Source: Candidatus Hermodarchaeota archaeon
Lineage (GTDB): Archaea > Asgardarchaeota > Hermodarchaeia > Hermodarchaeales > Hermodarchaeaceae
NCBI GenBank assembly: GCA_016839365.1
Contig: JAEOUH010000074.1
Span: forward strand, 1-58,303
Direction of reading: 5' to 3'
DNA: 58,303 nucleotides
A program made the translations under genes and the position numbers. The notes beneath the pieces were generated by a model that worked only from the letters and a program-made list of their open reading frames with translations, had not been told where the DNA came from and did no database searches. Below, one piece after another: positions 1 through 58,303 of the stretch (position 1 is the first letter of the stretch; every line of letters begins with the position of its first letter).

Positions 1-1956
1 ATTCGCGAAGGCTTCAAGCCGAATGGCGGGTTCACCTTCATAAGTTCGCTGAGTGGATACACCTAATAACGCAGCCAGTGAATCTAGAACGCGGCCCGTG
101 CTTGAAGTCACTGGTGTGTTAATATCTCGATAAATCTGGGCCAGGATTATTTCAAATTCCGCGACTCCCCGTGGCAATGATTTCTTTGCCCCTATCTCGA
201 AGAGGCGGCGTAATTCTGTTTCTGAATACTTTTTCGAAAGAATACCAAGCAGCATTCGGAAAGGGAACTTTGCGGCCAGATCACCACCTGGCATGGACTG
301 TGGTTCGAGGTACGCTGATCTTGTATAGTTGTGTGCGTTTCCTGTAAGAATTTCTCCACCCCACACGGTTTTGTCTGGTCCGTATCCCGCACCGTCACAG
401 CAAATGGCCACGATTTCTTCGTCAAGAGGTAGCTTATGATCAGCGAGAATGGCAGCCAAATGGGCGTGGTGATGTTGTACCTGGATAAGTGGAACCTGGT
501 ACGTTTTTGATAACTCTGCTCCGTATTGAGTGGTCAAGAAATCTGGATGGAGATCACAGGCAACAGCATCGAAGGTAGTAACCCGTAGTAAGTTCTGTAG
601 ATGAGAGAGTCCTTCCTGGAGGAATTGGAGGGCTTCGACTGTGTCAACGTCTCCAATATGCTGGGTAAGAAATATACGCCTTTTATGATAAATGGCTCCT
701 GTGTTTTTCTCCAACGCACCGACTGAAAGAATTGAAGGTCCCCCATTCACGGTGTCTATGGGCTCGGGGGTGTATCCTCGTGATCGACGAATTATCAACT
801 CCCGGTCGAATATCGGAATTACCACTGAGTCATCGCATCGCTGGAAAATTGTTCGATTATGTGTTAAGAAATAGTCTGCCATATCCATGAAGTGTTCTTG
901 AAATGTGGACGCTTGGATAATTGTGGGTAATCCAGTGGGGTTGGCGCTGGTCATTACAAGAGCAGGATCTTGCAGTCCTTCGAAAAGGCGAAGATAGATT
1001 CCTGAATATGGAAGCATTACTCCAACAGTGTCCAAGCCTGGGGAAAGAAATTTTGAGAGCAAAAATGGGATTCGTTGCGGTATCACCACAATTGGGCGTC
1101 TCCAAGACAAGAGCAGTCTTTCCGCGGTTGAGTCAATTATTGCGTACTTGTGGATTGACTCAAGGTCTTTGGACATTATGGCGAAAGGTTTGTTCGGTTT
1201 TTTCCGCAGTTTGCGGAGCCGTTGGACCTGTTCATCTAGTGTAGCCCTGACTGCCAGATGTATTCCCCCTAATCCTTTGACCGCGACAATTGCTCCTTCG
1301 TTCAGTAATTTCACAGATTCAATAAAGGGATCCTTAACGTCGAGGACTGTTCCATCGGGTCTTAGGAGGGTAAACTGTGGACCACAAATTGGGCAACAAA
1401 TGGTTTGGGCATTATACCGCCGATCAAGTGGGTTGTTGTATTCCCTGTCACAGGCTTCGCATAAAGGAAACTCATTCATTGTGGTTCGTTCACGATCATA
1501 AGGGGTATCAGTGATGGTGGTGTAACGGGGACCGCAGATGGCACAACAGGTCATCGGGTATTGGTAATGGCGCGATTGGCTGTTGTTCATGTCTTTTATA
1601 CAATCGTTACACACAGCGATATCAGCGGGGATAACTGAGCCACCTGCTTTCTGTTCATTCTTTGAGATGCGAATCTGAAACTCCTTGAATTCACCTGTTG
1701 CAGTGTGCCAGAAGGTTTGGATGCTGTCAATGACTGCTAGGTATGGTTTATCTATTTCAATGGATTCAATAAATTCAATGATTTTCTTTTTTTCTCCTTC
1801 CACAACAATTAGTACTGCTGAATTTCCCGTATTCAAAACGAATCCAACAAGCCCACGATGAGTAGCTTGCGCATAGATAAATGGACGGAAACCAATTCCT
1901 TGAACGACGCCAACGACTCGAATTTCAGCTTGTTGGGTGTTGGGCAACGTCGTCAT
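1..1956 (-). CDS. hypF: Carbamoyltransferase HypF ([NiFe]-hydrogenase maturation), 3'-truncated by window edge
   Basis: Absent from the ORF track, apparently because its stop lies outside the window. Minus strand from ATG 1956 reads MTTLPNTQQAEIRVVGVVQGIGFRPF (acylphosphatase-like domain), then zinc-finger CxxC motifs, KGIGG and QHHHAH. Confidence 0.95.
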   Translation of the reverse strand, partial: MTTLPNTQQAEIRVVGVVQGIGFRPFIYAQATHRGLVGFVLNTGNSAVLIVVEGEKKKIIEFIESIEIDKPYLAVIDSIQTFWHTATGEFKEFQIRISKNEQKAGGSVIPADIAVCNDCIKDMNNSQSRHYQYPMTCCAICGPRYTTITDTPYDRERTTMNEFPLCEACDREYNNPLDRRYNAQTICCPICGPQFTLLRPDGTVLDVKDPFIESVKLLNEGAIVAVKGLGGIHLAVRATLDEQVQRLRKLRKKPNKPFAIMSKDLESIHKYAIIDSTAERLLLSWRRPIVVIPQRIPFLLSKFLSPGLDTVGVMLPYSGIYLRLFEGLQDPALVMTSANPTGLPTIIQASTFQEHFMDMADYFLTHNRTIFQRCDDSVVIPIFDRELIIRRSRGYTPEPIDTVNGGPSILSVGALEKNTGAIYHKRRIFLTQHIGDVDTVEALQFLQEGLSHLQNLLRVTTFDAVACDLHPDFLTTQYGAELSKTYQVPLIQVQHHHAHLAAILADHKLPLDEEIVAICCDGAGYGPDKTVWGGEILTGNAHNYTRSAYLEPQSMPGGDLAAKFPFRMLLGILSKKYSETELRRLFEIGAKKSLPRGVAEFEIILAQIYRDINTPVTSSTGRVLDSLAALLGVSTQRTYEGEPAIRLEAFAN

Positions 1957-2039
1957 CTCCGTTCATCACCCGTTTAGGCAGAGTATTAATTCTTTTGGAC
2001 TTATTATCAATAATATAAGATATCGGTGAGTGCCTACTA

Positions 2040-2630
2040 ATGACTGAATTTCGTGTTCCCTCGCCCAAAGAACTCCAAGAATTAAGAAAGCAAGTCGGAT
2101 TAACCCAATCTGAGCTAGCGGAACGCGTCGGGATAAGCCAATCCTTAGTAGCACGCATTGAAAAGGGTCAAGTAAATCCAAGTGTCAGTACACTCAAACG
2201 TATTCTCAACGTCATCGAAGAACACAAACACACTCATTCTTCTCTCAGTGATTTATTGAAGTGGAAAGGACAATCAAAGCTTAACCCATTGATCTGGGTA
2301 GGACCAGAAGATTCAGTTCGACGGGCTGTGATTCTCATGCGACGTCATGGGATTTCACAGTTACCTGTGATCAAACGAAACAAAGCAATAGGATCTATAA
2401 GCGAGGGAACAATTATCAAACAGCTTATGGTCATGGATTCGCAGAAAGTATTCAGTCTTTCTGTTCAGGAAATCATGGAACCTCCTTTTCCCACAATAGA
2501 CATTAGAGATAAAGTGGAAACAGCCTTTTCTAAAATTGCGGCGGGGGATGAAGCTGTCTTAGTATTAGATGAAGACAGGCCAATTGGAATAATTACAAAA
2601 ATCGACGTTATTGCCTTTACAAAGCCATAA
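2040..2630 (+). CDS. XRE-type HTH + CBS-pair transcriptional regulator
   Basis: N-terminal LRKQVGLTQSELAERVGISQSLVARIEKG HTH followed by two CBS repeats (GISQLPV, GIITKID). Confidence 0.9.
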   Translation: MTEFRVPSPKELQELRKQVGLTQSELAERVGISQSLVARIEKGQVNPSVSTLKRILNVIEEHKHTHSSLSDLLKWKGQSKLNPLIWVGPEDSVRRAVILMRRHGISQLPVIKRNKAIGSISEGTIIKQLMVMDSQKVFSLSVQEIMEPPFPTIDIRDKVETAFSKIAAGDEAVLVLDEDRPIGIITKIDVIAFTKP

Positions 2631-2646
2631 AATTATGAGAAAAATC

Positions 2647-2670
2647 AATAATTTCATTGAATTCATTAGA
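2647..2670. repeat. Palindromic motif copy 1 (AATAAT-TTCATTGA-AT-TCATTAGA)
   Basis: Intergenic, upstream of the AAA ATPase; right half imperfect. Confidence 0.75.
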
Positions 2671-2741
2671 ACCAATCAGTTTTTTATCTTAAATACAATC
2701 AATAATTTTTTATTACTGGAACCCATTCTCTATCAACATTC

Positions 2742-4061
2742 TTGGATGTGTTTAGTCTGAGTGAACTTGATCGATTAGTAGAGCAAACACACAAATTTGA
2801 TCAGCAGATGCTAGCTAAATGGGGTTTCAAAACCGAACGGATTGAGCTTTTTGGAATAGATTCACCGGATTTGTACGTTGTTCCTGAGGAGGAGGCTTTG
2901 GCAATCAAAAGGGCAGTCAATTATCTTCGTAATCAGACCGCAAGCGTCGTTGTGTCTGGCCCCCTAGGTGCTGGAAAGACTACCTTCTTGGAGATGATTC
3001 AAGAGTCATTGAATCGCTTACCGAATATCCGTGCCATTCGTCTTGAAGGAGTCAGTTCAGCCGACGCACTGATTGACGATCTTCTCCATGCGAATATAAG
3101 AGAACAAACCGTTCGGGATTTCTTAATTGATAAAGTAGGAATCCGTGTAGTAAGAAGCGGTTCCATTGCCAAACGGCTCTCGCGCCTCTTATTAGGCCTG
3201 CGAACAGATGCGGAAGAGAATGGAACCTCGTATGTCTTGTTAATCGACGAATTTCGCCAGCTAGAACGTCAACGGCCAGACAATCGTGTACGTATCGTTG
3301 ACACCCTTCTTCGTATGGTCAATGATAAGACCAGAGATGGTCGCCGATACCTAGTACTAGCTCTAGCCATCATTACACGTGTTGGGGAAAGTGCGGTAAA
3401 GACACTCGAACTTCTCTCCTCAGTAGGGGAAACCTTAGGCCATGGAAGCAAGTCCGCTATTCGACGAAGGTTCGTTGAGATTTATGATATGAGGCGGATG
3501 AAAAAGAGCACTGCTCTGAAAGTACTACTTTGGAGGCTGGCCTATCTCAAAGGCTCATTGGATGATATTGGTAAGGAACCCGATGAAGGTATTAACTTCA
3601 ATTCACCCACAATCCAGAAGTTACTTGCTCCCTTCACAGGAGAGGCGTTGGAAGCAATATTCAACTATTCAGGAGGAAATCCTGGAATAATGCTCGAGCT
3701 ACTTCTCCGATGTCTTCAGGATGCAATCCGAGGTGCTGAGATTCTCATCAATGATGGGTACTCATTGGATCAAGTTTTATCAGTTTATCAAATTAATTCC
3801 GAATATGTTCAACAATTTGTCCAGAAGGAAGTAACCCGTGCGCGGGCAGAATTTACTAACTTCCAAACTGAGCTCTTAGGCTTTCTTTCTGTTCCTCGCT
3901 CACTAGACGATATTGAGTCCTGGCTCCAGAGTCAGGAACGTTCATGGGAAAGTGTGTTAGAAGATTTCGATCTATTCGAAAAGCAGGGGCTCATCTACAG
4001 TCCCGAAGCCGGTAAGATACAAGCCACTGAGCTTTGGACTAAAGGATCCACATTTGTTTGA
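2742..4061 (+). CDS. AAA+ P-loop ATPase (ExeA/AAA_22-like) with probable C-terminal winged helix
   Basis: Walker A GPLGAGKT, Walker B LLIDE, arginine-finger-like AIRRRF, YSGGNPG lid motif; N-terminus (KWGFKTERIELF) resembles ExeA-family proteins; C-terminal FEKQGLIY is wHTH-like. Confidence 0.8.
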   Translation: MDVFSLSELDRLVEQTHKFDQQMLAKWGFKTERIELFGIDSPDLYVVPEEEALAIKRAVNYLRNQTASVVVSGPLGAGKTTFLEMIQESLNRLPNIRAIRLEGVSSADALIDDLLHANIREQTVRDFLIDKVGIRVVRSGSIAKRLSRLLLGLRTDAEENGTSYVLLIDEFRQLERQRPDNRVRIVDTLLRMVNDKTRDGRRYLVLALAIITRVGESAVKTLELLSSVGETLGHGSKSAIRRRFVEIYDMRRMKKSTALKVLLWRLAYLKGSLDDIGKEPDEGINFNSPTIQKLLAPFTGEALEAIFNYSGGNPGIMLELLLRCLQDAIRGAEILINDGYSLDQVLSVYQINSEYVQQFVQKEVTRARAEFTNFQTELLGFLSVPRSLDDIESWLQSQERSWESVLEDFDLFEKQGLIYSPEAGKIQATELWTKGSTFV

Positions 4062-4072
4062 GGTGAGTGTAA

Positions 4073-4441
4073 ATGTCAGCTACAGATCTCATTAGAGAAC
4101 GGATGAAAAAGGAAAAAGAATCAAAACCGAAATCAACGAAAAAAGCCCAATCAACAGAAACTCGAGAAATTGAACTCGAAGAGCTGTCAGCTCGGGTTGG
4201 CGATTCGGGATTCAAGAGATTACGTATCGAAAGCGAGTATGAAGGGCGTCGAACTATCAGTGCAAGTGTACCCGCTTGGATTAAAGCGGCTTTAGATTTC
4301 GTATCATTGGCAGCTACAAAATCAGGACAGGGACAATATGCAGGCTTTGGTGGGAAGTCTAGGTTCATAGCTGAAGCCCTTGAAGAAAAGCTGAAGTCTG
4401 TTTTTCCTGAAGTATACAAGGAATTACAACGAGAAGGATAA
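4073..4441 (+). CDS. Ribbon-helix-helix-like DNA-binding protein with charged flexible N-terminal tail
   Basis: RTISASVP (strand), AWIKAALD (helix), GKSRFIAEALEEKL (G-x-S helix B pattern); GAGGTGA RBS; 11 bp after the ATPase stop. Confidence 0.65.
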   Translation: MSATDLIRERMKKEKESKPKSTKKAQSTETREIELEELSARVGDSGFKRLRIESEYEGRRTISASVPAWIKAALDFVSLAATKSGQGQYAGFGGKSRFIAEALEEKLKSVFPEVYKELQREG

Positions 4442-4457
4442 TCTTAACCGCGAAAAT

Positions 4458-4484
4458 AATAATTTCATTGAAGTCAATGAAATT
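4458..4484. repeat. Palindromic motif copy 2 (perfect 11-bp inverted repeat AATTTCATTGA-AG-TCAATGAAATT)
   Basis: Read directly from the 4442-4579 intergenic region. Confidence 0.9.
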
Positions 4485-4579
4485 GGTATTATTCTCTTGA
4501 TTACTATTAGTTAGCATAAATTATAAGCTTCTCTCGGATATAGGTTATCTTCATTTGGTGTTTAGGGTGGGTTTAACGG

Positions 4580-5152
4580 ATGTCGCATGATGTACGACGT
4601 GTATATGTGATCTCTTTTGATTTCAAGCAGCCGAAGGGATCGAGCCAAGCTCGAAAAACACGGTTCTTTCGAGAGTTGTATGGATATACTCAGCAAGTCA
4701 AACAGGAACTGAAGGATGGTGAAATTGTAACTCGAACGTACCACTATCCTGGGGTGCTAGACCAGATACCATATGTGAAGCTAGGGAAAAGTGTGATAGC
4801 CGTTCAGCCTGGAACTGAGGAAGCCATTCTCAAGTTACTCGATGCGTTTGATGAAGTAGTGTCTTACAGCTTCATTGGATGGCTGCCTATCTATCATTGG
4901 CCAAAAATATTGGATGAAGAGGTTAGACTTGCTACAGACCTAATTGGGGCTCTCGGGTATTATTCTATACTGTTGCAGGTTCAGAATATGGGAGGTAACA
5001 TCCAAGATTCCTCTTTACTTGATGTGGGGTTTGATATTGGGTTTATCGACAAAGCCATTGATTACCTTACCTCCAAGAAGTTACTCAACGAATCTAAAGG
5101 GACTCTCACTCTCACGACTAAAGGAAAAGAAATTTTGAATTATGTGTCCTGA
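4580..5152 (+). CDS. Hypothetical protein: Cas2/VapD-like ferredoxin-fold N-domain + C-terminal winged helix
   Basis: VYVISFD strand ending in Asp, RFFRELYGY helix, KLGKSVIAV; C-terminal AIDYLTSKKLL...LTLTTKGKEIL is a typical wHTH wing. Confidence 0.55.
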   Translation: MSHDVRRVYVISFDFKQPKGSSQARKTRFFRELYGYTQQVKQELKDGEIVTRTYHYPGVLDQIPYVKLGKSVIAVQPGTEEAILKLLDAFDEVVSYSFIGWLPIYHWPKILDEEVRLATDLIGALGYYSILLQVQNMGGNIQDSSLLDVGFDIGFIDKAIDYLTSKKLLNESKGTLTLTTKGKEILNYVS

Positions 5153-5177
5153 GTGTCCTAATACCGTAATTAGGGAG

Positions 5178-5201
5178 TTCAATGAGTTCATTGAAATTAT
5201 T
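5178..5201. repeat. Palindromic motif copy 3 (TTCAATGA-GT-TCATTGAA-ATTATT, inverted orientation)
   Basis: Lies between two convergent 3' ends. Confidence 0.85.
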
Positions 5202-5713
5202 CAGTCGGGTTTCAATGCCAATGGTTGGGCAAGGGCCTCAATGAGCTCTAGTATGCGATCTTGATTCTGTTTAAGGGTTCTTAGGTGGGTGGGGGTTGGC
5301 TTTTCGTCTTTGGTAGCGACAATGTCGTATTCACGCGCATAACTTCGAATGTCCTCTGCCAAGTCTTGGTATCGCATCAGAGAAGGTGATTCAAATAGCC
5401 CAAGATAGCCTAATAGTACCAATGTGAAAACAGATTTTGTGACGTTCCGACGTGCCTGAGCAAGTGAACGGTTAAAAGCTCCTCTACTAACACCTGTCCG
5501 TTTTTGCGTTTTGTCTTTTTGATCTCTTAGGGCTGCTTTAGTTTGGTAGTCAATGCGTTTTCCACTGAAACCGTCCAGAAGATAATCAAGTACTAAAGTT
5601 TCTAGTTGCACCTTGGACAGGTGACTTTTTTTAGCTAATAATACTGTAATTGGATCCTGTAGCATTCTACGTGCCCAAGAGCGCGTTTCCTTGGCTTCGT
5701 TTTTCTCGAGCAA
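5201..5713 (-). CDS. Archaeal hypothetical protein with HTH-like motif
   Basis: SHLSKVQLETL...GVSRGAFNRSLAQARRN resembles an HTH; likely TTG start at 5713 after GGGGT (track ORF extends to 5770). Confidence 0.65.
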   Translation of the reverse strand: MLEKNEAKETRSWARRMLQDPITVLLAKKSHLSKVQLETLVLDYLLDGFSGKRIDYQTKAALRDQKDKTQKRTGVSRGAFNRSLAQARRNVTKSVFTLVLLGYLGLFESPSLMRYQDLAEDIRSYAREYDIVATKDEKPTPTHLRTLKQNQDRILELIEALAQPLALKPD

Positions 5714-5816
5714 ATCCTTACCCCCATGGATACAGTTTTGTATACGTGACGAGCGGTTACTTAAAAACACGCTGGTGTTCTGAGCATTTTATATGCTCTC
5801 GGGAATTAACAGATTC

Positions 5817-5840
5817 AATAATTTCATTAAACTTAATGAA
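5817..5840. repeat. Palindromic motif copy 4 (AATAAT-TTCATTAA-AC-TTAATGAA)
   Basis: In the divergent promoter region between the HTH gene and xpd. Confidence 0.85.
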
Positions 5841-5913
5841 TGCCACTCGAGATTATGAAATTAAAAGGAGTTTTTTATTCTTTAAGCCTTATCAGATGAT
5901 GAGGACACGCAAT

Positions 5914-7833
5914 ATGTGTTCAAACCATACCCAACGCTATTTTCCATATACTTCTCCGCGGCCTGGTCAACTATCCCTAGTTCAAGCTATTCAAGATGAC
6001 CTCGGAGCCGGGAAACACCTGTGCGTTGAGGCTGCTAATGGCTTTGGAAAAACCATTGCTGCCCTATCCGGGGTTCTGCCACTCCATAAGAAGAAGAGCT
6101 TGGGGATCGTGTATGTTGCCAGAACTCATAAGCAATTAGATCGAGTAATGCAAGAATTACGGCTAATTACTGAATCAACTAGCTTAAACGGGGTGGTGTT
6201 ACGAGGGCGCGCTTCCACATGTTTGAATCCAATAGTTCGCAAATATGCTGCAAGTGCTCAACTTGCCATGTTTATTTGCAGTCAATTGAAACGTGCTGGA
6301 CGCTGTGAGTATTACCAAAACCTCATTAGAAAGAAGAAAATAGAACAGAATTACTTTAACAAGTTTTATCAAACGCCTCTCACAGGTTTGGAGTTTCGAA
6401 AAAAGTGTGAATCTGATAAGGTGTGCCCTTATGAACTTTCAAAACGCCTGCTACCTTTGGTAACTGTTGTGGCTACCACTTATTTTCAGATCTTTGATCC
6501 GCACATAAGTAATATGTTCTTTGAGGCCTTCGGTCATCCATTGTCTCACACAATCCTCATTTTAGATGAAGCCCACAATCTTCCTCGAATTGCCGTCGAA
6601 TTAGCGTCTGCACGCCTTTCGTTAGCATCAATAAAACAGTCAAATAAAGAGGCGAATCGCTATGACCTTTCACCAATCAAACAATTCGCACTTACTTTGG
6701 AACATAACATTCAACAATTGGCGGGTAGCTATTCAGAACAAGAGATTCGATTTGACCCAGTTGAATTTACTTCGCAACTCTGTCAAGTTCTCAAAATTAA
6801 TAATTTCAATAATTTTGTTGAAATCATGTTACAAACGGGTAGCAAGGTGCTTAACCAATTACTAAACGAAGGAAAACCTCCAATAAGCTACATCCATTCC
6901 TTGGCTCGGTTCTTCATAAATTGGTGTTACTTTCTGAAACGAAAGGATGCTGCCTTTTTCATTACCCAAAATGGACCAAATCATTCGCCTACATATCTTG
7001 AAATAGTTGCATTAGATCCGCGTATTGCAACTACTCCGATTCTGAAATCTTGTTATGCCTCGGCTCATTTATCGGGAACACTGGAACCAACAAGTGCCCA
7101 TATTGATCTAGTTGGTTTACCTAAAGAAACGGTATCTCTCAATTTACCTTCTCCCTTTACTCAGAACCAGATTTTCCCAATAATCAGCCTTGGGGTCACG
7201 ACAGCCATGAAATACAGAACGCCTCAAATGTATAAAAAAATTAATCGCCGAATCCTAGAGGTTTGTCAGGCTACACCCCATAACGTTGGCGTTTTTGTTC
7301 CCTCCTATTCAGTATTACAATCTCTTCTTGAAGCTGGTTTAGATAAAGTGTCTAATCGGGATTTATTCATTGAGAAACCGAATTTGTCTTCAAGCGAAAA
7401 CGATTCTTTAATTCAAAAGTTCAAACGCAGAGCTCATGCTGGTGCCATGCTTATTGGAGTCCTTGGCGGGCGAAATAGTGAAGGCGAGGATTATCCGGGG
7501 ATTGAGATGGAGACAGTAGTGGTTGTTGGGGTTCCCTACGCAAGGCCTACTCCCAAGGAGATGACTCGAATCGCATACTTTGAAAGCCAATTTCCTCGGA
7601 AGGGTCGGCTATACGGGTACCAACTGCCTGCACTGCGAAGCGCATCTCAGGCAGCAGGACGTTCAGTTCGAAAGCTCGAAGATAGAGGGGCGATAGTGTT
7701 TTTAGATGATCGTTATGCAACACCTCTTTGCCAACGATTACTACCTAAATGGATAAACGAAAACTTAAGGGGGTCAAACAACGCTGATGGAGTGCTTTAT
7801 ACTCACCTAAAGAACTTCTATTCGGTAACATAA
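5914..7833 (+). CDS. xpd: XPD/Rad3-family Fe-S DNA helicase
   Basis: Q motif FPYTSPRPGQ, Walker A ANGFGKT, Fe-S cysteines (CLN, C, C, CPY), DEAH, SGTL, QAAGRSVR. Start moved to ATG 5914 after GAGGA. Confidence 0.93.
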   Translation: MCSNHTQRYFPYTSPRPGQLSLVQAIQDDLGAGKHLCVEAANGFGKTIAALSGVLPLHKKKSLGIVYVARTHKQLDRVMQELRLITESTSLNGVVLRGRASTCLNPIVRKYAASAQLAMFICSQLKRAGRCEYYQNLIRKKKIEQNYFNKFYQTPLTGLEFRKKCESDKVCPYELSKRLLPLVTVVATTYFQIFDPHISNMFFEAFGHPLSHTILILDEAHNLPRIAVELASARLSLASIKQSNKEANRYDLSPIKQFALTLEHNIQQLAGSYSEQEIRFDPVEFTSQLCQVLKINNFNNFVEIMLQTGSKVLNQLLNEGKPPISYIHSLARFFINWCYFLKRKDAAFFITQNGPNHSPTYLEIVALDPRIATTPILKSCYASAHLSGTLEPTSAHIDLVGLPKETVSLNLPSPFTQNQIFPIISLGVTTAMKYRTPQMYKKINRRILEVCQATPHNVGVFVPSYSVLQSLLEAGLDKVSNRDLFIEKPNLSSSENDSLIQKFKRRAHAGAMLIGVLGGRNSEGEDYPGIEMETVVVVGVPYARPTPKEMTRIAYFESQFPRKGRLYGYQLPALRSASQAAGRSVRKLEDRGAIVFLDDRYATPLCQRLLPKWINENLRGSNNADGVLYTHLKNFYSVT

Positions 7834-7863
7834 ATCCTCTTCTATTTCATTAAAAATAACAAA

Positions 7864-7881
7864 TTCATTGAGTTTAATGAA
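7864..7881. repeat. Palindromic motif copy 5 (TTCATTGA-GT-TTAATGAA)
   Basis: Intergenic, 17 bp upstream of the radB start. Confidence 0.85.
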
Positions 7882-7898
7882 TATGTGGTGTTTCGGGC

Positions 7899-8579
7899 AT
7901 GCCTAAAATTAAGCCATTGCAATCAGGTGTCATATCTTTGGATGAGGTCTTTGGAGGCGGTCTTGATGAAGGGGATGTTCTTCAGGTTTTTGGTCCCGGT
8001 GGCGTTGGAAAAACGACTCTAGCTTTACAATATTCGATAAATACTGCGCGAAACGGCAACAGAGTTATTTATGTCAATTCTGAAGGCAAGTTTCCGGTTC
8101 TTCGATTAAAACAGATGTTGACCGCTGACTTCGATACGGTTTCTCCCTTAATTTCCATAGTATCACCGACTAATTTCAAAGAACAAGCAAACCTTGTTTC
8201 TCAACTTGCCTCAATACTCACTTCCGATACCAAGCTGGTAGTGTTTGATACAATTGTATCTCACTACCGTAAAGAATATGGAACGAATAATGTGATGTTG
8301 AATCGTAAACTGAATCAACAATTAGGTATGATCGTTAGTGCCGCTCGTTCATCACGTTTTTCAGTTATTGTGATAAATCAAGTCCGTGGAGATATTAATG
8401 AGGGAAACCATTTTCTACCTGTAGCTGAATCAGTTACTTCTTATTGGAGCACCTACACTCTGCAAATTACACGGGCTGAGTCTAAGGGTTACAGAGAATT
8501 TAAGTTACTCAGGGAAAAAAATCGTGAACCAATAATCTTGATGATGAGCCTACAATCGTCTGGATTTAGATCAGCATGA
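7899..8579 (+). CDS. radB: DNA repair and recombination protein RadB (RadA paralogue)
   Basis: SGVISLDEVFGGG, GPGGVGKT, LVVFD, VIVINQV; RecA core only, with no N-terminal HhH domain. Confidence 0.85.
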   Translation: MPKIKPLQSGVISLDEVFGGGLDEGDVLQVFGPGGVGKTTLALQYSINTARNGNRVIYVNSEGKFPVLRLKQMLTADFDTVSPLISIVSPTNFKEQANLVSQLASILTSDTKLVVFDTIVSHYRKEYGTNNVMLNRKLNQQLGMIVSAARSSRFSVIVINQVRGDINEGNHFLPVAESVTSYWSTYTLQITRAESKGYREFKLLREKNREPIILMMSLQSSGFRSA

Positions 8580-8582
8580 AAA

Positions 8583-9158
8583 GTGACAACGATGTTTCAT
8601 CCAATTCTATTGCTTCTCGGCTTTTGGTATGTTCTCCCTGCCTACGTTGCAAACGGATTTGCCGTATTTGGCAAATTCATCAAGTCACGTCACCCGATTG
8701 ATAGGGGGAGGCTCCTCGGTGATGGTCAACCACTTCTCGGTCCCGGAAAAACATGGGAAGGCTTTATTATTGGGTTCTTATCTGGGGTGGTTATCGGCCT
8801 CCTTCAAATCGTTACGGCTCCCTTTCTTCTTTCAATCATAGTTCAGTACGTTTATCTTCCCCCTGAACTAGTTCCTATCGTATTAATGACTATACCTTTG
8901 GTAATTCTAGTGGCACTCGGTGCATTGGTGGGTGATCTCATCGGTTCGTTTATTAAGCGACGATTATTGATTGCCCGGGGACGCCCGGCCCCTTTGCTTG
9001 ATCAGCTTGATTTTCTCATAATGGCAATGCTCTTGGGTGCGCTCATAACACCAATTCATTGGATCCTAGCAATCTTCCTGTTGATCGTAACCCCCGTCCT
9101 ACATCTACTAGCAAATGTCATTGGCTATTTACTCAGACTGAAACAGGAGCCATGGTAA
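8583..9158 (+). CDS. carS: CDP-2,3-bis-O-geranylgeranyl-sn-glycerol (CDP-archaeol) synthase
   Basis: PAYVAN, HPIDRG...GPGKTWEG, GDLIGSFIKRR, LDQLDF, C-terminal LKQEPW. Confidence 0.95.
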   Translation: MTTMFHPILLLLGFWYVLPAYVANGFAVFGKFIKSRHPIDRGRLLGDGQPLLGPGKTWEGFIIGFLSGVVIGLLQIVTAPFLLSIIVQYVYLPPELVPIVLMTIPLVILVALGALVGDLIGSFIKRRLLIARGRPAPLLDQLDFLIMAMLLGALITPIHWILAIFLLIVTPVLHLLANVIGYLLRLKQEPW

Positions 9159-9208
9159 ATCAGAGGTTGAAACTAGGACTATCGGGGCAATTTCACTTCT
9201 CTTTGTAT

Positions 9209-9634
9209 CTATCCCAACAGATTCAATTTCATCCAGATTAGCCATTGGCAACCAAAGAACGATATGAGGATAGTAACTAATCCAACTGCTAGCATCATTT
9301 GTGCATACCGTGGTCGGTAAATATTACGGGTGCTTTGGTACATTAGGTAGAAGCCTACGAATCCAAGGAAAAAGAGTGCGCCCCCGACGATTCCTTCTAT
9401 CAGCACCTGTCGATTTAGCCCAGGATACAAAGGAAGTATTCTGTCGCCAATCTCGATGAAAGGAGGTGTTTCATAGGAGAGAACAAACATTCCTCCACTT
9501 ACAACAAAATAGTAGACTACTAACACGATTGCGAATAGTATCCACTTTGAGGGTAGACGAATTTCACCAAACCTCGGTCTACGGAGTTTTAGTCGTGGTT
9601 TACGGACGAATTTTGGCCACCAAAGGTCTGACAT
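9209..9634 (-). CDS. Oligosaccharyltransferase subunit OSTC/DC2 (OST3/OST6 family) homologue
   Basis: Three TM helices; PRLKLRRP, YYFVVSGG, ETPP, NRQVLIEG, GFVGF and terminal MKL align along the whole length with eukaryotic OSTC as recalled. Confidence 0.8.
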   Translation of the reverse strand: MSDLWWPKFVRKPRLKLRRPRFGEIRLPSKWILFAIVLVVYYFVVSGGMFVLSYETPPFIEIGDRILPLYPGLNRQVLIEGIVGGALFFLGFVGFYLMYQSTRNIYRPRYAQMMLAVGLVTILISFFGCQWLIWMKLNLLG

Positions 9635-9742
9635 CTATTCACCAATGTGTGCAAGTAATTTTGAAATAGACCATACGAACGCTATATATTCTTTACTATC
9701 GTATCCTTTACGATAGGCAAGCGGTGAGAACGGGATTAGTGT

Positions 9743-10291
9743 ATGGATCAACTCAAACCAGTTTCGGGAATGCGGGCAACACTTCTATTCCTGCTTTATC
9801 CACTCATTGGTGAATTCCTATTCATTGATACCATTATCAAAGACAAATATACTCGCCGTCGTATTCGTGCAATATTCACTCTTCTTGGATTAGCGATAGT
9901 TGCGATTAGTTTTGCCGGGTCAGAGCTACTTATTCTAATCACGGTTAACTACGTTCCACCTCTCTTTTTGTCTGTTCCAATGCGATACACCATTACTGCT
10001 ACTGCAGCGATTCTTTTTCTGATTTTATTCATTGATGAGGGTCGTAGAGGCCGCATTTCTTTAAAAGAGCAAATCGATGTTCCCGAGGATCGTATCTCGC
10101 TTCTTGTAAATAATTCACGCGACGTTTTCATCACTCTAAATCGGATTCTGAACGCAGCACAACTTCAAAGGTATAGGAATCCAGAATGTGAAAACTCTCG
10201 TCTAGCCAGCTACGCCTTAACAGTACTCAGTGAATACCTGCAAACACGTATCTTCTCTGAACCCACTGATTCCAAGGTTCTTGAAGAATGA
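9743..10291 (+). CDS. Hypothetical membrane protein (about 3 TM + soluble C-terminal part)
   Basis: Clean ORF with hydrophobic segments, divergent from the OSTC homologue. Confidence 0.6.
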   Translation: MDQLKPVSGMRATLLFLLYPLIGEFLFIDTIIKDKYTRRRIRAIFTLLGLAIVAISFAGSELLILITVNYVPPLFLSVPMRYTITATAAILFLILFIDEGRRGRISLKEQIDVPEDRISLLVNNSRDVFITLNRILNAAQLQRYRNPECENSRLASYALTVLSEYLQTRIFSEPTDSKVLEE

Positions 10292-10303
10292 AGAAAAAGG
10301 AAA

Positions 10304-10409
10304 TGGTGGCTCAGACGGGATTTGAACCCGTGACCACCTGATTATCAGTCAGGTGCCCCACCAGTTTGCCCAGATACCCACAAGGAGGTAGCTTCTAGGC
10401 CACTGAGCC
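10304..10409 (-). tRNA. tRNA-Ile(GAU) with 29-nt D-loop intron (about 15/16; 10366-10394)
   Basis: Acceptor GGCTCAG/CTGAGCC-A-CCA, anticodon arm CCTGA-CT-GAT-AA-TCAGG, TTCAAAT T-loop; relaxed BHB with helix GCCT/GGGC. Confidence 0.93.
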
Positions 10410-10486
10410 ACGGAAATTATTCAGTGTTGGGCGTGGGAGTTGGTTGCTTATATGATTTTTGCCAGGGAATCAGCGCTGGGCGTTAT

Positions 10487-10561
10487 TGGTGGAGTGACCG
10501 GGACTTGAACCCGGAACCTCGTGCGTGCGAGGCACGCGATCTACCATTGATCTATCACCCC
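10487..10561 (-). tRNA. tRNA-Ala(CGC), intron-less, CCA encoded
   Basis: GGGGTGA/TCACTCC with G3:U70; CGTGC-CT-CGC-AC-GCACG anticodon arm. Confidence 0.97.
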
Positions 10562-10575
10562 ACTAAGTTGCGGGG

Positions 10576-12969
10576 TTATTTGGGCGGGGGTATTTTTGTG
10601 TTATCCTTTGTGTGGAACTTCAGGGTTTGTATGTTATGCATGTGTTTGAGATCTTCAGCATAAGGTTGGAGTATTTTGGGTGCTATTACTGTTGGAAGCG
10701 CTTCTCGAAGGCTTATCTTATTGTCTTTTTTATATTTCCAGATGTCGGCGTTGAATTTAGTAAGCGCTTCTGTTGGGTGGCTATCTGTGATCTCTCTGAA
10801 AGGTTCTGGGAATTGTTGTTTGTGAATAGAAGTCTTGGGGTCATAGAGTTCGCGGTAAATCTTTTCTGTAATGTAGGGGCAGATGGGAGCGAGGAGCTTC
10901 AGAATGGCGTTAAGGACGGTGTGAAGTGTATGCCAGGCTGCGGAACTGCCTGCTTTATCTTGTTCTGAATAAGCGCGGCCTTTGACGAGTTCAAGATAGT
11001 GGCTAGCGAAGAGGTCCCAAGTGAATGTACGTAACTCACGGGAGGGAATGATGAAATCTAGTTTTTTGTATCCTTCTATTGTTTTTTGGATAAGTTGGTT
11101 TAGTTCAGAGAGAATCCATTTGTCGGCTGGTTGGTAATTAATAGACTTCTCTTTAGGTTGGGGGAATCCAGAGATGAACCGAGAGATGTTCCAGAGTTTT
11201 GTAAGGAATCGGTGGGCACCAGTGAGACGCCCCTCATTGAATCGGTAGTCTGAGCCTAGGGAAGCTTCAAGTGCCCCCCAGAGGCGGAACGCATCAGCAC
11301 TATACTTCTCGATAATTGGGTTGGGGTCGATGGTGTTGCCACGGGATTTGCTCATGGCTTCGCCCTTCTCGTCAAGACCGTGGCCACTAATCCAGACGTG
11401 TTGGAATGCAGGGGCTTGGAAGAGTTGGTATGTACGCAGGATAGAGTAGTAGAGCCAGGTACGAACAATGTCTTTACCCTGTGGGCGGATGCTGGGTGGG
11501 AAGTGTGCCCGGAAGAATTCGTCATCTTTGGTATAGAAGATGGTGATGAGACCACTGATGGAAGAATCCATCCAAGTGTCTAATGTTCGTGTTTCTCCCT
11601 CAAACGGACCATTAGCTTCACATTTGGGGCATTTATCGATGGGTGGTGAATCCTTCCATGGTTGGTAATAAGGCCCAGGAGGTGGAACTATGGTTTCGTT
11701 ACATGCTTTGCAGTACCAAAGAGGAACTTCGGTCCCATAGTAACGGCGTCGACTGATTGGCCAGTCATGGCTGACGCTGTTGATCCAGTCCACTAGTATC
11801 TGTTTGTTCTTGGGAGGGTAGAAGGTCATTTTGTCAACAGCGACTCGGAGATCATCAATGTATTGGAGTTGTTTCAGATAATATTCGGGCATTGAAACAA
11901 ACTCGATGGGGTTCCGACTGCGCCAACACGTGGGTGTACGGTGTGTTGTACTTTCTTCATTCAGGAGAAGATTCTTGGCTTTCAAGTCTTTGCGGATGGC
12001 TTTCCGACCTTCGGTGACCGTGAGGCCCTTATACTGGCCAGTAACATCAGTGAGTTTGCCTTCTGGATTTAGGGCGTTAATCGGTTCTAATTGTAGTTCT
12101 CGGAAAAGGCGAACGTCCGTGTAATCGCCATAACTACAGACCATAACAACCCCTGTACCAAATTCGATACGGGCCTCATGGTGAGGGATGATGGGAACTC
12201 TTTTTTTGTACAATGGAGTAACTGCAGTTTTTCCATGAAGATGTTTGTATCGGTCATCGTCAGGATTCACTAGAACTGCAGCACAGGCTGAGAGAAGTTC
12301 GGGTCGGGTTGTAGCAATCGGTAATTCTTCTTCGGTGCCTTCGATGATGAACTTAAGAGTTGAAAGAGTTGTTTCGAGATCTTTGTATTCGACTTCCGCA
12401 TCCGCAATAGTGGTTCCGCATTCGGGGCACCAATTGTTAGGGCGGTCGTCGATGTAGATAAGGTCTTTATTATACAATTCGATGAAGGTGCGTTGAGTTA
12501 CTGCTCGATAATCCGAGCTATCAGTGCGATACATTTCATCAAGTTTGAAGGAATTGCAACTGAGGCCCAAGCGTTGGGCATGTGCCACAACGACTTCTTC
12601 ATTACGGTCTAAAAACTCGGCGCATAACTCAAGGAACTGTTGCCGTGGAATTTCATGCATACTCTTTTTGTAGGCTCTTTCCACTTGAACTTCGATTGGT
12701 AACCCATTCCGATCCAATCCCATAGGAAAAATGACATCAAATCCTTCCATGCGCTTGGTACGGGCAATCATGTCGATCTGTGCATAGTGAATGGAGCCAC
12801 CTACATGCCATGGTCCGCTTAGGTATGGTGGGGGTGTATCAACGGAGAAAACAGGCTTTTTTGTATCTTTATTGAAGGCATAGAGTTGGTCCTTGGTCCA
12901 TAATTTAAGGATTTCTTCCTCGATCTCCGGTTTCCAGCGCTTCTCTTTTAGCTGCATATCCTGCCCCAT
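10576..12969 (-). CDS. valS: Valine--tRNA ligase
   Basis: DTPPPY, HVGG (HIGH-like), ATTRPE, DWPISR, DTWMDSS, AMSKS. Confidence 0.96.
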   Translation of the reverse strand: MGQDMQLKEKRWKPEIEEEILKLWTKDQLYAFNKDTKKPVFSVDTPPPYLSGPWHVGGSIHYAQIDMIARTKRMEGFDVIFPMGLDRNGLPIEVQVERAYKKSMHEIPRQQFLELCAEFLDRNEEVVVAHAQRLGLSCNSFKLDEMYRTDSSDYRAVTQRTFIELYNKDLIYIDDRPNNWCPECGTTIADAEVEYKDLETTLSTLKFIIEGTEEELPIATTRPELLSACAAVLVNPDDDRYKHLHGKTAVTPLYKKRVPIIPHHEARIEFGTGVVMVCSYGDYTDVRLFRELQLEPINALNPEGKLTDVTGQYKGLTVTEGRKAIRKDLKAKNLLLNEESTTHRTPTCWRSRNPIEFVSMPEYYLKQLQYIDDLRVAVDKMTFYPPKNKQILVDWINSVSHDWPISRRRYYGTEVPLWYCKACNETIVPPPGPYYQPWKDSPPIDKCPKCEANGPFEGETRTLDTWMDSSISGLITIFYTKDDEFFRAHFPPSIRPQGKDIVRTWLYYSILRTYQLFQAPAFQHVWISGHGLDEKGEAMSKSRGNTIDPNPIIEKYSADAFRLWGALEASLGSDYRFNEGRLTGAHRFLTKLWNISRFISGFPQPKEKSINYQPADKWILSELNQLIQKTIEGYKKLDFIIPSRELRTFTWDLFASHYLELVKGRAYSEQDKAGSSAAWHTLHTVLNAILKLLAPICPYITEKIYRELYDPKTSIHKQQFPEPFREITDSHPTEALTKFNADIWKYKKDNKISLREALPTVIAPKILQPYAEDLKHMHNIQTLKFHTKDNTKIPPPK

Positions 12970-13095
12970 AGTTCACAACTTCTTCGCCACAAGTAGGCTT
13001 AGGTGACTAAAATTCGCCTTCATGATATCTTTTCATGTGACTAGGAAACCGCATTCTTTCGCTTGTTAAAAAGGCTTTCTCCAAATATTTTTGCC

Positions 13096-14355
13096 CTAAC
13101 CTTGATCTGCCCACCGAAGAATGGCTCCTATGCCACGAAACGAGCTGAGAAGCTGTTTGCCTTCTTCTGTTTCAGGAGAAATAATTTCTATCTCGGCTCC
13201 GGTCTCTTTCGCCACTTCTCCCAGCTCCTCAACAATGTCTTGGGCATACACAATCTGTAAAGATTGATTCTGACACTTTTGGCACTGCTGATAGTCAACC
13301 TTACCTTCGAACTCACGCAAAGCATCTGGAGTCAATGTCTTTTCTGTTGTATCCCCACAGGAATTACATTGCACTGTAATCCGGGAGTAATCAATCCCTT
13401 CTGAAACAAGAATAAGTTCAACGGCCCCTCGGTCCAAGGCCTCACGGACTTGTTTTTCGCCGTATGTGGCAAGACCAGTATCGCGGGCTAGTTCACTTAA
13501 AAATCGTTGCACAAGCCGTTTTTCTTCAATGAGCCGCTGGTTTCGAAGAATATCTTCCGATTTCTCGACTAGCGCCCGGATGCCTTCTTCGCCTGCATAG
13601 GCTGTGTCAAGGATACCCAACACCTTATCCTTTAAGGGTGATTTCAAATAACCCTTCTCTGCAAAAGTTTCCTTAGTAAACCCTGGTCCTCCTATAATGA
13701 TGCCCTGGAGATCTGGTATCTCCTCGAAATACTCTCGGGTTAGTTCAGCGGATTTTGTTAGAAACTCGTGGGCTGCTTGCTCAATTAATCGCTCAAATCG
13801 GCGTTGGCTCTGACCCCCTGCTCTATGTTTGCCCATTACTCCCGATTTCACTGTCTTAATGATGTTAAGATTCGTTCCTCTGAGTAATGCCCAGGAGGCC
13901 GCACTTCGGTCAATTGAGATAAGCCCATAACTTTCTTTGGGTGTAAGCATTTCACGGAGTGGATCTAGCCAGAACTCAGCCGCACATCGATAAATATAGA
14001 CATTTACAGGTTCCGGCGGTTCAATTAGATAGATCTCCATCTTCTCGCTCCCGGGCGCTCCATGTGGAATCGCTCCTGCAAACACAGCTAGACCATTAGG
14101 CGGAGGTTTTGGGATTATCTTTAGCCGTTGAATAACTGTCTGAATGGCATCCATTACATTCTTTCGCGTTGATTTGGACTTGATATTGGTAGCTGTACCA
14201 TATTCCGTGCGGAGTGTACCAAGCACGTCACTCATCTGTCGTTCAGAGGGGATGTAGAGGGTTATGAGTTCGGTGTGGAGTCCTTTTTTCCGAGCGAGCG
14301 TGTCCACTACCTTCTTGAGTTTGAACCGCTGAAAGGATTCACTAGTAGTGGACAT
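13096..14355 (-). CDS. prf1: Peptide chain release factor aRF1
   Basis: NIKS, YRC and GGQS motifs; zinc-ribbon insertion. Confidence 0.97.
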   Translation of the reverse strand: MSTTSESFQRFKLKKVVDTLARKKGLHTELITLYIPSERQMSDVLGTLRTEYGTATNIKSKSTRKNVMDAIQTVIQRLKIIPKPPPNGLAVFAGAIPHGAPGSEKMEIYLIEPPEPVNVYIYRCAAEFWLDPLREMLTPKESYGLISIDRSAASWALLRGTNLNIIKTVKSGVMGKHRAGGQSQRRFERLIEQAAHEFLTKSAELTREYFEEIPDLQGIIIGGPGFTKETFAEKGYLKSPLKDKVLGILDTAYAGEEGIRALVEKSEDILRNQRLIEEKRLVQRFLSELARDTGLATYGEKQVREALDRGAVELILVSEGIDYSRITVQCNSCGDTTEKTLTPDALREFEGKVDYQQCQKCQNQSLQIVYAQDIVEELGEVAKETGAEIEIISPETEEGKQLLSSFRGIGAILRWADQG

Positions 14356-14465
14356 GGATTACAACTCCCTATTCGCATAAAGCAAAAAGGCAAGTAAGCG
14401 CAATTAGGTGAGAGCAGCAACCATTAAAGGTTATCATAAACTTTTCGAACTACAAAGGTGTTAGT

Positions 14466-15155
14466 ATGAAGTTCGTCTTAAAAATCGGTGGATCCTTGCT
14501 CTTTGATAGCGAGCAAGAACTCGATTTAAATCAATTTAACCAAATGGCATCAATTGTTCGACAATTAAAACTCGAAGGGCACGAGCTTGTTATTGTTGTT
14601 GGGGGCGGTGTCTTGGCGAAGAAATTAGTTGAAAAGGGGAAGACTTTAGGTGCTAACCGAGATGCATTAGATCAACTGGGAATTGCAGCAACATGGGTTT
14701 GTGCTCAATTAATGATTACCGCATTGGAAGCCATAGCATATCCTACTCCCATTATGACTGAAGAGCAATTAATAGAATTACACGAAACGGACAAAATACT
14801 TGTTTTAGGAGGGCTTCATCCAGGCCAATCAACCAATGCTGTTGCTGCTCGAGCTGCTGAAATAATTGGTGCAAGGATACTACTCAACGTAACAGACGTT
14901 GAAGGAGTATATGAAAAGGATCCCAAACAGTCACCAGAAGCTAAGCTGATTTCTGAACTCACACTTGACAAATTACGCCATATCGTTTCTTCGCTTGCCA
15001 ACGAACCAGGAGCATACCCCTTGTTTGACAAACGGGCGTTAGAGATAATCGGACGCGCTGGAGTTGAAATCTGGTTTGTGAACGGCAAAGACCCACAAAA
15101 CATTATTCATGCAATCAATAATGGGAAAATTGGAACTCGGGTCACTATTTCGTAA
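14466..15155 (+). CDS. pyrH: Uridylate kinase (archaeal type)
   Basis: LKIGGS, VVGGG, GGLHPGQST, DVEGVYEKDP. Confidence 0.93.
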   Translation: MKFVLKIGGSLLFDSEQELDLNQFNQMASIVRQLKLEGHELVIVVGGGVLAKKLVEKGKTLGANRDALDQLGIAATWVCAQLMITALEAIAYPTPIMTEEQLIELHETDKILVLGGLHPGQSTNAVAARAAEIIGARILLNVTDVEGVYEKDPKQSPEAKLISELTLDKLRHIVSSLANEPGAYPLFDKRALEIIGRAGVEIWFVNGKDPQNIIHAINNGKIGTRVTIS

Positions 15156-15239
15156 TCGTTAATGTTCTAAGAAAAACCTGAGACAAGATTTTTCTTCTAA
15201 ATTAACCCCTGTATTGACAACTGGCACCCTTCATGAGCG

Positions 15240-15542
15240 GTGGGGTTGGCTACAGAAATGGGTCGATTAAAAGAGTTATTTGGGGATACTCCACAAGTAC
15301 GGTTACTCGAGGTGCTCATAGAGCAAAAAGACACTACAATGCACCTTTCCATGTTGGCACGTCGTGCAAATGTTTCAGTCTCATCTGTAGAAAGGTGTCT
15401 TCTACCCCTCATCAAAGCCGGAATCGTTTCCGATATTCGTTTCTTCCGTCGTCGGCGAATTCTACATCTAAATCCGAAGCATCCTGTCTCTCAATTGTTA
15501 GTGAATTTCGTTCAAGAAATAGAAAGTGACTGGGACTCTTGA
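15240..15542 (+). CDS. Small winged-helix (ArsR-like) protein
   Basis: LFGDTPQVRLLEVL...LSMLARRANVSVSSV...LIKAGIV. Confidence 0.7.
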   Translation: MGLATEMGRLKELFGDTPQVRLLEVLIEQKDTTMHLSMLARRANVSVSSVERCLLPLIKAGIVSDIRFFRRRRILHLNPKHPVSQLLVNFVQEIESDWDS

Positions 15543-15564
15543 ACGAAGATTCGATTTTCGATTG

Positions 15565-16701
15565 CTAACCTGCGAGCTGCTTAATTCGACCAAGAAGTCT
15601 TTTGGGATGAATAATCTCTGCCCAACGTAATTTCTTTCCAACTTCGATATGTACGAGGGTCTCTGATTTTCGAAATGGACGTTGAACATATCCTAGGGCA
15701 ATACCCCTTCGAATCAAGGGGGAAATTGAACCACTGGTAACTTCACCAACCTTGGAGGCCTTGGCGTGAATGGCATCTCCTGTTCGTGGAATTCCTTTCC
15801 CCAAAAGGATTAATCCAACTCGTAATCGTTGTGGTTTTTCGCGTTTCTCAATCACTAATGCATCTTTTCCAATGAAGTCTTCTTTCTTAAGACTGACTAC
15901 AAAGCCGATCCGGGCTTGAAAAGGAGTTGTTTCTTCATTGATGTCATTTCCATAAAGAACCATACCTGCTTCTAAACGAAGAGTATCCCGCGCTGCTAAT
16001 CCTACTGGGACTACCCCTTCGCCCTTTCCTTCCTTGAGGATTCTCTCCCAAAGTTGAACAGCTTTCACTTTTTCTTTTAGAGGTACATTCAGCGGAGCAA
16101 TTTCAAATCCATCTTCGCCAGTATAACCACTCCGAGTTGCAATGGCTTCGAAGTCATCAAGTTTCGTATGAATAGCGTGAAAACGCGGTACTGAAGATAA
16201 TTCCTTGGATGATAGTTTCTGAAGGATCTTAACAGCCAAAGGTCCTTGGAGAGCAAACATCGGTGTTTCATCGGAAATATCTGAAATAGATACATCGAAT
16301 TTAGTGCTGTGTTTTTTCATCCAGGCAAAGTCTTTCTTGCGGTTCGCACCATTCACCACCATATAATATTCCTCATCCGCTAGTCGGAACAAGAATAAAT
16401 CATCAACGATACCCCCTTTTTCTGTACAAAAGACACTGTAAGTTCCAGCTCCTTGGTCTAGACGGTGGATTCGAGTGGGTAATAAGAAATCAAGATATTG
16501 GGTTGCCTCAGGTCCAGTAATCATAGCCCTTCCCATGTGAGTAACATCGAACAACCCAGCAGCACTCCGTGTAGTAAGATGTTCAGGGACCGCTGCTTGA
16601 TACCATAACGGCATGTCAAAACCCGCAAACTCAGTCATTTTTCCTCCATGTTCAGCATGCCAATCGTGTAGGTGTGTTTTCAACAATTGGGACCCAATCA
16701 T
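15565..16701 (-). CDS. gcvT: Glycine cleavage system aminomethyltransferase T
   Basis: FAGFDMPLWY, GLFDVTHMG, RSGYTGEDGFE, GLAARDTLRLEAG. Confidence 0.96.
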   Translation of the reverse strand: MIGSQLLKTHLHDWHAEHGGKMTEFAGFDMPLWYQAAVPEHLTTRSAAGLFDVTHMGRAMITGPEATQYLDFLLPTRIHRLDQGAGTYSVFCTEKGGIVDDLFLFRLADEEYYMVVNGANRKKDFAWMKKHSTKFDVSISDISDETPMFALQGPLAVKILQKLSSKELSSVPRFHAIHTKLDDFEAIATRSGYTGEDGFEIAPLNVPLKEKVKAVQLWERILKEGKGEGVVPVGLAARDTLRLEAGMVLYGNDINEETTPFQARIGFVVSLKKEDFIGKDALVIEKREKPQRLRVGLILLGKGIPRTGDAIHAKASKVGEVTSGSISPLIRRGIALGYVQRPFRKSETLVHIEVGKKLRWAEIIHPKRLLGRIKQLAG

Positions 16702-16768
16702 ACGAATGACCTCAATGAAACGGTCGAGTTCTTATTTGGCAAACGGCATTAAGTTTTCGGTGATACTC

Positions 16769-17605
16769 ATGCCTTCTCTCAGCGCACATCTCGGTAATGT
16801 ATCCGTCGGGGACGGCCATCCGGTTGTAGCTATGGGGGTCATTAACCTCGACCCTTATTCATTCTATTCCTCCTCCTATTATTCCTCTTTACAAAAAGCG
16901 ATTTCAGCTGCAGAAAAAATGATAGAAGAGGGTGTCGAAATAATAGATATTGGGGGCGCCTCTACTGCCCCTGGGGCTTCACCAGTCTCCGTTGATGAAG
17001 AAGTTAGTCGTGTCCAAGCAGTCATAAAGCAAATTTCTCAGAATTGGGATATTCCCCTCTCTATTGACACCCAACGAGCCCAAGTTGCTAAGGTCGCCTT
17101 GGCAAATGGAGCAACCATAGTCAATGATGTTTCTGGGTTGAAATCCGATTCCACAATGGCGGCGGTAATTAAAGAAACCGGAGCAAGCTGCATCGTTATG
17201 GCTTCAAAATCGCAACCCGGCGATCAGCTCAAGATTTCTGCCATTGTTTCTGCCCTACAAGAAAGCCTCCATATTGCTTATACCGCCGGGATTTCAAGCA
17301 GTTCCATTATAGTTGATCCGGGTCTAGGTTTTGGAAAGCCAATAGGGTGCGATTTGGAGATCATCCGGAATCTACGGGCGCTTCGAACCCTCAACCGCCC
17401 TATCCTTCTTGGAGTGTCACGGAAACACTTCATCGGACAGTTGCTAGGCTATGAGAGCCCAAAGGACCGACTTTACGGCAGCCTTGGAGTTTCCACAGTC
17501 GCTATTCTTGAGGGTGCACATGCCCTTCGTACGCATGACGTTCGTGCGACCAAAGACTGTATACAGATGGTTGCGGCGCTTCAATCACCAAATGAGTGTG
17601 AGTAA
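16769..17605 (+). CDS. folP: Dihydropteroate synthase
   Basis: MGVIN, IDIGGAST, SIDT, VNDVSG, DPGLGFGK, SRK, RTHDV. Start set at ATG 16769 after GGTGA. Confidence 0.92.
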   Translation: MPSLSAHLGNVSVGDGHPVVAMGVINLDPYSFYSSSYYSSLQKAISAAEKMIEEGVEIIDIGGASTAPGASPVSVDEEVSRVQAVIKQISQNWDIPLSIDTQRAQVAKVALANGATIVNDVSGLKSDSTMAAVIKETGASCIVMASKSQPGDQLKISAIVSALQESLHIAYTAGISSSSIIVDPGLGFGKPIGCDLEIIRNLRALRTLNRPILLGVSRKHFIGQLLGYESPKDRLYGSLGVSTVAILEGAHALRTHDVRATKDCIQMVAALQSPNECE

Positions 17606-18386
17606 AATGGAGCTCTTTGGAATACAAACACCAATAATCAATCCCGGGGACAACCTGGTTGATTTATTCGGCAATTCCTTAGCTGATCAGGGAATATCAC
17701 TGGCATCACATGATATTTTGGTCATTGCTGAGACTGTAGTAGCAACTGCCCAAAACCGAATCCGTGAACTCAGCGCAGTTCACGTATCACCTCATGCACA
17801 GGAACTTTCTGAGCAGTACGAACTGGAAGCACCACTAGCTCAGCTAATCCTTGATGAGGCTGACGAGATCCTCGGGGGGATTCCTCATGTGCTCCTCACC
17901 ATTAAGCATAATACGCTCATGGCAAATGCAGGAATTGATCGGTCAAATGCTCCTACAGGACATGTGGTCTTGCTTCCCTTGAATCCAACAAAAACAGCTT
18001 GGCAAATAAAAACAGAATTGGAAGCGAAAACGGGACACAAACTAGGCGTTATTATTGCTGATAGCCGTACCCAACCACTCCGCCTGGGTACCGTTGGATT
18101 AGCGGTAGCCGTTGCAGGCATCGAACCAATCAAAGATTATCGGGGCCAAATGGATCTCTTTGGTCGCCCTCTCCGTATCACGCGTGCAGCAATTGCCGAT
18201 AATCTCGCTTCAGCGGCTCAACTTCTATTGGGGGAAGCCGGTGAAAGGGTTCCAATGGTTGTGATACGAGGTGCACCAGTAGAATTTACAGAGAGAGTTA
18301 TTAGACCAGACGAACTGACCATATCACAAGACGAATGTATGTACATGGCAATTTTCCGGCGATATAAAGCCAAAAATAGCATCTAA
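17592..18386 (+). CDS. cofE: CofE-family gamma-glutamyl ligase (F420-0 ligase or folate polyglutamylase)
   Basis: ANAGIDRSN, IIADS, DYRGQMDLFGRPLRIT, DNLASAA, GEAGERVP; overlaps the folP stop. Confidence 0.85.
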   Translation: MSVSKMELFGIQTPIINPGDNLVDLFGNSLADQGISLASHDILVIAETVVATAQNRIRELSAVHVSPHAQELSEQYELEAPLAQLILDEADEILGGIPHVLLTIKHNTLMANAGIDRSNAPTGHVVLLPLNPTKTAWQIKTELEAKTGHKLGVIIADSRTQPLRLGTVGLAVAVAGIEPIKDYRGQMDLFGRPLRITRAAIADNLASAAQLLLGEAGERVPMVVIRGAPVEFTERVIRPDELTISQDECMYMAIFRRYKAKNSI

Positions 18387-18400
18387 GTCCAAGGAAAGGC

Positions 18401-18487
18401 GGAGAACGGCTCAGCACTCAAGATCCTTGTCATTCCTATTATAGTATATTATAGGTCTAAAGGGTCAGGTCGTCACTGCCATTCTCC
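18401..18487 (-). ncRNA. C/D-box guide sRNA, predicted Cm34 guide for tRNA-Leu(CAA)
   Basis: 10-bp terminal stem GGAGAATGGC/GCCGTTCTCC, box C GTGACGA, D' TAGA, internal stem CCTAT/ATAGG, C' ATGACAA, box D CTGA; D-guide is complementary to ACUCAAGAUCCU. Confidence 0.8.
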
Positions 18488-18536
18488 TTTCTTCATCATA
18501 GGCTCTATACCTTTTATGCATTGGGAAAACGAAAAA

Positions 18537-18641
18537 TGGTGCGGCTTCCGGGACTTTCGGCAGCAAGCAAGGCTTGTCAAGCGTTCGAACCCGGGTCTCA
18601 GGCGTGGGAGGCCTGGATCATAACCACTAGATCAAAGCCGC
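18537..18641 (-). tRNA. tRNA-Gly(CCC) with 30-nt T-loop intron (59/60; 18554-18583)
   Basis: GCGGCTT/AAGCCGC-A-CCA; CAGGC-CT-CCC-AC-GCCTG; strict BHB with helix TTCG/CGAA. Confidence 0.95.
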
Positions 18642-18705
18642 TGATACTAAAATGAAGAAATCACTCGTCGACCTAAAACAATTGTGGTACCTTGGGGGCA
18701 AGGAA

Positions 18706-20139
18706 CTAGTTAACCTCACTAGCTGAAGGCGCGTATCGGTAAAGTTGTTGGTTCTTCGCTTTTTCGATCGTTTCGGGGTCGATTCGTTTAAGTTCACGTT
18801 CAGGAAATCTTGAGAGCATTTCCCAGCCTAGATCGAGGGTTTGCTCGATTGTGCGCTCTTCAAATTCGCCTTGGTTGAGAAATTGTGTTTCGAACGTTTC
18901 AATGAAGCTCAGATATACCCGATCCCGGTCTGAAAGGGCTCCTTCCCCGACCACTGCGACTAGGTCCCGAAGGTCAGATCCTTCGCTGGCAGCATAGTAG
19001 AGCTGAGCTTGGACTTCATTGTGGTCTGCGCGAGTGTGCCCTTCACCAATCCCCTCTTTCATGAGGCGGCTCAGGCTTGGGGCTGGATCAACCGGTGGGT
19101 AGATTCCCTTGTTGTGTAAGGATCGGCTCGTAATGAGCTGTCCCTCTGTAATATAACCCGTGAGGTCAGCTACTGGATGAGTGATATCGTCACCTGGCAT
19201 AGTGAGAATGGGCATTTGAGTGATGGTGCCACTTCGTCCGATGATTCGGCCTGCGCGCTCGTAGATGGATGAAAGGTCAGTGTAAAGGTATCCAGGGTAC
19301 CCACGGCGTCCTGGGACCTCTTCGCGTGCGGCTGAGATTTCACGCAAAGCGTTCGCGTAATTAAGCATGTCTGTTAGAATAACGAGTACGTGCATGTTCT
19401 GTTCAAATGCTAGATACTCTGCAATCGTAAGTGCGGTTCGAGGTGTGATAATTCGCTCAATGGGAGGGTCGTCAGCGAGGTTCAAGACAAGGACGCTTGT
19501 AGCTAACGCTCCTGTTTCTTCCAGGTTTTTCATATAGAATTGTGCAGTTTCGGCTGTGATTCCAATCGCACAGAGAATCACTGCGAACTGCTCCTCTTTT
19601 CCTGGGATTTTGGCTTGGCGGGTTATCTGAGCAGCAACTCGGTCATGGGGGAGCCCAGATCCACTGAAAATGGGAAGTTTTTGACCTCTGACAAGAGTGT
19701 TGAGGCCGTCAATAACGCTTAGTCCTGTTTGAATGAATTCTCGTGGATATTGGCGGGCATCTGGGTTCATGGGCGCTCCATTAAGGTCAAGTTCATCATC
19801 AGGTACAATAGGGGGGCCTCTATCAATGGGTGTTCCTGATCCGTTAAGAATTCGACCAAGTAAGTCACTCGTCACAGCGGTCTTCATTGTTTCGCCTGTT
19901 AGACGGACTCGTGTGGATTTGGTATCAAGTCCTCGGGTTCCTTCGAAAACTTGTACGATTGCACGTCCTCGCATAGCTTCTAATACAGTTCCCCGGCGAA
20001 GGGTGCCATCTGGGGCAGTAATTTCTACTAGTTCGTTATATGCGACGTCTGTTACCTTGTCAAGGATTAGAAGTGGTCCTGAAACAGTTGTGACTGTTTG
20101 GTAGGTGGGCTTCAAAGTTGCGGCTCGTCTATTTGTCAT
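18706..20139 (-). CDS. atpB: A/V-type ATP synthase subunit B
   Basis: [41 protein letters not shown]. Confidence 0.96.
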
Positions 20140-20283
20140 TGTTGTAGCCTCACACGTTCTAATATTCAAATGTTGAATAATATCGGGCTTCGGTGACTAG
20201 GCTTGTGCAACTTTTAAGCGTTACCTTGAGACGAGAAAATTTTTTGTTCTATTTTCTCCGCTTGTACAGGTTTGGTGTGATAG

Positions 20284-21276
20284 CTAAGTCTTTAGCAATA
20301 GTGCTGTTTTCGCAATTCCGCTATTATATGCTAACATTTCCTCCATACGATCCAAAATTATCTGGGTGATTACTGAATCACGCATAACATCGACAATTGT
20401 TTCTGTTTGCCGTTTCCATTGTCGTAACAGAGGAATTTCACCTAATACTTGGCGAACCATTTCCTGGTTTCGTTGAAGAAATGCGGAAATCGCCTTTTGG
20501 AGATTATCATGCACCTTAATGAGGGCGGCTACAGCCAGCTTATTTTGTTCTCCTGGAGGTTGTCGTCGAGTGAGTGCTTCAGCGATATGATGAAGGTTTT
20601 CATGAATACTACTCAATTGCATAACGAAGTATGATGTATCGAAGATATCCGCTGTCTCAAGTTTGAAGCCTGGTGGACGAACATTCATAGCCTTTCTTAA
20701 CGATCGTTGAGCCCGGAGATAATTTCCTCTTTGGCGCCATCCCTCTGTGATAAGTTCATTGGCCACTCGTGCTGTTTCATCCGGGCCGACCTCTAATCCC
20801 GTTATGAGCGTTTTGATACTCTCAAGCGTTGCTCCACCACTCATCTTGACAAATTCCATAATGTCTTGTCCGCGGATTACGCTAACTCCCTTGATGACTA
20901 TTCTCCTATCAGTTCCTTCAATGATTTCAAATCCTGGAAGTTGGTTTACAATATTAGTCACCGTTTTGCGGACAGATTCATTTAATCTACGACTACTTTC
21001 GATAGTCAATTGATCATAACCCACGATATAATAGGTTTCCAGAATGGTTCTAAGTGTCAACTCGTCCTGTTCTAAAAGACGCACGGTAGCTACTCTTTCT
21101 GAAGGCGTTCCAACTATTTGTAATGGAGTGATACGTAACGATCCTTCCGCATCTTCCAGTAGATGAAGTTGTGAATCGGGCTCAATCCCGAATTTCTTAA
21201 TCCATCGCCGTGGAAGACTCACCACGAGGGTTTTACTTTTTCCCCATTGTGTTACCTTTCGGGTTTCGTCTATCAT
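20284..21276 (-). CDS. AbrB-PhoU archaeal phosphate-uptake regulator
   Basis: N-terminal RKVTQWGKSKTLVVSLPRRW (AbrB), YYIVGYD, GFEII, followed by helical PhoU-like repeats. Confidence 0.8.
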   Translation of the reverse strand: MIDETRKVTQWGKSKTLVVSLPRRWIKKFGIEPDSQLHLLEDAEGSLRITPLQIVGTPSERVATVRLLEQDELTLRTILETYYIVGYDQLTIESSRRLNESVRKTVTNIVNQLPGFEIIEGTDRRIVIKGVSVIRGQDIMEFVKMSGGATLESIKTLITGLEVGPDETARVANELITEGWRQRGNYLRAQRSLRKAMNVRPPGFKLETADIFDTSYFVMQLSSIHENLHHIAEALTRRQPPGEQNKLAVAALIKVHDNLQKAISAFLQRNQEMVRQVLGEIPLLRQWKRQTETIVDVMRDSVITQIILDRMEEMLAYNSGIAKTALLLKT

Positions 21277-21344
21277 TGCAATACGCCTTTCCCCTAGTGA
21301 GAGGAATGGATCTCACGAGCCTATGGCTTTGAACTGATAAATAA

Positions 21345-23120
21345 CTAATTCACTTCAATGGAGATAAATTCGTTGTTGATTTCGTTTTCTAGGTCCTTGA
21401 AATACTGCTCCATGACTTTTACGTCTTCGTGAGGTTGCACTTTCATCCGAGCAATTTTTCCTACTACTGGAAGCGCAATGATGCGCCGAAGTGGGATTCC
21501 CTCATCAATTGCTTGCCGCATACGTTGCCAAAACGCCATGATGATCTTCAACATCCAGTAGCTCTTTAATTCAGGGCAATACGTATCGATTGGATGTAGA
21601 GCTGATTGCATTAGGTAATCTTCCTTGACCATTCGGGCAGCCTCTAAAATCGCACGTTCTCGCTCTGGCAGGGCATCAGGGCCGACAAGTTGTACGATTT
21701 CACGGAGTTCCTTATCGCGTTGAAGGATGGATAGGGATTCTTCAGTAAGTTCGGGCCAATCAGAACCCATTTTCTTTTGGTACCAAGGAACTAACTCGTC
21801 CTTGTACAACGAATAGCTTTGAAGATAATTGATTGCAGGGAAGAATCGTCGTGAAGCCATGTCTTTGTCAAGTGCCCAAAACACTTTCGTAATCCGTAAG
21901 GTCGATTGTGTAACAGGTTCAGAAAAGTCGCCACCAGCTGGAGAAACCGCACCTGTAACTGTGACACTTCCCACTCGATAATCTGTTCCTAAAGTTTGAA
22001 CTCGTCCTGCTCTTTCGTAGAAGTCGGCGAGCCGACTCCCAAGGTACGCAGGATATCCTTCTTCACCGGGCATTTCCTCCAATCGTCCTGAAATCTCTCG
22101 GAGTGCTTCTGCCCATCGTGAGGTACTGTCTGCCATAAGAGCTACGTTATAACCTTGGTCACGGAAGTATTCGGCAAGTGTTATTCCGGTGTAAATAGAG
22201 GCTTCGCGTGCAGCAACGGGCATATTACTAGTATTAGCAACAAGCAATGTTCTTTCCATTAATGATTTGCCACTTTTGGGGTCCTTGAGTTTGGGGAAGT
22301 CTTCGAGGACTTCGGTCATTTCGTTACCTCTTTCACCGCAGCCAACATAGACGATAATTTCAGCATCAGCCCACTTCGCTAGTTGGTGAAGGGTAACGGT
22401 TTTTCCAGTCCCGAAACCTCCTGGAATTGCCCCGGTTCCCCCTTTAGCGACAGGAAAGAAGGTGTCAATCACACGCTGGCCCGTATAGAGGGGCACTTCC
22501 GTGCTGATTTTGGTTTTATATGGTCGACCAATTCGAACTGGCCAACGTTGAGTGAGTTTTAGGTCTTCTTTACCTGTAGCGGTTTGGACTTGAGCGATGA
22601 CCTCGCGAATTGTGTAATCTCCAGGGGGAACGATTTGTGTAATTTTTCCTTCGATTCCAGGCGGAACCAGAATTTTGTGAAGAAATACACTTGTTTCCTG
22701 AACGGTTCCCAGCACATCTCCTTGCGAGACAGAAGTACCTTTCTCCATTGTTGGTTGAAAATGCCATTTCTTGTCAACAGGTAAAGGGTCTGCCGTTATA
22801 CCACGAGTAATGAAGTCTCCTACTGCTTCTTTGATGCTCGGGAGAGGGCGTTGAATCCCATCAAAGATTGATCCAACTAGACCTGGGCCCAGTTCCACGT
22901 CAAGTGATGTCCCTGTGGCAACAGCTTTTTCACCAGGTTTCAATCCAGAGGTTTCTTCATAAACTTGAATATAGGCGCGATCGCCGACAATCCGGTTCAC
23001 TTCGCCAATAAGTTCTTCTGCTCCCACTCTGCAGACTTCAAACATAGTGACCCCAAAGAGTCCATCTGCTTCGATAAGAGGACCAGCAATTCGTTGTATT
23101 GTACCTATTCGCGTAGTCAT
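21345..23120 (-). CDS. atpA: A/V-type ATP synthase subunit A (no intein)
   Basis: GGFGTGKT, GCGERGNEM, ADSTSRWAEALRE, PGEEGYPAY. Confidence 0.97.
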   Translation of the reverse strand: MTTRIGTIQRIAGPLIEADGLFGVTMFEVCRVGAEELIGEVNRIVGDRAYIQVYEETSGLKPGEKAVATGTSLDVELGPGLVGSIFDGIQRPLPSIKEAVGDFITRGITADPLPVDKKWHFQPTMEKGTSVSQGDVLGTVQETSVFLHKILVPPGIEGKITQIVPPGDYTIREVIAQVQTATGKEDLKLTQRWPVRIGRPYKTKISTEVPLYTGQRVIDTFFPVAKGGTGAIPGGFGTGKTVTLHQLAKWADAEIIVYVGCGERGNEMTEVLEDFPKLKDPKSGKSLMERTLLVANTSNMPVAAREASIYTGITLAEYFRDQGYNVALMADSTSRWAEALREISGRLEEMPGEEGYPAYLGSRLADFYERAGRVQTLGTDYRVGSVTVTGAVSPAGGDFSEPVTQSTLRITKVFWALDKDMASRRFFPAINYLQSYSLYKDELVPWYQKKMGSDWPELTEESLSILQRDKELREIVQLVGPDALPERERAILEAARMVKEDYLMQSALHPIDTYCPELKSYWMLKIIMAFWQRMRQAIDEGIPLRRIIALPVVGKIARMKVQPHEDVKVMEQYFKDLENEINNEFISIEVN

Positions 23121-23205
23121 TATAAATCGCCTTACAATATATTGTGCTGTTGGGTTCTCTATCAGCTATATTCTCTTGTTAAAATTCTTATGGTGTTTGT
23201 ATATT

Positions 23206-23550
23206 TCAAAATCCTTCGAGTTCAACACCGATTGCTCGTTTCACCAATCGACGTATAGGGCTTTCTTTACCTTCAAGCCGCCCTCTCTTATCAGGGATTT
23301 CAACAATGACTGGATATGGTCTTTCAGAGAGCTCTTCAATTGTTTCGCGGATATTTTCTGCAAGAGGTTCAGTAATGATAATTACGGAGATATTCGAATC
23401 ATTGGAAAAGTCAAGGAGTGCTCGACGTGCCGAGGCGCCATCAGCTGGGATATTCGAATTTAGAATGCCAGCTAATCGAAAACCTACGACTGTATCAGTA
23501 TCACCGATTACTGCAATTTTATCTGTCATATCCATCGGCTCTTTGCTCAT
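23206..23550 (-). CDS. atpF: A/V-type ATP synthase subunit F
   Basis: KIAVIGDTDTVVGFRLAGI, PVIVEIP, VKRAIG. Confidence 0.93.
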   Translation of the reverse strand: MSKEPMDMTDKIAVIGDTDTVVGFRLAGILNSNIPADGASARRALLDFSNDSNISVIIITEPLAENIRETIEELSERPYPVIVEIPDKRGRLEGKESPIRRLVKRAIGVELEGF

Positions 23551-24277
23551 CGTTAGGAGTTTGTTTTCGTAGGGCTTGCAATCGTCGTAACAATCCTCCT
23601 ATTGATTCAAGGCGGGAGATAGCAAGGGGAACTTGTTCCCGTTTGGCAAGTTCAATTGCCAGATAATCGATTTGTTCTACACCATGTAGTACAAAAAGAC
23701 TTGGTCTAATCTCTCCCTTCAACGCTACAAGTGGAGATCGTCCTGTTGACACATTAACTAAAATCAGCGCTCTATCTTCGGTTGCTTCAAATAGTTTGAG
23801 AAACCCTGTGCTTGATAGAACATCTAACGCTTCTGAGGTGTCTATCATTAGATATCCCAACAATTCACGTTCCAGCAGCTCCTCGCCAGTAACGATTTGA
23901 CCTCGCACGCCATCAAGTAGTTCTCGAATGGTTATCCCATTTGTAAACTCGCTAATATCCAATATGATATTGGTTGGAATCTCCACACCCATCATGCGTT
24001 GGAACGCATTTACTACTTGCCCTCCATTTTGCTCGTCCAAAGTTATGATGTTTTCAACAAATCGCTTGATGGTTTTTGTTCCAGGGGATTGGCGCCGCCC
24101 GCTTTCATAGTCGCTGATAACAGAGGGTGATACACCTAATGACTCTGCTAAGTGGATTTGTTGGATATGGAACATCTCACGCCATTTTCGCATAACTCGG
24201 CCTGGGCTATCCGATAGTGAAATCTCTCCTGCTATGCGTCGAGCAAGACGTTGTCTAACTTGCGCCGCCACAGGCAT
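23519..24277 (-). CDS. Predicted HTH transcriptional regulator (conserved archaeal family)
   Basis: IAGEISLS, MRKWREMF, SPSVISDYESGRR, VSTGRSPLVA. Confidence 0.85.
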   Translation of the reverse strand: MPVAAQVRQRLARRIAGEISLSDSPGRVMRKWREMFHIQQIHLAESLGVSPSVISDYESGRRQSPGTKTIKRFVENIITLDEQNGGQVVNAFQRMMGVEIPTNIILDISEFTNGITIRELLDGVRGQIVTGEELLERELLGYLMIDTSEALDVLSSTGFLKLFEATEDRALILVNVSTGRSPLVALKGEIRPSLFVLHGVEQIDYLAIELAKREQVPLAISRLESIGGLLRRLQALRKQTPNDEQRADGYDR

Positions 24278-24376
24278 AATAAGAGGCAACTCGTTCTGCC
24301 TTAAGTGCTTTACGCAATTTTACAGATATTACGGTAACTGACGAACTATTCGAAACACAAAATCGGGTAAAAATGG

Positions 24377-24546
24377 TGGTGGGCCGACGGGGAATTTCTC
24401 CAGCTGGCATTTGCTAGCTGGTTTTGAACCCCGGATCTCACGGACTTCCTCCACGCATCTAGCAGATATCGTGGTCCCGAACCGCGAATCTTTGGTGATT
24501 CCAAGGAACTTATCCTTGTATCAATACCAAGCTAGACCATCGACCC
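24377..24546 (-). tRNA. tRNA-Pro(CGG) with three introns (22/23: 24491-24523; 37/38: 24445-24475; 59/60: 24394-24422)
   Basis: Removing 33+31+29 nt gives a 77-nt cloverleaf with GGGTCGA/TCGGCCC-A-CCA and CGCGG-TT-CGG-GT-CCGTG; each intron forms a BHB-like motif. Confidence 0.92.
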
Positions 24547-24604
24547 ACGTTGGTGCTGGATACAGTTATTGTTCTCTTAAAATGTTTCTTCCGATGGAAC
24601 ACAG

Positions 24605-25417
24605 CTACTCAGTCAGTTGTTTCAATGTTCCTAAGGGAGTATGATCCAACATAACGATTTCCGCATCTTCTAAAGATAAATGCCGAAACAATGGAGAATC
24701 AAGAGAAGCGTTCAGCGTTCCCTTGTTTAGAATATGTCCTCGGAGTAGACTATGATACGCTGGGATGACTAATACATTCATTTGAAGTAAGCGGTTCACG
24801 GTTCTTGCTTCTTTTTGAAAGTGTATTTCACCTAACCAGCTCTTGAGTGCTTCAATGATTGTCGAATTCCATTTGGTCTTCATCCACACAGGATGTATTG
24901 AAACCCGTTCTTTGAGTTTTGATATTGATACTGCTGGGTGAATGTGACCCATCAATAGACTGTCACAGGATAATATGTCAGCAGAAGGGTAAGCATGGCC
25001 ATGCAAGAAATATACCTGCTTTGATTTGAAACGAAGAGAGAAACCTGCTGCTGAAACAATCTGGGTGTTATCCGGGATAACTAGTTCTAAATCTGCGTCA
25101 TGATTACCTCGGACAATAGTGACGTTGGCTTGATGTTGTAAATCGAAAAGTAGTTGTGCAACCTGCTGAAGTTCCTGTTTTGAAAATTCTTGGATAGAAT
25201 GTTTCAAATCTCCTAAAATAATAATTTCAGTGGGCTTTTGTTTTATGACGAGTTGTTTAATTTGTTGAATGATTTGAAGCGTTAAATTCGTCGAATAGAA
25301 CTCTTGTTTGAAAAGTGTTCGTTCATATCCGATATGAAGGTCGGCTAAAACTAGAACCCGTCGTGGCTCCTCATGCAGGATGACTGCTGGCTCGTTTTCG
25401 ATGAGTTCTAGATGCAT
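24605..25417 (-). CDS. Calcineurin-like metallophosphoesterase (Lhr-associated type)
   Basis: ADLHIG, LGDLKH, RGNHD, LHGH, GHIHP. Confidence 0.9.
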   Translation of the reverse strand: MHLELIENEPAVILHEEPRRVLVLADLHIGYERTLFKQEFYSTNLTLQIIQQIKQLVIKQKPTEIIILGDLKHSIQEFSKQELQQVAQLLFDLQHQANVTIVRGNHDADLELVIPDNTQIVSAAGFSLRFKSKQVYFLHGHAYPSADILSCDSLLMGHIHPAVSISKLKERVSIHPVWMKTKWNSTIIEALKSWLGEIHFQKEARTVNRLLQMNVLVIPAYHSLLRGHILNKGTLNASLDSPLFRHLSLEDAEIVMLDHTPLGTLKQLTE

Positions 25418-25466
25418 GCTGGTTCAATAATTATTCACCAGATAGGTATTTTTTTCTTTATGATGA

Positions 25467-25913
25467 GTGACTGTTGGTGTAATGAAAGGCGATTTAGCAA
25501 CAGTCTTAGACTCTATTAAAAAACAGCAAGCAATCTCTGGTGCTTCACTTGTTAATCTTAACAGGTTCTGTGGCGACCGTTTTTGGAAGGCTCTTCAAGC
25601 GGTAGCTAATGATCTGGTGAAAAAATATATATTCGAACCCAGCGGTAGAGAGGCATGGGTGGTTGTAGGGAAAAGCCGGGATTATCGTGTTTTATCTGAA
25701 GTATATTGTGACTGTGAAGACTTCTATATCAATGTGATAGTAAAACGCACTGCAGATCTTTGTTATCATATTCTCGCACAAATTCTTGCCAATGCATTAA
25801 GTACGTATTCGGAAATTCGCGTCGATGATATGGTGTATGAAACATTACGTGAAGAATGGGAAAGATTACAAGAAAAGCCAGCGGGTCAAAAATCGAAGAA
25901 AGGGGATGTTTGA
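25467..25913 (+). CDS. SWIM zinc-finger protein
   Basis: WVVVGKSRDY...YCDCEDF...CYHILA (CxC...CxH). Confidence 0.85.
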   Translation: MTVGVMKGDLATVLDSIKKQQAISGASLVNLNRFCGDRFWKALQAVANDLVKKYIFEPSGREAWVVVGKSRDYRVLSEVYCDCEDFYINVIVKRTADLCYHILAQILANALSTYSEIRVDDMVYETLREEWERLQEKPAGQKSKKGDV

Positions 25914-25959
25914 GTAAACTTAAAAAGCAGTGAAAGAACTTGGCAGGACGGTTCTGCAA

Positions 25960-26067
25960 ATGGATGCCGTATATCAAATCTATTACATCGTAACCATTTC
26001 GCTCTCAATTTTAGCAAGTCTACTTATCATTGCCTACCACATCCTAAGCGGACGCGAAGAACAATAA
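25960..26067 (+). CDS. 35-aa single-TM microprotein, OST4-like
   Basis: MDAVYQIYYIVTISLSILASLLIIAYHILSGREEQ; below the ORF-track cutoff; TATA-like CTTAAAAA upstream. Confidence 0.6.
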   Translation: MDAVYQIYYIVTISLSILASLLIIAYHILSGREEQ

Positions 26068-26075
26068 TCTCATGA

Positions 26076-28889
26076 TTAAGGCTTTGCTTCAGCCCACCAT
26101 TCCCTGGTTCGGATGAACTGCTTCTCATTTTCTAAAATTAGACGATAGAATTCGCTTTCAGGACGTTCATGACTTCCTGCAAGAATCCGTTTAACAACAG
26201 TTGGTCCCACCCCCCTACCCGCCATGGCAATTAGCGCTGGTTTTCCATAGTTAAGTACAACCTCAGCATTTTCGCGACCTTTTCGAAGAGCCGTTTGCTC
26301 TTCAGTGGATAATCGTTGTCCCGCTCGGTGGCGGCGAATCGCTTTTTGTAATAATTCATCCGTTGGAAAAACCCCAGCAATAAGCCTAGAGGCACATTTC
26401 TTACAATGAGGGTGGTCATCCAAATGCTTGATGGTTCGCACACTTGACCATTGTCCACAATGTAAGCAAACCAGTCGGACTTTTCGATTCAAAAGGCGCT
26501 TCTTAGTTTGTTCGAGGATATACGATTCAGGAATTTCTGGTTCAAGAAACTCGCCAAATCGTGCTAGAATTTGTCGAGCAAAAGGGGATGGGCGAGGCTG
26601 ATGGATTTTTTGTACTTCGATTTCCTTGGCCTGTATGGCTACTAAAAGAGCTCGTGTGTTAGGGATATCCAGCTTATCTACATAGAACTCCCTTAAAGCC
26701 TCTTCAATAATTGGAGTTCCTGTGAAATATTGCATTAAACGAAGAAGTTGACTGCTTTTAAGGCTCGCAGAATGTGAAATCACCCCGAATCTACGCGCGA
26801 CATGAAGGAACCGTCGGGCAAAATACGGGGATCGCAACAAGATGATTTCCAGCAGCTCATCCATATGAGAGGCTTCAAGTTGTCGCAGTCCTTCATATAA
26901 AGCCTCGCCGATTGCATATCCGCCGCCACGTTCGAATCGAAAAAGAATACGGTATTGGTCTGCATGAAATACAATTTCCCTTCCTAATTGCGAGGTTAGA
27001 AGGGCTGCAAGCAAGCGACCAAGGGTTTGGTTGATTCGAGTTCCATAGCAGGAATGGATGACAATCAATTCATGTCCTACTTCGATGGTGATATTTTGGT
27101 TATTTGGAACGAAGCCACTTTGAACTTGTTTGGTAATGGTTTTTAGCTGAATGTTTTTCGCTGGCTCATCGATATCGATATTGTATGATAGTGAGTCAGG
27201 GTGATCTAAATTTTCTGCGACTTTATTCCATAAATCACTCACGCCTTCTACAACCATCTTAGAGACGGGGATTAGCTCTCCACTCCATCTGGGGATTCGT
27301 CCTTTCGTTTGCTGAATGGCTGTCACATATACGCGTTCTTCATCCTGTTTGACGACCTCCCACGGTCGTCCACGCAGAACAAGAATGTTGCCTGTATGCC
27401 CGTATTCTTCAGCAAAACCCGTATCAAGGCGACCAACTGGCCTATTTGTGGCCATGTTGATAACCCGATGGTGAGGGGTATCAGGAATCACGGAAAGGTT
27501 CTCGAAATAATAAGAATAGGATTTCCGCCTTGGTCTAAGGATTACATCGTCTCTCGATATTAACCCTTCAATTTGAAGATATTCAATCACTTCTCTGATT
27601 TTTTCATTTTTAAGAGAGCGGTAAGGGGGTGCACGTTTAATGATGTTAATCGCCTGTGAGTAGGTTAGTGTCTTATATTCGATTGCGAGTCCAACCAGCT
27701 GATGAGCGACTATATCCAACGCGTTATAATGAATAGGCGGTGTTTCAAGGAACCCCTCTAAGGCCTTCTCAGCGACTACGATTCCTTCACAAACATCATC
27801 AAACCTGGTGGTGATAATTACTCCTTTTGATTCTCGATCAAGTTGATGTCCTGATCGGCCTACGCGTTGAAGTAGCCGAATTACTTGACGTGGTGAGCCG
27901 TACTGGATTACTAAATCAACTAACCCAATGTCTAGCCCAAGCTCTAGGGACGAAGTACATACTAAATAGGGCACCTCACCGGTTTTGAATTTCTGTTCTG
28001 CCTCTATTCGAGCCTCTCGAGAAAGGGAACCATGGTGGACTCCAGATTCGCTATCATGGAGTCTTGCTAGTCTAAGCCCTAATGCCTCAGCAGTTTGGCG
28101 CTCATTACAAAATATCAGAGTTGATGAATGGTTGCTCACCAACTCCCATATCCTTTCAGCCGGGCTGTCAAGAGGTGACTTATCCTCCTCAGCAAGAGAC
28201 AATGGACAATATTCAAGATGAAAATTAAAGTTCTTTGAGGCGGAAGATTTTACGATTCCTACTTTCTCCTCCCCACCCATGAACTTCTGAATATCAATTG
28301 GATTCCCAACGGTAGCAGATAATCCAACCCTTTGAAATGGTGTCTTTGTTAATTCACGGAGTCGCTCTAACGCCACCATTAATTGGACTCCACGTTTACT
28401 AGCTGCTAGCTCATGGATCTCATCGATGACCACACATCTGACATTACGAAGGTGCTCACGAATCCGTTTTCCAACTAAAATCGCTTGTAGGGTTTCAGGT
28501 GTTATAATAAACATTTGAGGCGGTTTCAGTGTCTGCCGACGGCGAGCCGAAGCCGGCGTATCACCATGCCTGACTTCTACACGAATTTTAAGCTGTTGAG
28601 CAATTAGAACAAGGCGACGTAAAATATCCCGATTAAGCGCTCTAAGAGGAGTAACCCAGATAATCTGAACACGTTCTGTACTCTTTGGTTCATCGAGAAG
28701 CCGATTGATCAATGGAAGGAAGGCGGCTTCTGTTTTTCCATGTCCGGTAGGGGCAATGAGAAGAACAGACTCACCTCTAAGGATCCGTGGAATGCTACGG
28801 TTCTGAATAGGTGTAGGTGTCTGGAATCCCTGTTTTTTAATTTCCTCTGAAAGTCTGGGATTCAAGAGCCCAAATACGGTTCTCTCCAC
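26076..28889 (-). CDS. lhr: Lhr-family ATP-dependent helicase
   Basis: APTGHGKT, PLRALNRD, RHGDT, DEIH, LSAT, HHGSLS, SLELGLD, QRVGRSGH; C-terminal zinc finger. Confidence 0.93.
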   Translation of the reverse strand: MERTVFGLLNPRLSEEIKKQGFQTPTPIQNRSIPRILRGESVLLIAPTGHGKTEAAFLPLINRLLDEPKSTERVQIIWVTPLRALNRDILRRLVLIAQQLKIRVEVRHGDTPASARRRQTLKPPQMFIITPETLQAILVGKRIREHLRNVRCVVIDEIHELAASKRGVQLMVALERLRELTKTPFQRVGLSATVGNPIDIQKFMGGEEKVGIVKSSASKNFNFHLEYCPLSLAEEDKSPLDSPAERIWELVSNHSSTLIFCNERQTAEALGLRLARLHDSESGVHHGSLSREARIEAEQKFKTGEVPYLVCTSSLELGLDIGLVDLVIQYGSPRQVIRLLQRVGRSGHQLDRESKGVIITTRFDDVCEGIVVAEKALEGFLETPPIHYNALDIVAHQLVGLAIEYKTLTYSQAINIIKRAPPYRSLKNEKIREVIEYLQIEGLISRDDVILRPRRKSYSYYFENLSVIPDTPHHRVINMATNRPVGRLDTGFAEEYGHTGNILVLRGRPWEVVKQDEERVYVTAIQQTKGRIPRWSGELIPVSKMVVEGVSDLWNKVAENLDHPDSLSYNIDIDEPAKNIQLKTITKQVQSGFVPNNQNITIEVGHELIVIHSCYGTRINQTLGRLLAALLTSQLGREIVFHADQYRILFRFERGGGYAIGEALYEGLRQLEASHMDELLEIILLRSPYFARRFLHVARRFGVISHSASLKSSQLLRLMQYFTGTPIIEEALREFYVDKLDIPNTRALLVAIQAKEIEVQKIHQPRPSPFARQILARFGEFLEPEIPESYILEQTKKRLLNRKVRLVCLHCGQWSSVRTIKHLDDHPHCKKCASRLIAGVFPTDELLQKAIRRHRAGQRLSTEEQTALRKGRENAEVVLNYGKPALIAMAGRGVGPTVVKRILAGSHERPESEFYRLILENEKQFIRTREWWAEAKP

Positions 28890-28982
28890 ACTTTCGCGCC
28901 TCTATCTTTTCCGGTTCCATGGTGATATTTTTAATACAATGGCTGTAGAAACCTGTGGTATTAGATTATCAACCTTGGGAGG

Positions 28983-30734
28983 TTGATTTTAAACGTGCCA
29001 CTTAAGCTTGCCGAAATTATTGATTTGATTGTTTCTAAATCCGGCAAATCCAAGGAAGAGGTTCTCCAATTAGTTGAAGCAAAAAAGCAGGAATTGGACG
29101 GATATGTAACCGATGAAGGTGCGGCATCCTTAGTAGCCCGTGAATTAGATTTAGATCTATTCGAAAACCAAGCTACGCCTGACCTCAAACTAACCATACG
29201 CGATCTTGTCACAGGGATGACGGGAGTTTCACTGAATGTAAAAGTCACTCGGATTTATCCCGTGCGAACATTCCAGAGAAAACAAGGAGGAGAAGGGCAA
29301 GTCGCCAGTATAATTGGTAATGATTCAACAGGATCGATTCGCATCACTTTCTGGAATAAGCATACCCAACCCATAGAAGATAAGGAATTTGATGAAGGTG
29401 ATCTTCTCCGCATTATAAATGGACGAGTAAGAACAGGACTTCGTGACCAAATAGAAATCCACCTTGGCGGGGGAAGTCGTATAATGATCAATCCCCCCGA
29501 TGTTGACCCTAAGGACTTTCCTGATACTGTGATGACCCTGACAAAAATCAACTTACTCCAGGAAGGAATGAGTGATGTGTGTATTGAAGGTGAAGTGACG
29601 GATAAGTATCGTATTACATCTTTTAGTCGGGGAAATTCGGAGGGGACTGTAGCCAATTTAGCGATTCGCGATGATACTGGACGCACTCGCCTTGTCTTAT
29701 GGGATGAACAGAGTGAATGGTTCAACAAGTTGTCAATAAATGATAGGATTCGTATCGAAAGTGGATATGTACGATTGGATCGAAACAACGTGCCAGAACT
29801 ACATCTAGGTCGACGTGGACGTATACAACAACTTACTTCGACCGCCGGTGAATCACCAAAGGGTCCACCCACGCCTCAGATGCTTAAGGATTTGAAACCC
29901 GGAGATTATGCCAGCGCCGTTGGTGTTACTGTGATTGAAAATGAAGGCCTAAGCACCTTCACTAGACGTGATGGTCAAGAAGGTAAGCGTCTTGCATTTA
30001 CTTTAGCAGATGATTCGGGTCAAGTTCGCGCTGTAGCTTGGGGTAAAGCCGCTGAGAATCTAGTAGATGTGCAAAAAGGTTCACTCCTCCTCCTAGAGGG
30101 GGTCAGTTGCCGATCCGGACTTCGAGGGGGTCTTGAGCTCCATATCAATGAAGCGACACAAGTTCTACGAAATCCTCCTAATCTAAAAATAAAGAGTCCG
30201 TCAGAAACAATTCTCAAAAGCCCGCAAACAGAGTCTCCTACAAAGTTTTTAGCTGAAGTAACGGAAGGAAACTTCGTTTCAGTTCGTGGGACAATTGTAC
30301 AGGTTATTCACCAAAAATCCGTTTACGAGTCCTGTCCTAAATGTTTCAAAAAAGTCTCGCAAAGCAATTCAACAATAACATGTCCAAAGTGTGGAAAGAT
30401 CTCCAAATCTGAACCACGACTCATCGCAAAAATCGTCATCGATGATGGGACCGAAAACATCCGCGCGAGCCTCATTGGGCATTCAGCAGAGAAGCTCTTC
30501 GGAATTACTAGCGTCGAAGCGAAGCGTCTAATTACGGAATCAGGGAACGAAGACGAACCCGTTAGTCAAGTAGAGGAAGGCCTACTCGGTAAAGAGATTC
30601 AACTATCTGGGCGAATCAACCTAAACAATTTCTCTAATGAGTTAGAACTTTCCGTTAATGAAGTTTCTGACGCAGATTCACTCGAAGTTGCGAACCAGCT
30701 AGTCAATGACCTCGAACGAAAAGCCCAAAGGTAA
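28983..30734 (+). CDS. rpa: Replication protein A large subunit (multi-OB-fold + zinc finger)
   Basis: Repeated DxTG-R-xxW OB motifs (DSTGSIRITFW, DDTGRTRLVLW, DDSGQVRAVAW, DDGT); CPKC...CPKC. Confidence 0.9.
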   Translation: MILNVPLKLAEIIDLIVSKSGKSKEEVLQLVEAKKQELDGYVTDEGAASLVARELDLDLFENQATPDLKLTIRDLVTGMTGVSLNVKVTRIYPVRTFQRKQGGEGQVASIIGNDSTGSIRITFWNKHTQPIEDKEFDEGDLLRIINGRVRTGLRDQIEIHLGGGSRIMINPPDVDPKDFPDTVMTLTKINLLQEGMSDVCIEGEVTDKYRITSFSRGNSEGTVANLAIRDDTGRTRLVLWDEQSEWFNKLSINDRIRIESGYVRLDRNNVPELHLGRRGRIQQLTSTAGESPKGPPTPQMLKDLKPGDYASAVGVTVIENEGLSTFTRRDGQEGKRLAFTLADDSGQVRAVAWGKAAENLVDVQKGSLLLLEGVSCRSGLRGGLELHINEATQVLRNPPNLKIKSPSETILKSPQTESPTKFLAEVTEGNFVSVRGTIVQVIHQKSVYESCPKCFKKVSQSNSTITCPKCGKISKSEPRLIAKIVIDDGTENIRASLIGHSAEKLFGITSVEAKRLITESGNEDEPVSQVEEGLLGKEIQLSGRINLNNFSNELELSVNEVSDADSLEVANQLVNDLERKAQR

Positions 30735-30792
30735 GATACTTCTATTACTCTAAATACCGAAACATGGCATTCAGAATCAAAAGGTGCATGAA

Positions 30793-31074
30793 ATGGGTAG
30801 GCGACGAAGAAAAACTACACCTAGGCGCCCAATCCGCTCTATTCCATCGATTTTCAATTGCCCCCGGTGCGGGCGTAATGCAGTTCGAGTAGAACTCAAT
30901 AAAAACATAGGACAAGCAACTATTCATTGTGGCAACTGCGATGTGCAAGCCACAATAAGCATTACACCTCTAACAGAACCTGTTGATGTTTATGGCGAAT
31001 TTGTTGACATTTGCGCTTCTCAGTCAACAACAGATACAAAACCCCACAACTCGCATCTTTCTTCTGAATCGTAA
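30793..31074 (+). CDS. elf1: Transcription elongation factor Elf1-like zinc ribbon
   Basis: MGRRRRK, FNCPRC, CGNC, EPVDVYGEFVD. Confidence 0.9.
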   Translation: MGRRRRKTTPRRPIRSIPSIFNCPRCGRNAVRVELNKNIGQATIHCGNCDVQATISITPLTEPVDVYGEFVDICASQSTTDTKPHNSHLSSES

Positions 31075-31136
31075 TCTTTTTTATTTTTACTTCTGCTACG
31101 TATCCACACCCTAAAAGAAATCCTCGCTGATGTTAA

Positions 31137-31826
31137 ATGACCGTCTGTTGCATTATCCCTGCTTTCCAAGAATCTCGAGCCATCAAAGAAGTAGTAACCC
31201 TTTCTCAGAAATTTTGTACTTGTGTAATTGTGATCGATGATGGTAGCACAGACAACACAGGCCAGATCGCTGAACAAAATGGCGCAAAGGTCCTTCGCCA
31301 CTCTCGCAATATTGGAAAAGGAGCTGCATTACGAACAGGATTCAACTATGCAATAGATACGGACTGTGAAATAATCATCACGCTGGATGGTGACCTGCAG
31401 CACAATCCACGATCAATTCCACGGTTCATTCAAAAAATCGAAGAAGGATTTGATGTTGTTGTCGGTTCCCGTTCATCAACCCAATCTGAGGAAATGCCAT
31501 TTATGAGGAAATTAAGCAACCTTATCACAACTCAGGTTCTAAGGGTTTTCTTCAGGGTTCCAGTGACAGATTCTCAATCTGGATATCGCGCGTTCAAGAG
31601 AAGGGTTTTAGCAGTGTTACAAGTACGAGATGATGGATTTGCTGCAGAAACAGAGATTCTCATTGACGCTCAGCGCGCTGGATTCAAAATTTCTGAGATT
31701 CCGATAGCTACGAACTATGGTGCTGAAGAATCAAAAATTCGCGCTCGCAGAGATATCACTCGATGGCTTCTGACGCTTTCGAAAAACTTCCGCCCTTATC
31801 CTCGTTTAGTTCGCCAGAGTGAGTAA
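31137..31826 (+). CDS. GT2 glycosyltransferase, DPM1-like polyprenol-phosphate sugar synthase
   Basis: IIPAFQE, DDGSTDNT, NIGKG, LDGDLQH, GSR, DSQSGYR. Confidence 0.88.
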   Translation: MTVCCIIPAFQESRAIKEVVTLSQKFCTCVIVIDDGSTDNTGQIAEQNGAKVLRHSRNIGKGAALRTGFNYAIDTDCEIIITLDGDLQHNPRSIPRFIQKIEEGFDVVVGSRSSTQSEEMPFMRKLSNLITTQVLRVFFRVPVTDSQSGYRAFKRRVLAVLQVRDDGFAAETEILIDAQRAGFKISEIPIATNYGAEESKIRARRDITRWLLTLSKNFRPYPRLVRQSE

Positions 31827-32773
31827 GCAAACACTACAAAGCCCACAATTAATACAAGAGCTACAAAGAAAATCATGATTTGTGAAGGGTCTTGAACCAT
31901 TTCAAGAGACATCCATCTGAAGACATTGTACCAAAGCACGCTGTTGTCCTCAGATTGGAACCAACTTTGATTCGTCGCCAGACAAGCTGTATCAGAAAAC
32001 ATCGTAGTTGATGAGCACAAGACAACCCTGGAGTTCCCTATCCAGAAGGCGGCGAGCCATGCAGGTTGATCTTGAATTACTTCTCCATTTAAAGCAATGG
32101 CTTGAGAGGTCTCTGAGCCGGTTGACACGATAAGATCTGGGTAAGTAGTTGTAAGCGAACCACCTGCAACGATGACCGAGTTGATACCTGCAATTATCGC
32201 TTCACGGTTTTGATGGGGAATTAAATACGAACTATTAACTTCAATATTGTACGGCAGGATTCGGGCGGCTCCTGAATCGATGATGGCATCTCCCTCTGTT
32301 CCATCGTTACCAGTTACAGTGGTAAACTGAATCCGCGATTCGAACAAAGCTTGGAGAATCAAGTTAACAACAAGTGGATTTCCAATTTGTCGGTTAGTAA
32401 CTTGATAATCGCCTAACAGAAACAGTGACCCTCCCTGTCCAACATACTCGGATATAACGTCAAGTTCGGAGGCAGAATAATTGGTCATTGGGTTTGGAAT
32501 TACAAGTATGTGTGATCGCGAAAGGTTTGCGGCAGTTAATTCTCCATCATGAAGTATTCTAACCTGATATTCCGGATAATTTGCAAAGAATCCTACAGCT
32601 TCAGTGAAATTACGTTTTGCTATAGTATAGGTCGAGTCGTGGCTAAAATCGATGACAATAGATATTTGCCCTTCTTCTTGTTGTTGGGTTGTGCCTCGTG
32701 TCTGTGGGACTATGAATAGCAGAAGTATAACTAAGAGCCCTACAATGAGTTTTTGTCGGGACAGGAGAACCAT
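31796..32773 (-). CDS. Type I membrane protein with GIFT/DUF4350-like domain (Wbp1/OST48-like)
   Basis: Signal peptide, IDFSH, ILVIPNP, YVGQGGSLFLLGD, SRVVL, DN..WYNVFRW, C-terminal TM and short basic tail. Confidence 0.6.
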   Translation of the reverse strand: MVLLSRQKLIVGLLVILLLFIVPQTRGTTQQQEEGQISIVIDFSHDSTYTIAKRNFTEAVGFFANYPEYQVRILHDGELTAANLSRSHILVIPNPMTNYSASELDVISEYVGQGGSLFLLGDYQVTNRQIGNPLVVNLILQALFESRIQFTTVTGNDGTEGDAIIDSGAARILPYNIEVNSSYLIPHQNREAIIAGINSVIVAGGSLTTTYPDLIVSTGSETSQAIALNGEVIQDQPAWLAAFWIGNSRVVLCSSTTMFSDTACLATNQSWFQSEDNSVLWYNVFRWMSLEMVQDPSQIMIFFVALVLIVGFVVFAYSLWRTKRG

Positions 32774-33055
32774 CTAGCGTTTTCACCCGGATGTGCTAGG
32801 CTCATGTGAAAACTATCAGACCTTAAAGCCTTTTCCCAAACGGAAGAAGTCAGATTTTACTGAAACTCCGTGATATGGGAAATTAACTAGCAACTAAGTT
32901 CTAGGGCGTGTTAAAGGGGGGAATTTAATGAAATCCTAAAGGCCAAGAATTAGTGAGTCTTCAAAGTGGACAACAAGAAATTCTATCTTAAAGCGCTGGG
33001 GGGCGTCGAATTCTGCCTAAACGCATAAGAGTCATGAATATAATCACTTAGTATA

Positions 33056-33757
33056 ATGGCAGATCCAATAGTCGCTAAAGAAGTTCAAAGGAAACTATTC
33101 CACTCGCTTATGATTTGTGTCGCATTAGTTAATGCAGTAGGATTAGCACTTTTCGGGATTCCCCATGGTGTACTGTTATCCGTTGGCTTTACGGGAATCA
33201 CTCTCGTATTCTTCCTTGGAATAGAAATCACAAGAATTCGTGTTTATGGATACTTCCCCTTCAAACGAATTCTAGCCCGTGTAATGCGACCACGTGAGCG
33301 AACCAGACTCGGTGCGAGTGTGTACTTTGCAGTTGGAACTATGATCACTTTTGTATCTCTTTATTTACTCAGCAACACTTTCCTATCATTTTTTGATATT
33401 ACAGCGATTTGGATGCTTTCAGGCTGGTTGGCCGTTGGAGCCGTCATGGTTGCTGCTATCGGAGATGGCATGGCTGCAATAATTGGCATTCGCTTCGGGA
33501 AACATCGTATTCGGGGCAATCGTACATTGGAAGGGGCTTTAGCTGGATTCATTTTCGGTTTTCTTGCCTTTCTACCTCTCTGGTTTCTCCTTAATATCCC
33601 ATTGATATATGGGTTGATTGCCGCTATTGTGCTATTTATCGTAGACCTCAGCGCGCCTCCCTTGGATGATAATCTATTAAATCCGATAGCCATTGGGTTG
33701 GCTCTTGCGTTTTTTGAAACTATTTTTGTCGTTCTTCTGGTTGGAGGGGTTGGCTGA
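33056..33757 (+). CDS. SEC59/DGK1/VTE5-family CTP-dependent polyprenol (dolichol) kinase
   Basis: RKLFH, GDGMAAIIG..FG, RTLEG, DDNL; multi-TM. Confidence 0.85.
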   Translation: MADPIVAKEVQRKLFHSLMICVALVNAVGLALFGIPHGVLLSVGFTGITLVFFLGIEITRIRVYGYFPFKRILARVMRPRERTRLGASVYFAVGTMITFVSLYLLSNTFLSFFDITAIWMLSGWLAVGAVMVAAIGDGMAAIIGIRFGKHRIRGNRTLEGALAGFIFGFLAFLPLWFLLNIPLIYGLIAAIVLFIVDLSAPPLDDNLLNPIAIGLALAFFETIFVVLLVGGVG

Positions 33758-36700
33758 TTGGAATACCACGAATCCTACGTCAATGCACTTCGGGAAGAAA
33801 TTCAGCGAATTGCCAAAATTGCTGAAGCAGCCCGAAAAAAAGGACTTGACCCAACAACTGAAGTAGAGATTCGCCCCGCAGATGACGTTGCAGGCCGTGT
33901 TGAAGGCCTTGTTGGACCCCCTGGCGTTGCTGAAAGAATCCGGCAACTAAGTGAAACAGAACCTGCCCCCAATGTCGCCTTTGAAGTGGCTCGAGAAATA
34001 GTACAAAGAGCACAAGCCAGGGGTGGGGATTTAGAGAACGCAGCAGAACAAGCGATTCGAACAGCTTTAGCTATACTCACCGAAGGTATTACAGCTGGTC
34101 CCATTGAAGGCATCGCCACAGTAAAAATAAAAACAAACGTCGATGGGAGCCGTTACCTAGCAGTATATTTTGCAGGCCCAATTCGTGCCGCAGGGGGAAC
34201 AGAAGCTGCCCAAACAGTAATCGTTGCCGACGCAGTCCGCCAACAATTGGATTTAGACAACTACAAACCTTCAACCGAAAACGTGGAACGATACGTTGAA
34301 GAAGTCGATCTGTATAACCGGGTATCTCACCTTCAATATCCCTCCAAACCTGAAGAGGTTCGCTTGGCCGCACGAAATCTTCCTGTTGAAGTTACCGGTG
34401 AACCTACTGCAGAGGTTGAAGTCACGGGTTATCGTGACCTTCCTGGCGTCGAAACAAATCGGCTTCGAGGCGGCGCAATTCTTGTCTTGAATGACAGTAT
34501 CCTTGGAAAAGCCCACAAACTAGCCAATCTAGTTGCACAGCTCGATATGTCTGGTTGGGACTGGCTAGAAAACCTAACACCCCAAGAAACAGATGAAGAA
34601 AAAGCGGAAAAACGAATCCAACCCAAAGAAAAATACCTCGAAGACATCATCGCAGGACGTCCCGTGTTAGCCTACCCTTCACGAAAAGGTGGATTCCGCG
34701 TTCGTTATGGCCGATCAAGAAATACTGGCCTAGCCGCTCTTGGAGTTCACCCTGCCACCATGGTGCTTCTTGATAGTTTCGTTGCCTGTGGCACTCAATT
34801 AATCATTGAGCGACCAGGGAAGGGTTGTGTAGCAATGCCTGTGGACTCCATTCATGGTCCCATAGTCAAAACCTATAATGGAAGTATCCATCGGATTGAC
34901 ACAGTTGACGAAGCTAAAAAAATCAGTGACTCAGTTTCAAAGATTCTTTTCTTAGGGGATCTATTAATCGGATTTGGGGAATTCCGTGAAAATAACCACC
35001 TTCTGGTTCCTGCAGGATATTGCCCCGAGTGGTGGGCACAAGAGGTTTTGATGGGATTCATAGTGGCTTCTGACTCTGTTCGCCAAAACCTCTTTCAACA
35101 ACTGGATAAGCACACATTCCTTCAATTCATCACGGAACCTTTCAAAGCCACTCCTGACGCTTTAGAGGCCCTTACCATTTCGACAACTCTAAAAGTTCCT
35201 CTCCATCCTCGACATCTCTTCTTTTGGGAAGACCTCTCAATCCATCAACTGATGGAGTTTAAAGAATGGGTTAACGATCTTACTCCCACCCAAGAGAATG
35301 GACACGTTGTCACGTTGCAGGGAACCATAGATGAGGGAATCGAAGAGATCCTTGAGACGCTTGGCATTCCATGTAACTGCAAAGAAAACCAAATTTGGTT
35401 TCACGAAGCCGCCCCAATTCTACATGCCATGTTCATCGGACCCCATAAATGCAAATTTGCCTCTTCAGAGGCTGATGAGAGTGATGCCTTAGATTACTTA
35501 CAGAATAACTGGTCAATTCAGATACATCCCAAGGGGACCTTCTATATTGGTGCACGGGTCGGACGTCCTGAAAAAGCTAAACGACGACAAATGTCACCAC
35601 CTCCCCATGGAATATATCCCATCGGAAATGCTGGAGGTTCAATGAGAGATATTCGGAAAGCTGAGAAACAAAAGAAAGTGAAAGTCGAAGCCAATTACCG
35701 CCTTTGCCCACGATGTGGGACGATCACGTTCAAACGAATCTGTTCAAGTTGTCACATTGAAACTGAACAAATCCACTGGTGTCCAATCTGCAAAGCCGAT
35801 AGCAAAACCTCGAAATGTGCGCGATGTGGAGCTGAGGCAAACACATATGGGCCCATCGAATCACCACTCAAAAAGGAACTCCAACATACGCGTAATAAAT
35901 TAAGCCAAAAACTACCCAGCCGGATAAAAGGCGTTAAAGGGCTGATGAGCAAAAATAAGACCCCTGAAATCCTCGAAAAAGCAATATTCCGTGCAAAATA
36001 TGACCTATTCGTCTACAAAGATGGCACTATCAGATTCGATATGACTGACGCACCCCTTACCCATTTCAAACCCTGCGAAATCAACGCGTCACTCGACGCA
36101 CTTCATGCTCTTGGATATCATTTTGACAAAACTGGCGCACCACTTACTAACCCTAATCAAGTTATTGAACTTAAAATTCAAGACATCGTTGTTCCCTTTG
36201 ATTGCGCAAAATACCTTTTCCGGGTATCCAAGTTTGTTGACGATCTTCTCAGTCAAGTTTACGGCTTAGAACCCTTCTACAACTTCAAAACCCCCGAAGA
36301 CCTCAAAGGCCATCTAGTAGTCGGCCTCGCCCCCCACACCTCAGCCGGCGTCATCGGCCGCATCATCGGCTTCACACCCCTCCGCGTCTGCTACGCACAC
36401 CCATTCTGGCATGCCGCAAAACGACGCAACTGCCTCCACACTGATGAAGAGGTCATCATCTGGGATACTAATGATCAAAAACTTCTCAAACTCCCATTAG
36501 GTCAAATCGTTGAAGAACTCTTAGAAAAGAGAACACCAACCAAGGTTGTCGATGACTTTGGGACACTTGCCATCGATAATCCCTTTACTCACTGGCGAAC
36601 CATCAGTATCGACCCCACCACCCATCAACCCATCTACCAACCCATCAAACATTGGATCAAAGGCACCAGCAACCACTGGCTCACAATCACCACCCACTCT

Positions 36701-38812
36701 GGACGCACCATCACCATGACCCCTGACCACAACGCCATGATCTGGAACCCCACCACGCAAACCATCGAACGCACCAAAGCCCACCAACTCAAACCCGGCG
36801 ATCAGATCCCCATTCTCAATACGATTAACATTCCTGAAAGAAATCCTCCCCAAACCATCAACATCCTCCAAGAACTTACTGACAACCTACCAAACACTGA
36901 ACAATTCCAAACCTTCAAACACCAAACCAGACTCAGAAACGCCGAAACCTGGATGCGAACAACACTCCACCGATTCGCCCACTCTCTCAATCCATCAGAC
37001 CCACTCGGTCCACGAAAAATTAACAAAATACTCCAACACTACTTCGGACCCCAAATTCCTCGTCGACGCAAAACTCGCCTTTTCACTCAGGCGTGGTACA
37101 CTTCTATCCCCCTAACTCACCTCGAAATCCTCGAACACGAAGGCGTCTTCCAATGGAACGACATTCCTTCTACCGCGCAAATTGGCATGGCCCGCGATGA
37201 CCACACCATCACCCCCTACATCCCATTCAACTCAAATTTCGTAAGACTGCTTGGTTACTATGTCGCCGAAGGCTACATCCGCGATGAACCCAACTGCTAC
37301 CAAACCAACTTCAGCGTCCCCCACCCCGCCCTACGAACACACCTCCGAAACCTCATCCAAACAGTCCTCGGATCAGACCCCTACTACAAAAAAGATAACG
37401 ATCAACTCGTCCACACCGGACGCATCCACGCCTACCTCCTCGCTTATGCGTGGAAAATTGGGAAAAACGCACTAATAAAACGAGTTCCTACTTTTGTATT
37501 TAATTTGCCAAGAGAATTTCGACTTCACTTCCTTTCAGCTTTGATTGATGGAGCTGGTTCCATTATCCCTCGGTCATGCAGAACTACAATTTACACTGCA
37601 AACGCAAAACTCGCTAAAGACTATTCATTTCTTCTATCGACATTGGGTGTATTTGCAAGAATCCATCAGGCAAAAGGTGGTCGGTTTGGTCAAGCAGTTT
37701 TAAAACGATATGAGGAATTAGGAATCGAGCCCAAAGAGACAGAAGGCTTGTATCACGTAGATATCCCTGGAAGAGAAAATATTCCCTTTTTAGAAGATTT
37801 GTCTTTGATTAATGCTGAAAAAGACGAAAGAAGAAGAAAGATACTCGATAAGGGTTTTCCCAAAATTCAATTCTTGCCAAAAATCGGAGAACACGTTATT
37901 CTTGATCAAATAAAAGGAATAATTCCATCTCAAAACAATGATTCTTCATATTGTTTAGAGGTCTTGAAAGAAGAACATCAAAATAATCTCTATAACAATA
38001 TATCGACTTCTAATTGTTTAGTTTTTCAGTGTGATGGGGATGAGGATAGTGTGCTATTGGCGCTTGATTCGATGTTGAATTTTTCGCGGGCGTATTTGCC
38101 GACATCGCGTGGTGGGTCGATGGATACGCCGTTGGTGTTGAGTGTGTCGATTACGCCGAAGGAAATTGATGATGAGGCACACAATATTGATGGGAGTGGG
38201 ATTTACCCGTTGGAATTCTATGAAAAGACGAGGCAGTTTCTTGATCCCAAGGACGTTGAGGATATCTTTGATTTGGTGGCGCACCGGATTGTCGATCATC
38301 GAATTGATCCCACGGCCGAGTCATACGGGTTAGAGTTTTCTCACCCGACGGGAGACGTGAACTATGGACCTCGTGTAACCACTTATACGAAACTGAAGAC
38401 GATGGAGGAGAAAGTGAAACGGCAACTAGCCTTGGGCAGACGTATTGCTGCTGTAGATGTCCAAGATATGGCTCGGCGGCTCCTCGATTCGCATTTCCTT
38501 CCCGACATCTTTGGAAATATTCGTGCCTTCGCTTCTCAACAATTCCGCTGTACAAGTTGTAATGAGAAATACCGTCGTATCCCCCTAGCCGGGCGGTGTC
38601 CTGCATGCTCAGGAAAACTCATTCTAACTGTGACCAAAGCCGGAATCACCAAGTATGTAGATTTAGCTTCCCAAATTGTAGAGGACTATCAATTACCTTT
38701 ATACTATCAACAGCGACTCGAGATAGCTAAAGGGGTTATCAATTCCATCTTCCCATCTGAAGAGGTTGATCAACAAGCCACCTTGAAGCAGTTTTCAACG
38801 AAGAGTTCGTAA
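33758..38812 (+). CDS. polC: DNA polymerase D large subunit DP2, intein-containing
   Basis: GLDP, YFAGPIRAAGGT, RYGRSRNTG, GRPEKAK, zinc fingers, YAHPFWHAAKRRN...CDGDED, C-terminal CxxC motifs. Confidence 0.97.
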   Translation: MEYHESYVNALREEIQRIAKIAEAARKKGLDPTTEVEIRPADDVAGRVEGLVGPPGVAERIRQLSETEPAPNVAFEVAREIVQRAQARGGDLENAAEQAIRTALAILTEGITAGPIEGIATVKIKTNVDGSRYLAVYFAGPIRAAGGTEAAQTVIVADAVRQQLDLDNYKPSTENVERYVEEVDLYNRVSHLQYPSKPEEVRLAARNLPVEVTGEPTAEVEVTGYRDLPGVETNRLRGGAILVLNDSILGKAHKLANLVAQLDMSGWDWLENLTPQETDEEKAEKRIQPKEKYLEDIIAGRPVLAYPSRKGGFRVRYGRSRNTGLAALGVHPATMVLLDSFVACGTQLIIERPGKGCVAMPVDSIHGPIVKTYNGSIHRIDTVDEAKKISDSVSKILFLGDLLIGFGEFRENNHLLVPAGYCPEWWAQEVLMGFIVASDSVRQNLFQQLDKHTFLQFITEPFKATPDALEALTISTTLKVPLHPRHLFFWEDLSIHQLMEFKEWVNDLTPTQENGHVVTLQGTIDEGIEEILETLGIPCNCKENQIWFHEAAPILHAMFIGPHKCKFASSEADESDALDYLQNNWSIQIHPKGTFYIGARVGRPEKAKRRQMSPPPHGIYPIGNAGGSMRDIRKAEKQKKVKVEANYRLCPRCGTITFKRICSSCHIETEQIHWCPICKADSKTSKCARCGAEANTYGPIESPLKKELQHTRNKLSQKLPSRIKGVKGLMSKNKTPEILEKAIFRAKYDLFVYKDGTIRFDMTDAPLTHFKPCEINASLDALHALGYHFDKTGAPLTNPNQVIELKIQDIVVPFDCAKYLFRVSKFVDDLLSQVYGLEPFYNFKTPEDLKGHLVVGLAPHTSAGVIGRIIGFTPLRVCYAHPFWHAAKRRNCLHTDEEVIIWDTNDQKLLKLPLGQIVEELLEKRTPTKVVDDFGTLAIDNPFTHWRTISIDPTTHQPIYQPIKHWIKGTSNHWLTITTHSGRTITMTPDHNAMIWNPTTQTIERTKAHQLKPGDQIPILNTINIPERNPPQTINILQELTDNLPNTEQFQTFKHQTRLRNAETWMRTTLHRFAHSLNPSDPLGPRKINKILQHYFGPQIPRRRKTRLFTQAWYTSIPLTHLEILEHEGVFQWNDIPSTAQIGMARDDHTITPYIPFNSNFVRLLGYYVAEGYIRDEPNCYQTNFSVPHPALRTHLRNLIQTVLGSDPYYKKDNDQLVHTGRIHAYLLAYAWKIGKNALIKRVPTFVFNLPREFRLHFLSALIDGAGSIIPRSCRTTIYTANAKLAKDYSFLLSTLGVFARIHQAKGGRFGQAVLKRYEELGIEPKETEGLYHVDIPGRENIPFLEDLSLINAEKDERRRKILDKGFPKIQFLPKIGEHVILDQIKGIIPSQNNDSSYCLEVLKEEHQNNLYNNISTSNCLVFQCDGDEDSVLLALDSMLNFSRAYLPTSRGGSMDTPLVLSVSITPKEIDDEAHNIDGSGIYPLEFYEKTRQFLDPKDVEDIFDLVAHRIVDHRIDPTAESYGLEFSHPTGDVNYGPRVTTYTKLKTMEEKVKRQLALGRRIAAVDVQDMARRLLDSHFLPDIFGNIRAFASQQFRCTSCNEKYRRIPLAGRCPACSGKLILTVTKAGITKYVDLASQIVEDYQLPLYYQQRLEIAKGVINSIFPSEEVDQQATLKQFSTKSS
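36431..38029 (+). mobile_element. Intein (533 aa) with LAGLIDADG endonuclease domain in PolD DP2
   Basis: Inserted at KRRN|CDGDED; begins CLHTDEEV, block B TPDH, block C LLGYYVAEG, block E FLSALIDGAG, ends LVFQ followed by Cys. Confidence 0.93.
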
Positions 38813-38820
38813 GTGTTTGC

Positions 38821-39681
38821 CTACTTATTTTCTAAAAGAATCCGCATAAGATCTTTATCACGGATAATACCACAAAGTTCTCCTTTAGCATCAGTCACAG
38901 GAAGTTGATCAATATCATTTCGCCGCATTGCTTTTGTCACTTCTCCAATGGTCGCATGTTCATAGGTCGTGATGATTCCGCTGACCATCACCTCTGATAC
39001 CGGTTTATCAGGGAGTTGTAATTCGTTTGTTGCGATGTAGAGTACCGCGGTTGCATCCCAAGACCAATCGGTTCCTTCACTGGCTGCAGAAACTGATGTG
39101 GATCGGCTTTCTCGAACGATTTCGCTCAGATTCATGATATCACTCACGGAGATGATACCCACCAGATCCCCCTTTTCTGAAATCACAGGTAAAACATCAG
39201 TGGCGGCAAGACGCATAATGGTATATGCCGCTTGAACGGGCGTATTTTCCCAAACGGCGGTAACCTTTCGTTCAACAAAGGGAGTGATTAGTTTCTCAGA
39301 ATATTGTACACTGATTACCTTCCGGATAACTTGATGTACAGTAATCATCCCTTTCAATCGACGCTTTGAACCAACGACAGGTAATCGACGAATCCCCTCA
39401 TTTAAAAGAATGCGGACAGCATCTTTAACGTCGTCGTCCTCAGATACTACTGGCGGATCACGATCCATTAGAAGCGCTAACTGGTCCTCCTCAACTTTGC
39501 GCATAAGGTCTAATCGTGAGACAATTCCCGCGAGTTCTTTTGTACCTTTCTTCACTAATGGAATTGCAGTTTTTCCATGCTCTGCCATAATCTGGAGAAC
39601 AGTATCACGAGTTCCAGGAACTTCAGCCCGAGCAAATTCCGTGTGCATCACTTCTTTAACTTTCACATTTAGCGCCTCCAA
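38821..39681 (-). CDS. CBS-domain protein (4 CBS)
   Basis: VKEVM, GIRRLPVV, GIISVSD, IDQLPV. Confidence 0.88.
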   Translation of the reverse strand: MEALNVKVKEVMHTEFARAEVPGTRDTVLQIMAEHGKTAIPLVKKGTKELAGIVSRLDLMRKVEEDQLALLMDRDPPVVSEDDDVKDAVRILLNEGIRRLPVVGSKRRLKGMITVHQVIRKVISVQYSEKLITPFVERKVTAVWENTPVQAAYTIMRLAATDVLPVISEKGDLVGIISVSDIMNLSEIVRESRSTSVSAASEGTDWSWDATAVLYIATNELQLPDKPVSEVMVSGIITTYEHATIGEVTKAMRRNDIDQLPVTDAKGELCGIIRDKDLMRILLENK

Positions 39682-39770
39682 AGAGCAAAATCCACTGAAA
39701 GAATAGTCTTGACAGCGAAAATCCTGGAATAAATTAGCAAGTACCGTTAAAAAGGATTCCTCAATGGGGA

Positions 39771-41099
39771 CTATCGAATCTTTATATATTCATAAGCATC
39801 GCGAGCTGTATCAAAAGCGTAGTGAACCTTCTGGAAGCCTTTTCTAAATTGCGCAACATCCTTAGCTACAGATTTTGGCTCTTCTTTGTCGAATACAATT
39901 CGGCGCATAAAACCTGCAATTTGGGCCATTTCATCCTTTTTCATTCCCAAACGTGTCATCTCGCTAGTACCAAGTCGAATTCCGCCTGGACGAATGTAGT
40001 CCCGTCCAAAGCGCTTATCCCATGGCAGCAAATTTCGGTTAATGATGATGTTGGCGTCTTCAAGTTTTTCTTCAACGACCCGTCCATTACGGAGAGGAGT
40101 ATCAGCAACTTCAATAAGCAAAACATGGGATTTTGTAAATCCCTTGTGTTCCGCAAGAACTTTGAAACCTTCTTCCATAAGCGCTTGCCCAAGACTTTGT
40201 GCATTCTTAATAACCTGTTGACAATACTCCTTCCCAAAAGCGAGCATTTCAGCCATTACCACTGCTTTTGCTGCTACATGATGAAGATGATGGTTACTGT
40301 GGAGCGCAGGAAAGACTCCTCGTTTAATTCGATCAGCAAACTGATCGTGGGCAACAATACACCCACCCTGTGGTCCAGGTAGCGTCTTGTGTGTGCTGAA
40401 AGTGAGACTGTCTGCTCCCTCACGAAGCGGATCTTGAAAACTATCTGTACCGACTAAGCCTGCAACATGCGCGGCATCATAATTCACATATGCACCATAC
40501 CCCTTTGCTACGGCAACAATCTCCGGAAGTGGTTGAGGGAATGGGAAGACCGATGCACCAAACATAAAGAGGTCAATGTGTTTCCCCTTTTTTTGTAAAC
40601 GTTCAATTTTTCGAATCGTGGCATCAACATCTATATTCAATTCATATTCATCGTACTTGAAGTACTGAATTTTCAATCCACGGACTCGACCAGCGGTTCC
40701 CCATAACCTATGGCGGGCAGAAGAAATATGACCGCCCGTAGGAATTGATAAACACATCATACGGTCACCCGGTTCAGTAAAAGCCGTCAAAATACTAAGA
40801 TTAGCAAGCACACCACTTATCGGTCTGACATCTGCAAAGTCCGCTCGAAAAAGCGCTTTTGTCAACTCGTTACCCATGATTTCGACTTCATCTATATACT
40901 TCGTTCCTGCGTATACCCGTTCTCCAGGCCAACCTTCGGCATACCTGTCACTGAAATCAATTTGCATTGCCTCTCGAACGGCAGGAGAATGGACGTTCTC
41001 TGACGCAATCAGATTAATCGTTTCACGCATCCATGAATGATGTTTTTCTAACAAGGCGAAAATCTGGTTGTATGCTGATCGTGCTTCGCTAGGTTTCAT
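39771..41099 (-). CDS. glyA: Serine hydroxymethyltransferase
   Basis: LIASEN, YAEGWPG, GGHISS, DAAH, STHKTLPGPQGG, GIRLGT. Confidence 0.96.
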   Translation of the reverse strand: MKPSEARSAYNQIFALLEKHHSWMRETINLIASENVHSPAVREAMQIDFSDRYAEGWPGERVYAGTKYIDEVEIMGNELTKALFRADFADVRPISGVLANLSILTAFTEPGDRMMCLSIPTGGHISSARHRLWGTAGRVRGLKIQYFKYDEYELNIDVDATIRKIERLQKKGKHIDLFMFGASVFPFPQPLPEIVAVAKGYGAYVNYDAAHVAGLVGTDSFQDPLREGADSLTFSTHKTLPGPQGGCIVAHDQFADRIKRGVFPALHSNHHLHHVAAKAVVMAEMLAFGKEYCQQVIKNAQSLGQALMEEGFKVLAEHKGFTKSHVLLIEVADTPLRNGRVVEEKLEDANIIINRNLLPWDKRFGRDYIRPGGIRLGTSEMTRLGMKKDEMAQIAGFMRRIVFDKEEPKSVAKDVAQFRKGFQKVHYAFDTARDAYEYIKIR

Positions 41100-41211
41100 G
41101 TTTTCCATCTCTAACAAGTTTGACTCCTTAACAGAGAGAAGATGTTTCTTCAAGAAACCTTAAAAACGGTTGGGATTTAATGATTCCAGACAAATAGCCG
41201 GTGGGAGAAAC

Positions 41212-41409
41212 TTGCCAAAGTCCAAACGCAAACGTTCATCAGAAGGACCTATGCCCGCAGCTGGTGCAGGATTAATTCGTTTCTTTGCAGACTCAAGTGA
41301 GGGAATAAAAATAGGACCAGTTACAGTGCTGCTACTATCAATTGCCCTCGTAGTCGTCGTTGTTATGGCTGGTCTAGGGCTGTTCAATATTTTCTTTCCC
41401 GGATTATAG
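41212..41409 (+). CDS. Preprotein translocase subunit Sec61beta
   Basis: AGLIRFF..SEGIKIGP followed by a C-terminal TM; likely TTG start after GGTGGGAG. Confidence 0.88.
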   Translation: MPKSKRKRSSEGPMPAAGAGLIRFFADSSEGIKIGPVTVLLLSIALVVVVVMAGLGLFNIFFPGL

Positions 41410-41500
41410 TTCCACTTGATATTTGCAGTTGATAATTCTAGTAGGCTTAAAATAGTGATTAAAGCAAAACTAGTCAATCAGTTGTTGACTTACAGAATTC

Positions 41501-42556
41501 ATGGGGCTTATAATGTCGAACCCGTTCGAGGATATCCAATTAATCAAATCTCGAAACCTAGCAATTCGTGCTGGTGAAAACCGCCTACTCTTTGATCCCA
41601 CAACTATTCCAAATAGATGGCGTTCACCAAAAACAACTGTATGTATATCCCATGCTCATACCGATCACACCGCGGGTTTCACGAACAATCTCTTAAAAAT
41701 CGTCACTCCCGAAACGCTGGAAATCTATAAAGCCGTTTTGGGAAAACCCACACGGGTTCATACAATACAACTTGGAAACCAGTATACACTCGAGGATGGT
41801 GGGACACTTCAACTTCATCCTGCGGGTCATATGCTAGGCGCAGCTCAATTTGTGGTTGAAAGGAATGGAACACGCTTGGTATACACGGGAGATTTCAATC
41901 TTCAATCCACTATGACCGCCAAAGGTGCCCACCCCATTCCCTGTGATGTTCTCTTGATGGAGGCAACTTACGGGCGTCCTGATGCGGTGTTTCCACCACG
42001 AGAACAAGTCTATACTGAAATTGCTGAATGGACAAGTCGAGAACTAAAAAAAGGAAAAGTTCCGGTTTTTCGCGTCTATGCCACAGGAAAAGCCCAAGAA
42101 ATCATCCGAATTATCAACACCTATCTAACAGTACCTGTTGTGGTTGAACCAACCATCGCATCAATTAGCGAAGTCTATGCGCGTCACGGAATTCCCCTTA
42201 AGTTCTTCAATGAAGAATCTGATGAGGGGCGAGAAATAATGCATTATGGTGGCTACGTTTATCTCTCAGCTGGAAATCTACTAACGCTTCATTCTCAAAT
42301 TAGGCAACCAATTTCTCGTGCAGTTGCAACGGGATGGGCAAAGATGTTTCCTATGAAGAAATTCGATAAATCCTTTATCCTATCCGCTCACGCCGACTTT
42401 CAACAACTCCTTGATTATATTACTAAAACACAGCCTCGTGCGGTTCATCTCACCTGTGGAAATACCGTCACCTTTGGGGCGGTGCTTGAAAAGCTGAATA
42501 TCAAACAAATAGTGCCCAAACACCGGAAACAACTTGAGCTTTCTGATTTTCTCTAA
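41501..42556 (+). CDS. Metallo-beta-lactamase/beta-CASP nuclease
   Basis: SHAHTDH, AGHMLG, YTGD, MEATYG, GKAQE, LSAHADF. Confidence 0.88.
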   Translation: MGLIMSNPFEDIQLIKSRNLAIRAGENRLLFDPTTIPNRWRSPKTTVCISHAHTDHTAGFTNNLLKIVTPETLEIYKAVLGKPTRVHTIQLGNQYTLEDGGTLQLHPAGHMLGAAQFVVERNGTRLVYTGDFNLQSTMTAKGAHPIPCDVLLMEATYGRPDAVFPPREQVYTEIAEWTSRELKKGKVPVFRVYATGKAQEIIRIINTYLTVPVVVEPTIASISEVYARHGIPLKFFNEESDEGREIMHYGGYVYLSAGNLLTLHSQIRQPISRAVATGWAKMFPMKKFDKSFILSAHADFQQLLDYITKTQPRAVHLTCGNTVTFGAVLEKLNIKQIVPKHRKQLELSDFL

Positions 42557-42565
42557 CTTGTTTCT

Positions 42566-43828
42566 TTACATTGAGATACCTGAAACGTAAGGGGTGCCAC
42601 CTAATATTTCCTGCGCGGCTTTTCCAACGCGTTTACGAAAGGGAGCGGTTGTGTAAACACGGATAATATCAAGATAACCTTTCAGTGACGAGATTACACG
42701 AGAAAGTTCAACGAGATCGACTGCAATCTTCTTCTTGCCAACATAGGCGAACCCAGGAATCTTCATCGGATCTAGCTGAGACGAATGACGATACGGAACT
42801 GATGGGAGTAGCGGAGAATCCAAGTGAACTTCTTCTACAGGAACTTTTGCCTTTTTTGCGATTTCTTGTTCAATTTGAGTTCGCACGCTCTCTTTGTCTA
42901 ACAAATCTATCGTCGGATGATCTTGTACGATGGATTCGACAGTGTATGCGCATTTTAGCAGTTCCCGTCGCTCAAGGCGTTCCATGATGGGACGGGACGC
43001 TTTGCACTTCCTAAGGTTTGCCCAGGTTACGTAATCATCCATTGCCAAGTATTCCTCTGGAGTACTAAAAGACGAAAATCCCAATTCCTCATCAGCTGCC
43101 TTTAAGGCATTGGTTAACATTCGTTGGACTCCTCGGCAAACCCTATGATAATAGATGCTGCGGAAACTAAGCACCCGGGCAATCAGAAAGGCTTCCAGTG
43201 TCGATAAAGCCGTTGTATTAACCGCTAAATTGCCTTGAAACGGCTCGGTAGTATAAATCAGTCGAAATACATCGACACTACCATACTCAGCTCCAGTGTG
43301 AAACGAATCACGCACAATATAGTCTAACTTATCAACATCAACTGAGCTGCGAATAACCTGATTAAGGTATAATCGTCCACTTTTCTCCCATTTTCCAACA
43401 GCGAGCTGACTCAGATTTATCGGATCTAATCCACCATCTCGTAGAATATCCGCTAGCTCCGAATTGTTCACAAGCCAAGTTGTAATGTCTTCATGATTTT
43501 GCCCTCGTTTCGCTAGGACTTCCTCGAAAATATGACTAAATGGTCCATGGCCGATGTCATGCAACAGGGCCGCTAACCGCAGCATTTGAACCTCCATATT
43601 ATCCTCTGTAATGTTTTCAGCCATGATGCCTGCTAGATGCAGTGCTCCTACACTGTGTTCAAACCGGGTATGATTAGCCCCAGGATAAACAAACTCTGCA
43701 CCCGCTAACTGCCGTAGTCGGCGCAATCGTTGCACCACACGGGTATCAATCATAGTCTTTTCCAAGGGCGTAATCGCCACGTATCCATATAATGGGTCTT
43801 TAATGAAACCCCAACGCTCTTGGACCAC
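42566..43828 (-). CDS. HD-domain dNTP triphosphohydrolase (SAMHD1-like)
   Basis: QRLRRLRQL, HTRFEHS, LLHDIGHGPFSH, DVDKLDY. Confidence 0.9.
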   Translation of the reverse strand: MVQERWGFIKDPLYGYVAITPLEKTMIDTRVVQRLRRLRQLAGAEFVYPGANHTRFEHSVGALHLAGIMAENITEDNMEVQMLRLAALLHDIGHGPFSHIFEEVLAKRGQNHEDITTWLVNNSELADILRDGGLDPINLSQLAVGKWEKSGRLYLNQVIRSSVDVDKLDYIVRDSFHTGAEYGSVDVFRLIYTTEPFQGNLAVNTTALSTLEAFLIARVLSFRSIYYHRVCRGVQRMLTNALKAADEELGFSSFSTPEEYLAMDDYVTWANLRKCKASRPIMERLERRELLKCAYTVESIVQDHPTIDLLDKESVRTQIEQEIAKKAKVPVEEVHLDSPLLPSVPYRHSSQLDPMKIPGFAYVGKKKIAVDLVELSRVISSLKGYLDIIRVYTTAPFRKRVGKAAQEILGGTPYVSGISM

Positions 43829-43897
43829 TTACACAACCTCCAAGCATTCTCGTATTCTACTACAAACAGAGAAACCTCTACTTATAACCACTCCGAA

Positions 43898-44287
43898 CTA
43901 GCCTACCTGTGTCGAATCGCTTCTACGCGACTCCATCTCCATTAGTACCAATCGCACAGCTGACAACACTGCACCTACCTCTCCCTCATGCTCACGTGAT
44001 AAGAATAAATTCACTACGACAATCCCCCCTAACTTTTGTGCGGCTATATCCGCAATTGCCCGTGCCTCTGCTTGAAATCGCGTTCCCACTACACAGGATG
44101 TCGCTACTGGTGACACTTCGCTAAATGGGCTTGGAACTCCCACTGCAATTGTCCCGAACCGCTGCACCCCATCACTAACCAATACTAACGATCCATTTTC
44201 CAAGTTACCAATCGCTACTGCAATACGCAGTTCACCAACCTCTACAGACTCTTCAACAAAATCTATTGTCAACTTTCCTAACACCAT
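43898..44287 (-). CDS. Proteasome assembly chaperone PAC3/PAC4-like protein (tentative)
   Basis: LENGSLVLVS...RFGTIAVGVP...ARAIADIAAQKLGGIVVVNL pattern; size 129 aa. Confidence 0.5.
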   Translation of the reverse strand: MVLGKLTIDFVEESVEVGELRIAVAIGNLENGSLVLVSDGVQRFGTIAVGVPSPFSEVSPVATSCVVGTRFQAEARAIADIAAQKLGGIVVVNLFLSREHEGEVGAVLSAVRLVLMEMESRRSDSTQVG

Positions 44288-44308
44288 GTAACCTCTTTTC
44301 TTTACCCT

Positions 44309-44566
44309 TTATTTCACCCTATACGGCTCACCAAGAATCGAGTCAAAGACTTCTTTCAAAGACTCATCTACAAGCACTACGCGAACATGGGCCATCTTGT
44401 CTTCCTTAGGATCATAACTTCCTGACACTAATTCAATGATATCTTCACTGTCAAGCATCAAAATCGTCTTTTCCTCGTCCACTTCTTGATTCATACAAAA
44501 TCTTTCTCTTATTGCTTTCATAGCTTCGGGATATTTCGATGGGTGGATCTTGTAAAACAGCTTCAT
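44309..44566 (-). CDS. Hypothetical protein
   Basis: 85-aa ORF with an upstream GGAG, co-oriented with its downstream neighbours. Confidence 0.65.
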   Translation of the reverse strand: MKLFYKIHPSKYPEAMKAIRERFCMNQEVDEEKTILMLDSEDIIELVSGSYDPKEDKMAHVRVVLVDESLKEVFDSILGEPYRVK

Positions 44567-44652
44567 CTCATTAATCTCCTTAATATGAATGTGCCCGAAA
44601 AGATGGTATAAGTCTAATTGTGGGGCTTAGATTTAAATTGAAAAGAAGATGA

Positions 44653-46842
44653 ATGACTTCCATGTCGCTATTTCGCCGTGGACTTTTTGGTCTCTCTCTT
44701 GTAGTCCTGATTGTCATGACCCTGTTTCCACTGATGAACGTATCACAACCGCTTGGGTCTACCATTCAGCCAACGATTATTGTTCCCCAACAACATACTT
44801 GGCAGACCTTTAACCGGAACATGAATGTGACTACCTTCGTGTCCCCTGATGGAAGCAGGGACGAGCTCTGGCATTTTCTAAATGCGGCCCAAGAGAGCAT
44901 ATATGTAGAGATTTATGGGATTAACCACCCTCACATTCTTGATCTGATTCATCAACTCAATGCCTCGAATCCTTCTTTAGACATGAAGTTTCTTCTTGGC
45001 TGGAATAGTCTAGGTTATACCAGCGAAAATCAGTACGTGGCTTACAATTTAACTCAAGCCGGTTTTGAAGTCAGATGGACCAGTAACACTGATTTCACCT
45101 ATGCACACCAAAAGTTTGTGATCATAGATAATGAAACCACCATAATTCATTCAGGCAATTGGGCGAAGACGAGCTTCCCCGAATTCCAAAAGAAGGCTAA
45201 TCGTGAATGGAGTATCGCAATGACCGATACCCAGATTACATCCTATTATCGAGCAGTCTTCGACGGGGACTGGAGAAACGGCACAGCATATGATATCTCC
45301 CATGGGACAGGATCACCTCTCACCTACAGCCCAGCTTCAAGTACCTACTCGCACCCTTTCGCCACTGCAGGAGAATTCAGTGGCAGTATGAACGTCACCC
45401 CGATTGTGAGTCCCGATACGAGTCTACAGGGCATTTTGTATTGCATTAATATCGCACAGGCAACATTAGACATCCAAATCCCCTACTTCACGAGCGTTGG
45501 CGATGGGGGTGCTGTTGATGACATTATTGATGCAATCCTAGCGGCGAAGGCACGGGGCGTGACCGTCCGTGTCATTACCGAGGAAGATCAAGACTGGGTC
45601 GAGATTGAACAGATTCTCATCGACAATGATATCTCCATCGTCTGGCACGACACTCGCTGGTTCACCGCTAACCACAACAAGGGCATCATTGTGGATGGCC
45701 GCATCGTGCTCGTAAGTAGCATCAATTACAGCGACAACAGCATCACCAACAACCGAGAAGCCGGTGTCATCATCGAGAACGAAGAGATCGCCCAATGGTA
45801 CCTGCAAGTCTATAACTTTGATTGGGGTATCGCTGATTGTGACGCAATGGAAGAAGTGAATGTCTACTGGAATCCCAGTATCCCCAAAAGCTCCAACACC
45901 ATTAACGTCACTGTGTATGGGCATATGCTATATCCCGATATTGACGAGGTTCAACTGGATGTTAAAATCGGTTCTGATCCGTGGTCAAACCAGACAATCA
46001 CATCGAACATCTATCCTTCAGCAGAAGGGCAGCTGGAGAACTTCTTCCGTGAAATTCCCGCCCAACCCGACGGCACTAACATCACGGTTGTGGGACGTAT
46101 CAGAAACGCAACTACCTGGCATATCGGAATACCTATGGTCATCCGGGTGCGAAACGCATTAGTTACGGTCAATCAACCACCATCAACTCCAACGTTAGCA
46201 GACCCCGGAACCGTCGACACTGACGGCTCCTTCACCGTATCCTGGAGCGCTGCAACGGATCCAGATGGCACCGTCAATCACTATCAACTCCAAATAAGTG
46301 ATGCCGATACGTTCACAACTGTAACCGATGAATGGAATACCAGTGGAACCAGCCAACTGGTTACCGTAACCAGTCAAGGCGTCTACTACTTCCGGGTCCG
46401 TGCTATCGACAACCAAGATCTCAACGGTGCTTGGAGCAACACCGTAGACATCACCGTTCTCCTTCCTCCCTCAGCCCCATCTTTGAATAATCCAGGCGAT
46501 ATTGATGTCGTTGGAACATTCACCGTCTCCTGGACAGCTAGCACCGACCCCGATGGCACTGTCACCCACTACCAATTCCAAATCAGCGACACAAGCGGGT
46601 TCGCCACCATCCTCTTCACCACTAACACCACTCAACTGAGCCAGGTGGTCACAGCCCCCAACGGCGTCTACTACTTCCGGGTCCGTGCCATCGACAACGA
46701 TGGCAACCCTAGCCCATGGAGCAATACTGAAAGCATCACCGTTGAAGTACCCTTCATACCTGGGTTCCCCATCGAAGCAATAATACTCAGCGTCGCCATC
46801 GTTCTGCTCACAACTCTGATGCTCCGACGCCGACGACAGTAA
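44653..46842 (+). CDS. Cell-surface phospholipase D-family protein with two FN3 domains and IPGF C-terminal sorting signal
   Basis: Signal peptide; two HKD motifs (HQKFVIID, HNKGIIVD); two FN3 repeats (YYFRVRA); IPGFP-TM-RRRR. Confidence 0.88.
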   Translation: MTSMSLFRRGLFGLSLVVLIVMTLFPLMNVSQPLGSTIQPTIIVPQQHTWQTFNRNMNVTTFVSPDGSRDELWHFLNAAQESIYVEIYGINHPHILDLIHQLNASNPSLDMKFLLGWNSLGYTSENQYVAYNLTQAGFEVRWTSNTDFTYAHQKFVIIDNETTIIHSGNWAKTSFPEFQKKANREWSIAMTDTQITSYYRAVFDGDWRNGTAYDISHGTGSPLTYSPASSTYSHPFATAGEFSGSMNVTPIVSPDTSLQGILYCINIAQATLDIQIPYFTSVGDGGAVDDIIDAILAAKARGVTVRVITEEDQDWVEIEQILIDNDISIVWHDTRWFTANHNKGIIVDGRIVLVSSINYSDNSITNNREAGVIIENEEIAQWYLQVYNFDWGIADCDAMEEVNVYWNPSIPKSSNTINVTVYGHMLYPDIDEVQLDVKIGSDPWSNQTITSNIYPSAEGQLENFFREIPAQPDGTNITVVGRIRNATTWHIGIPMVIRVRNALVTVNQPPSTPTLADPGTVDTDGSFTVSWSAATDPDGTVNHYQLQISDADTFTTVTDEWNTSGTSQLVTVTSQGVYYFRVRAIDNQDLNGAWSNTVDITVLLPPSAPSLNNPGDIDVVGTFTVSWTASTDPDGTVTHYQFQISDTSGFATILFTTNTTQLSQVVTAPNGVYYFRVRAIDNDGNPSPWSNTESITVEVPFIPGFPIEAIILSVAIVLLTTLMLRRRRQ
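46171..46740 (+). repeat. Tandem FN3-coding duplication (285-bp period)
   Basis: GGCGTCTACTACTTCCGGGTCCGTGCYATCGACAAC at 46378 and 46663 (35/36 identical). Confidence 0.8.
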
Positions 46843-46870
46843 AGATAAAGAATCTAAGACCGAAAACGCT

Positions 46871-47785
46871 TCAGCACTCAACCCTTTGCTTCAGAATCTT
46901 CCATTCGCGCTCAATCCCCCGCTCAAACTCCTCCACCCGCGCGGGGTTCTTAATCAACGTACGAAATCGACCCTGCGGCTTCAAATAATCCATCAACGGC
47001 TTCCGCTTCACCTTCCCTTCAGCAATCTGCTTACTTCGGCCCAGAAACCGCCACTCCTCCCCTTCTTTCTCCCACATAATCCACACGCCTGTGTCCACTG
47101 CGAGTTTACCCATTTCCACTGTATCCCATGTCAAATATCGCCAACCCGTCGGACACATCGTATGAATCTCAATATATCGCGTCCCCACAAATTCCTTCGC
47201 TTTCGAATACGTCTCATACACTAACCGTGGATACGCCGCCGAAATCGACGCTGTATACGGAATACCATGCTCCGCCATAATTCGCGCAAACGGCTTACGA
47301 TGCTGCATTTTCCCCGTAGGTGTTGTTGTCGAAAACGACCCATACGGCGTAGCCCCAGAACGTTGCATCCCGGTATTGCCGTATGCTTCATTATTGTAGC
47401 AGGTGTAGATGAAGTTGGTTTGGCGTTCGGCAGCACCGCTGAGGGCTTGGATGCCGATGTCATAGGTTCCACCGTCACCTGCCCAGGCCATGAGATTGAT
47501 TTCTTTATCTTTACCCATATATTTGAGTCCGGCAGCGATTCCAGAGGCGGCTGCGCCTGCGGTCATAAAGGCTGTATTTAGAACTGGTACGCAAAGGCCA
47601 TTTTTGGGATAGAGTCCTTGGATAACAGACATGCAGCAGGCAGGAACTGTAAGAATGGTATTATCACCCAAAGCTTTGAGTGCATGGCGGATGGCGATTG
47701 TAGCACCACATCCTGCGCAAGCGGCGTGACCTAGTTCGATGTATTCTTCTCTGGGTAAATCTTTGATAGCTACCATCTTCTTCAC
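46871..47785 (-). CDS. porB: 2-oxoacid:ferredoxin oxidoreductase beta subunit
   Basis: ACAGCG, GDGGTYDIG, NNEAYGNTG, CPTGW. Confidence 0.92.
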   Translation of the reverse strand: MKKMVAIKDLPREEYIELGHAACAGCGATIAIRHALKALGDNTILTVPACCMSVIQGLYPKNGLCVPVLNTAFMTAGAAASGIAAGLKYMGKDKEINLMAWAGDGGTYDIGIQALSGAAERQTNFIYTCYNNEAYGNTGMQRSGATPYGSFSTTTPTGKMQHRKPFARIMAEHGIPYTASISAAYPRLVYETYSKAKEFVGTRYIEIHTMCPTGWRYLTWDTVEMGKLAVDTGVWIMWEKEGEEWRFLGRSKQIAEGKVKRKPLMDYLKPQGRFRTLIKNPARVEEFERGIEREWKILKQRVEC

Positions 47786-48960
47786 CTTTTTAATCCGTAG
47801 AATATGTCTGGTTTCGCTTCTCCTTTGTCTGCTACATCAAATCCGATTTTGAACATTTTCTTAATATCTGTGTGTCTTACATCTCGACCGCCGAGTCCGG
47901 CGATGACTCCTTGGACAGGTATGGTTTGACCCCCTCGGTAGAGTGCTGATCGGATTTCGGTTGCGGCTCCTCCAAGGTGCCCATATGAGAGGCTACGATC
48001 GATGACTACAAAGGCTTTGGCTTTCTTTGCTAGGGCTTGAATTTGTTCGGCTGGGAATGGTCGGAAAACACGGAGTCGTGCAGATCCTGCTGCTACGCCT
48101 TCGTTTCGCAGTTCGTCAACAGCAAGTTGTGCTTCTTCTCCCATTGTTCCTAATGCAATGAGGATAACCTCTGCATCATCACAATGATATTCATTAATGA
48201 ATTGACCATGATCACGTCCGAAATGTTTTTTGAAATCTGCTTCAACTTTCGGGATTAGTTTTCGTGCCGCTTCAAACCCTTCGTGGATTGCGTAACTAAG
48301 CTCGTAATAATATTCGGGCCCTGCAATGTTTCCAGTTGCCATCGGATCCTTGGGATCCAATTTCCAGTGACCTGCTTCATAGGAAGGGAGAAAGTCAGTA
48401 ATTTCGTCATGTTCATACACTTCAATCGAAGTGAATGTATGGCTGAGAATGTAGGCATCTAGAGCTACCATTCCGGGAAGTAGGACCTTGGGATCTTCAC
48501 ATAATCGAAAGAGCATCAGGACAGTATCATAAACTTCCTGATTATTTGATGCATACAATTGAATCCAGCCAGTATCACGTTGTGACATTGTATCTGTATG
48601 GTCAGACCAGATATTCCAGGGGGGCCCAAGAGAACGATTGACAACAGGCATTACGATAGGTAAGCGTGAACGACCTGCCCAATGAAGCATCTCGTGCATC
48701 AGTGCTAAGCCATGAGATGAAGTGGCGGTGAATGTCCGGAGTCCTAAGGCCGAAGCCCCAATACATGCAGCCATTGCACTGTGTTCTGACTCAACACGAA
48801 CATATTCAGATTTCAGCTCTCCGTTCTCTACGAATTCTGCGATTTTTTCTACAATCGTCGTTTGTGGGGTTATCGGATATGCCGCAATAACTGCGGGAAT
48901 TGCTGTTCGTGCAGCCCAAGATGCAGAATGATTCCCTGTCACAGATATAATTTTCGACAT
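47782..48960 (-). CDS. porA: 2-oxoacid:ferredoxin oxidoreductase alpha subunit
   Basis: AYPITPQT, VESEHSAM, TATSSHGL, FRPFP, GLGGRD. Confidence 0.92.
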   Translation of the reverse strand: MSKIISVTGNHSASWAARTAIPAVIAAYPITPQTTIVEKIAEFVENGELKSEYVRVESEHSAMAACIGASALGLRTFTATSSHGLALMHEMLHWAGRSRLPIVMPVVNRSLGPPWNIWSDHTDTMSQRDTGWIQLYASNNQEVYDTVLMLFRLCEDPKVLLPGMVALDAYILSHTFTSIEVYEHDEITDFLPSYEAGHWKLDPKDPMATGNIAGPEYYYELSYAIHEGFEAARKLIPKVEADFKKHFGRDHGQFINEYHCDDAEVILIALGTMGEEAQLAVDELRNEGVAAGSARLRVFRPFPAEQIQALAKKAKAFVVIDRSLSYGHLGGAATEIRSALYRGGQTIPVQGVIAGLGGRDVRHTDIKKMFKIGFDVADKGEAKPDIFYGLKR

Positions 48961-48970
48961 TTTTTTCACT

Positions 48971-49267
48971 TCACTCAATATCTGCTTCAGTTTCACGTAC
49001 TCGTGTAATTGCTTTCACGGGACAAGTTGTTTCACAAATCATACACCCTTTACAGTATTCCAAGTTAATGACGGGTTTGTTATTCTTATCCATTGTAATG
49101 GCTGCATCCGGACAAAACAACCAACACGTCTGACATCCAGTGCACTTGTCATTGTCTACAATAGGACGAAATATTCGCCAGTCACCAGTACGTCCCATTG
49201 CCCCAGGCTCAGGGTATGTAATACAAGTAACACGTCTTTCTGGTGGATCGCGTTTAAGTGGTGTCAT
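48971..49267 (-). CDS. porD: 2-oxoacid:ferredoxin oxidoreductase delta subunit (2x[4Fe-4S])
   Basis: TGDWR..RP, CTGCQTCWLFCP, YCKGCMICETTCP. Confidence 0.92.
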   Translation of the reverse strand: MTPLKRDPPERRVTCITYPEPGAMGRTGDWRIFRPIVDNDKCTGCQTCWLFCPDAAITMDKNNKPVINLEYCKGCMICETTCPVKAITRVRETEADIE

Positions 49268-49854
49268 AGTGAATACCCCATATTGAGTTCATTATACGCG
49301 CGTTGGGCTGCTTCAACATTGGTTTCAATTACTTTGTCAGGAAGCCCCTCTAAGCCCTTTCGAATCGCCTTTTTCACACTTTCAATCGAAGCGATATTGG
49401 TGGCTCTCACAACCGCACCTAACATGATGGTGTTAACTACAGCGATTCCAGCAACTAAAATCCCCTCATCTAAAGCGATTTTTGTGGCATCGACAGTAGC
49501 TATTTTTGCCTTGACTGGTAATTTGATTTCTCCTGGTAATCGTGGTGTGTTGACAACTAAAAATATCCCATCTTTGAGACCCGCTTTAACTGTAGGGTTC
49601 TCGAGTAACGTTTCATCTAAAACGACGATAGCCTCAGGTTCATAGATGTAACTATGGATACGAATTGCCTCATCAGCAACTCGCGTAAAAGCCATGACGG
49701 GAGCTCCTCTTCGTTCGGCGCCATAATGTGCAAAGGCTTGGAAGTGTTTGCCTTCTAAACGTGTGGCATCACCGAGGATTTTTGCTCCAGTCACGGCGCC
49801 TTGACCACCGCGACCATGAAAGCGTATCTCAAAGAGATCCAATGTTAAATCCAC
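49264..49854 (-). CDS. porG: 2-oxoacid:ferredoxin oxidoreductase gamma subunit
   Basis: EIRFHGRGGQGAVT, YGAERRGAPV, NTIMLGA. Confidence 0.92.
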   Translation of the reverse strand: MDLTLDLFEIRFHGRGGQGAVTGAKILGDATRLEGKHFQAFAHYGAERRGAPVMAFTRVADEAIRIHSYIYEPEAIVVLDETLLENPTVKAGLKDGIFLVVNTPRLPGEIKLPVKAKIATVDATKIALDEGILVAGIAVVNTIMLGAVVRATNIASIESVKKAIRKGLEGLPDKVIETNVEAAQRAYNELNMGYSL

Positions 49855-49913
49855 CCAAATTCGATATCGTTACAGAACAACATGCAGCTAAAAAGGGTTA
49901 TGAAACGCTAACT

Positions 49914-51800
49914 TCACACAGCGGTTGGCAGAATGAAGAGAAGTAAAATGAGGGAGATAATGAAGGCAACGGTAAAAACGGTGATTCCGACACGTTTTGC
50001 TACATTAGCGGAGACTGGAATCAAACTAGTCAACTTGCCAGCTGTGCCTTCGCCCATAACCACCAATGGGGTGGTCTCACCTTGGTAAATGCTAACTTGG
50101 GCTGGTTTGAGATCCTTGATGGCTTCTTTCACAAGTTGGCCAATTAATACACTAAGATCATCATGTGAGATGGCTTCCCCGACTGGACTATAACCGTTGT
50201 GAGACGAAATCGCCGACGTTTCATGCGTGTCCGTAGTCAATATTTCTGCTTCGTCCACTAGGTCAGGAACTAACGTCTGTATCAGTTTTTCACGTAATCC
50301 AACAACCATGTTGTTCCCATCTATAAGGACATAGGCGGTTTTTTGCCCCGAAACTTCAACGACAAGGACGTTAATGCCTTCAGGGCCCATCCCTTGTCCA
50401 TCAGAATAGCCTAATTCTTTTCGGTGGACTACACCGATGCTTGCTTGGTCCTTCGGAGTCTTGAGCGCTTCACGAGTTGCCTCAATTGCGGCCTGAATCA
50501 TGTCGGGGACTAATTCGGAATCAGGATACACAGATTCCTTTAATGCAGTCATACAATTATGCGTATCTACAATGATGCACCGTTTCACAAGTTTAGTCAC
50601 TTCAGCAGAAATTTGGTTGGCCACATGAATGCTAATATCATCCATTTCATGAGGCGAGCGGGTAATTACGAGATATGCAGTATCTCCAAAGATTTGGCAG
50701 CCTACCTGAATGGTGCCAGAGGAGGCTCGAGCAAACTGGGATACCCCCTCAACAGGTTCCGTTTGTCTGTAAGCTAAGTCCACTATTTTGATGAACCGTT
50801 TCACCTCATCATTAGAAACTAAATTAAGATCATGAGTTGCTGTGCCATGAGGTGCCGTTGCGAGGGTGTCTAACTGCTGTTCTCCCCATTCGGCGATGTA
50901 GCTGGGTAACGCGCTGCTTCCTGTGCGTCGAAAGGGTCCAGGATGAATCGCCGCTACCACATACACCAAGCGTGGCTTTTCGTTGTCCGTTGTGAATGTC
51001 AGGATCGAAAGCGGCAGGGTCATCTCTTGCCCAATTTGGGTTAGACAATCTTCCATACGGTCCGCGTTATCCGCCATCCAGACTTCCAGGAAACCACGAA
51101 ACAGTTGAATTCCATCGATGTTGAACACTTTCCTTAGAGGGCGTCCGACCAATGAAAGCAAAATTCCAGAGGCAGTGACAAACATTAGAGCACAGAGAAG
51201 GTAAATCACGATAAAAATAAGCCAATTCGCCCATAGAGCTACTTCACTAAATATGTAAAAGACAATAACCAAAGTGGGGAATATCAGGGTTAGAAAGACG
51301 CCCTTAATCACTCCGACATCAGTGGCGCTTAATACAATCAGAAGCATTATTGCCGAAGTAAATGCCGCAGCGAGAATGAGATTGCGGAGGTAAAACATAG
51401 TGGCAATCCCACCTCCTGCCAAGGGTCCGAAATTAAACTTAAAGTATATCTCAATTCCCCATCCCACAAGCGTTGATAGCAGCCAGATTATCAGGAGTGT
51501 GCCAATAGCCGAGGCAACAACACCCAGGAGTCTGTGCAGGTTTAAGAATCCGTTATTTCGAATTACCAGCCATAACAACAGAAAAGCAATCGCAGCGGCA
51601 GGAAGTGTGATTAAGAGACCTCTTAGAGCTCCAATTAGAAATATCTGAAGAATGGTTGGCTGTCCCACGTTACGCAATATCTCAGTAATTCCGCCGACGA
51701 CAAAGGCTGCAACTACTACTAAGAAAACGAGGGTTCGATTACTTGGTAACTTGAAGAGCCGATTGTAAAGGGAGATTGTGCTCTTTACATCTTTACTCAT
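49914..51800 (-). CDS. DUF2070-family membrane protein
   Basis: N-terminal TMs; IHPGPF, HGTATHD, DTHN, DGNN, TTDTH. Confidence 0.85.
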   Translation of the reverse strand: MSKDVKSTISLYNRLFKLPSNRTLVFLVVVAAFVVGGITEILRNVGQPTILQIFLIGALRGLLITLPAAAIAFLLLWLVIRNNGFLNLHRLLGVVASAIGTLLIIWLLSTLVGWGIEIYFKFNFGPLAGGGIATMFYLRNLILAAAFTSAIMLLIVLSATDVGVIKGVFLTLIFPTLVIVFYIFSEVALWANWLIFIVIYLLCALMFVTASGILLSLVGRPLRKVFNIDGIQLFRGFLEVWMADNADRMEDCLTQIGQEMTLPLSILTFTTDNEKPRLVYVVAAIHPGPFRRTGSSALPSYIAEWGEQQLDTLATAPHGTATHDLNLVSNDEVKRFIKIVDLAYRQTEPVEGVSQFARASSGTIQVGCQIFGDTAYLVITRSPHEMDDISIHVANQISAEVTKLVKRCIIVDTHNCMTALKESVYPDSELVPDMIQAAIEATREALKTPKDQASIGVVHRKELGYSDGQGMGPEGINVLVVEVSGQKTAYVLIDGNNMVVGLREKLIQTLVPDLVDEAEILTTDTHETSAISSHNGYSPVGEAISHDDLSVLIGQLVKEAIKDLKPAQVSIYQGETTPLVVMGEGTAGKLTSLIPVSANVAKRVGITVFTVAFIISLILLLFILPTAV

Positions 51801-51924
51801 TATGAGTCGGTCAATGTAAATCATTGATAAGGTTAATGGTTTTTCGGAAATCTGGTGAGAAAAAAAGGTTTAATTCGGTCCTAAATGCAGCAAAAGAAGT
51901 TAGACGAAATAATTCAACAGAGTT

Positions 51925-53868
51925 TTAGAGGGCGTATAGCGAGGGGCATTTTCCACGGAGACAATCTCCACACCGGACGCACTCCTTTTCATCAACCCGA
52001 GCTTGCCCTGATTCGAGAGTTATCGCATTATTCTTACAAATTGATTGACAAGTTCCACATGCAGTACATATCAAACCTCGGAGGATAGTCCTAACAAAGC
52101 ATTCGGCTGTTTCTTCATTCACAGGACCTGAAAGTGTGAATAGTCCACTTTCGTAAAGTGTGCAATTCACTGACTTACCTTTGAGCTGAAAGGTTACTTC
52201 AAGGATATTTCTCTCTAAATCAACAACGACATCCCCTAAGGCGGGAAGAAAAGCTGCTGCAGAAATTAAATCAGGGGCTTGATAAAATTGACCCCTGATC
52301 ATTACCTCCTCCGATGAAGGTTCGGTTACGAATGAAAAGTCGTATGTCAATCCATTCTTCGGTCGTTCCTGTTCTGCAATTGGTAATTGGATCTTCATTT
52401 TGTGTGCCAAATCTCGAATTTTCTGTGGTGGATTTTTCCACCGCCAGAACCCGTGTTTCAACCACTCATCACTCAATCCGTGTTTTTGTACTAGGTTTTT
52501 TGCTGCAACTAACCAACGTCGCCATTCTGAAGGACACATCTTCGCAATGATTTCTAATTCACTCACATTTGATGCTGGACAAAACATGCATCCAATCCTT
52601 TCGAATCCCTTCTCGTAAAGCGGATTGTATGGGGCGTTTTCTTGGAAGAGATAGAGCCAAATCATCAATTGGGTCCAGTTATGAATTGGACTTGCCCCGA
52701 TCTGCTTCGGCACCCAAGGGTTTTTCCACACTCGCCCACTGGCTGATCTTCGGTGGGACTCATACCGTCGTTGTCCAATCAAGCTGAGACAACCCTCGGG
52801 AAAATAGGTTTCAATGAGTTGGCTAGTGGGTCCCAGTTTAACCGATTTGCAACAGACTCGATAATCTCTCGCGACAAATCCATAGAGTTCAAGCACATGG
52901 AAAAACTGGTTCGTATCAACGTTTTTCACTAAAAGCTGATTTTCCAATCCTAGCTGCGCAGTCACAGCGTATACATTCTCCACCGTCTCGGGAAACTCGA
53001 TTCCCGTGTTAATGAACATAACGTTGTATGTTTGAGTTGTGAGGGCTTTTTGTGCCAGTAGGAGAACCGCTAGACTATCCTTTCCGCCCGAATACGCTAC
53101 TACCACAGGAAGTGTGAATTGTTGTGAAGTCTGTGTGATAAATGATATCGCTTCAGTTTCGAGTTTGTGGAGCAGTTTGGCATTTGCAGCTAATGCTGTA
53201 TCCCATGTTTGGCCTCCCGGAAGGATTGTGGGTTCAATAGGAGCTGCTTTGTATTGCTTCTTAACGGCCATTCCGCGTTCCTTCGTCCTCATCTCAGGTC
53301 CCGACATCGTGGCAATACCCACAAGAATGGCACTTCCCTGCTCGGTTACTCCGATAACGTATTCCTCTGGCTGAATTGAATCATCAGCAGTTTTGATACC
53401 AGGTCTTAGTAAACTAGCACCCTTGAGAATAAACGGAACCGCCGAATCCTCTATGACCACCTGTTTTGCTTCAGTAAGCTTTACAAGGCGCCTCGCTCCT
53501 TCGATTTTCGGAATAAACTCCCAAGACAAGTTTTCAATTCGGAAACGATGTAACCCGATTATTTGTCCATCGATTATGATTTCCTCTGCGCAATCAACAT
53601 CAGGGATCGCATTTAACAAGACAACTTTGTCTTCAGGAATCAACTGCTGAGCTACACTTCGATCAAATTGGCTTGAAATGGTATCAATTATGCTCTCTCG
53701 ATCTGCAGCAAAAGCTGGACGCGCATCACCTGGTGGTGTAACGGGAACTGGTTGACCCATTTCCCCACATCTGGCACACCGACCTTTTCGAATCAAAGGC
53801 ACATTACAGGTGATACACCAAGCAAGTAGTAGCGGACCTAGATATGGCTTCCTTTTTTTGGCTCTCAT
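51925..53868 (-). CDS. PAPS-reductase-family protein with PUA and 4Fe-4S domains
   Basis: N-terminal zinc ribbon and PPGDARPAF, PUA domain, YSGGKDS, CC..K, RRYES, RIGCMFCP, C-terminal ferredoxin. Confidence 0.88.
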   Translation of the reverse strand: MRAKKRKPYLGPLLLAWCITCNVPLIRKGRCARCGEMGQPVPVTPPGDARPAFAADRESIIDTISSQFDRSVAQQLIPEDKVVLLNAIPDVDCAEEIIIDGQIIGLHRFRIENLSWEFIPKIEGARRLVKLTEAKQVVIEDSAVPFILKGASLLRPGIKTADDSIQPEEYVIGVTEQGSAILVGIATMSGPEMRTKERGMAVKKQYKAAPIEPTILPGGQTWDTALAANAKLLHKLETEAISFITQTSQQFTLPVVVAYSGGKDSLAVLLLAQKALTTQTYNVMFINTGIEFPETVENVYAVTAQLGLENQLLVKNVDTNQFFHVLELYGFVARDYRVCCKSVKLGPTSQLIETYFPEGCLSLIGQRRYESHRRSASGRVWKNPWVPKQIGASPIHNWTQLMIWLYLFQENAPYNPLYEKGFERIGCMFCPASNVSELEIIAKMCPSEWRRWLVAAKNLVQKHGLSDEWLKHGFWRWKNPPQKIRDLAHKMKIQLPIAEQERPKNGLTYDFSFVTEPSSEEVMIRGQFYQAPDLISAAAFLPALGDVVVDLERNILEVTFQLKGKSVNCTLYESGLFTLSGPVNEETAECFVRTILRGLICTACGTCQSICKNNAITLESGQARVDEKECVRCGDCLRGKCPSLYAL

Positions 53869-53938
53869 TGTACGTTTTCGTTCAAAGGAGTTTCAAGGTT
53901 GAAAATAAAAACTCTGGTATTTCCAATTTGAGTTCAGG

Positions 53939-54286
53939 CTATCGACTGATGAGACCTTGAACCTCACTCCAAGTTTCGTTTCGCAGGCGTTGAACATCAG
54001 CAATGGAGATTTCTTCTGCTTCTTTGATGGTATTTGAGAGTTGAATCACATTACCAACTGCGGCAATGTTGGAGACATCTACTGGCAGTTCAACACCTAA
54101 ACCTTTAACCTGAAGCTCGACTTTTCCGGGTGGTAGCATGATTCGGAGGCTGCGAACAATCCCGATTCGACGGGCACTTCCATCGATAACCTCTTTGCCA
54201 ATAATGTTTCCTGGCATCTGCAATTCGTAAACTTCTGCCTCTGTCATTGAGGGTACACTGGATTTTGACATCACAAACACGCTCAA
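53939..54286 (-). CDS. PRC-barrel domain protein
   Basis: IIGKEVID.SARRIGIV...IAAVGNVI. Confidence 0.75.
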   Translation of the reverse strand: MSVFVMSKSSVPSMTEAEVYELQMPGNIIGKEVIDGSARRIGIVRSLRIMLPPGKVELQVKGLGVELPVDVSNIAAVGNVIQLSNTIKEAEEISIADVQRLRNETWSEVQGLISR

Positions 54287-54385
54287 ATTCCATTAGGACG
54301 TGGATTATAGTGGAATATAAATGCGGGTAATAAAGTTGTTTCAGACAAAAATCTTCTCATACACTTAAAATGTGCTGCGATTGGA

Positions 54386-56677
54386 ATGTCAGAGTCGGAT
54401 TTTATCAAACACCCTCTCATTAAACAGAATACGATTGAGAAAAGGCTCTACCAAGAGACGATCATTGGAACAGCAATTAGATGGAATACCCTCGTTGTCC
54501 TTCCCACAGGTGTTGGAAAAACGGTTCTCGCGGTTCTAGCTGCAGCATACCAGCTAAAGAAGCTTCCCACGTCTAAGTGTATCATTCTTGCGCCTACCAA
54601 ACCGCTTGTGCTCCAGCATATAAAGACCTTCAGCGACTTCATGGATATCCCGGAAGACCAACTCATAGTGATCACAGGGGAAACCCCTCCGCAAAAACGC
54701 CAACTCCTTTGGAAGCAATTCACAGTTGCTTTTATGACCCCACAGGTCCTGCAAAACGATTTGCTAGCGGGACGATATTCATTGGAGGATGTATCTTTAC
54801 TGGTCTTCGATGAAGCCCACCGTGCTATTGGCGACTATGCCTATGTCTTCATTGCTAATCAATATCGAAAACAAGCTCAAACACAACTCGTGTTAGCGCT
54901 AACCGCATCACCGGGATCAGAAATAGAAAAGATTCGAGAAATTGTAGCCAACCTTGGAATCGTCAATATCGAGCTCCGAACACGGGAGAGCCCAGATGTT
55001 GCACCCTATCTGCCTCCCGTTGATTTTGAATGGCAGGAACTCAAACTGCCAGCTGAATTCCTTGAGGTTGGAAAAGCTCTACGGCGCGCCATTAAAGAGC
55101 GGCTTATCCCGTTAAAAGAAGCGGGTTTTGTTAACTCTAGTGACCCACGAAACGTGTCCGTTCGGCACCTTCTTCAGACACAGCGAGAAATCCAACGCCA
55201 GATTTTGAGTAATACTCCTCCACCAAGTCATCTCTTCCAACTAGTTTCTCACTGTGCGGCGATAATCCGGCTTTATCATTGTGTTGAACTATTGGAAACG
55301 CAGGGAGTTAGTGCTCTTCAACGATACTTTGAGGGGCTTGAAAAAGAAGCCAAACGCGGAAAAGCCTCCAAGGCGGTTCAAGGTGTGGTTCAGGATTCTA
55401 ATGTCATAGAAGCACAGAGCCAAGTCCTGAAACTAGCTGCTAAGGGAGTTGAGCATCCAAAGCTTGACGAACTAGTCAAAATCGTGAAACAACAACTAGC
55501 CAAATCGCCTAATTCAAGAATCATGATATTCACTCGATTTCGTGATACTGCTAACCTTTTAGAATCAACGTTGTCCTCATCAACAAATTCACGGCCCATA
55601 AGGTTTGTAGGGCAGGCAACACGGGCAGGTGACCGTGGGTTAACGCAAAAGGAGCAAGGGGAAATTCTACAACTCTTTCGAGAGGGAACCTACAATATCT
55701 TGGTAGCAACCAGTGTTGGCGAAGAAGGGTTGGATATCCAAGAATGCGATTTAGTCATTTTTTATGAAGCCGTACCCAGCGCCGTTCGCCTCATCCAACG
55801 CCGAGGACGAACGGCAAGAACTCATCCAGGCCGCGTGATTGTGTTAGTAGCAATGGGAACGCGCGATCAAGGTTATTATTGGGCTTCTATTCATCGAGAA
55901 GCAAAAATGAAGGAACTACTCAAGGAGATGAACAAATTGTCACGTGATGTTGAACGTGAGCGAAAACAATCCACTCTAAAAGATTTCATCAAACCAAAAT
56001 CGCTAGATCAATGCTCCGAAGCAACAGATGAAATTAGAATCATTGTAGACAACCGTGAACTACGATCAGGGATTACAAAGGCACTAAAAGAACTCGAAGT
56101 CGAAATAAATGCCGAAACACTTGAAGTTGCTGATTATATACTTTCAGACCGTGTCGCTGTTGAAGCGAAAACCGCAGATGATTTCGCACAATCTATCATT
56201 GACAAACGACTATTCCAACAACTGGGGCCGCTCAAAGATAGTTTTGACATCCCTCTTCTACTAATAATTGGTCCAAACCTTTATGGATCGAGTGGAATTA
56301 ATCCCGCCGCGGTTCGCGGGGCTATCTCTGCCGTGATAACTACCTTCAACGTACCTGTAATTAACGTGAAAACACCCGATGAAGCAGCGGCTCTGATGTT
56401 TGCCATTGCACGTCAAGAACAAAGTTCACGGAAAATGGCCTTAAGCATACGTGGAAAAAAACCTGTTCTTAGTACTACTGCACTCCAAGAATTCATTGTG
56501 GCAGGCTTTCCAGGAGTGAACACCACTTTAGCAAAGCGGCTTTTAGCTAAATTTGGCAGTATTACTAACCTGGCTAATGCCAACGTAGAAGAGCTATCAG
56601 GAGTACACGGTGTTGGGAAAATAAAAGCACAGGTCATTCGAGATACACTCGACGCACAATACGAACCTGAAGAATAG
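54386..56677 (+). CDS. hef: Hef/FANCM helicase-nuclease
   Basis: RLYQ, LPTGVGKT, DEAH, TAS, EEGLD, QRRGRTAR; C-terminal ERCC4 domain and HhH2. Confidence 0.93.
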   Translation: MSESDFIKHPLIKQNTIEKRLYQETIIGTAIRWNTLVVLPTGVGKTVLAVLAAAYQLKKLPTSKCIILAPTKPLVLQHIKTFSDFMDIPEDQLIVITGETPPQKRQLLWKQFTVAFMTPQVLQNDLLAGRYSLEDVSLLVFDEAHRAIGDYAYVFIANQYRKQAQTQLVLALTASPGSEIEKIREIVANLGIVNIELRTRESPDVAPYLPPVDFEWQELKLPAEFLEVGKALRRAIKERLIPLKEAGFVNSSDPRNVSVRHLLQTQREIQRQILSNTPPPSHLFQLVSHCAAIIRLYHCVELLETQGVSALQRYFEGLEKEAKRGKASKAVQGVVQDSNVIEAQSQVLKLAAKGVEHPKLDELVKIVKQQLAKSPNSRIMIFTRFRDTANLLESTLSSSTNSRPIRFVGQATRAGDRGLTQKEQGEILQLFREGTYNILVATSVGEEGLDIQECDLVIFYEAVPSAVRLIQRRGRTARTHPGRVIVLVAMGTRDQGYYWASIHREAKMKELLKEMNKLSRDVERERKQSTLKDFIKPKSLDQCSEATDEIRIIVDNRELRSGITKALKELEVEINAETLEVADYILSDRVAVEAKTADDFAQSIIDKRLFQQLGPLKDSFDIPLLLIIGPNLYGSSGINPAAVRGAISAVITTFNVPVINVKTPDEAAALMFAIARQEQSSRKMALSIRGKKPVLSTTALQEFIVAGFPGVNTTLAKRLLAKFGSITNLANANVEELSGVHGVGKIKAQVIRDTLDAQYEPEE

Positions 56678-56681
56678 TTCT

Positions 56682-57041
56682 TTATCTACTCTGCAGTTCT
56701 TGAATTCCACGAAGAATCTCAATCAGTTCTTTCGCTGTTGAAGCAAAAGCCCGTATCTCTTCCTTATGGGGTTTCTCTGGAAGTGATTGTGTCAGAATCT
56801 CAAGGCTAGCTAAGGCCTTTGATGCAAGCTGGGTTAGAATATCACCACTGACCATTCGTTGGTCTGCGATTGTTTGTGGGATTTTCTGTTCTACAATCTC
56901 TCTGTCACATTTTGCGCAATACATTGAACCATCCTTTAATCGGAGGAGAGGAGTATTGCATTGTGGGCAAGCTGTGTTTAATAGAGCCGCGCCTTGTCGT
57001 AACAACTTTCCCATTCGTTTCGTAATTTGATCGTCGGACAT
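56682..57041 (-). CDS. UPF0148 / Sjogren autoantigen p27 zinc-ribbon protein
   Basis: MGKLLRQGAALL..ACPQCNTPL...YCAKC. Confidence 0.85.
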   Translation of the reverse strand: MSDDQITKRMGKLLRQGAALLNTACPQCNTPLLRLKDGSMYCAKCDREIVEQKIPQTIADQRMVSGDILTQLASKALASLEILTQSLPEKPHKEEIRAFASTAKELIEILRGIQELQSR

Positions 57042-57131
57042 ATATTCTTATTATCAGTGAAAAAAGCTTTTAAGTAATCTTGGTATCTCCAAATCGAATC
57101 CACCAGATAGATTTCCGAGGGGATTTTTTGT

Positions 57132-57422
57132 ATGGCTAAACCAAATAAAACCAAAGAGATTTCTGAAGAGAGCATACAACGAATTGATAAAGCAACAATG
57201 ATTCTCTCGCAGATAGGCGAAGACAGTACTGTTCCGAGGAACATTCGCCGGGCTGCCAATGAAGCGATTGAGCTACTTCATGGTGAACTAGGTTCTGCAG
57301 CGGTTCGTGCTTCTAATGCAATTTCTCGACTTGGTGATGCAACCCTTGATCCGAACTGCCCAAGTCACGCCCGAACAGGAATCTGGAATGCGGTTTCCAT
57401 CCTCGAGACAATAAATGACTAA
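57132..57422 (+). CDS. UPF0147-family protein
   Basis: DSTVPRNIRRAA, DPNCPSHART.IW..VS.LE. Confidence 0.9.
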   Translation: MAKPNKTKEISEESIQRIDKATMILSQIGEDSTVPRNIRRAANEAIELLHGELGSAAVRASNAISRLGDATLDPNCPSHARTGIWNAVSILETIND

Positions 57423-57442
57423 TTTTTATGCAACACTTTCAG

Positions 57443-58285
57443 TTAACCTTCCTTGCCTGATGCAAGGGTTAAAAGGTTCTCAGCAAAAGACTCGTCACGT
57501 GCAGCTAAATATGAATAGTGCGTGTCATTAGTGCATTGTCCTTTTACAGGCAACCCTTTCTGGTCGACCAAAGCTGCACCAGCTTCGTTAAGAATTAGGC
57601 TCGGAGCCGCTAAATCGGTCCCCCGGAACACACCTCGAAGATCAATGAATCCATCGAGTGATCCATCTGCAACATAACATAATTCCAATGCGTTTGCGCC
57701 AAAATGGCGGATAAAGCGGATGCGATGTTTCTCGGTCACCGTCGATCGCCTGTTCAACGAATCCGGAGGGAAATTCGAATCAACTCCGACCAGACTAGTG
57801 TCCAAAGGCTTGGGATTGGCGGGATGAATCCTTTCACTTTCTCGAAAAGCCCCTCGTCCTTTAACAGCATGATAGCAAATACCCGAAAAGAGGTCTAATA
57901 CAACAGCGCACTCGAGTGCGTCAAACATCAACTCAGACCCGTAGGCTATGGCGATACAAGCAAACGAAATGGCATGACTGACATTGGTACTGCCATCAAT
58001 GGGATCCATGATGAGAAATCCTTCGGGATTAGGTCCACATTGTATCGTACCCGCTTCTTCACTAACCACGGTGAAGGAGGTGAACCTCTCTAGGTAGTTA
58101 ATCATCGTTTGTTCTGCGACCGCATCAAAGCCCTTTGTGAAGTCTCCACCTGCTCCTGTGCCAACGACATCACAACATGATCCTTCTCGTAGACAATCTA
58201 ACACTCTTAATCGGGCTAATCCTGCTGCGTTTCGTAGACTTCGGATCCAAAAACGCTGACGTTCAAGGGGTAACAGAGGTGACAC
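57443..58285 (-). CDS. Inositol monophosphatase / FBPase family protein
   Basis: GAGGD, SEE, DPIDGSTN, D.AA...EAG. Confidence 0.9.
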   Translation of the reverse strand: MSPLLPLERQRFWIRSLRNAAGLARLRVLDCLREGSCCDVVGTGAGGDFTKGFDAVAEQTMINYLERFTSFTVVSEEAGTIQCGPNPEGFLIMDPIDGSTNVSHAISFACIAIAYGSELMFDALECAVVLDLFSGICYHAVKGRGAFRESERIHPANPKPLDTSLVGVDSNFPPDSLNRRSTVTEKHRIRFIRHFGANALELCYVADGSLDGFIDLRGVFRGTDLAAPSLILNEAGAALVDQKGLPVKGQCTNDTHYSYLAARDESFAENLLTLASGKEG

Positions 58286-58303
58286 GATTTCTCGTATACT
58301 TGC

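Follow-up and report, generated by a model that had tools for sequence, protein, structure and literature searches.

The window, that is, the whole stretch of 58,303 nucleotides analysed from a Candidatus Hermodarchaeota archaeon, carries a two-gene operon, made of an AAA+ ATPase gene and a gene for a 122-aa protein, within an array of short palindromes. The features of the locus, in window coordinates, are as follows:

1756..1782, strand not given: hypF-internal site at codons 59-67, with three 9-bp units in tandem
2040..2630, plus: XRE-HTH and CBS-pair regulator gene (Pfam HTH_3 2.6e-16, CBS 2.8e-18)
2644..2670, plus: site 1, three units, ATCAATAAT TTCATTGAA TTCATTAGA, a conservation island in a 13-genome alignment
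2692..2713, plus: AATACAATCAATAAT-T-rich box, kept in 13/13 sequences, ~35 bp ahead of the GTG start
2748 (GTG)/2742-4061, plus: AAA+ ATPase, 437 aa, with AAA+ base, lid and C-terminal winged helix
4073..4441, plus: 122-aa adaptor candidate, with N-terminal peptide, linker and C-domain
4455..4481, plus: site 2, core 4464-4481; the gap from the 122-aa gene to p190 has no other conserved block
4580..5152, plus: p190, an N-domain without assigned family followed by a C-terminal winged helix
5178..5204, minus: site 3, flanked by two convergent stop codons and kept in 11/12 aligned genomes
5201..5713, minus: p189/p170, an HTH-like orphan whose start is probably the TTG at 5713; the ORF is open to 5770
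5814..5840, plus: site 4, in the gap separating the divergent p189 and xpd genes; a conserved TATA-like box (5867-5880) follows ~25 bp downstream
6805..6822, plus: weak two-unit copy within xpd
7846..7881, plus: site 5, core 7864-7881; radB starts 17 bp further on

The gene layout agrees with that given in an earlier sequence-only reading: the ATPase gene, an 11-bp spacer, the 122-aa gene, p190, and p189 on the minus strand. The neighbours are hypF, the HTH-CBS gene, xpd, radB and orc1; synteny is stable across the genus, and ATPase identity ranges from 82 to 95%. Judging from its conservation, the AATACAATCAATAAT-T-rich box is the probable core promoter of the ATPase operon. The HTH-CBS gene usually lies directly upstream of the ATPase gene; it is found in L040, L041 and G022 and is missing from L039. 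p190 and p189 had been listed as two further predicted DNA-binding genes: the winged-helix matches of p190 are weak (HTH_45 1.1e-4, below the cutoff; PADLOC WH_III-A 1.2e-5), and p189/p170 is HTH-like with no match in family searches. p190 is absent from L039-L041 and G022 and, being confined to the genus, falls outside the core module. p189/p170, on the other hand, is a core neighbour, present also in diverged lineages.

Five intergenic copies of the pattern TTCAWTRA-NN-TYAWTGAA had been proposed. Four are exact (4464, 5178, 5823 and 7864, with none expected from 100 shuffles), while the copy at 2653 carries 2 mismatches. The AATAAT flank described for four copies is indeed there, on the plus strand at 2647, 4458 and 5817 and, beside the 5178 copy, on its other side (5196-5201); the copy at 7858 has AACAAA in its place. 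The flank most plausibly represents a third, degenerate unit, and the repeat is better described as a 9-bp palindrome, TTCAWTGAA, present 2-4 times in tandem in clusters at 1756, 2644, 4455, 5178, 5814 and 7846, with a weak cluster at 6805. Full copies had not been noticed elsewhere in the window, and this stands for the strict pattern; the three-unit site in hypF and the weak xpd copy have to be added. The latter is shared with the closest relative only and is thus possibly not functional. Altogether, the array comprises about eight clusters over ~8.5 kb, in nearly all intergenic gaps, spaced 0.6-2.3 kb apart.

The array is private to this locus. The 2.2-Mb genome contains 4 exact matches to the strict pattern, all of them here, so the motif is not a common one. 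Adjacent pairs of 9-bp units (each with at most 1 mismatch) number five genome-wide, all within C54:1756-7881, and a search of the 2.2-Mb MAG found no tandem pair outside that interval; 24-mer matches with up to 3 mismatches are confined to C54:1765-7881. A single conserved site lies outside the locus, in the divergent promoter gap between the p272-Ras GTPase operon and a GNAT gene. The hypF-internal site occupies the same position in 5/5 stitched genomes, and the third positions of codons 59-67 have a mean major-allele frequency of 0.85, compared with ~0.58 in the flanks. As judged from these allele frequencies, this shows that the site is under DNA-level constraint, with synonymous change suppressed.

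Clusters are found at orthologous positions in 12 congeneric genomes, while the flanks of the gaps have diverged, and in 5 relatives nearly all genome-wide motif matches fall within this locus. The co-conservation of motif and cassette, proposed as a check in the sequence-only reading, extends to diverged lineages. In L039 and L040, whose ATPases are 53-57% identical, the TTCAWTGAA unit occurs in 7-8 clusters around the operon (15 matches against 0.01 expected, and 17 against 0.06). Orc1 and the ORBs are there 1-3 kb away, and the flanking genes are different (alba, PF04008, POR, DUF2070); hence, position is conserved rather than target genes. A third lineage, L060, has the ATPase, the N-terminal peptide of the 122-aa protein, and three units after the stop codon. 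Whenever the ATPase occurs, so does this conserved peptide. In a single genome, G022, the ATPase (on an unbroken contig), the peptide and the dispersed array are missing together; this genome retains a C-domain of the 122-aa type, a degenerate cluster before its gene, and the origin. The family is narrow (16/400 Asgard genomes).

Contig C76, in reverse complement, shares 127 bp with the start of the window, and the two were joined. C76 encodes Orc1/Cdc6 (Cdc6_C 3.9e-29, Cdc6_lid 6.9e-22) and the PolD small subunit, and it carries 4/5 exact genome copies of the ORB core TTCCAGTGGAAA, a sequence unlike the TTCAWTGAA unit. The array begins at the last ORB, which its first cluster directly adjoins, and runs for ~8.5 kb on one side only. 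Four contiguous relatives show the same order and the same one-sided array starting from the last ORB, and in every contiguous lineage examined the operon lies within 5 kb (1-5 kb) of Orc1/Cdc6 and ORBs. The stretch 2631-2741 had been suggested as an unwinding element. This part of the proposal is not supported: the conserved parts of the stretch are a palindrome site and a TATA-like box, and the ORB-flanked AT-rich origin is on the neighbouring contig, ~0.45-1.9 kb to the left of the first base of the window. What is upheld of the suggestion of a partition or initiator system is an array specific to the locus and conserved with the operon, an ATPase of Orc1/Cdc6-type fold, and proximity to an origin.

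The ATPase has a Walker A motif GPLGAGKT, a Walker B motif LLIDEF and a lid motif GGNPG. The label ‘ExeA-like’ was loose, as Pfam matches are to ATPase_2, AAA and AAA_22; membership of ATPase_2 (PF01637) is marginal (34.9 bits, gathering cutoff 33.2, E 1.8e-8). According to its structure model (pLDDT 75.6), the protein has an Orc1/Cdc6-type three-domain fold with AAA+ base, lid and C-terminal winged helix, the architecture suspected earlier. The best fold matches are Orc1/Cdc6 (1w5s, Z 16.9, 268 residues aligned), PABY2304 (2qen, Z 16.7) and TnsC (Z 16.6). Additional matches include 2v1u, 1fnn and 2qby (Z 15.4-16.1 over residues ~16-437), 2fna (Z 15.2), MuB and RuvB. Orc1/Cdc6, TnsC, MuB and PABY2304 tie as matches, and most of these are DNA-bound AAA+ switches; TnsC and MuB are switches of this kind that depend on ATP and that a site-specific partner recruits. 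Other assignments were discarded. For this protein, a ParA-type deviant Walker or actin-like motor is ruled out by the Walker A motif and by the AAA+ Pfam matches and folds. A secretion ATPase does not fit the fold, and there is no link with pilus or secretion genes. A Tn7/Mu-type element would agree with the TnsC-like fold, but no transposase or Tn7-like context is found nearby and synteny is stable across the genus.

The 122-aa protein consists of a conserved N-terminal peptide (residues 1-16), a charged linker, and a strand-helix-helix-helix C-domain in which TISxSxP and GFGGKS are invariant. In a monomer model with pLDDT 54, a strand (59-62) and two helices (68-83 and 94-110) are predicted, and it is by this predicted secondary structure that the protein may be called RHH-like. 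No match was found in Pfam or PDB sequence searches. Alignment with the RHH_1 proteins of its own genome by hhalign gave a probability of 2%, with helix B alone aligned; the atlas leads (MobC-like, CB_ParB_C, MetJ) all scored <0.9. The protein forms 3 clusters among 1.84e9 representatives.

Our preferred explanation, which we hold tentatively, is a complex close to the origin, centromere-like or organising, that pairs an adaptor bound to the sites with an AAA+ switch. The 122-aa protein would be the sequence-specific binder, one dimer per 9-bp unit and in cooperative fashion, and would probably also repress its own operon. RHH proteins bind tandem short repeats, as in MetJ metboxes, omega heptads and ParR. 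The ATPase would be recruited or switched by the conserved N-terminal peptide of the adaptor and might oligomerise on DNA with ATP, and the two proteins together would mark and compact origin-proximal DNA. The most likely role would be to give newly replicated origins a centromere-like handle by which they are segregated or organised, by analogy with ParB-parS or SegB-segS and with another class of motor. The sites at non-promoter places, between convergent stops and inside hypF, count in favour of an origin-linked complex. Alternatively, the binder could be the winged helix of the ATPase, p189, or the HTH-CBS protein. Several ParA/MinD-superfamily genes exist in the genome, so a classical motor might still be at work.

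The SegAB-segS system of Sulfolobales (PMC8682754; bioRxiv 10.1101/2025.04.15.649018) is likewise a two-gene operon, with an NTPase followed by a small site-specific binder, a predicted one in our case. In SegB, an RHH protein, the N-terminus is disordered and activates SegA (PMC8682754). The SegB fold order of helix, strand and three helices is also that predicted for the 122-aa protein (model pLDDT 54), and short repeated or palindromic sites lie beside both operons, those of SegAB forming higher-order complexes. The differences are that SegA is a ParA-type Walker ATPase, whereas an ORC/TnsC-like AAA+ protein is found here; that a PDB profile search detected no SegB similarity in the 122-aa protein; and that the one full segS of S. 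acidocaldarius lies 166 kb away from an origin, as opposed to ~8 clusters in 8.5 kb touching ORBs. Plasmid type Ib/II cassettes (ParF-ParG, delta-omega, ParM-ParR) combine an NTPase with a flexible-tailed RHH adaptor and with short tandem repeats that double as the operator of the operon; in our locus, clusters of 2-4 units lie directly before and after the operon and also in neighbouring gaps. Those cassettes, however, use ParA-like or actin-like motors and a single compact centromere on plasmids, unlike the AAA+ protein and the dispersed array at a chromosomal origin region described here. Bacterial ParB-parS offers a further likeness, with several palindromic sites within ~10 kb of oriC, some of them intragenic, that mark an origin-proximal domain. 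ParB, however, is a CTPase clamp of the HTH type and has ParA and SMC as partners, and no ParB homologue is involved here. The ATPase resembles the PF01637 (‘archaeal ATPase’) proteins PABY2304 and SSO1545 by an ATPase_2 score just over the cutoff and by fold (2qen and 2fna), and we know of no function or cis array for members of that family.

A local regulon is a somewhat unlikely alternative. One factor of the locus (the 122-aa protein, p189 or the HTH-CBS protein) would bind the palindromes as activator or repressor, perhaps as part of the cell cycle or of a damage response, and the ATPase would be merely one target or co-regulator. The targets, regulated together, would be a replication and repair island (ATPase operon, p190, p189, xpd, radB and the wHTH gene on the origin side) and the distant p272-Ras GTPase/GNAT pair, whose conserved site in a divergent promoter gap befits a transcription factor; a cluster precedes a Ras-like GTPase gene in L039 as well. 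Most clusters do lie in gaps upstream of genes, and most sites (1, 2 and 4 among them) are 25-50 bp upstream of conserved TATA-like boxes, the position used by archaeal activators. There is also a precedent in aCcr1, the RHH cell-cycle repressor that acts on a 9-bp palindrome in Sulfolobales promoters (PMC9976878), a pairing of small RHH-type protein and palindromic box much as here, if the predicted secondary structure of the 122-aa protein is followed. A promoter-operator regulon of the aCcr1 kind was rejected, as site 3 is conserved between convergent stop codons, where no promoter is possible, the constrained hypF site is intragenic, and nearly all sites fall in 8.5 kb. Furthermore, G022 lost the dispersed array along with the ATPase and yet keeps all the candidate HTH and RHH factors.

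Replication control is, in our estimation, unlikely. The ORC-like ATPase would be an initiator-type protein, either auxiliary or alternative, or else would load or regulate MCM or Orc1; its specificity would come from the small protein. Bound at the flanking sites, the ATPase might license, time or restrain firing of the origin next to it, through titration or sequestration, for example. The distance of the operon to the origin and the cluster that adjoins an ORB are in line with such a role, as is the resemblance to archaeal Orc1/Cdc6 and eukaryotic ORC/Cdc6 over the AAA+, lid and WH domains. The resemblance is nevertheless not exclusive, as TnsC and PABY2304 score equally, and identity with Orc1/Cdc6 is 12-15%. 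Neither Cdc6_C (PF09079) nor Cdc6_lid is matched in Pfam at E<=0.01, and the lid has GGNPG where ORC-type ATPases usually have the sensor-2 arginine. A partner protein in the operon and an associated motif that is not an ORB are likewise foreign to Orc1/Cdc6. In addition, the sites are scattered over 8.5 kb at 0.6-2.3 kb intervals, whereas ORB pairs sit compactly about an AT-rich element; the genome already possesses canonical ORBs as well as a bona fide Orc1/Cdc6; and G022 has an origin without the ATPase.

A neutral or selfish short repeat (mobile-element remnants or AT-rich low-complexity DNA) lying by chance beside the operon is strongly disfavoured and highly improbable: the units are AT-rich in intergenic DNA of 64-77% AT, but 4-17 matches are observed against 0-0.06 expected from shuffles, the unit is kept across lineages whose ATPases are only ~55% identical, positions persist while gap flanks diverge, and the locus contains neither a transposase nor any repeat apart from the 18-36 bp clusters.

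No description of this module was found in literature searches, and we are not aware of any AAA+ ATPase that acts as a partition motor. The layout of the locus resembles that of a chromosome-partition device, with a type of motor that would be unprecedented.

The strict pattern TTCAWTRA-NN-TYAWTGAA matches four places in the window (4464, 5178, 5823 and 7864), compared with none in 100 dinucleotide-preserving shuffles. The sequence-only reading had placed a copy in each of five intergenic gaps; four of these are exact, and the copy at 2653 carries two mismatches. When the copies were aligned, the true unit proved to be a 9-bp palindrome, TTCAWTGAA, present in 2-4 head-to-tail copies per site. 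An AATAAT flank, earlier viewed as an oriented element, varies in orientation among relatives and can be better interpreted as a degenerate third or extra unit. The earlier impression that full copies are absent elsewhere holds across the 2.2-Mb MAG, in which the strict 18-mer is restricted to those four places. With up to 3 mismatches, MAG-wide matches to the 24-mer are confined to C54:1765-7881 (C54 is the contig of the window), and all five adjacent unit pairs with at most 1 mismatch per unit lie within C54:1756-7881. The sole near-copy beyond the window is found at 543-570 of another contig, C76. The gene layout is as first described from sequence, and the features are arranged as follows:

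1756-1782, three-unit site inside hypF
2748-4061, AAA+ ATPase gene, from a conserved GTG start at 2748 to the stop at 4061
4073-4441, gene for a 122-aa protein, 11 bp after the ATPase gene
4580-5152, neighbouring gene p190
after p190 and before xpd, minus strand, neighbouring gene p189
from 5896, xpd
6805-6822, weak copy inside xpd
from 7899, radB

Conserved, T-rich TATA-like boxes lie downstream of site 1 (2692-2713) and of site 4 (5867-5880), and xpd appears to be nearly leaderless (ATG 5896). A second conserved palindrome, GGATACA-N4-TGTATAC (5728-5745), bears no relation to the TTCAWTGAA unit and precedes by 15-30 bp the TTG at 5713 from which p189 probably starts; it probably serves p189 as an autoregulatory operator. 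Elsewhere in the window, 9209-9634 encodes a 141-aa protein matching the OST3/OST6 family (1.7e-6), in agreement with the contig being of Asgard origin.

Orthologues of the ATPase are present in 14/14 congeneric species genomes. In the 12 congeneric loci that were fetched, ATPase identity is 82-95% and clusters occupy the same five gaps, so that the motif is co-conserved with orthologous cassettes; several of these loci also carry the hypF cluster. Gap alignments revealed the motif as a conserved island within otherwise diverged spacers, among them the one that separates the stop codons of the convergent genes p190 and p189. When five relatives were scanned genome-wide, nearly every match fell inside the origin-side locus. 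One conserved extra site was detected in relatives (loci L029-L032), in the gap from which a p272-Ras-like GTPase operon and a GNAT gene diverge; this three-unit site is also found in the present MAG, on contig C89 (~6205-6235, around 6215), where the GNAT gene encodes an Rv0428c_C-type acetyltransferase. At the site within hypF (codons 59-67), the mean third-position major-allele frequency is 0.85, with almost no synonymous variation and with all three Ile codons fixed as ATT, while the flanking conserved hypF residues average ~0.58. Such low synonymous variation indicates selection acting on the DNA itself. Two congeneric loci (L019 in genome G014 and L026 in G011) have the cluster without xpd, radB following site 4 directly; xpd is therefore no fixed part of the module. 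A sister genus was considered as a motif-absence control and set aside: the Orc1 orthologue is missing from 3/4 of its MAGs, and in G016 the contigs end inside hypF and p189, with one site in the p189/xpd gap.

The array adjoins a replication origin. Once reverse-complemented, C76 has as its last 127 bases exactly those with which the window begins, and hypF, split between these contigs, joins in frame; hence, the contigs are neighbours. The near-copy at C76:543-570 directly adjoins GTTCCAGTGGAAAT, the archaeal ORB core. Exact ORB cores number five in the whole MAG, and four of them lie within 1.5 kb on C76, three followed by a G-string. The relevant features of C76 (locus L033) are:

576, ORB core
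644-940, gene for a TrmB/Lrs14-like winged-helix protein of 98 aa (wHTH98)
960, ORB core, reversed
1156, ORB core
1297-1752, gene for an orphan protein of 151 aa (p151)
2055, ORB core
2317-3552, Orc1/Cdc6 gene (Cdc6_C 3.9e-29, Cdc6_lid 6.9e-22)

The ORBs include an inverted pair around ~180 bp of AT-rich DNA, and correspond to about -448 to -1940 in window coordinates. A PolD small-subunit gene follows the Orc1/Cdc6 gene, and a DUF2240-like gene also flanks the origin. The region at 540-2100 of C76 represents a well-defined Asgard replication origin. Because this origin lies on the adjoining contig, the AT-rich stretch at 2631-2741, once suggested as an unwinding element, is just a promoter-containing spacer, whose conserved parts are the site and the TATA-like box. 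In 4 relatives with unbroken contigs, the order is orc1, four ORBs and palindrome array; the array runs from the last ORB to radB (~8.4 kb), and the orc1/PolD side of the origin holds no palindrome copy. The MAG encodes three Orc1/Cdc6 paralogues, and only the one on C76 has ORBs beside it: the others (C47:~4400-5644 and C15:~1500-2723) were found to have no canonical ORB core and no palindrome array nearby. The genes for wHTH98 and p151 are kept in or beside the ORB region in every lineage that was examined (L033, L039, L040, L054 and L058), and may encode origin-associated factors.

The ATPase has intact motifs (Walker A GPLGAGKT, Walker B LLIDEF), its residues 239-241 are an invariant RRR, and GGNPG stands at the position where a sensor-2 arginine is usual in ORC-type ATPases. 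In Pfam the protein barely reaches ATPase_2, and Cdc6 signatures were not found. The structural model (pLDDT 75.6) has archaeal Orc1/Cdc6 as its top fold match (Foldseek E 3e-9; VIA Z 16.9), with near-ties to PABY2304 (Z 16.7), TnsC (Z 16.6), eukaryotic ORC/Cdc6 and MuB. Because of these fold matches of a predicted structure, we class the ATPase as an initiator/TnsC-type AAA+ with lid and C-terminal winged helix, neither a ParA nor a secretion ATPase. The sequence-only reading had acknowledged that kinship with secretion ATPases would count against it; the T2SSE match (E 0.0086) covers the P-loop only, and pilus genes are absent nearby. A defence function was also discarded, PADLOC matches being weak and generic only. 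The genome cannot be described as devoid of ParA, as it contains 7 AAA_31 (ParA/MinD-superfamily) matches.

The 122-aa protein combines a conserved N-terminal peptide, (S)xxDLI(K/R)ER(M/L)KKE, a variable charged linker and a highly conserved C-domain with invariant TISxSxP and GFGGKS. The predicted strand-helix-helix-helix order of the C-domain matches that of the SegB fold (PMC8682754). The AF2 monomer (pLDDT 54) is too poor for a fold search; Pfam and PDB profile searches gave chance-level matches only, SegB not among them; an hhalign comparison with three RHH_1 proteins from this MAG yielded a probability of 2%; and all Atlas leads to RHH families score <0.9. An RHH-type fold may be considered a candidate. 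Prediction of the complex with the ATPase scored 0.09, below the mark and informative neither way. The family is small (3 clusters among 1.84 billion representatives) and occurs in 16/400 Asgard species genomes. For p189, family and PDB searches returned no match.

A natural loss of the ATPase is provided by G022, a relative's genome that is 93% complete and unbroken at the relevant contig. It retains Orc1, the ORBs, p151, p189, wHTH98, the upstream regulator HTH-CBS and the small protein. Using the window ATPase as query, no ATPase was found at the locus or elsewhere in G022. The dispersed array was not found there either, its remnant being a degenerate AT-rich cluster before the small gene, and the small protein has lost its N-terminal peptide and retained the C-domain. 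Judged from these sequences, the single case of G022 links ATPase, N-peptide and dispersed array, and would fit a small protein that binds its own promoter. A 109-aa minus-strand ORF (oriented 7433-7762 in L054, the G022 locus) stands in the ATPase's place, between HTH-CBS and the small-protein gene.

Loci L039-L041, named Ranarchaeia by the source, encode ATPase homologues at 53-57% identity, followed by a small-protein homologue of 122-130 aa. They harbor the same 9-bp unit in 7-8 clusters, which occupy almost all gaps along ~7.5 kb: L040 has 15 units at ≤1 mismatch (0.01 expected) and L039 has 17 at ≤2 mismatches (0.06 expected). L039 and L040 have Orc1/Cdc6 with ORBs at a distance of 1-3 kb. 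Around the sites, the genes (alba, PF04008, POR, DUF2070) are unlike those of the window; the two settings share only p189, usually also HTH-CBS, and, on the origin side, p151 and wHTH98. Conservation across lineages therefore concerns the position of the array, not the set of target genes. L039 also has a similar cluster before a Ras-like GTPase gene next to orc1. In a third lineage (L060, a 689-bp contig), the ATPase 3' end and the small gene are followed by three units directly past the stop codon.

The best-supported reading, advanced tentatively, is an origin-proximal nucleoprotein system. The adaptor would bind the tandem palindromes, its N-terminal peptide would engage an AAA+ switch that depends on ATP and is bound to DNA, and the array of eight clusters would act as a centromere-like or organising domain next to oriC. 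By analogy with plasmid partition cassettes, where the sites nearest the operon are also its operator, the operon-nearest sites probably double in that role.

A local regulon is unlikely: the extra promoter-gap site and the location of sites upstream of TATA-like boxes speak for it, whereas sites in a convergent gap and within genes, neighbours that change between lineages, and the G022 pattern do not. Control of replication, suggested by the ORC-like fold of the ATPase and by the contact of the array with an ORB, seems improbable for sites spread over 8.5 kb beside an already complete canonical origin. An array of chance or selfish repeats is effectively excluded.

Our literature search found no description of the module nor of Asgard ORB origins; the nearest systems are SegAB-segS and the RHH factor aCcr1. 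The organisation and segregation of replicated chromosomes is poorly understood in archaea, and in Asgard archaea especially. To our knowledge, SegAB, with its ParA-type ATPase, is the only archaeal segregation system studied, and no AAA+ protein of the ORC/TnsC branch has so far been linked to partition. An origin-proximal nucleoprotein system might, in a speculative and rather doubtful extension, be a ParA-free chromosome machine of some Asgard archaea: an RHH-type adaptor would bring an ORC-derived AAA+ to a multi-site centromere flanking oriC, and either sister origins would be segregated or a ring complex (SMC or MCM) loaded on origin-proximal DNA. If so, motors of partition or organisation would include initiator-clade AAA+ proteins as their fourth class. 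The module is narrowly distributed, in one genus and a few diverged lineages. With its Orc1/Cdc6, PolD and four ORBs, the locus yields a clearly delimited Asgard origin, and it offers a compact, testable alternative to SegAB, with two small genes and with the 9-bp unit and the place beside oriC both defined.

What the first reader, a model, noticed from the sequence alone, without database searches (positions are those of the whole stretch)
25960..26067. Unannotated 35-aa microprotein resembling eukaryotic OST4
MDAVYQIYYIVTISLSILASLLIIAYHILSGREEQ fills the gap between the SWIM gene and lhr. It matches OST4 (36-37 aa as recalled) in size, Gln at position 6, a single TM ending in hydrophobic-YH (LLIIAYH versus LLVVLYH in human) and a short polar tail. 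I know of no described archaeal OST4, and an ORF this short escapes gene callers. OSTC-like and Wbp1-like genes in the same window make it plausible. Caveat: short TM peptides can match by chance.
Basis: partly seen in the sequence, partly recalled or inferred. Interest (0 to 1): 0.75.

Follow-up and report, generated by a model that had tools for sequence, protein, structure and literature searches.

The report
Conserved Asgard membrane microprotein, OST4 look-alike
This 35-codon gene is real and encodes a conserved one-helix membrane protein of Hermod-group Asgard archaea, but its likeness to the eukaryotic glycosylation subunit OST4 is not statistically supported, and Asgard OST4 relatives were already reported in 2023.

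Summary
The ORF at 25960-26067 (+) is exactly as described and is a real gene. An open orthologue exists in 18 of 18 other genomes of the same GTDB family, Hermodarchaeia. dN/dS is 0.07-0.21. A TATA-like box and a GGT are conserved upstream in 19 of 19 loci.

Profile and synteny searches extend the family to at least seven more Asgard GTDB families and one unplaced lineage. Shared features are one TM helix, a Tyr and an acidic tail.

OST4 homology is not shown:
- Pfam Ost4 gives 11.7 bits against a cut-off of 25, and only 4 of 19 orthologues hit at E<=10.
- No PDB OST4 chain appears at E<=10; an AcrB/MexB helix scores higher.
- The His of "YH" is missing in 7 of 7 synteny-found distant relatives.

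The OSTC-like and Wbp1-like neighbours are real. They lie in a large housekeeping block that also holds Lhr, MPE, a Shu2-like gene, RPA and PolD, so context decides nothing.

Eme et al. 2023 already report Asgard Ost4 homologues. This scan found the same family before on other DNA.

The parts
25960..26067 (+). Coding sequence of the 35-aa single-pass membrane microprotein (stop included)
   Evidence: ORF. (18/18 family genomes). (alignment: invariant M1, Q6, L22, I23, H27, G31). (dN/dS 0.07-0.21 on unsaturated pairs).
25969..26040 (+). Predicted transmembrane helix, about residues 4-27, ending in Tyr26-His27. The boundaries are inferred from hydrophobicity, not measured.
   Evidence: Sequence read directly. 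The hydrophobic core is conserved in all 19 orthologues and aligns with distant relatives.
26041..26064 (+). Short polar/acidic tail (ILSGREEQ). The G-x-E-E part is the family-wide signature.
   Evidence: G31 invariant and E33 in at least 90% of 19. An acidic tail is present in f21, f6, f7, f8, f14, f15 and the L091 lineage.
25920..25927 (+). TATA-like box TTAAAAAG, 40 nt upstream of the ATG. Promoter function is inferred.
   Evidence: TT[AT]AAA lies at -35 to -41 in 19 of 19 Hermodarchaeia loci.
25950..25952 (+). GGT at -10 to -8, a possible short Shine-Dalgarno element (inferred)
   Evidence: Present at the same distance in 19 of 19 loci.
25467..25913 (+). Context: the SWIM-like 148-aa gene immediately upstream, the most constant neighbour within Hermodarchaeia. 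Its fold is like Shu2/SWS1.
   Evidence: Upstream on the same strand in 19 of 19 loci. It is also upstream in f7 (G024) and in L091. Model pLDDT 86; Shu2 (6dex_B) at Z 9.7, rmsd 3.1, 123 residues aligned.
26076..28889 (-). Context: Lhr helicase gene, convergent with the microprotein gene
   Evidence: Pfam DEAD, DEAD_assoc and WH_Lhr. Adjacent in 15/15 loci of genus g1 and 0/4 of genus g2. Adjacent in 6/8 f21 loci. A family-type micro-ORF lies within 1.5 kb of 6 of 12 Lhr orthologues in other families.

Best explanation
The ORF is a genuine protein-coding gene for a 35-residue single-pass membrane microprotein.

It belongs to an Asgard-wide family that consists of one hydrophobic helix, a conserved Tyr at its C-terminal end and a short acidic tail. 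It has its own TATA-like box and a short leader.

It most likely works as other very small membrane proteins do. The peptide is too short to emerge from the ribosome before termination, so insertion would be post-translational (inferred). Its helix would then pack against a larger membrane protein through its small-residue face (T12, G14, S16, A19/G20), with the Tyr-His and the acidic tail at the membrane surface (inferred).

The partner is not established. The oligosaccharyltransferase (STT3 with the OST3/6-like and Wbp1-like proteins) is the most specific candidate. The data here do not show common descent with eukaryotic OST4, so it should be filed as an OST4 look-alike and not as an OST4 family member.

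Shown: the gene is real, it is under purifying selection, the family has the stated breadth, and the synteny is as described. Inferred: topology, mode of insertion, helix packing and partner.
For: - Gene reality: 18/18 family genomes hold an open orthologue at 53-94% identity. dN/dS is 0.07-0.21, with synonymous sites saturated in distant pairs. The upstream TT[AT]AAA and GGT are conserved in 19/19 loci.
- Database reach: in 1.84 billion representatives only 3 proteins reach E<=0.001, all from this family. In the 5.8-billion-protein set, 49 of 1858 candidates reach E<=10; none carries a Pfam domain, and every name given is 'hypothetical protein'.
- Family breadth: f21 has hits in 8/12 genomes at 45-49 bits.
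- Synteny-guided finds: f6 (2 genomes), f7, f8, f14, f15 and the L091 lineage. These rank 1-5, 7 and 11 among 1777 six-frame ORFs with the A2 HMM.
- Profile-profile support: hhalign of A1 against A7 gives probability 96.7% and score 41.1, against a maximum of 10.4 in 40 column shuffles.
- No OST4 signal.
Against: - No experiment and no RNA evidence: no RNA run holds the stretch.
- The partner is unknown, so the mechanism is generic.
- Published work claims Asgard Ost4 homologues. They may be this very family; the supplementary tables could not be seen.
- Earlier notes of this scan say a structure model places this family on STT3 at the OST4 site (e1-5395931). I could not repeat this.
- A second Asgard micro-ORF family (A4) has a basic tail and a G-x10-YH spacing that, as I recall the eukaryotic sequences, equals that of OST4. 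It is related to this family by hhalign: score 29.4 against a shuffle maximum of 14.3. This keeps an OST4 link open.
Confidence: 0.6

Rival explanations
1. It is the true archaeal orthologue of eukaryotic OST4. Its helix would sit between STT3 and the OST3/6-like subunit and stabilise a multi-subunit Asgard oligosaccharyltransferase.
For: - Same size and single helix, with an aromatic-His at the helix end in Hermodarchaeia ([Y/F]H 19/19; Tyr 13, Phe 6) and f21 (8/8).
- Pfam Ost4 is the only Pfam hit of the window's copy (E 0.24).
- Eme et al. 2023 report Ost4 homologues in most Asgard classes.
- The genome has STT3, an OST3/6-family gene and a protein with an OST48/Wbp1-like fold.
- The Wbp1-like gene lies 3-7 kb from the micro-ORF in Hermodarchaeia and f6: same contig in 13 of the 15 g1 genomes (G000 included), 2/4 of g2 and 2/2 of f6.
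- The family is related to family A4, which has YH and a basic tail.
- Earlier scan notes report a model docking on STT3 (not repeated here).
Against: - 11.7 bits against a cut-off of 25; four other places in the same genome score 11.5-12.8 bits; 10 of 14 control genomes ring.
- 0 of 400 Asgard genomes score over the cut-off, and 0/18 of f1 score at E<=0.05.
- 4/19, 1/10 and 1/9 members hit Ost4 at E<=10.
- No OST4 chain appears in four PDB profile searches, while an AcrB/MexB helix reaches 17.3 bits.
- The protein atlas points to YldA, not Ost4.
- His is absent in 7/7 synteny-found relatives, and an acidic tail takes the place of the neutral/basic OST4 tail (the OST4 tail is recalled).
- STT3 is on another contig.
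- In 0 of 4 f21 genomes is the micro-ORF on a contig with STT3 or an OST3/6 hit.
- The linkage to OST-like genes lies inside a general macro-syntenic block.
Confidence: 0.3
2. It is a working partner of the neighbouring DNA-repair genes (Lhr helicase, MPE nuclease, Shu2/SWS1-like SWIM protein). For example, it could be a membrane anchor whose acidic tail recruits one of them.
For: - The Shu2-like gene is directly upstream in 19/19 Hermodarchaeia loci, in f7 and in L091.
- Lhr is adjacent in g1 (15/15) and f21 (6/8). A family-type micro-ORF lies within 1.5 kb of 6 of 12 Lhr orthologues of other families, in three different orientations.
- The Lhr-MPE pairing is a known repair neighbourhood (passages of PMC8301817).
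Against: - The whole region is macro-syntenic between Hermodarchaeia and f6: 15 and 16 of the 46 window proteins compared are found again, including PolD, RPA, XPD, CarS, GcvT and FolP. Adjacency may therefore be inherited order and not function.
- Genus g2 lacks Lhr and MPE at the locus and keeps the micro-ORF.
- No fused form was found (weak evidence).
- A membrane helix has no obvious role with soluble repair enzymes.
Confidence: 0.07
3. It is a remnant of, or a convergent copy of, transmembrane helix 10 of an RND efflux pump.
For: The best PDB match of the family profile is MexB/AcrB residues 923-947, at 17.3 bits and E 0.027. RND-size ORFs in Asgard genomes give the next-best genome hits after the family itself, up to 24.9 bits.
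Against: The E-value is borderline for a hydrophobic segment. After adding f21 the match falls to 12.8 bits. No flanking RND sequence is present. The match most likely shows how easily helices resemble each other.
Confidence: 0.02
4. It is a chance ORF or a non-coding conserved element.
For: It is very short, there is no RNA or protein evidence, and no named family matches.
Against: Frame-specific purifying selection. The start codon is aligned in 19/19 loci (16 ATG, 3 GTG). The frame is open with no internal stop in all 19 loci. Distant relatives keep the same architecture.
Confidence: 0.01

Closest known systems
Eukaryotic OST4 / yeast Ost4p (Pfam PF10215)
   Same: About 35 residues and one transmembrane helix. 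An aromatic-His pair sits at the C-terminal end of the helix in the Hermodarchaeia and f21 versions. There is a weak sub-threshold Pfam match (11.7 bits).
   Different: The score is far under the cut-off of 25 bits and at the level of unrelated helices. No match to solved OST4 chains. His is not family-wide. The tail is acidic. The Gly-to-His spacing is 13, not the 11 that I recall for yeast and human OST4; that spacing comes from memory, not from a call.
Asgard Ost4 homologues announced by Eme et al. 2023 (PMC10307638)
   Same: Same phylum and the same kind of claim. The paper states that homologues occur 'in most Asgard archaeal classes' (passages read). The family found here spans many Asgard families.
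   Different: The main text gives no sequences or accessions.
Small single-helix subunits of bacterial membrane complexes such as KdpF, AcrZ and the SERCA regulator DWORF (the class is recalled; KdpF and DWORF appear as weak hits)
   Same: Size, a single helix, and presumed action by packing against a large membrane protein.
   Different: There is no significant sequence relation. No partner is known here.
Second Asgard micro-ORF family (alignment A4: f16, f29, f30)
   Same: Related by profile-profile comparison over the helix end: score 29.4 against a maximum of 14.3 in 40 shuffles. It has a His after Tyr/His/Ser/Asn.
   Different: Basic tail, 38-52 residues, other gene neighbours. Not found in 5 Hermodarchaeia genomes with its profile.

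Membership tests
OST4 (Pfam PF10215) | Match to the Ost4 profile at or above the curated cut-off (25 bits) | tested here: not met
   11.7 bits, E 0.24. 4/19 orthologues and 1/10 distant relatives hit at E<=10, none near 25 bits. 0 of 400 Asgard genomes score over the cut-off.
OST4 (Pfam PF10215) | About 30-40 residues with a single transmembrane helix | tested here: met
   35 aa, with one hydrophobic stretch at about residues 4-27.
OST4 (Pfam PF10215) | Conserved Tyr-His at the cytosolic end of the helix (the motif in eukaryotes is recalled) | tested here: inconclusive
   [Y/F]H in 19/19 Hermodarchaeia and YH in 8/8 f21. His is absent in 7/7 synteny-found relatives. In family A4, YH occurs in 5/9 and a His follows His, Ser or Asn in the other 4.
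OST4 (Pfam PF10215) | Sequence relation to solved OST4 chains or to a eukaryotic OST4 profile | tested here: not met
   No OST4 chain at E<=10 with profiles A1, A2, A4 or A7. A profile-profile test against eukaryotic OST4 could not be run, because no tool returned a eukaryotic OST4 sequence.
OST4 (Pfam PF10215) | Binds STT3 (and Ost3/6) in the membrane | not testable with these tools
   No multi-chain structure prediction was on hand. Earlier scan notes claim such a model for this family, unverified.
OST4 (Pfam PF10215) | Genomic association with STT3/OST genes | tested here: inconclusive
   STT3 is on another contig. In f21 the association is 0/4. The OSTC-like gene lies about 16 kb away and the Wbp1-like gene 5.7 kb away, but inside a general macro-syntenic block.
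Asgard acidic-tail microprotein family (defined here) | One helix, then Tyr, then x-h-x-G/A-E-E tail, in the Shu2-like/Lhr neighbourhood | tested here: met

The most novel reading that the evidence does not exclude
The microprotein is a membrane-anchored component of an Asgard Lhr-MPE-Shu2/SWS1-like DNA-repair module. Its acidic cytoplasmic tail would tether or regulate one of these enzymes at the membrane. That would be a link between genome maintenance and the membrane that, as far as I know, is not described in archaea (no literature search was run on this point).
Probability: 0.07. Interest if true: 0.7.

Novelty: new member of a known kind. Interest (0 to 1): 0.3.

Why it matters
If it were a true OST4, Hermodarchaeia would carry four eukaryote-type OST parts: STT3, an OST3/6-like protein, a Wbp1-like protein and Ost4. 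That would add detail to the picture that the eukaryotic glycosylation machine was largely assembled in Asgard archaea. The general claim has been in print since 2023, so the gain would be documentation and not discovery.

The practical results here are three:
- The gene is real and deserves annotation.
- "YH plus one helix" is not enough to call OST4.
- The OST-like neighbours cannot be used as support, because the whole region is an old syntenic block.

Tried and rejected
Searches for an OST4 link that found none:
- Pfam Ost4 over the own genome in six frames gave only noise, and the first look missed the ORF itself.
- Pfam Ost4 over 400 Asgard genomes gave nothing over the cut-off. The two best hits are the C-terminal helix of a 372-aa frame with a stop inside.
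- PDB profile searches with A1, A2, A4 and A7 found no OST4 chain.
- The protein atlas gave YldA at 0.83 as the top hit, below the level that counts.
- NCBIfam gave no hit for the microprotein.

Searches for other forms or a better candidate:
- Longer, fused forms: none among 8000 candidates scored, which is weak evidence.
- I looked for a better OST4 candidate in the own genome. There is no small TM ORF within 1.5 kb of STT3. The other Ost4-ringing places are not microproteins. The A4 profile finds nothing in 5 Hermodarchaeia genomes.
- Family A4 loci have no Lhr, MPE or SWIM neighbours.

Expression: no RNA holder is listed. The one RNA run of a holder's study laid nothing. This is no evidence either way.

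Literature:
- The search for 'ost4' plus 'asgard' found 4 papers, 2 listed.
- In the 2026 bioRxiv paper the passages shown hold OST48, not Ost4.
- PMC11417166 passages name only OST1, OST3/6 and STT3 for MK-D1.
- Of Eme et al. I read passages only. Of Hajj et al. (PMC8301817) I read passages only.
- All other papers were seen as search listings only.
- I did not ask for the supplements of Eme et al., which would list the Ost4 accessions, because supplements are closed. They may bear directly on whether this family is theirs.

Recalled, from no call: the yeast and human OST4 sequences and their Gly-to-His spacing; the place of Ost4 between Stt3 and Ost3; the work of Ejaz and Shuman on Lhr-MPE; the Shu2/SWS1 literature.

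Full report
**The observation.** The window reads ATG at 25960 and TAA at 26065-26067, and the 35-residue product is exactly the one quoted.
- It lies 46 nt after the stop of a 148-aa gene (25467-25913, +) and 8 nt before the end of the convergent lhr gene (26076-28889, -).
- With a filter of 28-50 codons and a run of 18 or more hydrophobic or small residues, it is the only such ORF in the 58-kb window.

**Is it a gene?** All the evidence says yes.
- A translated search of 40 relatives found an open frame in 18 of 18 other genomes of the same GTDB family (14/14 of the own genus, 4/4 of a second genus), at 53-94% identity. It found nothing convincing in 22 genomes of 15 other families.
- Record titles of related loci name the group: Candidatus Hermodarchaeum / Hermodarchaeota, an Asgard lineage.
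- The 19 products align without internal gaps. M1, Q6, L22, I23, H27 and G31 are invariant. Position 26 is Tyr in 13 and Phe in 6.
- Pairs that are not saturated give dN/dS of 0.07-0.21. Over all pairs pN/pS is 0.30 in frame, against 1.1 and 2.5 in the other two frames. All 33 third positions vary, against 14 of 33 second positions.
- Two loci have in-frame stops just before the ATG, so the ATG (GTG in three loci of the second genus) is the start.
- A TT[AT]AAA box lies 35-41 nt upstream in 19 of 19 loci, and a GGT lies at -10 to -8 in 19 of 19. That these are a promoter and a ribosome-binding site is inferred.
- Contigs of two independent metagenome runs cover the ORF unchanged.
- The protein is not wholly overlooked. 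Identical or similar 35-aa products are on record at NCBI and JGI; where a source gives a name it is 'hypothetical protein'.

**How far does the family reach?**
- A profile of the 19 sequences found 3 proteins at E<=0.001 among 1.84 billion representatives, all of this family.
- Over 400 Asgard genomes it scored 66-82 bits in Hermodarchaeia. The next score was 24.9 bits, inside RND-pump-sized ORFs.
- Some weak hits were 34-36-codon frames in family f21. Fetched and read, these are a clear sister group (consensus like M-I-E-x-N-T-I-L-Y ... G-G-F-L-A-L-G-Y-H-L-V-S-G-E-E-E-E), present in 8 of 12 f21 genomes at 45-49 bits with the joint profile.
- Beyond that, sequence search fails, so I used synteny.
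  - Downstream of a 46%-identical SWIM gene of another lineage (L091) lies a 36-codon frame ending L-V-L-A-Y-V-I-I-G-E-E-E.
  - Around 12 full-length Lhr orthologues from 10 other families, 6 have a micro-ORF of the same build within 1.5 kb (f14, f15, f7, f6 twice, f8). The other 6 do not (f10, f2 three times, f5, f16).
  - Scored with the joint HMM against all 1777 six-frame ORFs of these loci, the positional candidates take ranks 1-5, 7 and 11 (E 0.006-3.6).
  - A profile-profile comparison of the Hermodarchaeia alignment with the others gives probability 96.7% and score 41.1, against at most 10.4 in 40 column shuffles.
- The family signature is therefore one helix, L-I-L-[A/G]-Y, two or three residues, then G/A-E-E-E. 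The residue after Tyr is His only in Hermodarchaeia and f21. In the seven synteny-found relatives it is V, I, Q, V, T, M and Q.

**Is it OST4?** By sequence statistics, no link can be shown.
- Pfam Ost4 gives E 0.24 and 11.7 bits against a curated cut-off of 25.
- In the same genome four other places score 11.5-12.8 bits (a fifth scores 9.1). None is a microprotein. The model rings at E<=10 in 10 of 14 control genomes, E. coli among them.
- Only 4 of 19 Hermodarchaeia members, 1 of 10 members of other families and 1 of 9 members of a second family reach E<=10.
- Over 400 Asgard genomes no place passes the cut-off, and none of 18 Hermodarchaeia genomes has a hit at E<=0.05.
- Four family profiles searched against all PDB chains, which include OST4 chains of the yeast and human complexes (recalled, not checked in a call), list no OST4 at E<=10. 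The best match of the Hermodarchaeia profile is transmembrane helix 10 of MexB/AcrB (17.3 bits, E 0.027), which shows what unrelated helices can reach.
- The language-model atlas names a YldA cluster at 0.83, not Ost4.
- From memory, eukaryotic OST4 has Gly eleven residues before the His and a neutral to basic tail. Here the spacing is thirteen and the tail is acidic. This comparison rests on recall, since no tool gave me a eukaryotic OST4 sequence.

**What keeps the OST4 reading alive.**
- Eme et al. 2023 state that they found Ost4 and Ost5 homologues 'in most Asgard archaeal classes' (passages). I could not see which proteins they mean.
- Following weak Ost4-model hits, I found a second micro-ORF family in f16, f29 and f30 (38-52 aa). 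It has an invariant Glu near the N-terminus. G-x10-[Y/H/S/N]-H occurs in 7 of 9 members. The tail is basic in the six f29/f30 members and mixed in the three of f16.
  - It has other neighbours.
  - It was not found in 5 Hermodarchaeia genomes.
  - It also lacks Pfam or PDB support for OST4.
  - It is related to the present family over the helix end: hhalign score 29.4, against at most 14.3 in 40 shuffles and 10.3 reversed.
- The two may therefore be one Asgard-wide superfamily in which the His is old.
- Earlier notes of this scan on the same Hermodarchaeia family say that a structure model puts the peptide on STT3 at the OST4 site. No multi-chain prediction was available to me.

**Context.**
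- The 141-aa product of 9209-9634 (-) matches the membrane part of OST3/OST6 (28.1 bits, cut-off 27, profile 169-278 of 294).
- The 325-aa product of 31796-32773 (-) has an N-terminal helix, a GIFT-fold domain and a C-terminal helix.
  - Its model (pLDDT 87.4) matches IFT52 GIFT domains (E 4e-12) and then human OST48 and yeast Wbp1 in the solved OST complexes (E 2e-9 to 1e-7, TM 0.51-0.55).
  - Pfam sees only the GIFT domain.
  - This gene stays 3-7 kb from the micro-ORF: on the same contig in 13 of the 15 genomes of the own genus (G000 included), in 2 of 4 of the second genus and in both f6 genomes.
- The immediate neighbours are repair genes.
  - The SWIM-like protein models well (pLDDT 86). 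It matches Shu2 of the yeast Shu complex at Z 9.7, rmsd 3.1 over 123 residues, with the next hit (ZSWIM8) at 4.9.
  - The 270-aa gene upstream is the archaeal SbcD-related / PdeM-like phosphoesterase.
  - Lhr follows, and Lhr with such a phosphoesterase is a known neighbourhood.
- A direct comparison settles the weight of all this. Of 46 window proteins, 15 are found again within 60 kb of the f6 contig G023:C36, and 16 within 60 kb of G033:C40. They include PolD, RPA, Elf1, XPD, the RadB-like protein, CarS, GcvT, FolP, the OSTC-like protein, the Wbp1-like protein, MPE, the Shu2-like protein and Lhr.
- The region is an old syntenic block with local shuffling. Neither the OST-like nor the repair neighbours can therefore be taken as functional partners.
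- In f21 the micro-ORF is on a different contig from STT3 and the OST3/6-like hits in 4 of 4 genomes. In the own genome STT3 is on contig C27.

**Reading.** The shown facts are a real, strongly constrained gene for a one-helix membrane peptide, an Asgard-wide family, and no demonstrable relation to OST4.
- The inferred mechanism is that of small membrane subunits in general: insertion after release from the ribosome, helix-helix packing through the small-residue face, and Tyr(-His) and the acidic tail at the membrane surface.
- I put 0.6 on 'conserved microprotein with unproven partner, an OST4 look-alike', 0.3 on 'true OST4 orthologue', 0.07 on 'partner of the Lhr/MPE/Shu2-like module', and the rest on an RND-derived helix or a chance ORF.

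**Novelty and score.**
- Asgard Ost4 homologues have been in print since 2023.
- This scan has met the same family several times on other DNA. One follow-up (e1-5552346) reached the same conclusion as I do: an acidic-tail family between a SWIM gene and Lhr, whose likeness to OST4 fades when the whole family is compared.
- The finding is a sound annotation and a useful caution, not a surprise. Interest is 0.3.

Noticed in passing
window 25467-25913 (+): The 148-aa SWIM-like protein (Pfam SWIM only 15.8 bits, under the cut-off) folds like yeast Shu2 of the Shu complex: Z 9.7, rmsd 3.1, 123 residues aligned, next hit Z 4.9. It looks like an Asgard/TACK relative of the Shu2/SWS1 recombination-mediator family. 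Relatives at 43-46% identity occur in Bathyarchaeia and other Thermoproteota records.
   Followed up: partly
window 31796-32773 (-): A 325-aa type-I membrane protein with a GIFT fold matches human OST48 and yeast Wbp1 chains (Foldseek E 2e-9 to 1e-7), after IFT52. Eme et al. 2023 describe WBP1 homologues as restricted to Heimdallarchaeia including Njordarchaeales. A Wbp1-like gene in Hermodarchaeia, and hits in 14 of 22 non-Hermodarchaeia genomes searched (13 of their 15 families), may widen that range.
   Followed up: partly
window 9209-9634 (-): A 141-aa protein matches only the four-helix membrane part of OST3/OST6 (28.1 bits, cut-off 27). It is thus an OSTC/DC2-like form without the thioredoxin domain.
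   Followed up: partly
window about 5600-41200, compared with G023:C36:19900-52900 and G033:C40:23500-75400: There is macro-synteny between Hermodarchaeia and family f6. 15-16 of the 46 window proteins compared recur in one 50-kb region with local inversions: MPE, Shu2-like, Wbp1-like, Lhr, Elf1, RPA, PolD, CBS, CarS, RadB-like, XPD, OSTC-like, FolP, GcvT.
   Followed up: partly
L117:1504-1629, L118:1474-1623, L122:1495-1608 and six more loci (alignment A4): A second conserved Asgard micro-ORF family occurs in f16, f29 and f30 (38-52 aa). It has an invariant Glu and G-x10-[Y/H/S/N]-H in 7 of 9 members. The tail is basic in the six f29/f30 members and mixed in the three of f16. It is related to the present family by hhalign (score 29.4, shuffles at most 14.3).
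   Followed up: partly
alignment A1 against PDB chains 3w9i_A, 2v50_A and others: The second-genus sequences share about 15 of 25 residues (counted by eye) with transmembrane helix 10 of MexB/AcrB (residues 923-947), the helix that I recall carries the proton-relay Lys. The microprotein has Leu at that place. This is probably chance, but it is the best PDB match (E 0.027).
   Followed up: no
window 56682-57041 (-) and 30784-31074 (+): There are small zinc-ribbon proteins of eukaryote-like families: autoantigen p27 (58 bits) and Elf1 (78 bits).
   Followed up: no
L043, L072, L073, L076 (family f21): In f21 the micro-ORF lies between a Y-family DNA polymerase-like gene (read by eye from the ORF translations, not searched) and Lhr, in both tandem and divergent arrangements. 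L043 and L073 also have a small unnamed 110-130-aa ORF upstream.
   Followed up: no

Follow-up and report, generated by a model that had tools for sequence, protein, structure and literature searches.

Introduction

Local strand-asymmetric footprints in DNA composition are known for replication origins, for transcription and for break-associated mutation clusters. The last of these, kataegis, consists of strand-coordinated clustered mutations around double-strand breaks that result from damage to resected single strands. Inteins home by means of LAGLIDADG endonucleases, and flanking extein is co-converted in the process, as for PI-SceI/VMA1 and the haloarchaeal PolB and MCM inteins. A full-text literature search found no skew or codon asymmetry described beside inteins or homing endonucleases, and to our knowledge sharp, saturated, kilobase-scale compositional mirrors have not previously been known at intein homing sites.

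Here we analyse such a mirror in the polD gene of an Asgard archaeon, Candidatus Hermodarchaeota (assembly GCA_016839365.1, contig JAEOUH010000074.1). The window is the whole stretch of DNA that was analysed, 58,303 nucleotides long, and all features of the window described below lie on its plus strand. An earlier note on this DNA had pointed out the codon skew on either side of the PolD intein and had proposed that it was a footprint of repeated break repair at the homing site, or that co-converted flanks had been acquired from donors with that history.

Results

A mirror-image codon skew flanks the PolD intein

The gene polD, which encodes the large subunit (DP2) of DNA polymerase II, occupies positions 33758-38812 and matches the Pfam families PolC_DP2_N, PolC_DP2_central and PolC_DP2_cat. 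It is interrupted by an intein of 533 amino acids with a LAGLIDADG homing-endonuclease domain (36431-38029), delimited by reading of the sequence and by comparison with intein-free homologues. The PolC_DP2_cat profile is split by the insert, being matched up to profile position 176 before it and from 177 after it, and polD homologues without the insert read KRRN-CDGDED with no gap; the in-frame insertion thus splits a conserved host domain. The intein begins with Cys (TGC, 36431-36433) and ends in VFQ (Gln codon CAG, 38027-38029), and the host resumes at CDGDED, whose first residue is the +1 Cys (TGT, 38030-38032). The splicing nucleophiles at intein position 1 and at +1 are therefore both present, as is the C-terminal Gln, for which there is precedent in a Pyrococcus PolII intein. 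A Hint/intein splicing domain was detected with Pfam Intein_splicing (38.1 bits, cut-off 35.8; insert residues 59-524) and the endonuclease domain with LAGLIDADG_3 (35.3 bits). Sequence and alignment place LAGLIDADG motif 1 (LLGYYVAEG) at 37247-37273, with its acidic residue kept, and motif 2 (LSALIDGAGS) at 37532-37561. The second motif is altered: an Ala codon (GCT, 37553-37555) replaces the Asp found in eight of eight aligned congeners, so that the motif reads DGAG here and DGDG or DADG in all of them. We take this Asp to occupy the position of a catalytic residue, such as D20 of I-CreI. An acidic catalytic residue is accordingly found in motif 1 and not in motif 2; one active site of the PolD intein endonuclease appears to have been lost, and the enzyme may have lost activity with it.

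Recounting the codons around the insertion point reproduced the figures of the earlier note exactly: of the 36 N-extein codons that precede the intein, 34 end in A or C, and of the 36 C-extein codons that follow it, 34 end in G or T. Elsewhere in the extein, keto bases make up 0.42 of third positions (binomial p = 1e-6 for the left arm and 3e-11 for the right arm). The combined score of 68/72 was matched at 0 of 525,856 positions in 2,072 ORFs (empirical P <2e-6), and the genome maximum for the same codon-contrast score is 63 when inteins are not skipped. By codon counts the left arm of A/C-ending codons spans 36248-36430 and the right arm of G/T-ending codons 38030-38299, the latter fading by about 38400-38500. 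When read outward in bins of 20 codons, the A/C-ending fraction runs 0.90, 0.95, 0.90 and 0.50 to the left, and the G/T-ending fraction 0.95, 0.95, 0.80, 0.70, 0.65 and 0.60 to the right. Third-position keto content in steps of 100-200 codons is 0.46, 0.34 and 0.16 up to the site and 0.84 and 0.59 beyond it, compared with 0.39-0.45 in outgroups. Each arm extends for only 0.2-1.2 kb and ends before the next mark.

Because the protein encoded across the left arm is strongly conserved (..GLAPHTSAGVIGRIIGFTPLRVCYAHPFWHAAKRRN), the bias is synonymous. GC skew falls locally to -0.58, and the bias extends to 90-97% of silent sites. The silent sites of the flanks are saturated between close alleles, and the polarising of substitutions between such alleles was therefore judged uninformative. 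The composition is not a balanced amino/keto bias. Four-fold sites at PolD carry chiefly C on the left (0.64) and G on the right (0.63), and the overall ranges are 0.64-0.91 for C on the left, where the C:A ratio is about 3:1 to 15:1, and 0.63-0.92 for G on the right. At two-fold sites the AT-ward choice prevails (A is preferred to G in the left arm and T to C in the right arm), T being the most frequent ending at two-fold pyrimidine sites (0.58). GC3 is raised in both arms (0.6-0.85, versus about 0.4) and decays with distance. A keto bias built from transitions alone cannot yield such frequencies of C at four-fold sites, and models restricted to transitions (deamination, pure G.T misinsertion) are insufficient where these sites reach 0.91 C and 0.92 G.

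The skew persists at empty sites within the family

The pattern is present in eight intein-bearing, independently assembled congeners (Promethearchaeota MAGs), in some of them more strongly; G008, for example, has 35 of 36 codons of the expected class before the intein and 117 of 120 after it. This conservation in independent MAGs rules out an assembly chimera, which the earlier note had named as a possible refutation. Alleles of polD with and without the intein both occur within the genus. Change-points in intein-free alleles were sought over the whole gene (about 1,150 codons), and in three alleles of the sister genus (L044, L045 and L046) the distance of the best one to the empty site is 0-5 codons; in L039, a further intein-free allele of the family, it is 27 codons. 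The proposal that the bias is tied to the homing site is borne out by these alleles, and the mark belongs to the site, not to the intein DNA. No change-point at the site was found in intein-free polD from four other families (four of four), and in most other Asgard families polD inteins that occupy exactly this site carry no mark.

The +1 Cys, kept in all outgroups, is replaced by Ala in three of the four intein-free family alleles, a sign of intein-host conflict at the polD site. The intein-free members of the family resemble alleles that have been exposed or are resistant rather than naive, and the refutation test that relies on intein-naive lineages is therefore not cleanly applicable.

A second gradient stops at a junction inside the intein

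The N-terminal two-thirds of the intein form an A/C-rich tract (36578-37447; keto content 0.30), in which all codon positions are biased and the bias peaks at the right end. This second A/C gradient, besides that of the left arm, encodes protein rich in T, H, P, Q and N and stops abruptly near 37445; around 37400 third-position keto content is 0.14-0.18 here and 0.04-0.12 at the same place in congeners. It is followed by an unskewed AT-rich module of about 0.6 kb (37460-38040), delimited by nucleotide identities, which contains the second LAGLIDADG motif and the C-terminal splicing region. The module shares 90-93% nucleotide identity with G012, although the exteins of G012 are only about 72% identical, and 39-54% with G007, although the N-terminal part of the G007 intein is 95-99% identical. 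Identity comparison with these two genomes places recombination breakpoints at 37442-37501 and about 38048, and the A/C tract ends no more than about 30 nt from the junction near 37450. From these identities the PolD intein is evidently a mosaic and a recent recombinant, with exchange apparently ongoing, and the unskewed core of the mirror is evidently a swapped intein module. The mirror had earlier been described as centred on the insertion site; the switch does fall there, but the second A/C gradient lies within the intein and abuts the internal junction.

Marks elsewhere in the genome share one polarity

The coincidence of skew change-points with inteins, for which a check had been suggested, was examined in this genome and in congeners and held at PolD, MCM and RNR, but not at PolB, an AtpA-like protein, an 836-aa protein or a helicase. 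The MCM-b intein site scores 54 and the RNR site 53, values attained in either case at fewer than 170 of the 525,856 positions; at the MCM-a intein the left arm stands at 30/36, and this MAG holds two MCM alleles, one with and one without intein-a. No mark was found at the PolB intein of this genome (score 42), nor at the congener inteins in the AtpA-like protein, the 836-aa protein and the Hel308-like helicase, whose scores of 37-46 rest on boundaries set by junction motifs. A mark universal to inteins was accordingly rejected on the evidence of PolB and these three congener hosts.

About 45 skewed patches are distributed over the genome, many of them in intein-free genes (H+-PPase, RadA, a thiolase and a 10-kb domain on contig C85), and the presence of an intein is neither sufficient nor necessary for the mark. 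The switch in porB, which is intein-free, lies four codons from the intein insertion point of a distant relative, which fits the suggestion that such scars map past cut sites. At the H+-PPase and RadA switches no intein was found in 40 relatives. Several assemblies break at these switches (G018 for PPase; G011, G003 and G017 for RadA), and G006 has a 60-nt gap or frameshift at the RadA switch. In an actin gene a skewed tract continues up to the edge of contig C21, and a search of the assembly did not recover the rest of the gene.

Polarity is uniform throughout the genome. At the codon level 44 positions score at least 58 for a change from C/A to G/T and none for the reverse, and counting by nucleotides gives 151 to 0, confirming the strand-symmetric, origin-like polarity that had been noticed at PolD. 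On contig C85 the bias holds for about 10 kb across genes of both orientations, and it therefore follows the DNA strand rather than the coding strand.

Discussion

The mark at PolD has one polarity, coincides with the homing site and with a recombination junction, and is conserved in the family. We put at roughly even chances that it is the heritable, strand-level composition footprint of recurrent recombinational repair (gene conversion) at the PolD homing site and at the exchangeable intein module. According to this model, a break at the empty site or within the module would be followed by resection of the 5′ ends and by copying of the lost segment from another allele, after which the resected flank strands would be re-made 5′→3′, heading away from the exchanged segment. 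If re-made strands in this archaeal family drift in the order G>T>A>C, the top strand would accumulate C and A to the left of that segment and G and T to its right. In the exteins the drift would be limited to silent sites by purifying selection on PolD, and the weakly constrained N-terminal part of the intein would drift at all codon positions. The bias itself could stem from uncorrected G.T-type misinsertion or from biased heteroduplex correction; polymerases make G/T mispairs more commonly than C/A mispairs, which pushes the nascent strand towards G+T (PMC6159521).

Both the recent recombinant intein and the change of the +1 Cys to Ala speak for the break-repair footprint or co-converted flanks put forward in the earlier note. 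The breaks themselves, the role of repair synthesis as the asymmetric step and the origin of the base bias are what we infer. Against the repair reading, marks are missing at some inteins and in the polD of other families, so that a lineage-specific factor would be needed; the endonuclease of this genome is without one acidic residue of motif 2; and for silent sites to become saturated, each allele lineage must have passed through a great many events, or fixation must be strongly biased. Simple G.T misinsertion is further opposed by the four-fold sites on both arms, whose C and G frequencies require transversions or an extra GC-favouring force. Deamination of resected 3′ tails was rejected as a source, its predicted polarity being opposite to that observed. 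A wider claim is made more tentatively: each recurrent recombination-initiating break in this Asgard family may leave a strand-asymmetric heritable footprint in base composition through a lineage-specific, strongly biased repair step (G>T>A>C on re-made strands).

The composition might also reflect, not new mutation, but heteroduplex correction with a strand-asymmetric bias, a form of biased gene conversion acting via EndoMS/NucS, which we regard as unlikely though worth serious attention. Archaeal EndoMS/NucS acts on G/T, G/G and T/T mismatches and leaves A/C, A/A and C/C uncut (PMC4838380), and a NucS homologue is encoded here (C15:38174-38503; 113 bits). In the flanks the heteroduplex would consist of the invading 3′ tail and the donor strand, and keto bases of the tail would more often be converted to the amino bases of the donor, enriching A/C on the strand whose 3′ end faces the site. 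This polarity, which is our own derivation, agrees with observation, and the same activity would account for transversions (G→C via G/G, T→A via T/T) and for a GC3 that rises in both arms, as at recombination hotspots. However, T/C is cut better than A/G, from which a simple model would give at least as much A as C on the left, where C is in fact in marked excess over A; the model would also need a double-strand cut inside a D-loop to be resolved; and NucS is widespread in archaea, leaving the confinement of the mark to one family unexplained.

We give little credence to the idea that the marks are fixed starts of DNA synthesis, whether local and origin-like or driven by primase at restart, that fire each generation independently of homing, inteins coinciding with them only since both prefer particular conserved sequences. 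Such starts would share the polarity of replication origins, would suit the many patches in intein-free genes and, with one firing per generation, would solve the problem of many events. They sit poorly with switches placed 0-5 codons from the polD intein site, within four codons in porB and also at the MCM and RNR sites, with a second gradient that stops at a recombination junction inside the intein, and with short arms that end before the next mark.

Translational selection, with fast codons before the intein and slow ones after it for co-translational folding and splicing, is very improbable. All genes that cross a mark do read C/A-ending and then G/T-ending codons, in either orientation, but the switch also occurs in intein-free alleles and intein-free genes, the bias tracks the DNA strand through genes of both orientations, codon positions 1 and 2 are affected within the intein, and G/T-ending codons are no rare class, as T at two-fold pyrimidine sites illustrates. 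An artefact of chimeric assembly, sequencing error or chance amino-acid composition can be dismissed for practical purposes, for although the MAG consists of 93 contigs, is 84% complete and has many skewed patches at contig ends, MAGs from different studies share the pattern, the intact and conserved PolD protein means that the changes are synonymous, and the empirical P value is minute.

If the wider claim about breaks in this family is true, homing-endonuclease targets of the present and the past could be read off the genome, among them the empty 'ghost' sites of porB, H+-PPase and RadA, and modular cassette exchange within inteins would be exposed. The repair reading, if it holds, would offer a sequence-only route to active and extinct endonuclease targets and to recombination junctions in uncultured archaea. 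Traffic of selfish elements would then be able to alter how adjacent DNA uses codons and even which amino acids it encodes, and a repair polymerase or a mismatch-correction step with an unusual bias would operate in a lineage near the origin of eukaryotes. Skewed tracts also distort measures of codon usage, estimates of substitution rate and phylogenetic signal, because their silent sites converge on the same base.

Comparison with known systems

GC-biased gene conversion resembles the PolD mark in shifting composition locally at a site that initiates recombination, with raised GC3 that decays with distance. It is strand-symmetric, however, whereas the PolD mark favours C on one strand but G on the opposite one, with AT-ward choices winning at two-fold sites. 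Kataegis likewise produces clustered, strand-coordinated changes that switch strand at the break point, but damage to 3′ tails should leave a G/T-rich left flank and a C/A-rich right flank, opposite to the mark, whose spectrum is not C→T only and which represents a selection-filtered evolutionary equilibrium, not a single burst.

Replication-associated GC or keto skew has the same polarity, each strand being G/T-rich 5′→3′ from the centre, and the same proposed cause, an excess of G/T over C/A mispairs in the nascent strand (PMC6159521). A skew switch with the G/T-rich strand leading outward, as at an origin, is found at the PolD site. A non-coding AT-rich unwinding element with arms running to termini is not, since the centre, a homing site or recombination junction and not an origin, lies in a continuous frame of 1,684 codons; the arms extend 0.2-1.2 kb as against hundreds of kb at origins, and the amplitude is far higher.

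Unlike intein homing as described, the PolD-type mark persists at empty sites and is absent at some occupied ones. The locus nevertheless shares with it the insertion of the intein into a replication protein's catalytic motif, the co-occurrence of occupied and empty alleles, empty sites with changes to the target site and the +1 residue, a mosaic intein, and flanks that are more similar than the remainder of the gene.

A mirror-image codon switch flanks the PolD intein

The polD gene, which encodes the large subunit of DNA polymerase D (33758..38812, + strand; Pfam PolC_DP2_N, _central and _cat), was recovered in a MAG of 2.2 Mb (93 contigs, 84% complete). It carries a 533-aa intein (36431..38029, +) that interrupts the profile of the catalytic domain between positions 176 and 177, begins with Cys, ends with Gln, contains a LAGLIDADG domain and is directly followed by the Cys of CDGDED. 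Alignment showed that the second LAGLIDADG motif reads DGAG in this genome and DGDG or DADG in all eight congeners; the Ala codon (GCT, 37553-37555, +) occupies the position of an Asp that we take to be catalytic. One endonuclease active site has probably been lost here, and the enzyme may be inactive or only a nickase. An intein at this classical site, homing and co-conversion are ordinary parts of the locus; the mirror skew is not.

An earlier note had counted by hand that 34/36 extein codons before the intein end in A or C and 34/36 after it end in G or T, with the bias fading outwards. Both counts were exact (binomial P = 1e-6 for the left arm and 3e-11 for the right, given a third-position keto (G/T) fraction of 0.42 in the remaining extein), and the bias faded over ~60 codons leftward and ~120 rightward. 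Every codon position in 2,072 long ORFs of the genome was then scored as the A/C-ending codons among the 36 before it plus the G/T-ending codons among the 36 after it. The mean score was 36 (s.d. 4.5) and the maximum without intein skipping was 63, while the PolD site reached 68. Four-fold sites were dominated by C in the left arm (C 0.64, A 0.24, T 0.10, G 0.01) and by G in the right (G 0.63, T 0.22, A 0.11, C 0.04), against a genome background of A 0.27, C 0.27, G 0.17 and T 0.28; one congener had C at 0.91 and G at 0.90 on the respective arms. The Leu, Arg and Ser families moved likewise (CTC vs TTG, CGC vs CGG, TCC vs TCG/AGT). Because the PolD protein is intact and highly conserved over both arms, the changes are synonymous. 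A chimeric assembly, the artefact that the earlier note had named, has very little probability, since the same switch occurs in eight other intein-bearing congeneric polD genes from MAGs of different studies (in congener G008, 35/36 and 76/84 before the intein, 33/36 and 84/84 after).

The switch is found at empty sites

Four intein-free polD alleles were found in the same family. Three belong to the sister genus; their best C/A-to-G/T change-point in the whole gene (~1,150 codons) lay 0, 5 and 5 codons from KRRN|CDGDED. The fourth belongs to this genus and has its change-point 27 codons from the junction. No change-point was present there in polD genes without inteins from four other families. 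Third-position keto as a mean of aligned columns, with the bar marking the site, was 0.46, 0.34, 0.16 | 0.84, 0.59 in intein-bearing congeners, 0.41, 0.35, 0.27 | 0.72, 0.63 in family alleles lacking the intein and 0.45, 0.44, 0.39 | 0.44, 0.42 in outgroups. The switch goes with the site and not with the intein DNA.

Inteins require a nucleophile at +1. In three of the four empty alleles the alignment has Ala (GCY) in place of the +1 Cys (TGY) of NCDGDED (L039 in genome G011, L044 in G017 and L046 in G018), and Cys is kept in every outgroup. Given the nucleophile requirement, the change reads as an intein-resistant allele, suggesting that these lineages have been exposed to the intein before. 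Of the two empty alleles in G018, one keeps Cys and the other has Ala.

The skew continues into a mosaic intein

The first 49 intein codons are of mixed composition. From there the intein is rich in A and C at each of the three codon positions (36578-37447, +; keto 0.30) and encodes a Thr/His/Pro/Gln/Asn-rich protein. This tract ends abruptly near 37445, and the remaining 0.58 kb is AT-rich and unskewed. Up to ~37440 the intein has 95-100% nucleotide identity with the allele of congener G007 (exteins 82-92%); from 37460 to 38040 the identity is only 39-54% to that allele and 90-93% to that of congener G012, whose exteins are ~72% identical. Genus-wide, two N-part types are differently combined with two module types, alpha (Gln end) and beta (Asn end), which share ~35% amino acid identity. 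By these comparisons the intein is a mosaic, and the locus is recombining.

The left breakpoint lies at most ~30 nt from the end of the A/C tract and the right one at the start of the G/T arm; the unskewed core of the mirror is therefore the swapped module. The mirror had been thought to centre on the insertion site: the extein arms do flank that site, but the A/C tract fills two-thirds of the intein and the core is the module. Third-position keto in the N-part is 0.04-0.16 beside the junction and relaxes to 0.3-0.4 at the intein start, so that the N-terminal two-thirds of the intein behave like a left flank. A second, sharper A/C gradient in the extein against the intein N-junction produces a saw-tooth.

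An ORF of 538 aa elsewhere in the genome (G000:C56:143-1756, -), with a weak LAGLIDADG match and an HTH, has an N-terminal half that is A/C-rich at all codon positions (T/H/P/Q-rich) and resembles the PolD intein N-part.

Switches at other inteins and in intein-free genes

The genome contains ~45 patches of extreme third-position skew. At the codon level, sharp switches scoring at least 58 numbered 44 positions in the C/A-to-G/T sense and 0 in reverse; at the nucleotide level the numbers were 151 and 0. The expected coincidence of change-points with intein sites held for PolD, MCM and RNR (MCM-b scored 54 and RNR 53, each reached by <170 of 525,856 positions; the left arm at MCM-a was 30/36), but not for PolB, which scored only 42, and strong switches also occurred in intein-free genes. 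In congeners the switch was strong at the MCM intein (84/100 and 89/100), moderate at RNR, and absent at the inteins of AtpA-like, 836-aa and Hel308-like helicase proteins. The polD inteins of seven other Asgard families, inserted at exactly the same point, showed at most a moderate switch in one family (25/36 and 24/36) and none in most. Marked empty sites and unmarked inteins show that an intein is neither sufficient nor necessary; the trait belongs to this family.

Two MCM alleles coexist in the MAG, one with intein-a after GDPGTAKS (G000:C15:3-1823) and one without (G000:C12:4078-6801). Their 111-nt overlap is identical at 103 positions (93%), and 6/8 differences fall in the last 24 nt before the target site (e.g. 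Ser AGC vs TCC).

Strong switches sit at conserved motifs of five genes without inteins, namely H+-PPase, RadA, a thiolase, an Fe-S protein and porB (2-oxoacid:ferredoxin oxidoreductase beta; 46874-47836, -). The porB switch (59/72, ~47362-47374) falls at GN|TGMQ in the TPP motif, 4 codons from the position (YMN|TG) of a 364-aa intein in a distant relative's porB paralogue (G021:C48). Inteins sought at the H+-PPase and RadA switches in 40 relatives were not found, and several assemblies break there. Relatives' contigs end inside these two genes near the switches with overlapping ends (G018:C64 and G018:C122; G011:C33 and G011:C2), which hints at population heterogeneity.

An actin homologue (G000:C21:30576-31622) has windows without any G/T-ending codon in its last 115 codons; it stops at the contig end (..ERMYSVW), and its continuation was sought in the assembly and not found. 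Within 10487-10900, a tRNA-Ala (10487-10561, -), the window's only tRNA by ARAGORN, precedes a stretch of G/T-rich + strand over the 3' end of a gene for a class-I aminoacyl-tRNA synthetase (10576-12969, -).

Candidate mechanisms

On each side of the centre, the strand rich in G over T is the one running 5'->3' outward. We give about even odds to the mark being caused by recurrent break repair or gene conversion. Strands re-made after resection, by fill-in away from the exchanged segment, would have the right sense, as would nascent strands displaced in synthesis-dependent annealing. Polymerases make more G/T than C/A mispairs, which if uncorrected raise the G+T content of the newly made strand (PMC6159521). 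A source in damaged 3' tails, as exposed by 5'->3' resection, was rejected because it predicts the opposite sign.

A different operative step, which we consider unlikely, would be biased correction of tail-donor heteroduplex by EndoMS/NucS. The enzyme is encoded in this genome and cleaves G/T, G/G and T/T mismatches, not A/C, A/A or C/C (PMC4838380); it would strip keto bases off the tail strand, giving the right sign. Neither heteroduplex correction nor repair synthesis, taken alone, predicts the large excess of C over A and of G over T at four-fold sites, so an additional GC-favouring or transversion component is needed. For recurrent repair or conversion, the number of events required to saturate silent sites is also a real difficulty, which would be eased by a fixation bias, or if the flanks are carried along with the intein over many rounds of homing.

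Less probable still are origin-like start sites independent of homing. On contig C85 (G000:C85:1-10800) a C/A-to-G/T switch lies at ~680-700, immediately after the gene for ribosomal protein S19. Beyond it the + strand remains G/T-rich (0.55-0.71) for ~10 kb across genes in either orientation, so the bias is a property of the DNA strand, not of the coding strand; translational selection is accorded very little probability.

Relation to known systems

Full-text literature searches turned up no account of a strand-asymmetric composition next to inteins or homing endonucleases. New here are the change-points at empty sites, the alleles with Ala at +1, the junction inside the intein, the unmarked intein sites and the limit to one family. 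The mirror at the PolD site shares its sign with replication-origin skew, is strand-coordinated around a break as is kataegis, and is recombination-linked as is gBGC, but it differs from each of them in scale, spectrum or symmetry.

Follow-up and report, generated by a model that had tools for sequence, protein, structure and literature searches.

The question raised by this locus is how a single codon of a metabolic gene came to divide two stretches of opposite silent-position composition. The gene is porB of a Candidatus Hermodarchaeota archaeon, and the window, that is, the whole stretch of DNA analysed, comprises 58,303 nucleotides (GCA_016839365.1 JAEOUH010000074.1:1-58303); all positions are counted from its first letter. 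An earlier, sequence-only reading had placed the switch in the conserved TPP-binding motif and had seen in it the mark of an intein or homing endonuclease that is absent from this allele. The features needed to follow the argument are given below.

44653-46842, plus strand: PLD-like gene with two PLDc_2 domains and an Ig-like domain (Pfam), convergent with porB, its 3' part lying within the left arm
46871-47785, minus strand: porB, pyruvate/2-oxoacid:ferredoxin oxidoreductase beta subunit, an intein-free ORF of 304 aa (Pfam TPP_enzyme_C match, 1e-16)
47782-48996, minus strand: porA, alpha subunit (Pfam POR_N and PFOR_II), its 3' end lying within the right arm
45550-47371, no strand: left arm, plus-strand third positions C(/A)-rich and G-poor
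47372-48270, no strand: right arm, plus-strand third positions G/T-rich and C-poor
47369-47377, minus strand: flip point and empty intein insertion site, from the changepoint, alignment A1 and the homologue count; codons N137 (47375-47377), T138 (ACC, 47372-47374) and G139 (47369-47371)
47334-47392, no strand: imperfect inverted repeat around the porB site, 15-nt arms, 80% complementary, 29-nt spacer
36262-38420, plus strand: intein-bearing PolD DP2 gene (Pfam), used for comparison within the same window

The composition flip in porB and its two arms

The sequence-only reading had counted 25 of 30 codons ending in C or A, and none in G, up to the threonine codon, followed by 24 of 30 ending in G or T, and none in C; these counts were reproduced exactly. 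On the coding strand, the 30 codons up to and including T138 have C 20, A 5, T 5 and G 0 at the third position, and the 30 after it have G 15, T 9, A 6 and C 0. With 60 codons taken on either side, third-position C/G is 29/3 before the flip and 0/31 after it (Fisher P = 7e-15). Changepoint analysis, which had been proposed as a check, placed the best split after codon 138 by both keto/amino and G-C measures, with a statistic of 7.8 against a permutation maximum of 4.8 (5000 permutations; P ≤ 2e-4) and a likelihood profile that is flat across about ±5 codons. No shift across the flip is seen at codon positions 1 and 2 (0.00 vs −0.03). The flip itself is real and is confirmed by these measurements.

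The skew forms a two-armed mirror whose arms run across gene boundaries, including into the gene on the opposite strand. The left arm, which peaks near the flip, covers the 3' half of porB and a 28-bp spacer and runs ~1.3 kb into the PLD-like gene, which is convergent; the bias described earlier as continuing to the porB stop and far into the PLD gene was thus followed to ~45550. Its 30-codon bins hold C 14-22 and G 0-5 on the plus strand, and GC skew reaches −0.48. The right arm, to which the earlier reading had made no reference, covers the 5' half of porB and the final ~490 bp of porA. Its first bin has G 19 and C 0 on the plus strand, and later bins have C 1-3/30 to ~48270, except the 47741-47824 bin with C 6/30. 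At 4-fold sites the gain is almost only of G (60% vs 17% background) while T drops, and on the strand running outward in the left arm these sites are G 47, A 14, T 12 and C 5. At two-fold sites, T exceeds C by 21 to 3.

One explanation for such a boundary would be an artefact or a mosaic: the assembly may be chimeric, or a relative with strong skew may recently have donated the 3' half of porB. In favour of this view, the genome was binned from a metagenome as 93 contigs and several of its skew patches are near contig ends, but positions 47369-47372 are bridged with zero differences by contigs from three other studies, so that the switch does not coincide with a contig join. The contigs of four runs showed no insertion or joint at 47371, though contigs cannot reveal rare alleles. 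A loose contig end at 47370 was assigned to an unrelated oxidoreductase with the same motif. Furthermore, the flip was retained at the same motif in 17/17 same-family orthologues, which are collinear and 82-93% identical in amino acid sequence, and in five family alleles from metagenomes. An assembly join or chimera is therefore ruled out as the cause. A search for contaminant contigs skewed over their entire length found none in the genome. A mosaic would also not predict the 9-to-1 asymmetry of polarity described below, and we regard artefact and mosaic together as scarcely credible.

The flip falls on the same codon in 18 species, and it is absent from 12 other Asgard genomes and from 28 unrelated carriers of the porB motif. 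Between most family members the 4-fold sites are saturated (identity 0.27-0.34); as the flip is kept nevertheless, each lineage must renew the bias. In comparison with the two closest relatives, porA has an identity of 0.65-0.68 at 4-fold sites and the strong arm one of 0.36-0.46, which indicates a locally raised substitution rate. Polarised substitutions among the three closest genomes run mostly against the skew (upstream C>T 31 vs T>C 9), but this spectrum is uninformative because parsimony is unreliable at such divergence and base composition.

Genome-wide, about 60 flips of this kind were counted in 2.2 Mb, and that in porB is among the seven sharpest (D = 1.2; SD of D = 0.24). Flips of the porB polarity outnumber the opposite by 9:1 at D ≥ 1.1 and by 7:0 at D ≥ 1.2, and the 9:1 excess argues for a directional process. 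No shared DNA motif was seen by eye at the top 16 flips, and a GGCC motif is absent at the porB flip. The inverted repeat at 47334-47392 is within chance expectation, which on a rough estimate is ~0.3 chance 8-bp inverted repeats per 350 bp.

Inteins in relation to the porB site and to other flips

Among the 120 long PorB homologues listed, 38 carry an intein exactly at N137|T138. Their junctions read YxN, then an intein that begins with Cys and ends with HN, then TGxQRSG, matching N137|T138 here, and the flip after codon 138 is thus within one codon of the main PorB insertion point. T138 would be the +1 residue; it is invariant in alignment A1 and supplies the Cys, Ser or Thr that is required after an insertion point. 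The proposal that the switch lies beside a possible +1 threonine, with inteins to be sought in homologues at YxN|TG, was therefore borne out. The second proposed site, QR|S, was not: neither the 16 aligned sequences nor the junction table showed an intein there.

Within the family, the cognate element was not encountered. No PorB intein was found in 41 genomes (the source genome, 18 same-family relatives and 22 other Asgard). PorB intein and endonuclease queries against 19 family genomes, which are 72-91% complete and in which rare intein-bearing alleles would escape detection, gave only matches of 23-40% identity inside other inteins. No JGI contig had a Cys codon after the family motif; with only five family alleles present there, the power to find an intein-bearing one is low. 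In a search of 5.8 billion proteins no intein-bearing family porB allele appeared, the best match reaching 58-59% identity over the N-terminal extein. In four other lineages, the DNA on either side of PorB inteins has no skew.

The inteins resident in this genome carry the mirror. There are four, in RNR, in DP2 and at the contig ends C12 and C15, the last two mapping to one MCM gene of relatives. In all four, left flanks are C/A-rich and right flanks G/T-rich on the plus strand, regardless of the strand of the gene. The RNR and MCM inteins are neutral in themselves. In the DP2 gene, plus-strand third positions pass from C-rich through neutral over the endonuclease region to G/T-rich, and the C-rich stretch enters the predicted intein by ~800 bp, up to the endonuclease region. 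At 11 intein sites occupied in relatives the mirror has the same sign, with a mean D of 0.41 and none below zero (P = 2e-4). At ten homing sites that are occupied in relatives and empty here there is no flip (mean D = 0.11, not significant), and an empty homing site alone does not, therefore, carry the mark.

Other flips were compared with intein positions. A paralogous oxidoreductase beta gene has a flip of D = 0.85 at the homologous motif, and that in RadA is 11 codons away from a major RadA intein site. The strongest flip of the genome is in the H+-PPase gene. For this gene and a thiolase-like flip gene, neither 300 Asgard genomes nor the 120 long homologues listed yielded an intein; split matches to H+-PPase in the 300 genomes were traced to a variable loop within full-length genes, and the long homologues of the thiolase-like gene to DUF35 fusions.

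Possible origins of the mirror

The best reading of these data is lineage-specific, G-biased DNA synthesis that starts at the porB site and runs outward, to which we assign a probability of roughly 0.45. A fixed point in porB would be the origin of a long-acting, family-specific and strand-asymmetric mutation process directed both ways, in which the strand running 5' to 3' away from the point would be pushed to G, and to T over C, at silent sites. The bias fades over ~0.9-1.8 kb, indifferent to genes. Its likely source would be repeated synthesis primed at the point, for example gap-filling or strand-invasion synthesis after a break, by a polymerase prone to G/T misincorporation, so that the new outward strand would bear the bias. 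We infer that the polarity of the arms fits the nascent strand of such repair synthesis. Deamination of resected 3' tails was rejected because it predicts the opposite polarity. A point against the synthesis reading is that a transitions-only error model does not fit the gain of G with the fall of T at 4-fold sites. Translational codon selection was likewise rejected, since the arms enter an opposite-strand gene and the halves of porB are biased oppositely.

The initiating lesion may be a present or past cut by a homing-type endonuclease, a proposal that follows from the flip point being the canonical PorB intein homing site. The location of the flip suggests a lasting DNA-repair footprint without proving it, and the same mirror at resident inteins gives the earlier reading partial support, repeated cutting or invasion being no more than conjecture. 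The part of that reading which requires an agent found no counterpart, since neither a cognate PorB intein nor its endonuclease was found in the 19 family genomes. The ten empty sites without a flip, the PorB inteins of four other lineages with their unskewed flanks and the equally strong flips in H+-PPase and thiolase genes, where no intein was found, also speak against it, and the involvement of a homing-type endonuclease is held here as tentative and rather doubtful. A wider claim, that strongly G-biased repair of breaks at homing sites leaves heritable mirror-image "skew scars" in this Hermodarchaeia family, with silent-site composition recording present or past endonuclease action, also where, as in porB, no element is left, is possible in our judgement but is put forward with similar reserve.

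Strand-biased synthesis could also be anchored by recombination without any endonuclease. Near-invariant active-site DNA would form islands at which invasion by diverged strands, from other strains or from paralogues, may start or end; synthesis primed there would produce the mirror, and inteins would coincide with flips only because inteins also live in conserved motifs. Many strong flips do lie beside what we take to be active-site motifs, namely PPase DSYGPIADNAGG, HdrA TFPTLDCS (in two paralogues) and the GGH..AH loop of RadA; the same holds for the stretch right after a GTPase P-loop, for an ABC signature motif, for a thioredoxin WCGPC and for a hydrogenase DPCxxC motif. Three paralogue pairs have flips at homologous positions, and several flips are without a detected intein. 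In the GRINS of bacteria, moreover, strong keto/amino skews are linked with gene conversion among paralogous segments (PMC8256042). Conversion between porB paralogues is nevertheless unlikely, because the only other porB-like copy in the genome (on C87) is just 38% identical at the protein level, and protein trees of the two porB halves showed no significant incongruence (AU test, p-AU 0.3-0.5; low power). At resident inteins the arms begin at the intein junctions around neutral RNR and MCM inteins, for which break and homing is simpler, and the same sites are skewed if occupied and unskewed if empty. On balance, we consider an endonuclease-free anchor rather unlikely.

Transcription would offer a different kind of asymmetry. 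Sense strands may become C/A-rich by transcription-coupled mutation bias or by selection for unstructured mRNA, with the flip marking the place where the porAB transcript meets putative antisense read-through out of the PLD-like gene, or where transcription starts internally in both directions. The PLD-like gene and porB are indeed convergent, 16/61 intragenic flips lie in the final tenth of their gene, and silent-site skew falls to −0.10 at gene 3' ends. Genome-wide, 120 windows with |K| ≥ 0.6 are C/A-rich on the coding strand and 33 are G/T-rich; this 3.6-fold preference implies that gene orientation plays some part. However, in the 3' half of porB the gene's own sense strand is the G/T-rich one (0 C in 60 codons). 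In the intein-bearing genes examined, sense-strand third positions are more C/A-rich before the intein and more G/T-rich after it, with one orthologue (D = 0.00) and one tie as exceptions. The identity of the flip codon in 18 species also counts against transcription, and the third letters of the AT-rich codons N131 and N132 beside the flip vary, so that there is no conserved promoter-like box. Taken together, these observations make a transcriptional or RNA-level origin quite improbable.

If the outward-synthesis mirror is a repair footprint, it would provide a sequence-only readout of where breaks or recombination start in an uncultured Asgard lineage, would suggest that these relatives of the eukaryotic ancestor possess a repair polymerase of unusual bias, and would give GRINS-like skews a concrete anchor and a fixed polarity. 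A homing site would then keep its mark, and might even still be a target, throughout a family from which the element has gone. Should the skew-scar claim be true, ghost homing sites, perhaps together with recombination hotspots at large, could be mapped from a single genome. If the rival explanations hold instead, the data still define a very strong lineage-specific local mutation bias. Such local bias must be considered in analyses of codon usage, selection and horizontal transfer in these genomes.

Comparison with known systems

Inteins home by LAGLIDADG endonucleases that co-convert the extein flanks, as for PI-SceI at VMA1 and the polB inteins of halophiles, over tracts of some 1-2 kb. The porB arms are of this length (~1-2 kb), their anchor coincides exactly with an intein insertion point at which Thr is the +1 residue, and flanks of the same kind surround the inteins resident in this genome. 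The porB case differs in the lack of a cognate intein or endonuclease found in the family and in the unskewed PorB-intein flanks elsewhere. No paper tying homing to a strand-skew footprint was found in the literature.

At replication origins the plus strand changes from C/A-rich on the left side to G/T-rich on the right, in keto versus amino classes. The polarity and base classes of the porB arms are the same, but the arms span ~1-2 kb, ending at ~45550 and ~48270, rather than whole replichores; there are ~60 flips in 2.2 Mb, that in porB lies within a block of conserved codons in a metabolic gene, and its amplitude, with C missing from 60 codons, is far larger.

Human genes have a non-template G+T excess in their first 1-2 kb, and R-loop-prone promoters show GC skew. 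The likeness is a mirror of the same polarity with ~1-kb arms around a point. The porB flip differs in apparently having no promoter, the candidate TATA-like codons beside it not being conserved, and in an upstream half of opposite sign on its own sense strand. Where transcription-associated asymmetry makes the non-template strand G+T-rich downstream of the start, the 3' half of porB fits and the 5' half is reversed.

GRINS show intense, correlated G>C and T>A skews that change abruptly within genes and are strongest at third positions. They go together with gene conversion, a role for an error-prone polymerase has been suggested, and they are defined as duplicated segments >500 bp and >80% identical in bacterial PKS clusters (PMC8256042). 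In porB, too, the correlated GC/TA skew exceeds a mean absolute value of 0.15 and is concentrated at third positions. The porB arms, however, are archaeal and single-copy, the other copy in the genome being too diverged (38% identity) to count as a duplicate, and they mirror each other about one codon with fixed polarity, the amino-acid-determining positions being unchanged.

The skew switch in porB and its persistence

The window is one complete 58-kb contig (C54) of a 2.2-Mb genome bin with 93 contigs. Its intein-free porB (46871..47785, minus strand, 304 aa) belongs to the first of two neighboring features, both identified by gene calls and Pfam.

49854..46871, minus strand: por operon with the gamma, delta, alpha and beta subunit genes
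44653..46842, plus strand: PLD-like gene, convergent with the por operon

The silent-site skew of porB switches at codon T138 (ACC, 47372-47374). On the coding strand, the third letters of the 30 codons up to T138 are C 20, A 5, T 5 and G 0, while those of the following 30 codons are G 15, T 9, A 6 and C 0, which reproduces exactly the counts of the sequence-only reading. With 60 codons taken on each side, C/G at third positions is 29/3 before and 0/31 after the switch (Fisher P = 7e-15). By both measures the best changepoint lies after codon 138, accurate to about ±5 codons, with a statistic of 7.8 versus a maximum of 4.8 among 5000 shuffles. Codon positions 1 and 2 revealed no shift across the switch and, therefore, only silent positions are touched. 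The skew switch is confirmed as real and non-trivial.

The flip is the center of a two-armed mirror. The left arm, in which third positions of the plus strand are C-rich and almost without G, runs from ~45550 to 47371, reaching from the 3′ half of porB across the spacer and 1.3 kb into the PLD-like gene. The right arm, G/T-rich and almost without C at the same positions, runs from 47372 to ~48270 and covers the 5′ half of porB and the end of porA. The skew peaks at the flip in both arms, and on either side the G/T-rich strand is the one going 5′ to 3′ outward. This outward strand contains 60% G and 6% C at 4-fold sites, compared with 17% G and 27% C in the genome background; at two-fold sites, T vs C is 21 to 3 and G vs A is 29 to 12.

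The reading of the flip as an artefact was dismissed, as contigs of three other studies span 47369-47372 with zero differences; a fourth, strain-level contig across the flip differs at third positions only. The switch was observed at the same motif in 17 of 17 porB orthologues of the same family (two genera, 82–93% amino acid identity), with variable strength, and in all 17 the downstream arm extends into the adjoining DNA. Five additional family alleles from JGI contigs carry it as well. It was absent from 12 of 12 other Asgard orthologues and from 28 unrelated genes that share the peptide motif. Since the comparison of this genome with most relatives shows saturated 4-fold sites (identity 0.27–0.34), an inherited bias would have decayed, and hence the bias must be renewed in every lineage. 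Comparison with the two nearest relatives gave a 4-fold identity of 0.65–0.68 in porA and 0.36–0.46 in the strong arm, which indicates a locally raised substitution rate in that arm.

Intein sites and their flanks

The sequence-only reading had proposed that porB was repeatedly cut or invaded at NEAYGN-T-G by an intein or homing endonuclease absent from the present allele. A search for long homologues returned many longer PorB proteins with intein domains. In the alignment, the common insertion point reads YxN, then Cys and an intein ending in HN, then TGxQRSG; this is the point between N137 and T138 here, at most one codon from the flip. The predicted insertion site at the switch was thus borne out, N137|T138 being used by 38 of the 120 listed long homologues. 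Inteins sit at V128|C129 in seven or eight of the 120 and at GDGG| in one, and the other predicted site, QR|S, found no support, with no intein seen there among the listed homologues. A second oxidoreductase beta paralogue of the genome flips at the homologous motif and RadA flips 11 codons from its major intein site, A342|A343; both fit the intein link.

Four inteins are resident in this genome, in RNR, MCM (two) and PolD DP2. The two MCM inteins, each at one end of a contig (C12, C15), belong to one gene as judged from relatives. For all four, plus-strand extein sequence is C/A-rich to the left of the intein and G/T-rich to its right, regardless of gene strand. Among relatives, the flip-strength score D (positive for the polarity of porB) is at least 0 in each of 15 genes with inteins, at 11 distinct sites, and averages 0.41 (P = 2e-4). 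Within RNR and MCM, the intein sequence is AT-rich and of neutral skew. The DP2 gene remains C-rich over the first ~800 bp of its predicted intein and is neutral only in the endonuclease region (37432-37970), so that the center of symmetry is the endonuclease domain and not an intein junction. In DP2 (36262-38420), the C-rich block begins abruptly at 36262, ~340 bp ahead of the predicted intein start.

Three negative controls (empty sites, foreign PorB inteins and an endonuclease search) bear on repeated cutting. No porB intein was found in this genome, 18 family relatives and 22 other Asgard genomes. With a PorB intein and its endonuclease as query, the 19 family genomes gave only 23–40% identical matches, inside other inteins, and no JGI contig had a Cys codon directly after the family motif, in a search of low power with only five family alleles there. 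Ten sites occupied in relatives and empty here have a mean D of 0.11, which is not significant, the exceptions being RNR site-a and one site on contig C19; at ~22397 in the window, the empty AtpA site shows no flip (D = −0.10). Flanks of PorB inteins from four unrelated lineages are unskewed (D from −0.20 to 0.23), and the bias therefore belongs to the host family and not to inteins. Repeated invasion of porB is favored by the homing site at the flip and the skewed flanks of resident inteins, but disfavored by the absence of a porB intein from 41 genomes and the mostly unskewed empty sites.

The AtpA gene, encoding the A-type ATPase catalytic subunit (21345-23120, minus strand), is intein-free here with its empty site at ~22392-22403, and two same-genus relatives (G010, G007) have a ~537-aa intein at the corresponding point. 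A contig of an unrelated organism (L068:4431-6965, ENA contig k141_113730) has a porB with an intein and, immediately downstream, an acetyl-CoA synthetase-like gene that likewise contains an intein, one with a LAGLIDADG domain.

Possible origin of the skew

The skew process at porB is point-anchored, outward, strand-specific, restricted to silent sites, family-specific and long-lived. The polarity would fit the newly made strand of synthesis starting at a point and running outward, with gap filling or strand-invasion synthesis at a break, or local priming of any kind, as candidate sources, and a polymerase over-inserting G (and T) would yield the bias. In a homing element both strands would be newly made, which would account for the neutral RNR and MCM inteins. 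Deamination of 3′ tails from end resection was rejected as it predicts the opposite polarity, and G:T mispairs alone do not account for the near-pure G gain at 4-fold sites. Sharp flips across the genome have the porB polarity over the reverse 9 to 1 at D of at least 1.1 and 7 to 0 at D of at least 1.2; a mosaic of foreign pieces, which would not produce the 9-to-1 asymmetry, was also dismissed. The causal account by homing or cutting is plausible but unproven, and recombination anchored at the conserved motif is a serious rival. The closest published pattern is that of GRINS in bacterial polyketide synthase genes, which have in common with the porB flip an abrupt third-position keto/amino skew, and are tied to gene conversion without known mechanism (PMC8256042). 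No literature linking inteins or homing to strand skew was found.

Flips elsewhere in the genome

The genome contains ~60 flips with D of at least 0.85, among which that of porB ranks about seventh. Windows with strong skew are C/A-rich on the coding strand 3.6 times more often, and gene 3′ ends are over-represented among flip positions; gene orientation or selection therefore shapes the pattern to some degree. The strongest flip (D = 1.5) is in the H+-PPase gene (C45:81256, locus L031), immediately ahead of the DSYGPIADNAGG motif. A search of 300 Asgard genomes revealed no intein for this flip, and the 120 long homologues listed revealed none for the thiolase flip; like the orientation bias, both negative results speak against a simple model of repeated cutting by an intein.

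Paralogues of HdrA (C27:4065 and C38:10039), of thiolase-like genes (C68:1363 and C14:26358) and of the oxidoreductase beta subunit (C54:47369 and C87:22524) flip at homologous positions adjoining the same conserved motif within each pair. The geometry in RadA (C17:34474-35628, locus L035) is unlike that of porB: only ~25 G/T-ending codons (332–355), centered on the intein site, break a long C-ending run, an arrangement that resembles a short conversion patch. The outer ~1 kb of contigs holds many strong skew patches (e.g., C27:1-1100, C75:1-700, C87:301-1200 and C65:201-1200), which may coincide with assembly breakpoints, for instance through strain variation. In the window, two small ORFs of 129 and 85 aa without Pfam match (43898-44566, minus strand) lie in a patch where GC skew is −0.41 to −0.48, AT skew is near zero and third positions of the plus strand are C/T-rich, an asymmetry other than the keto/amino kind at porB.
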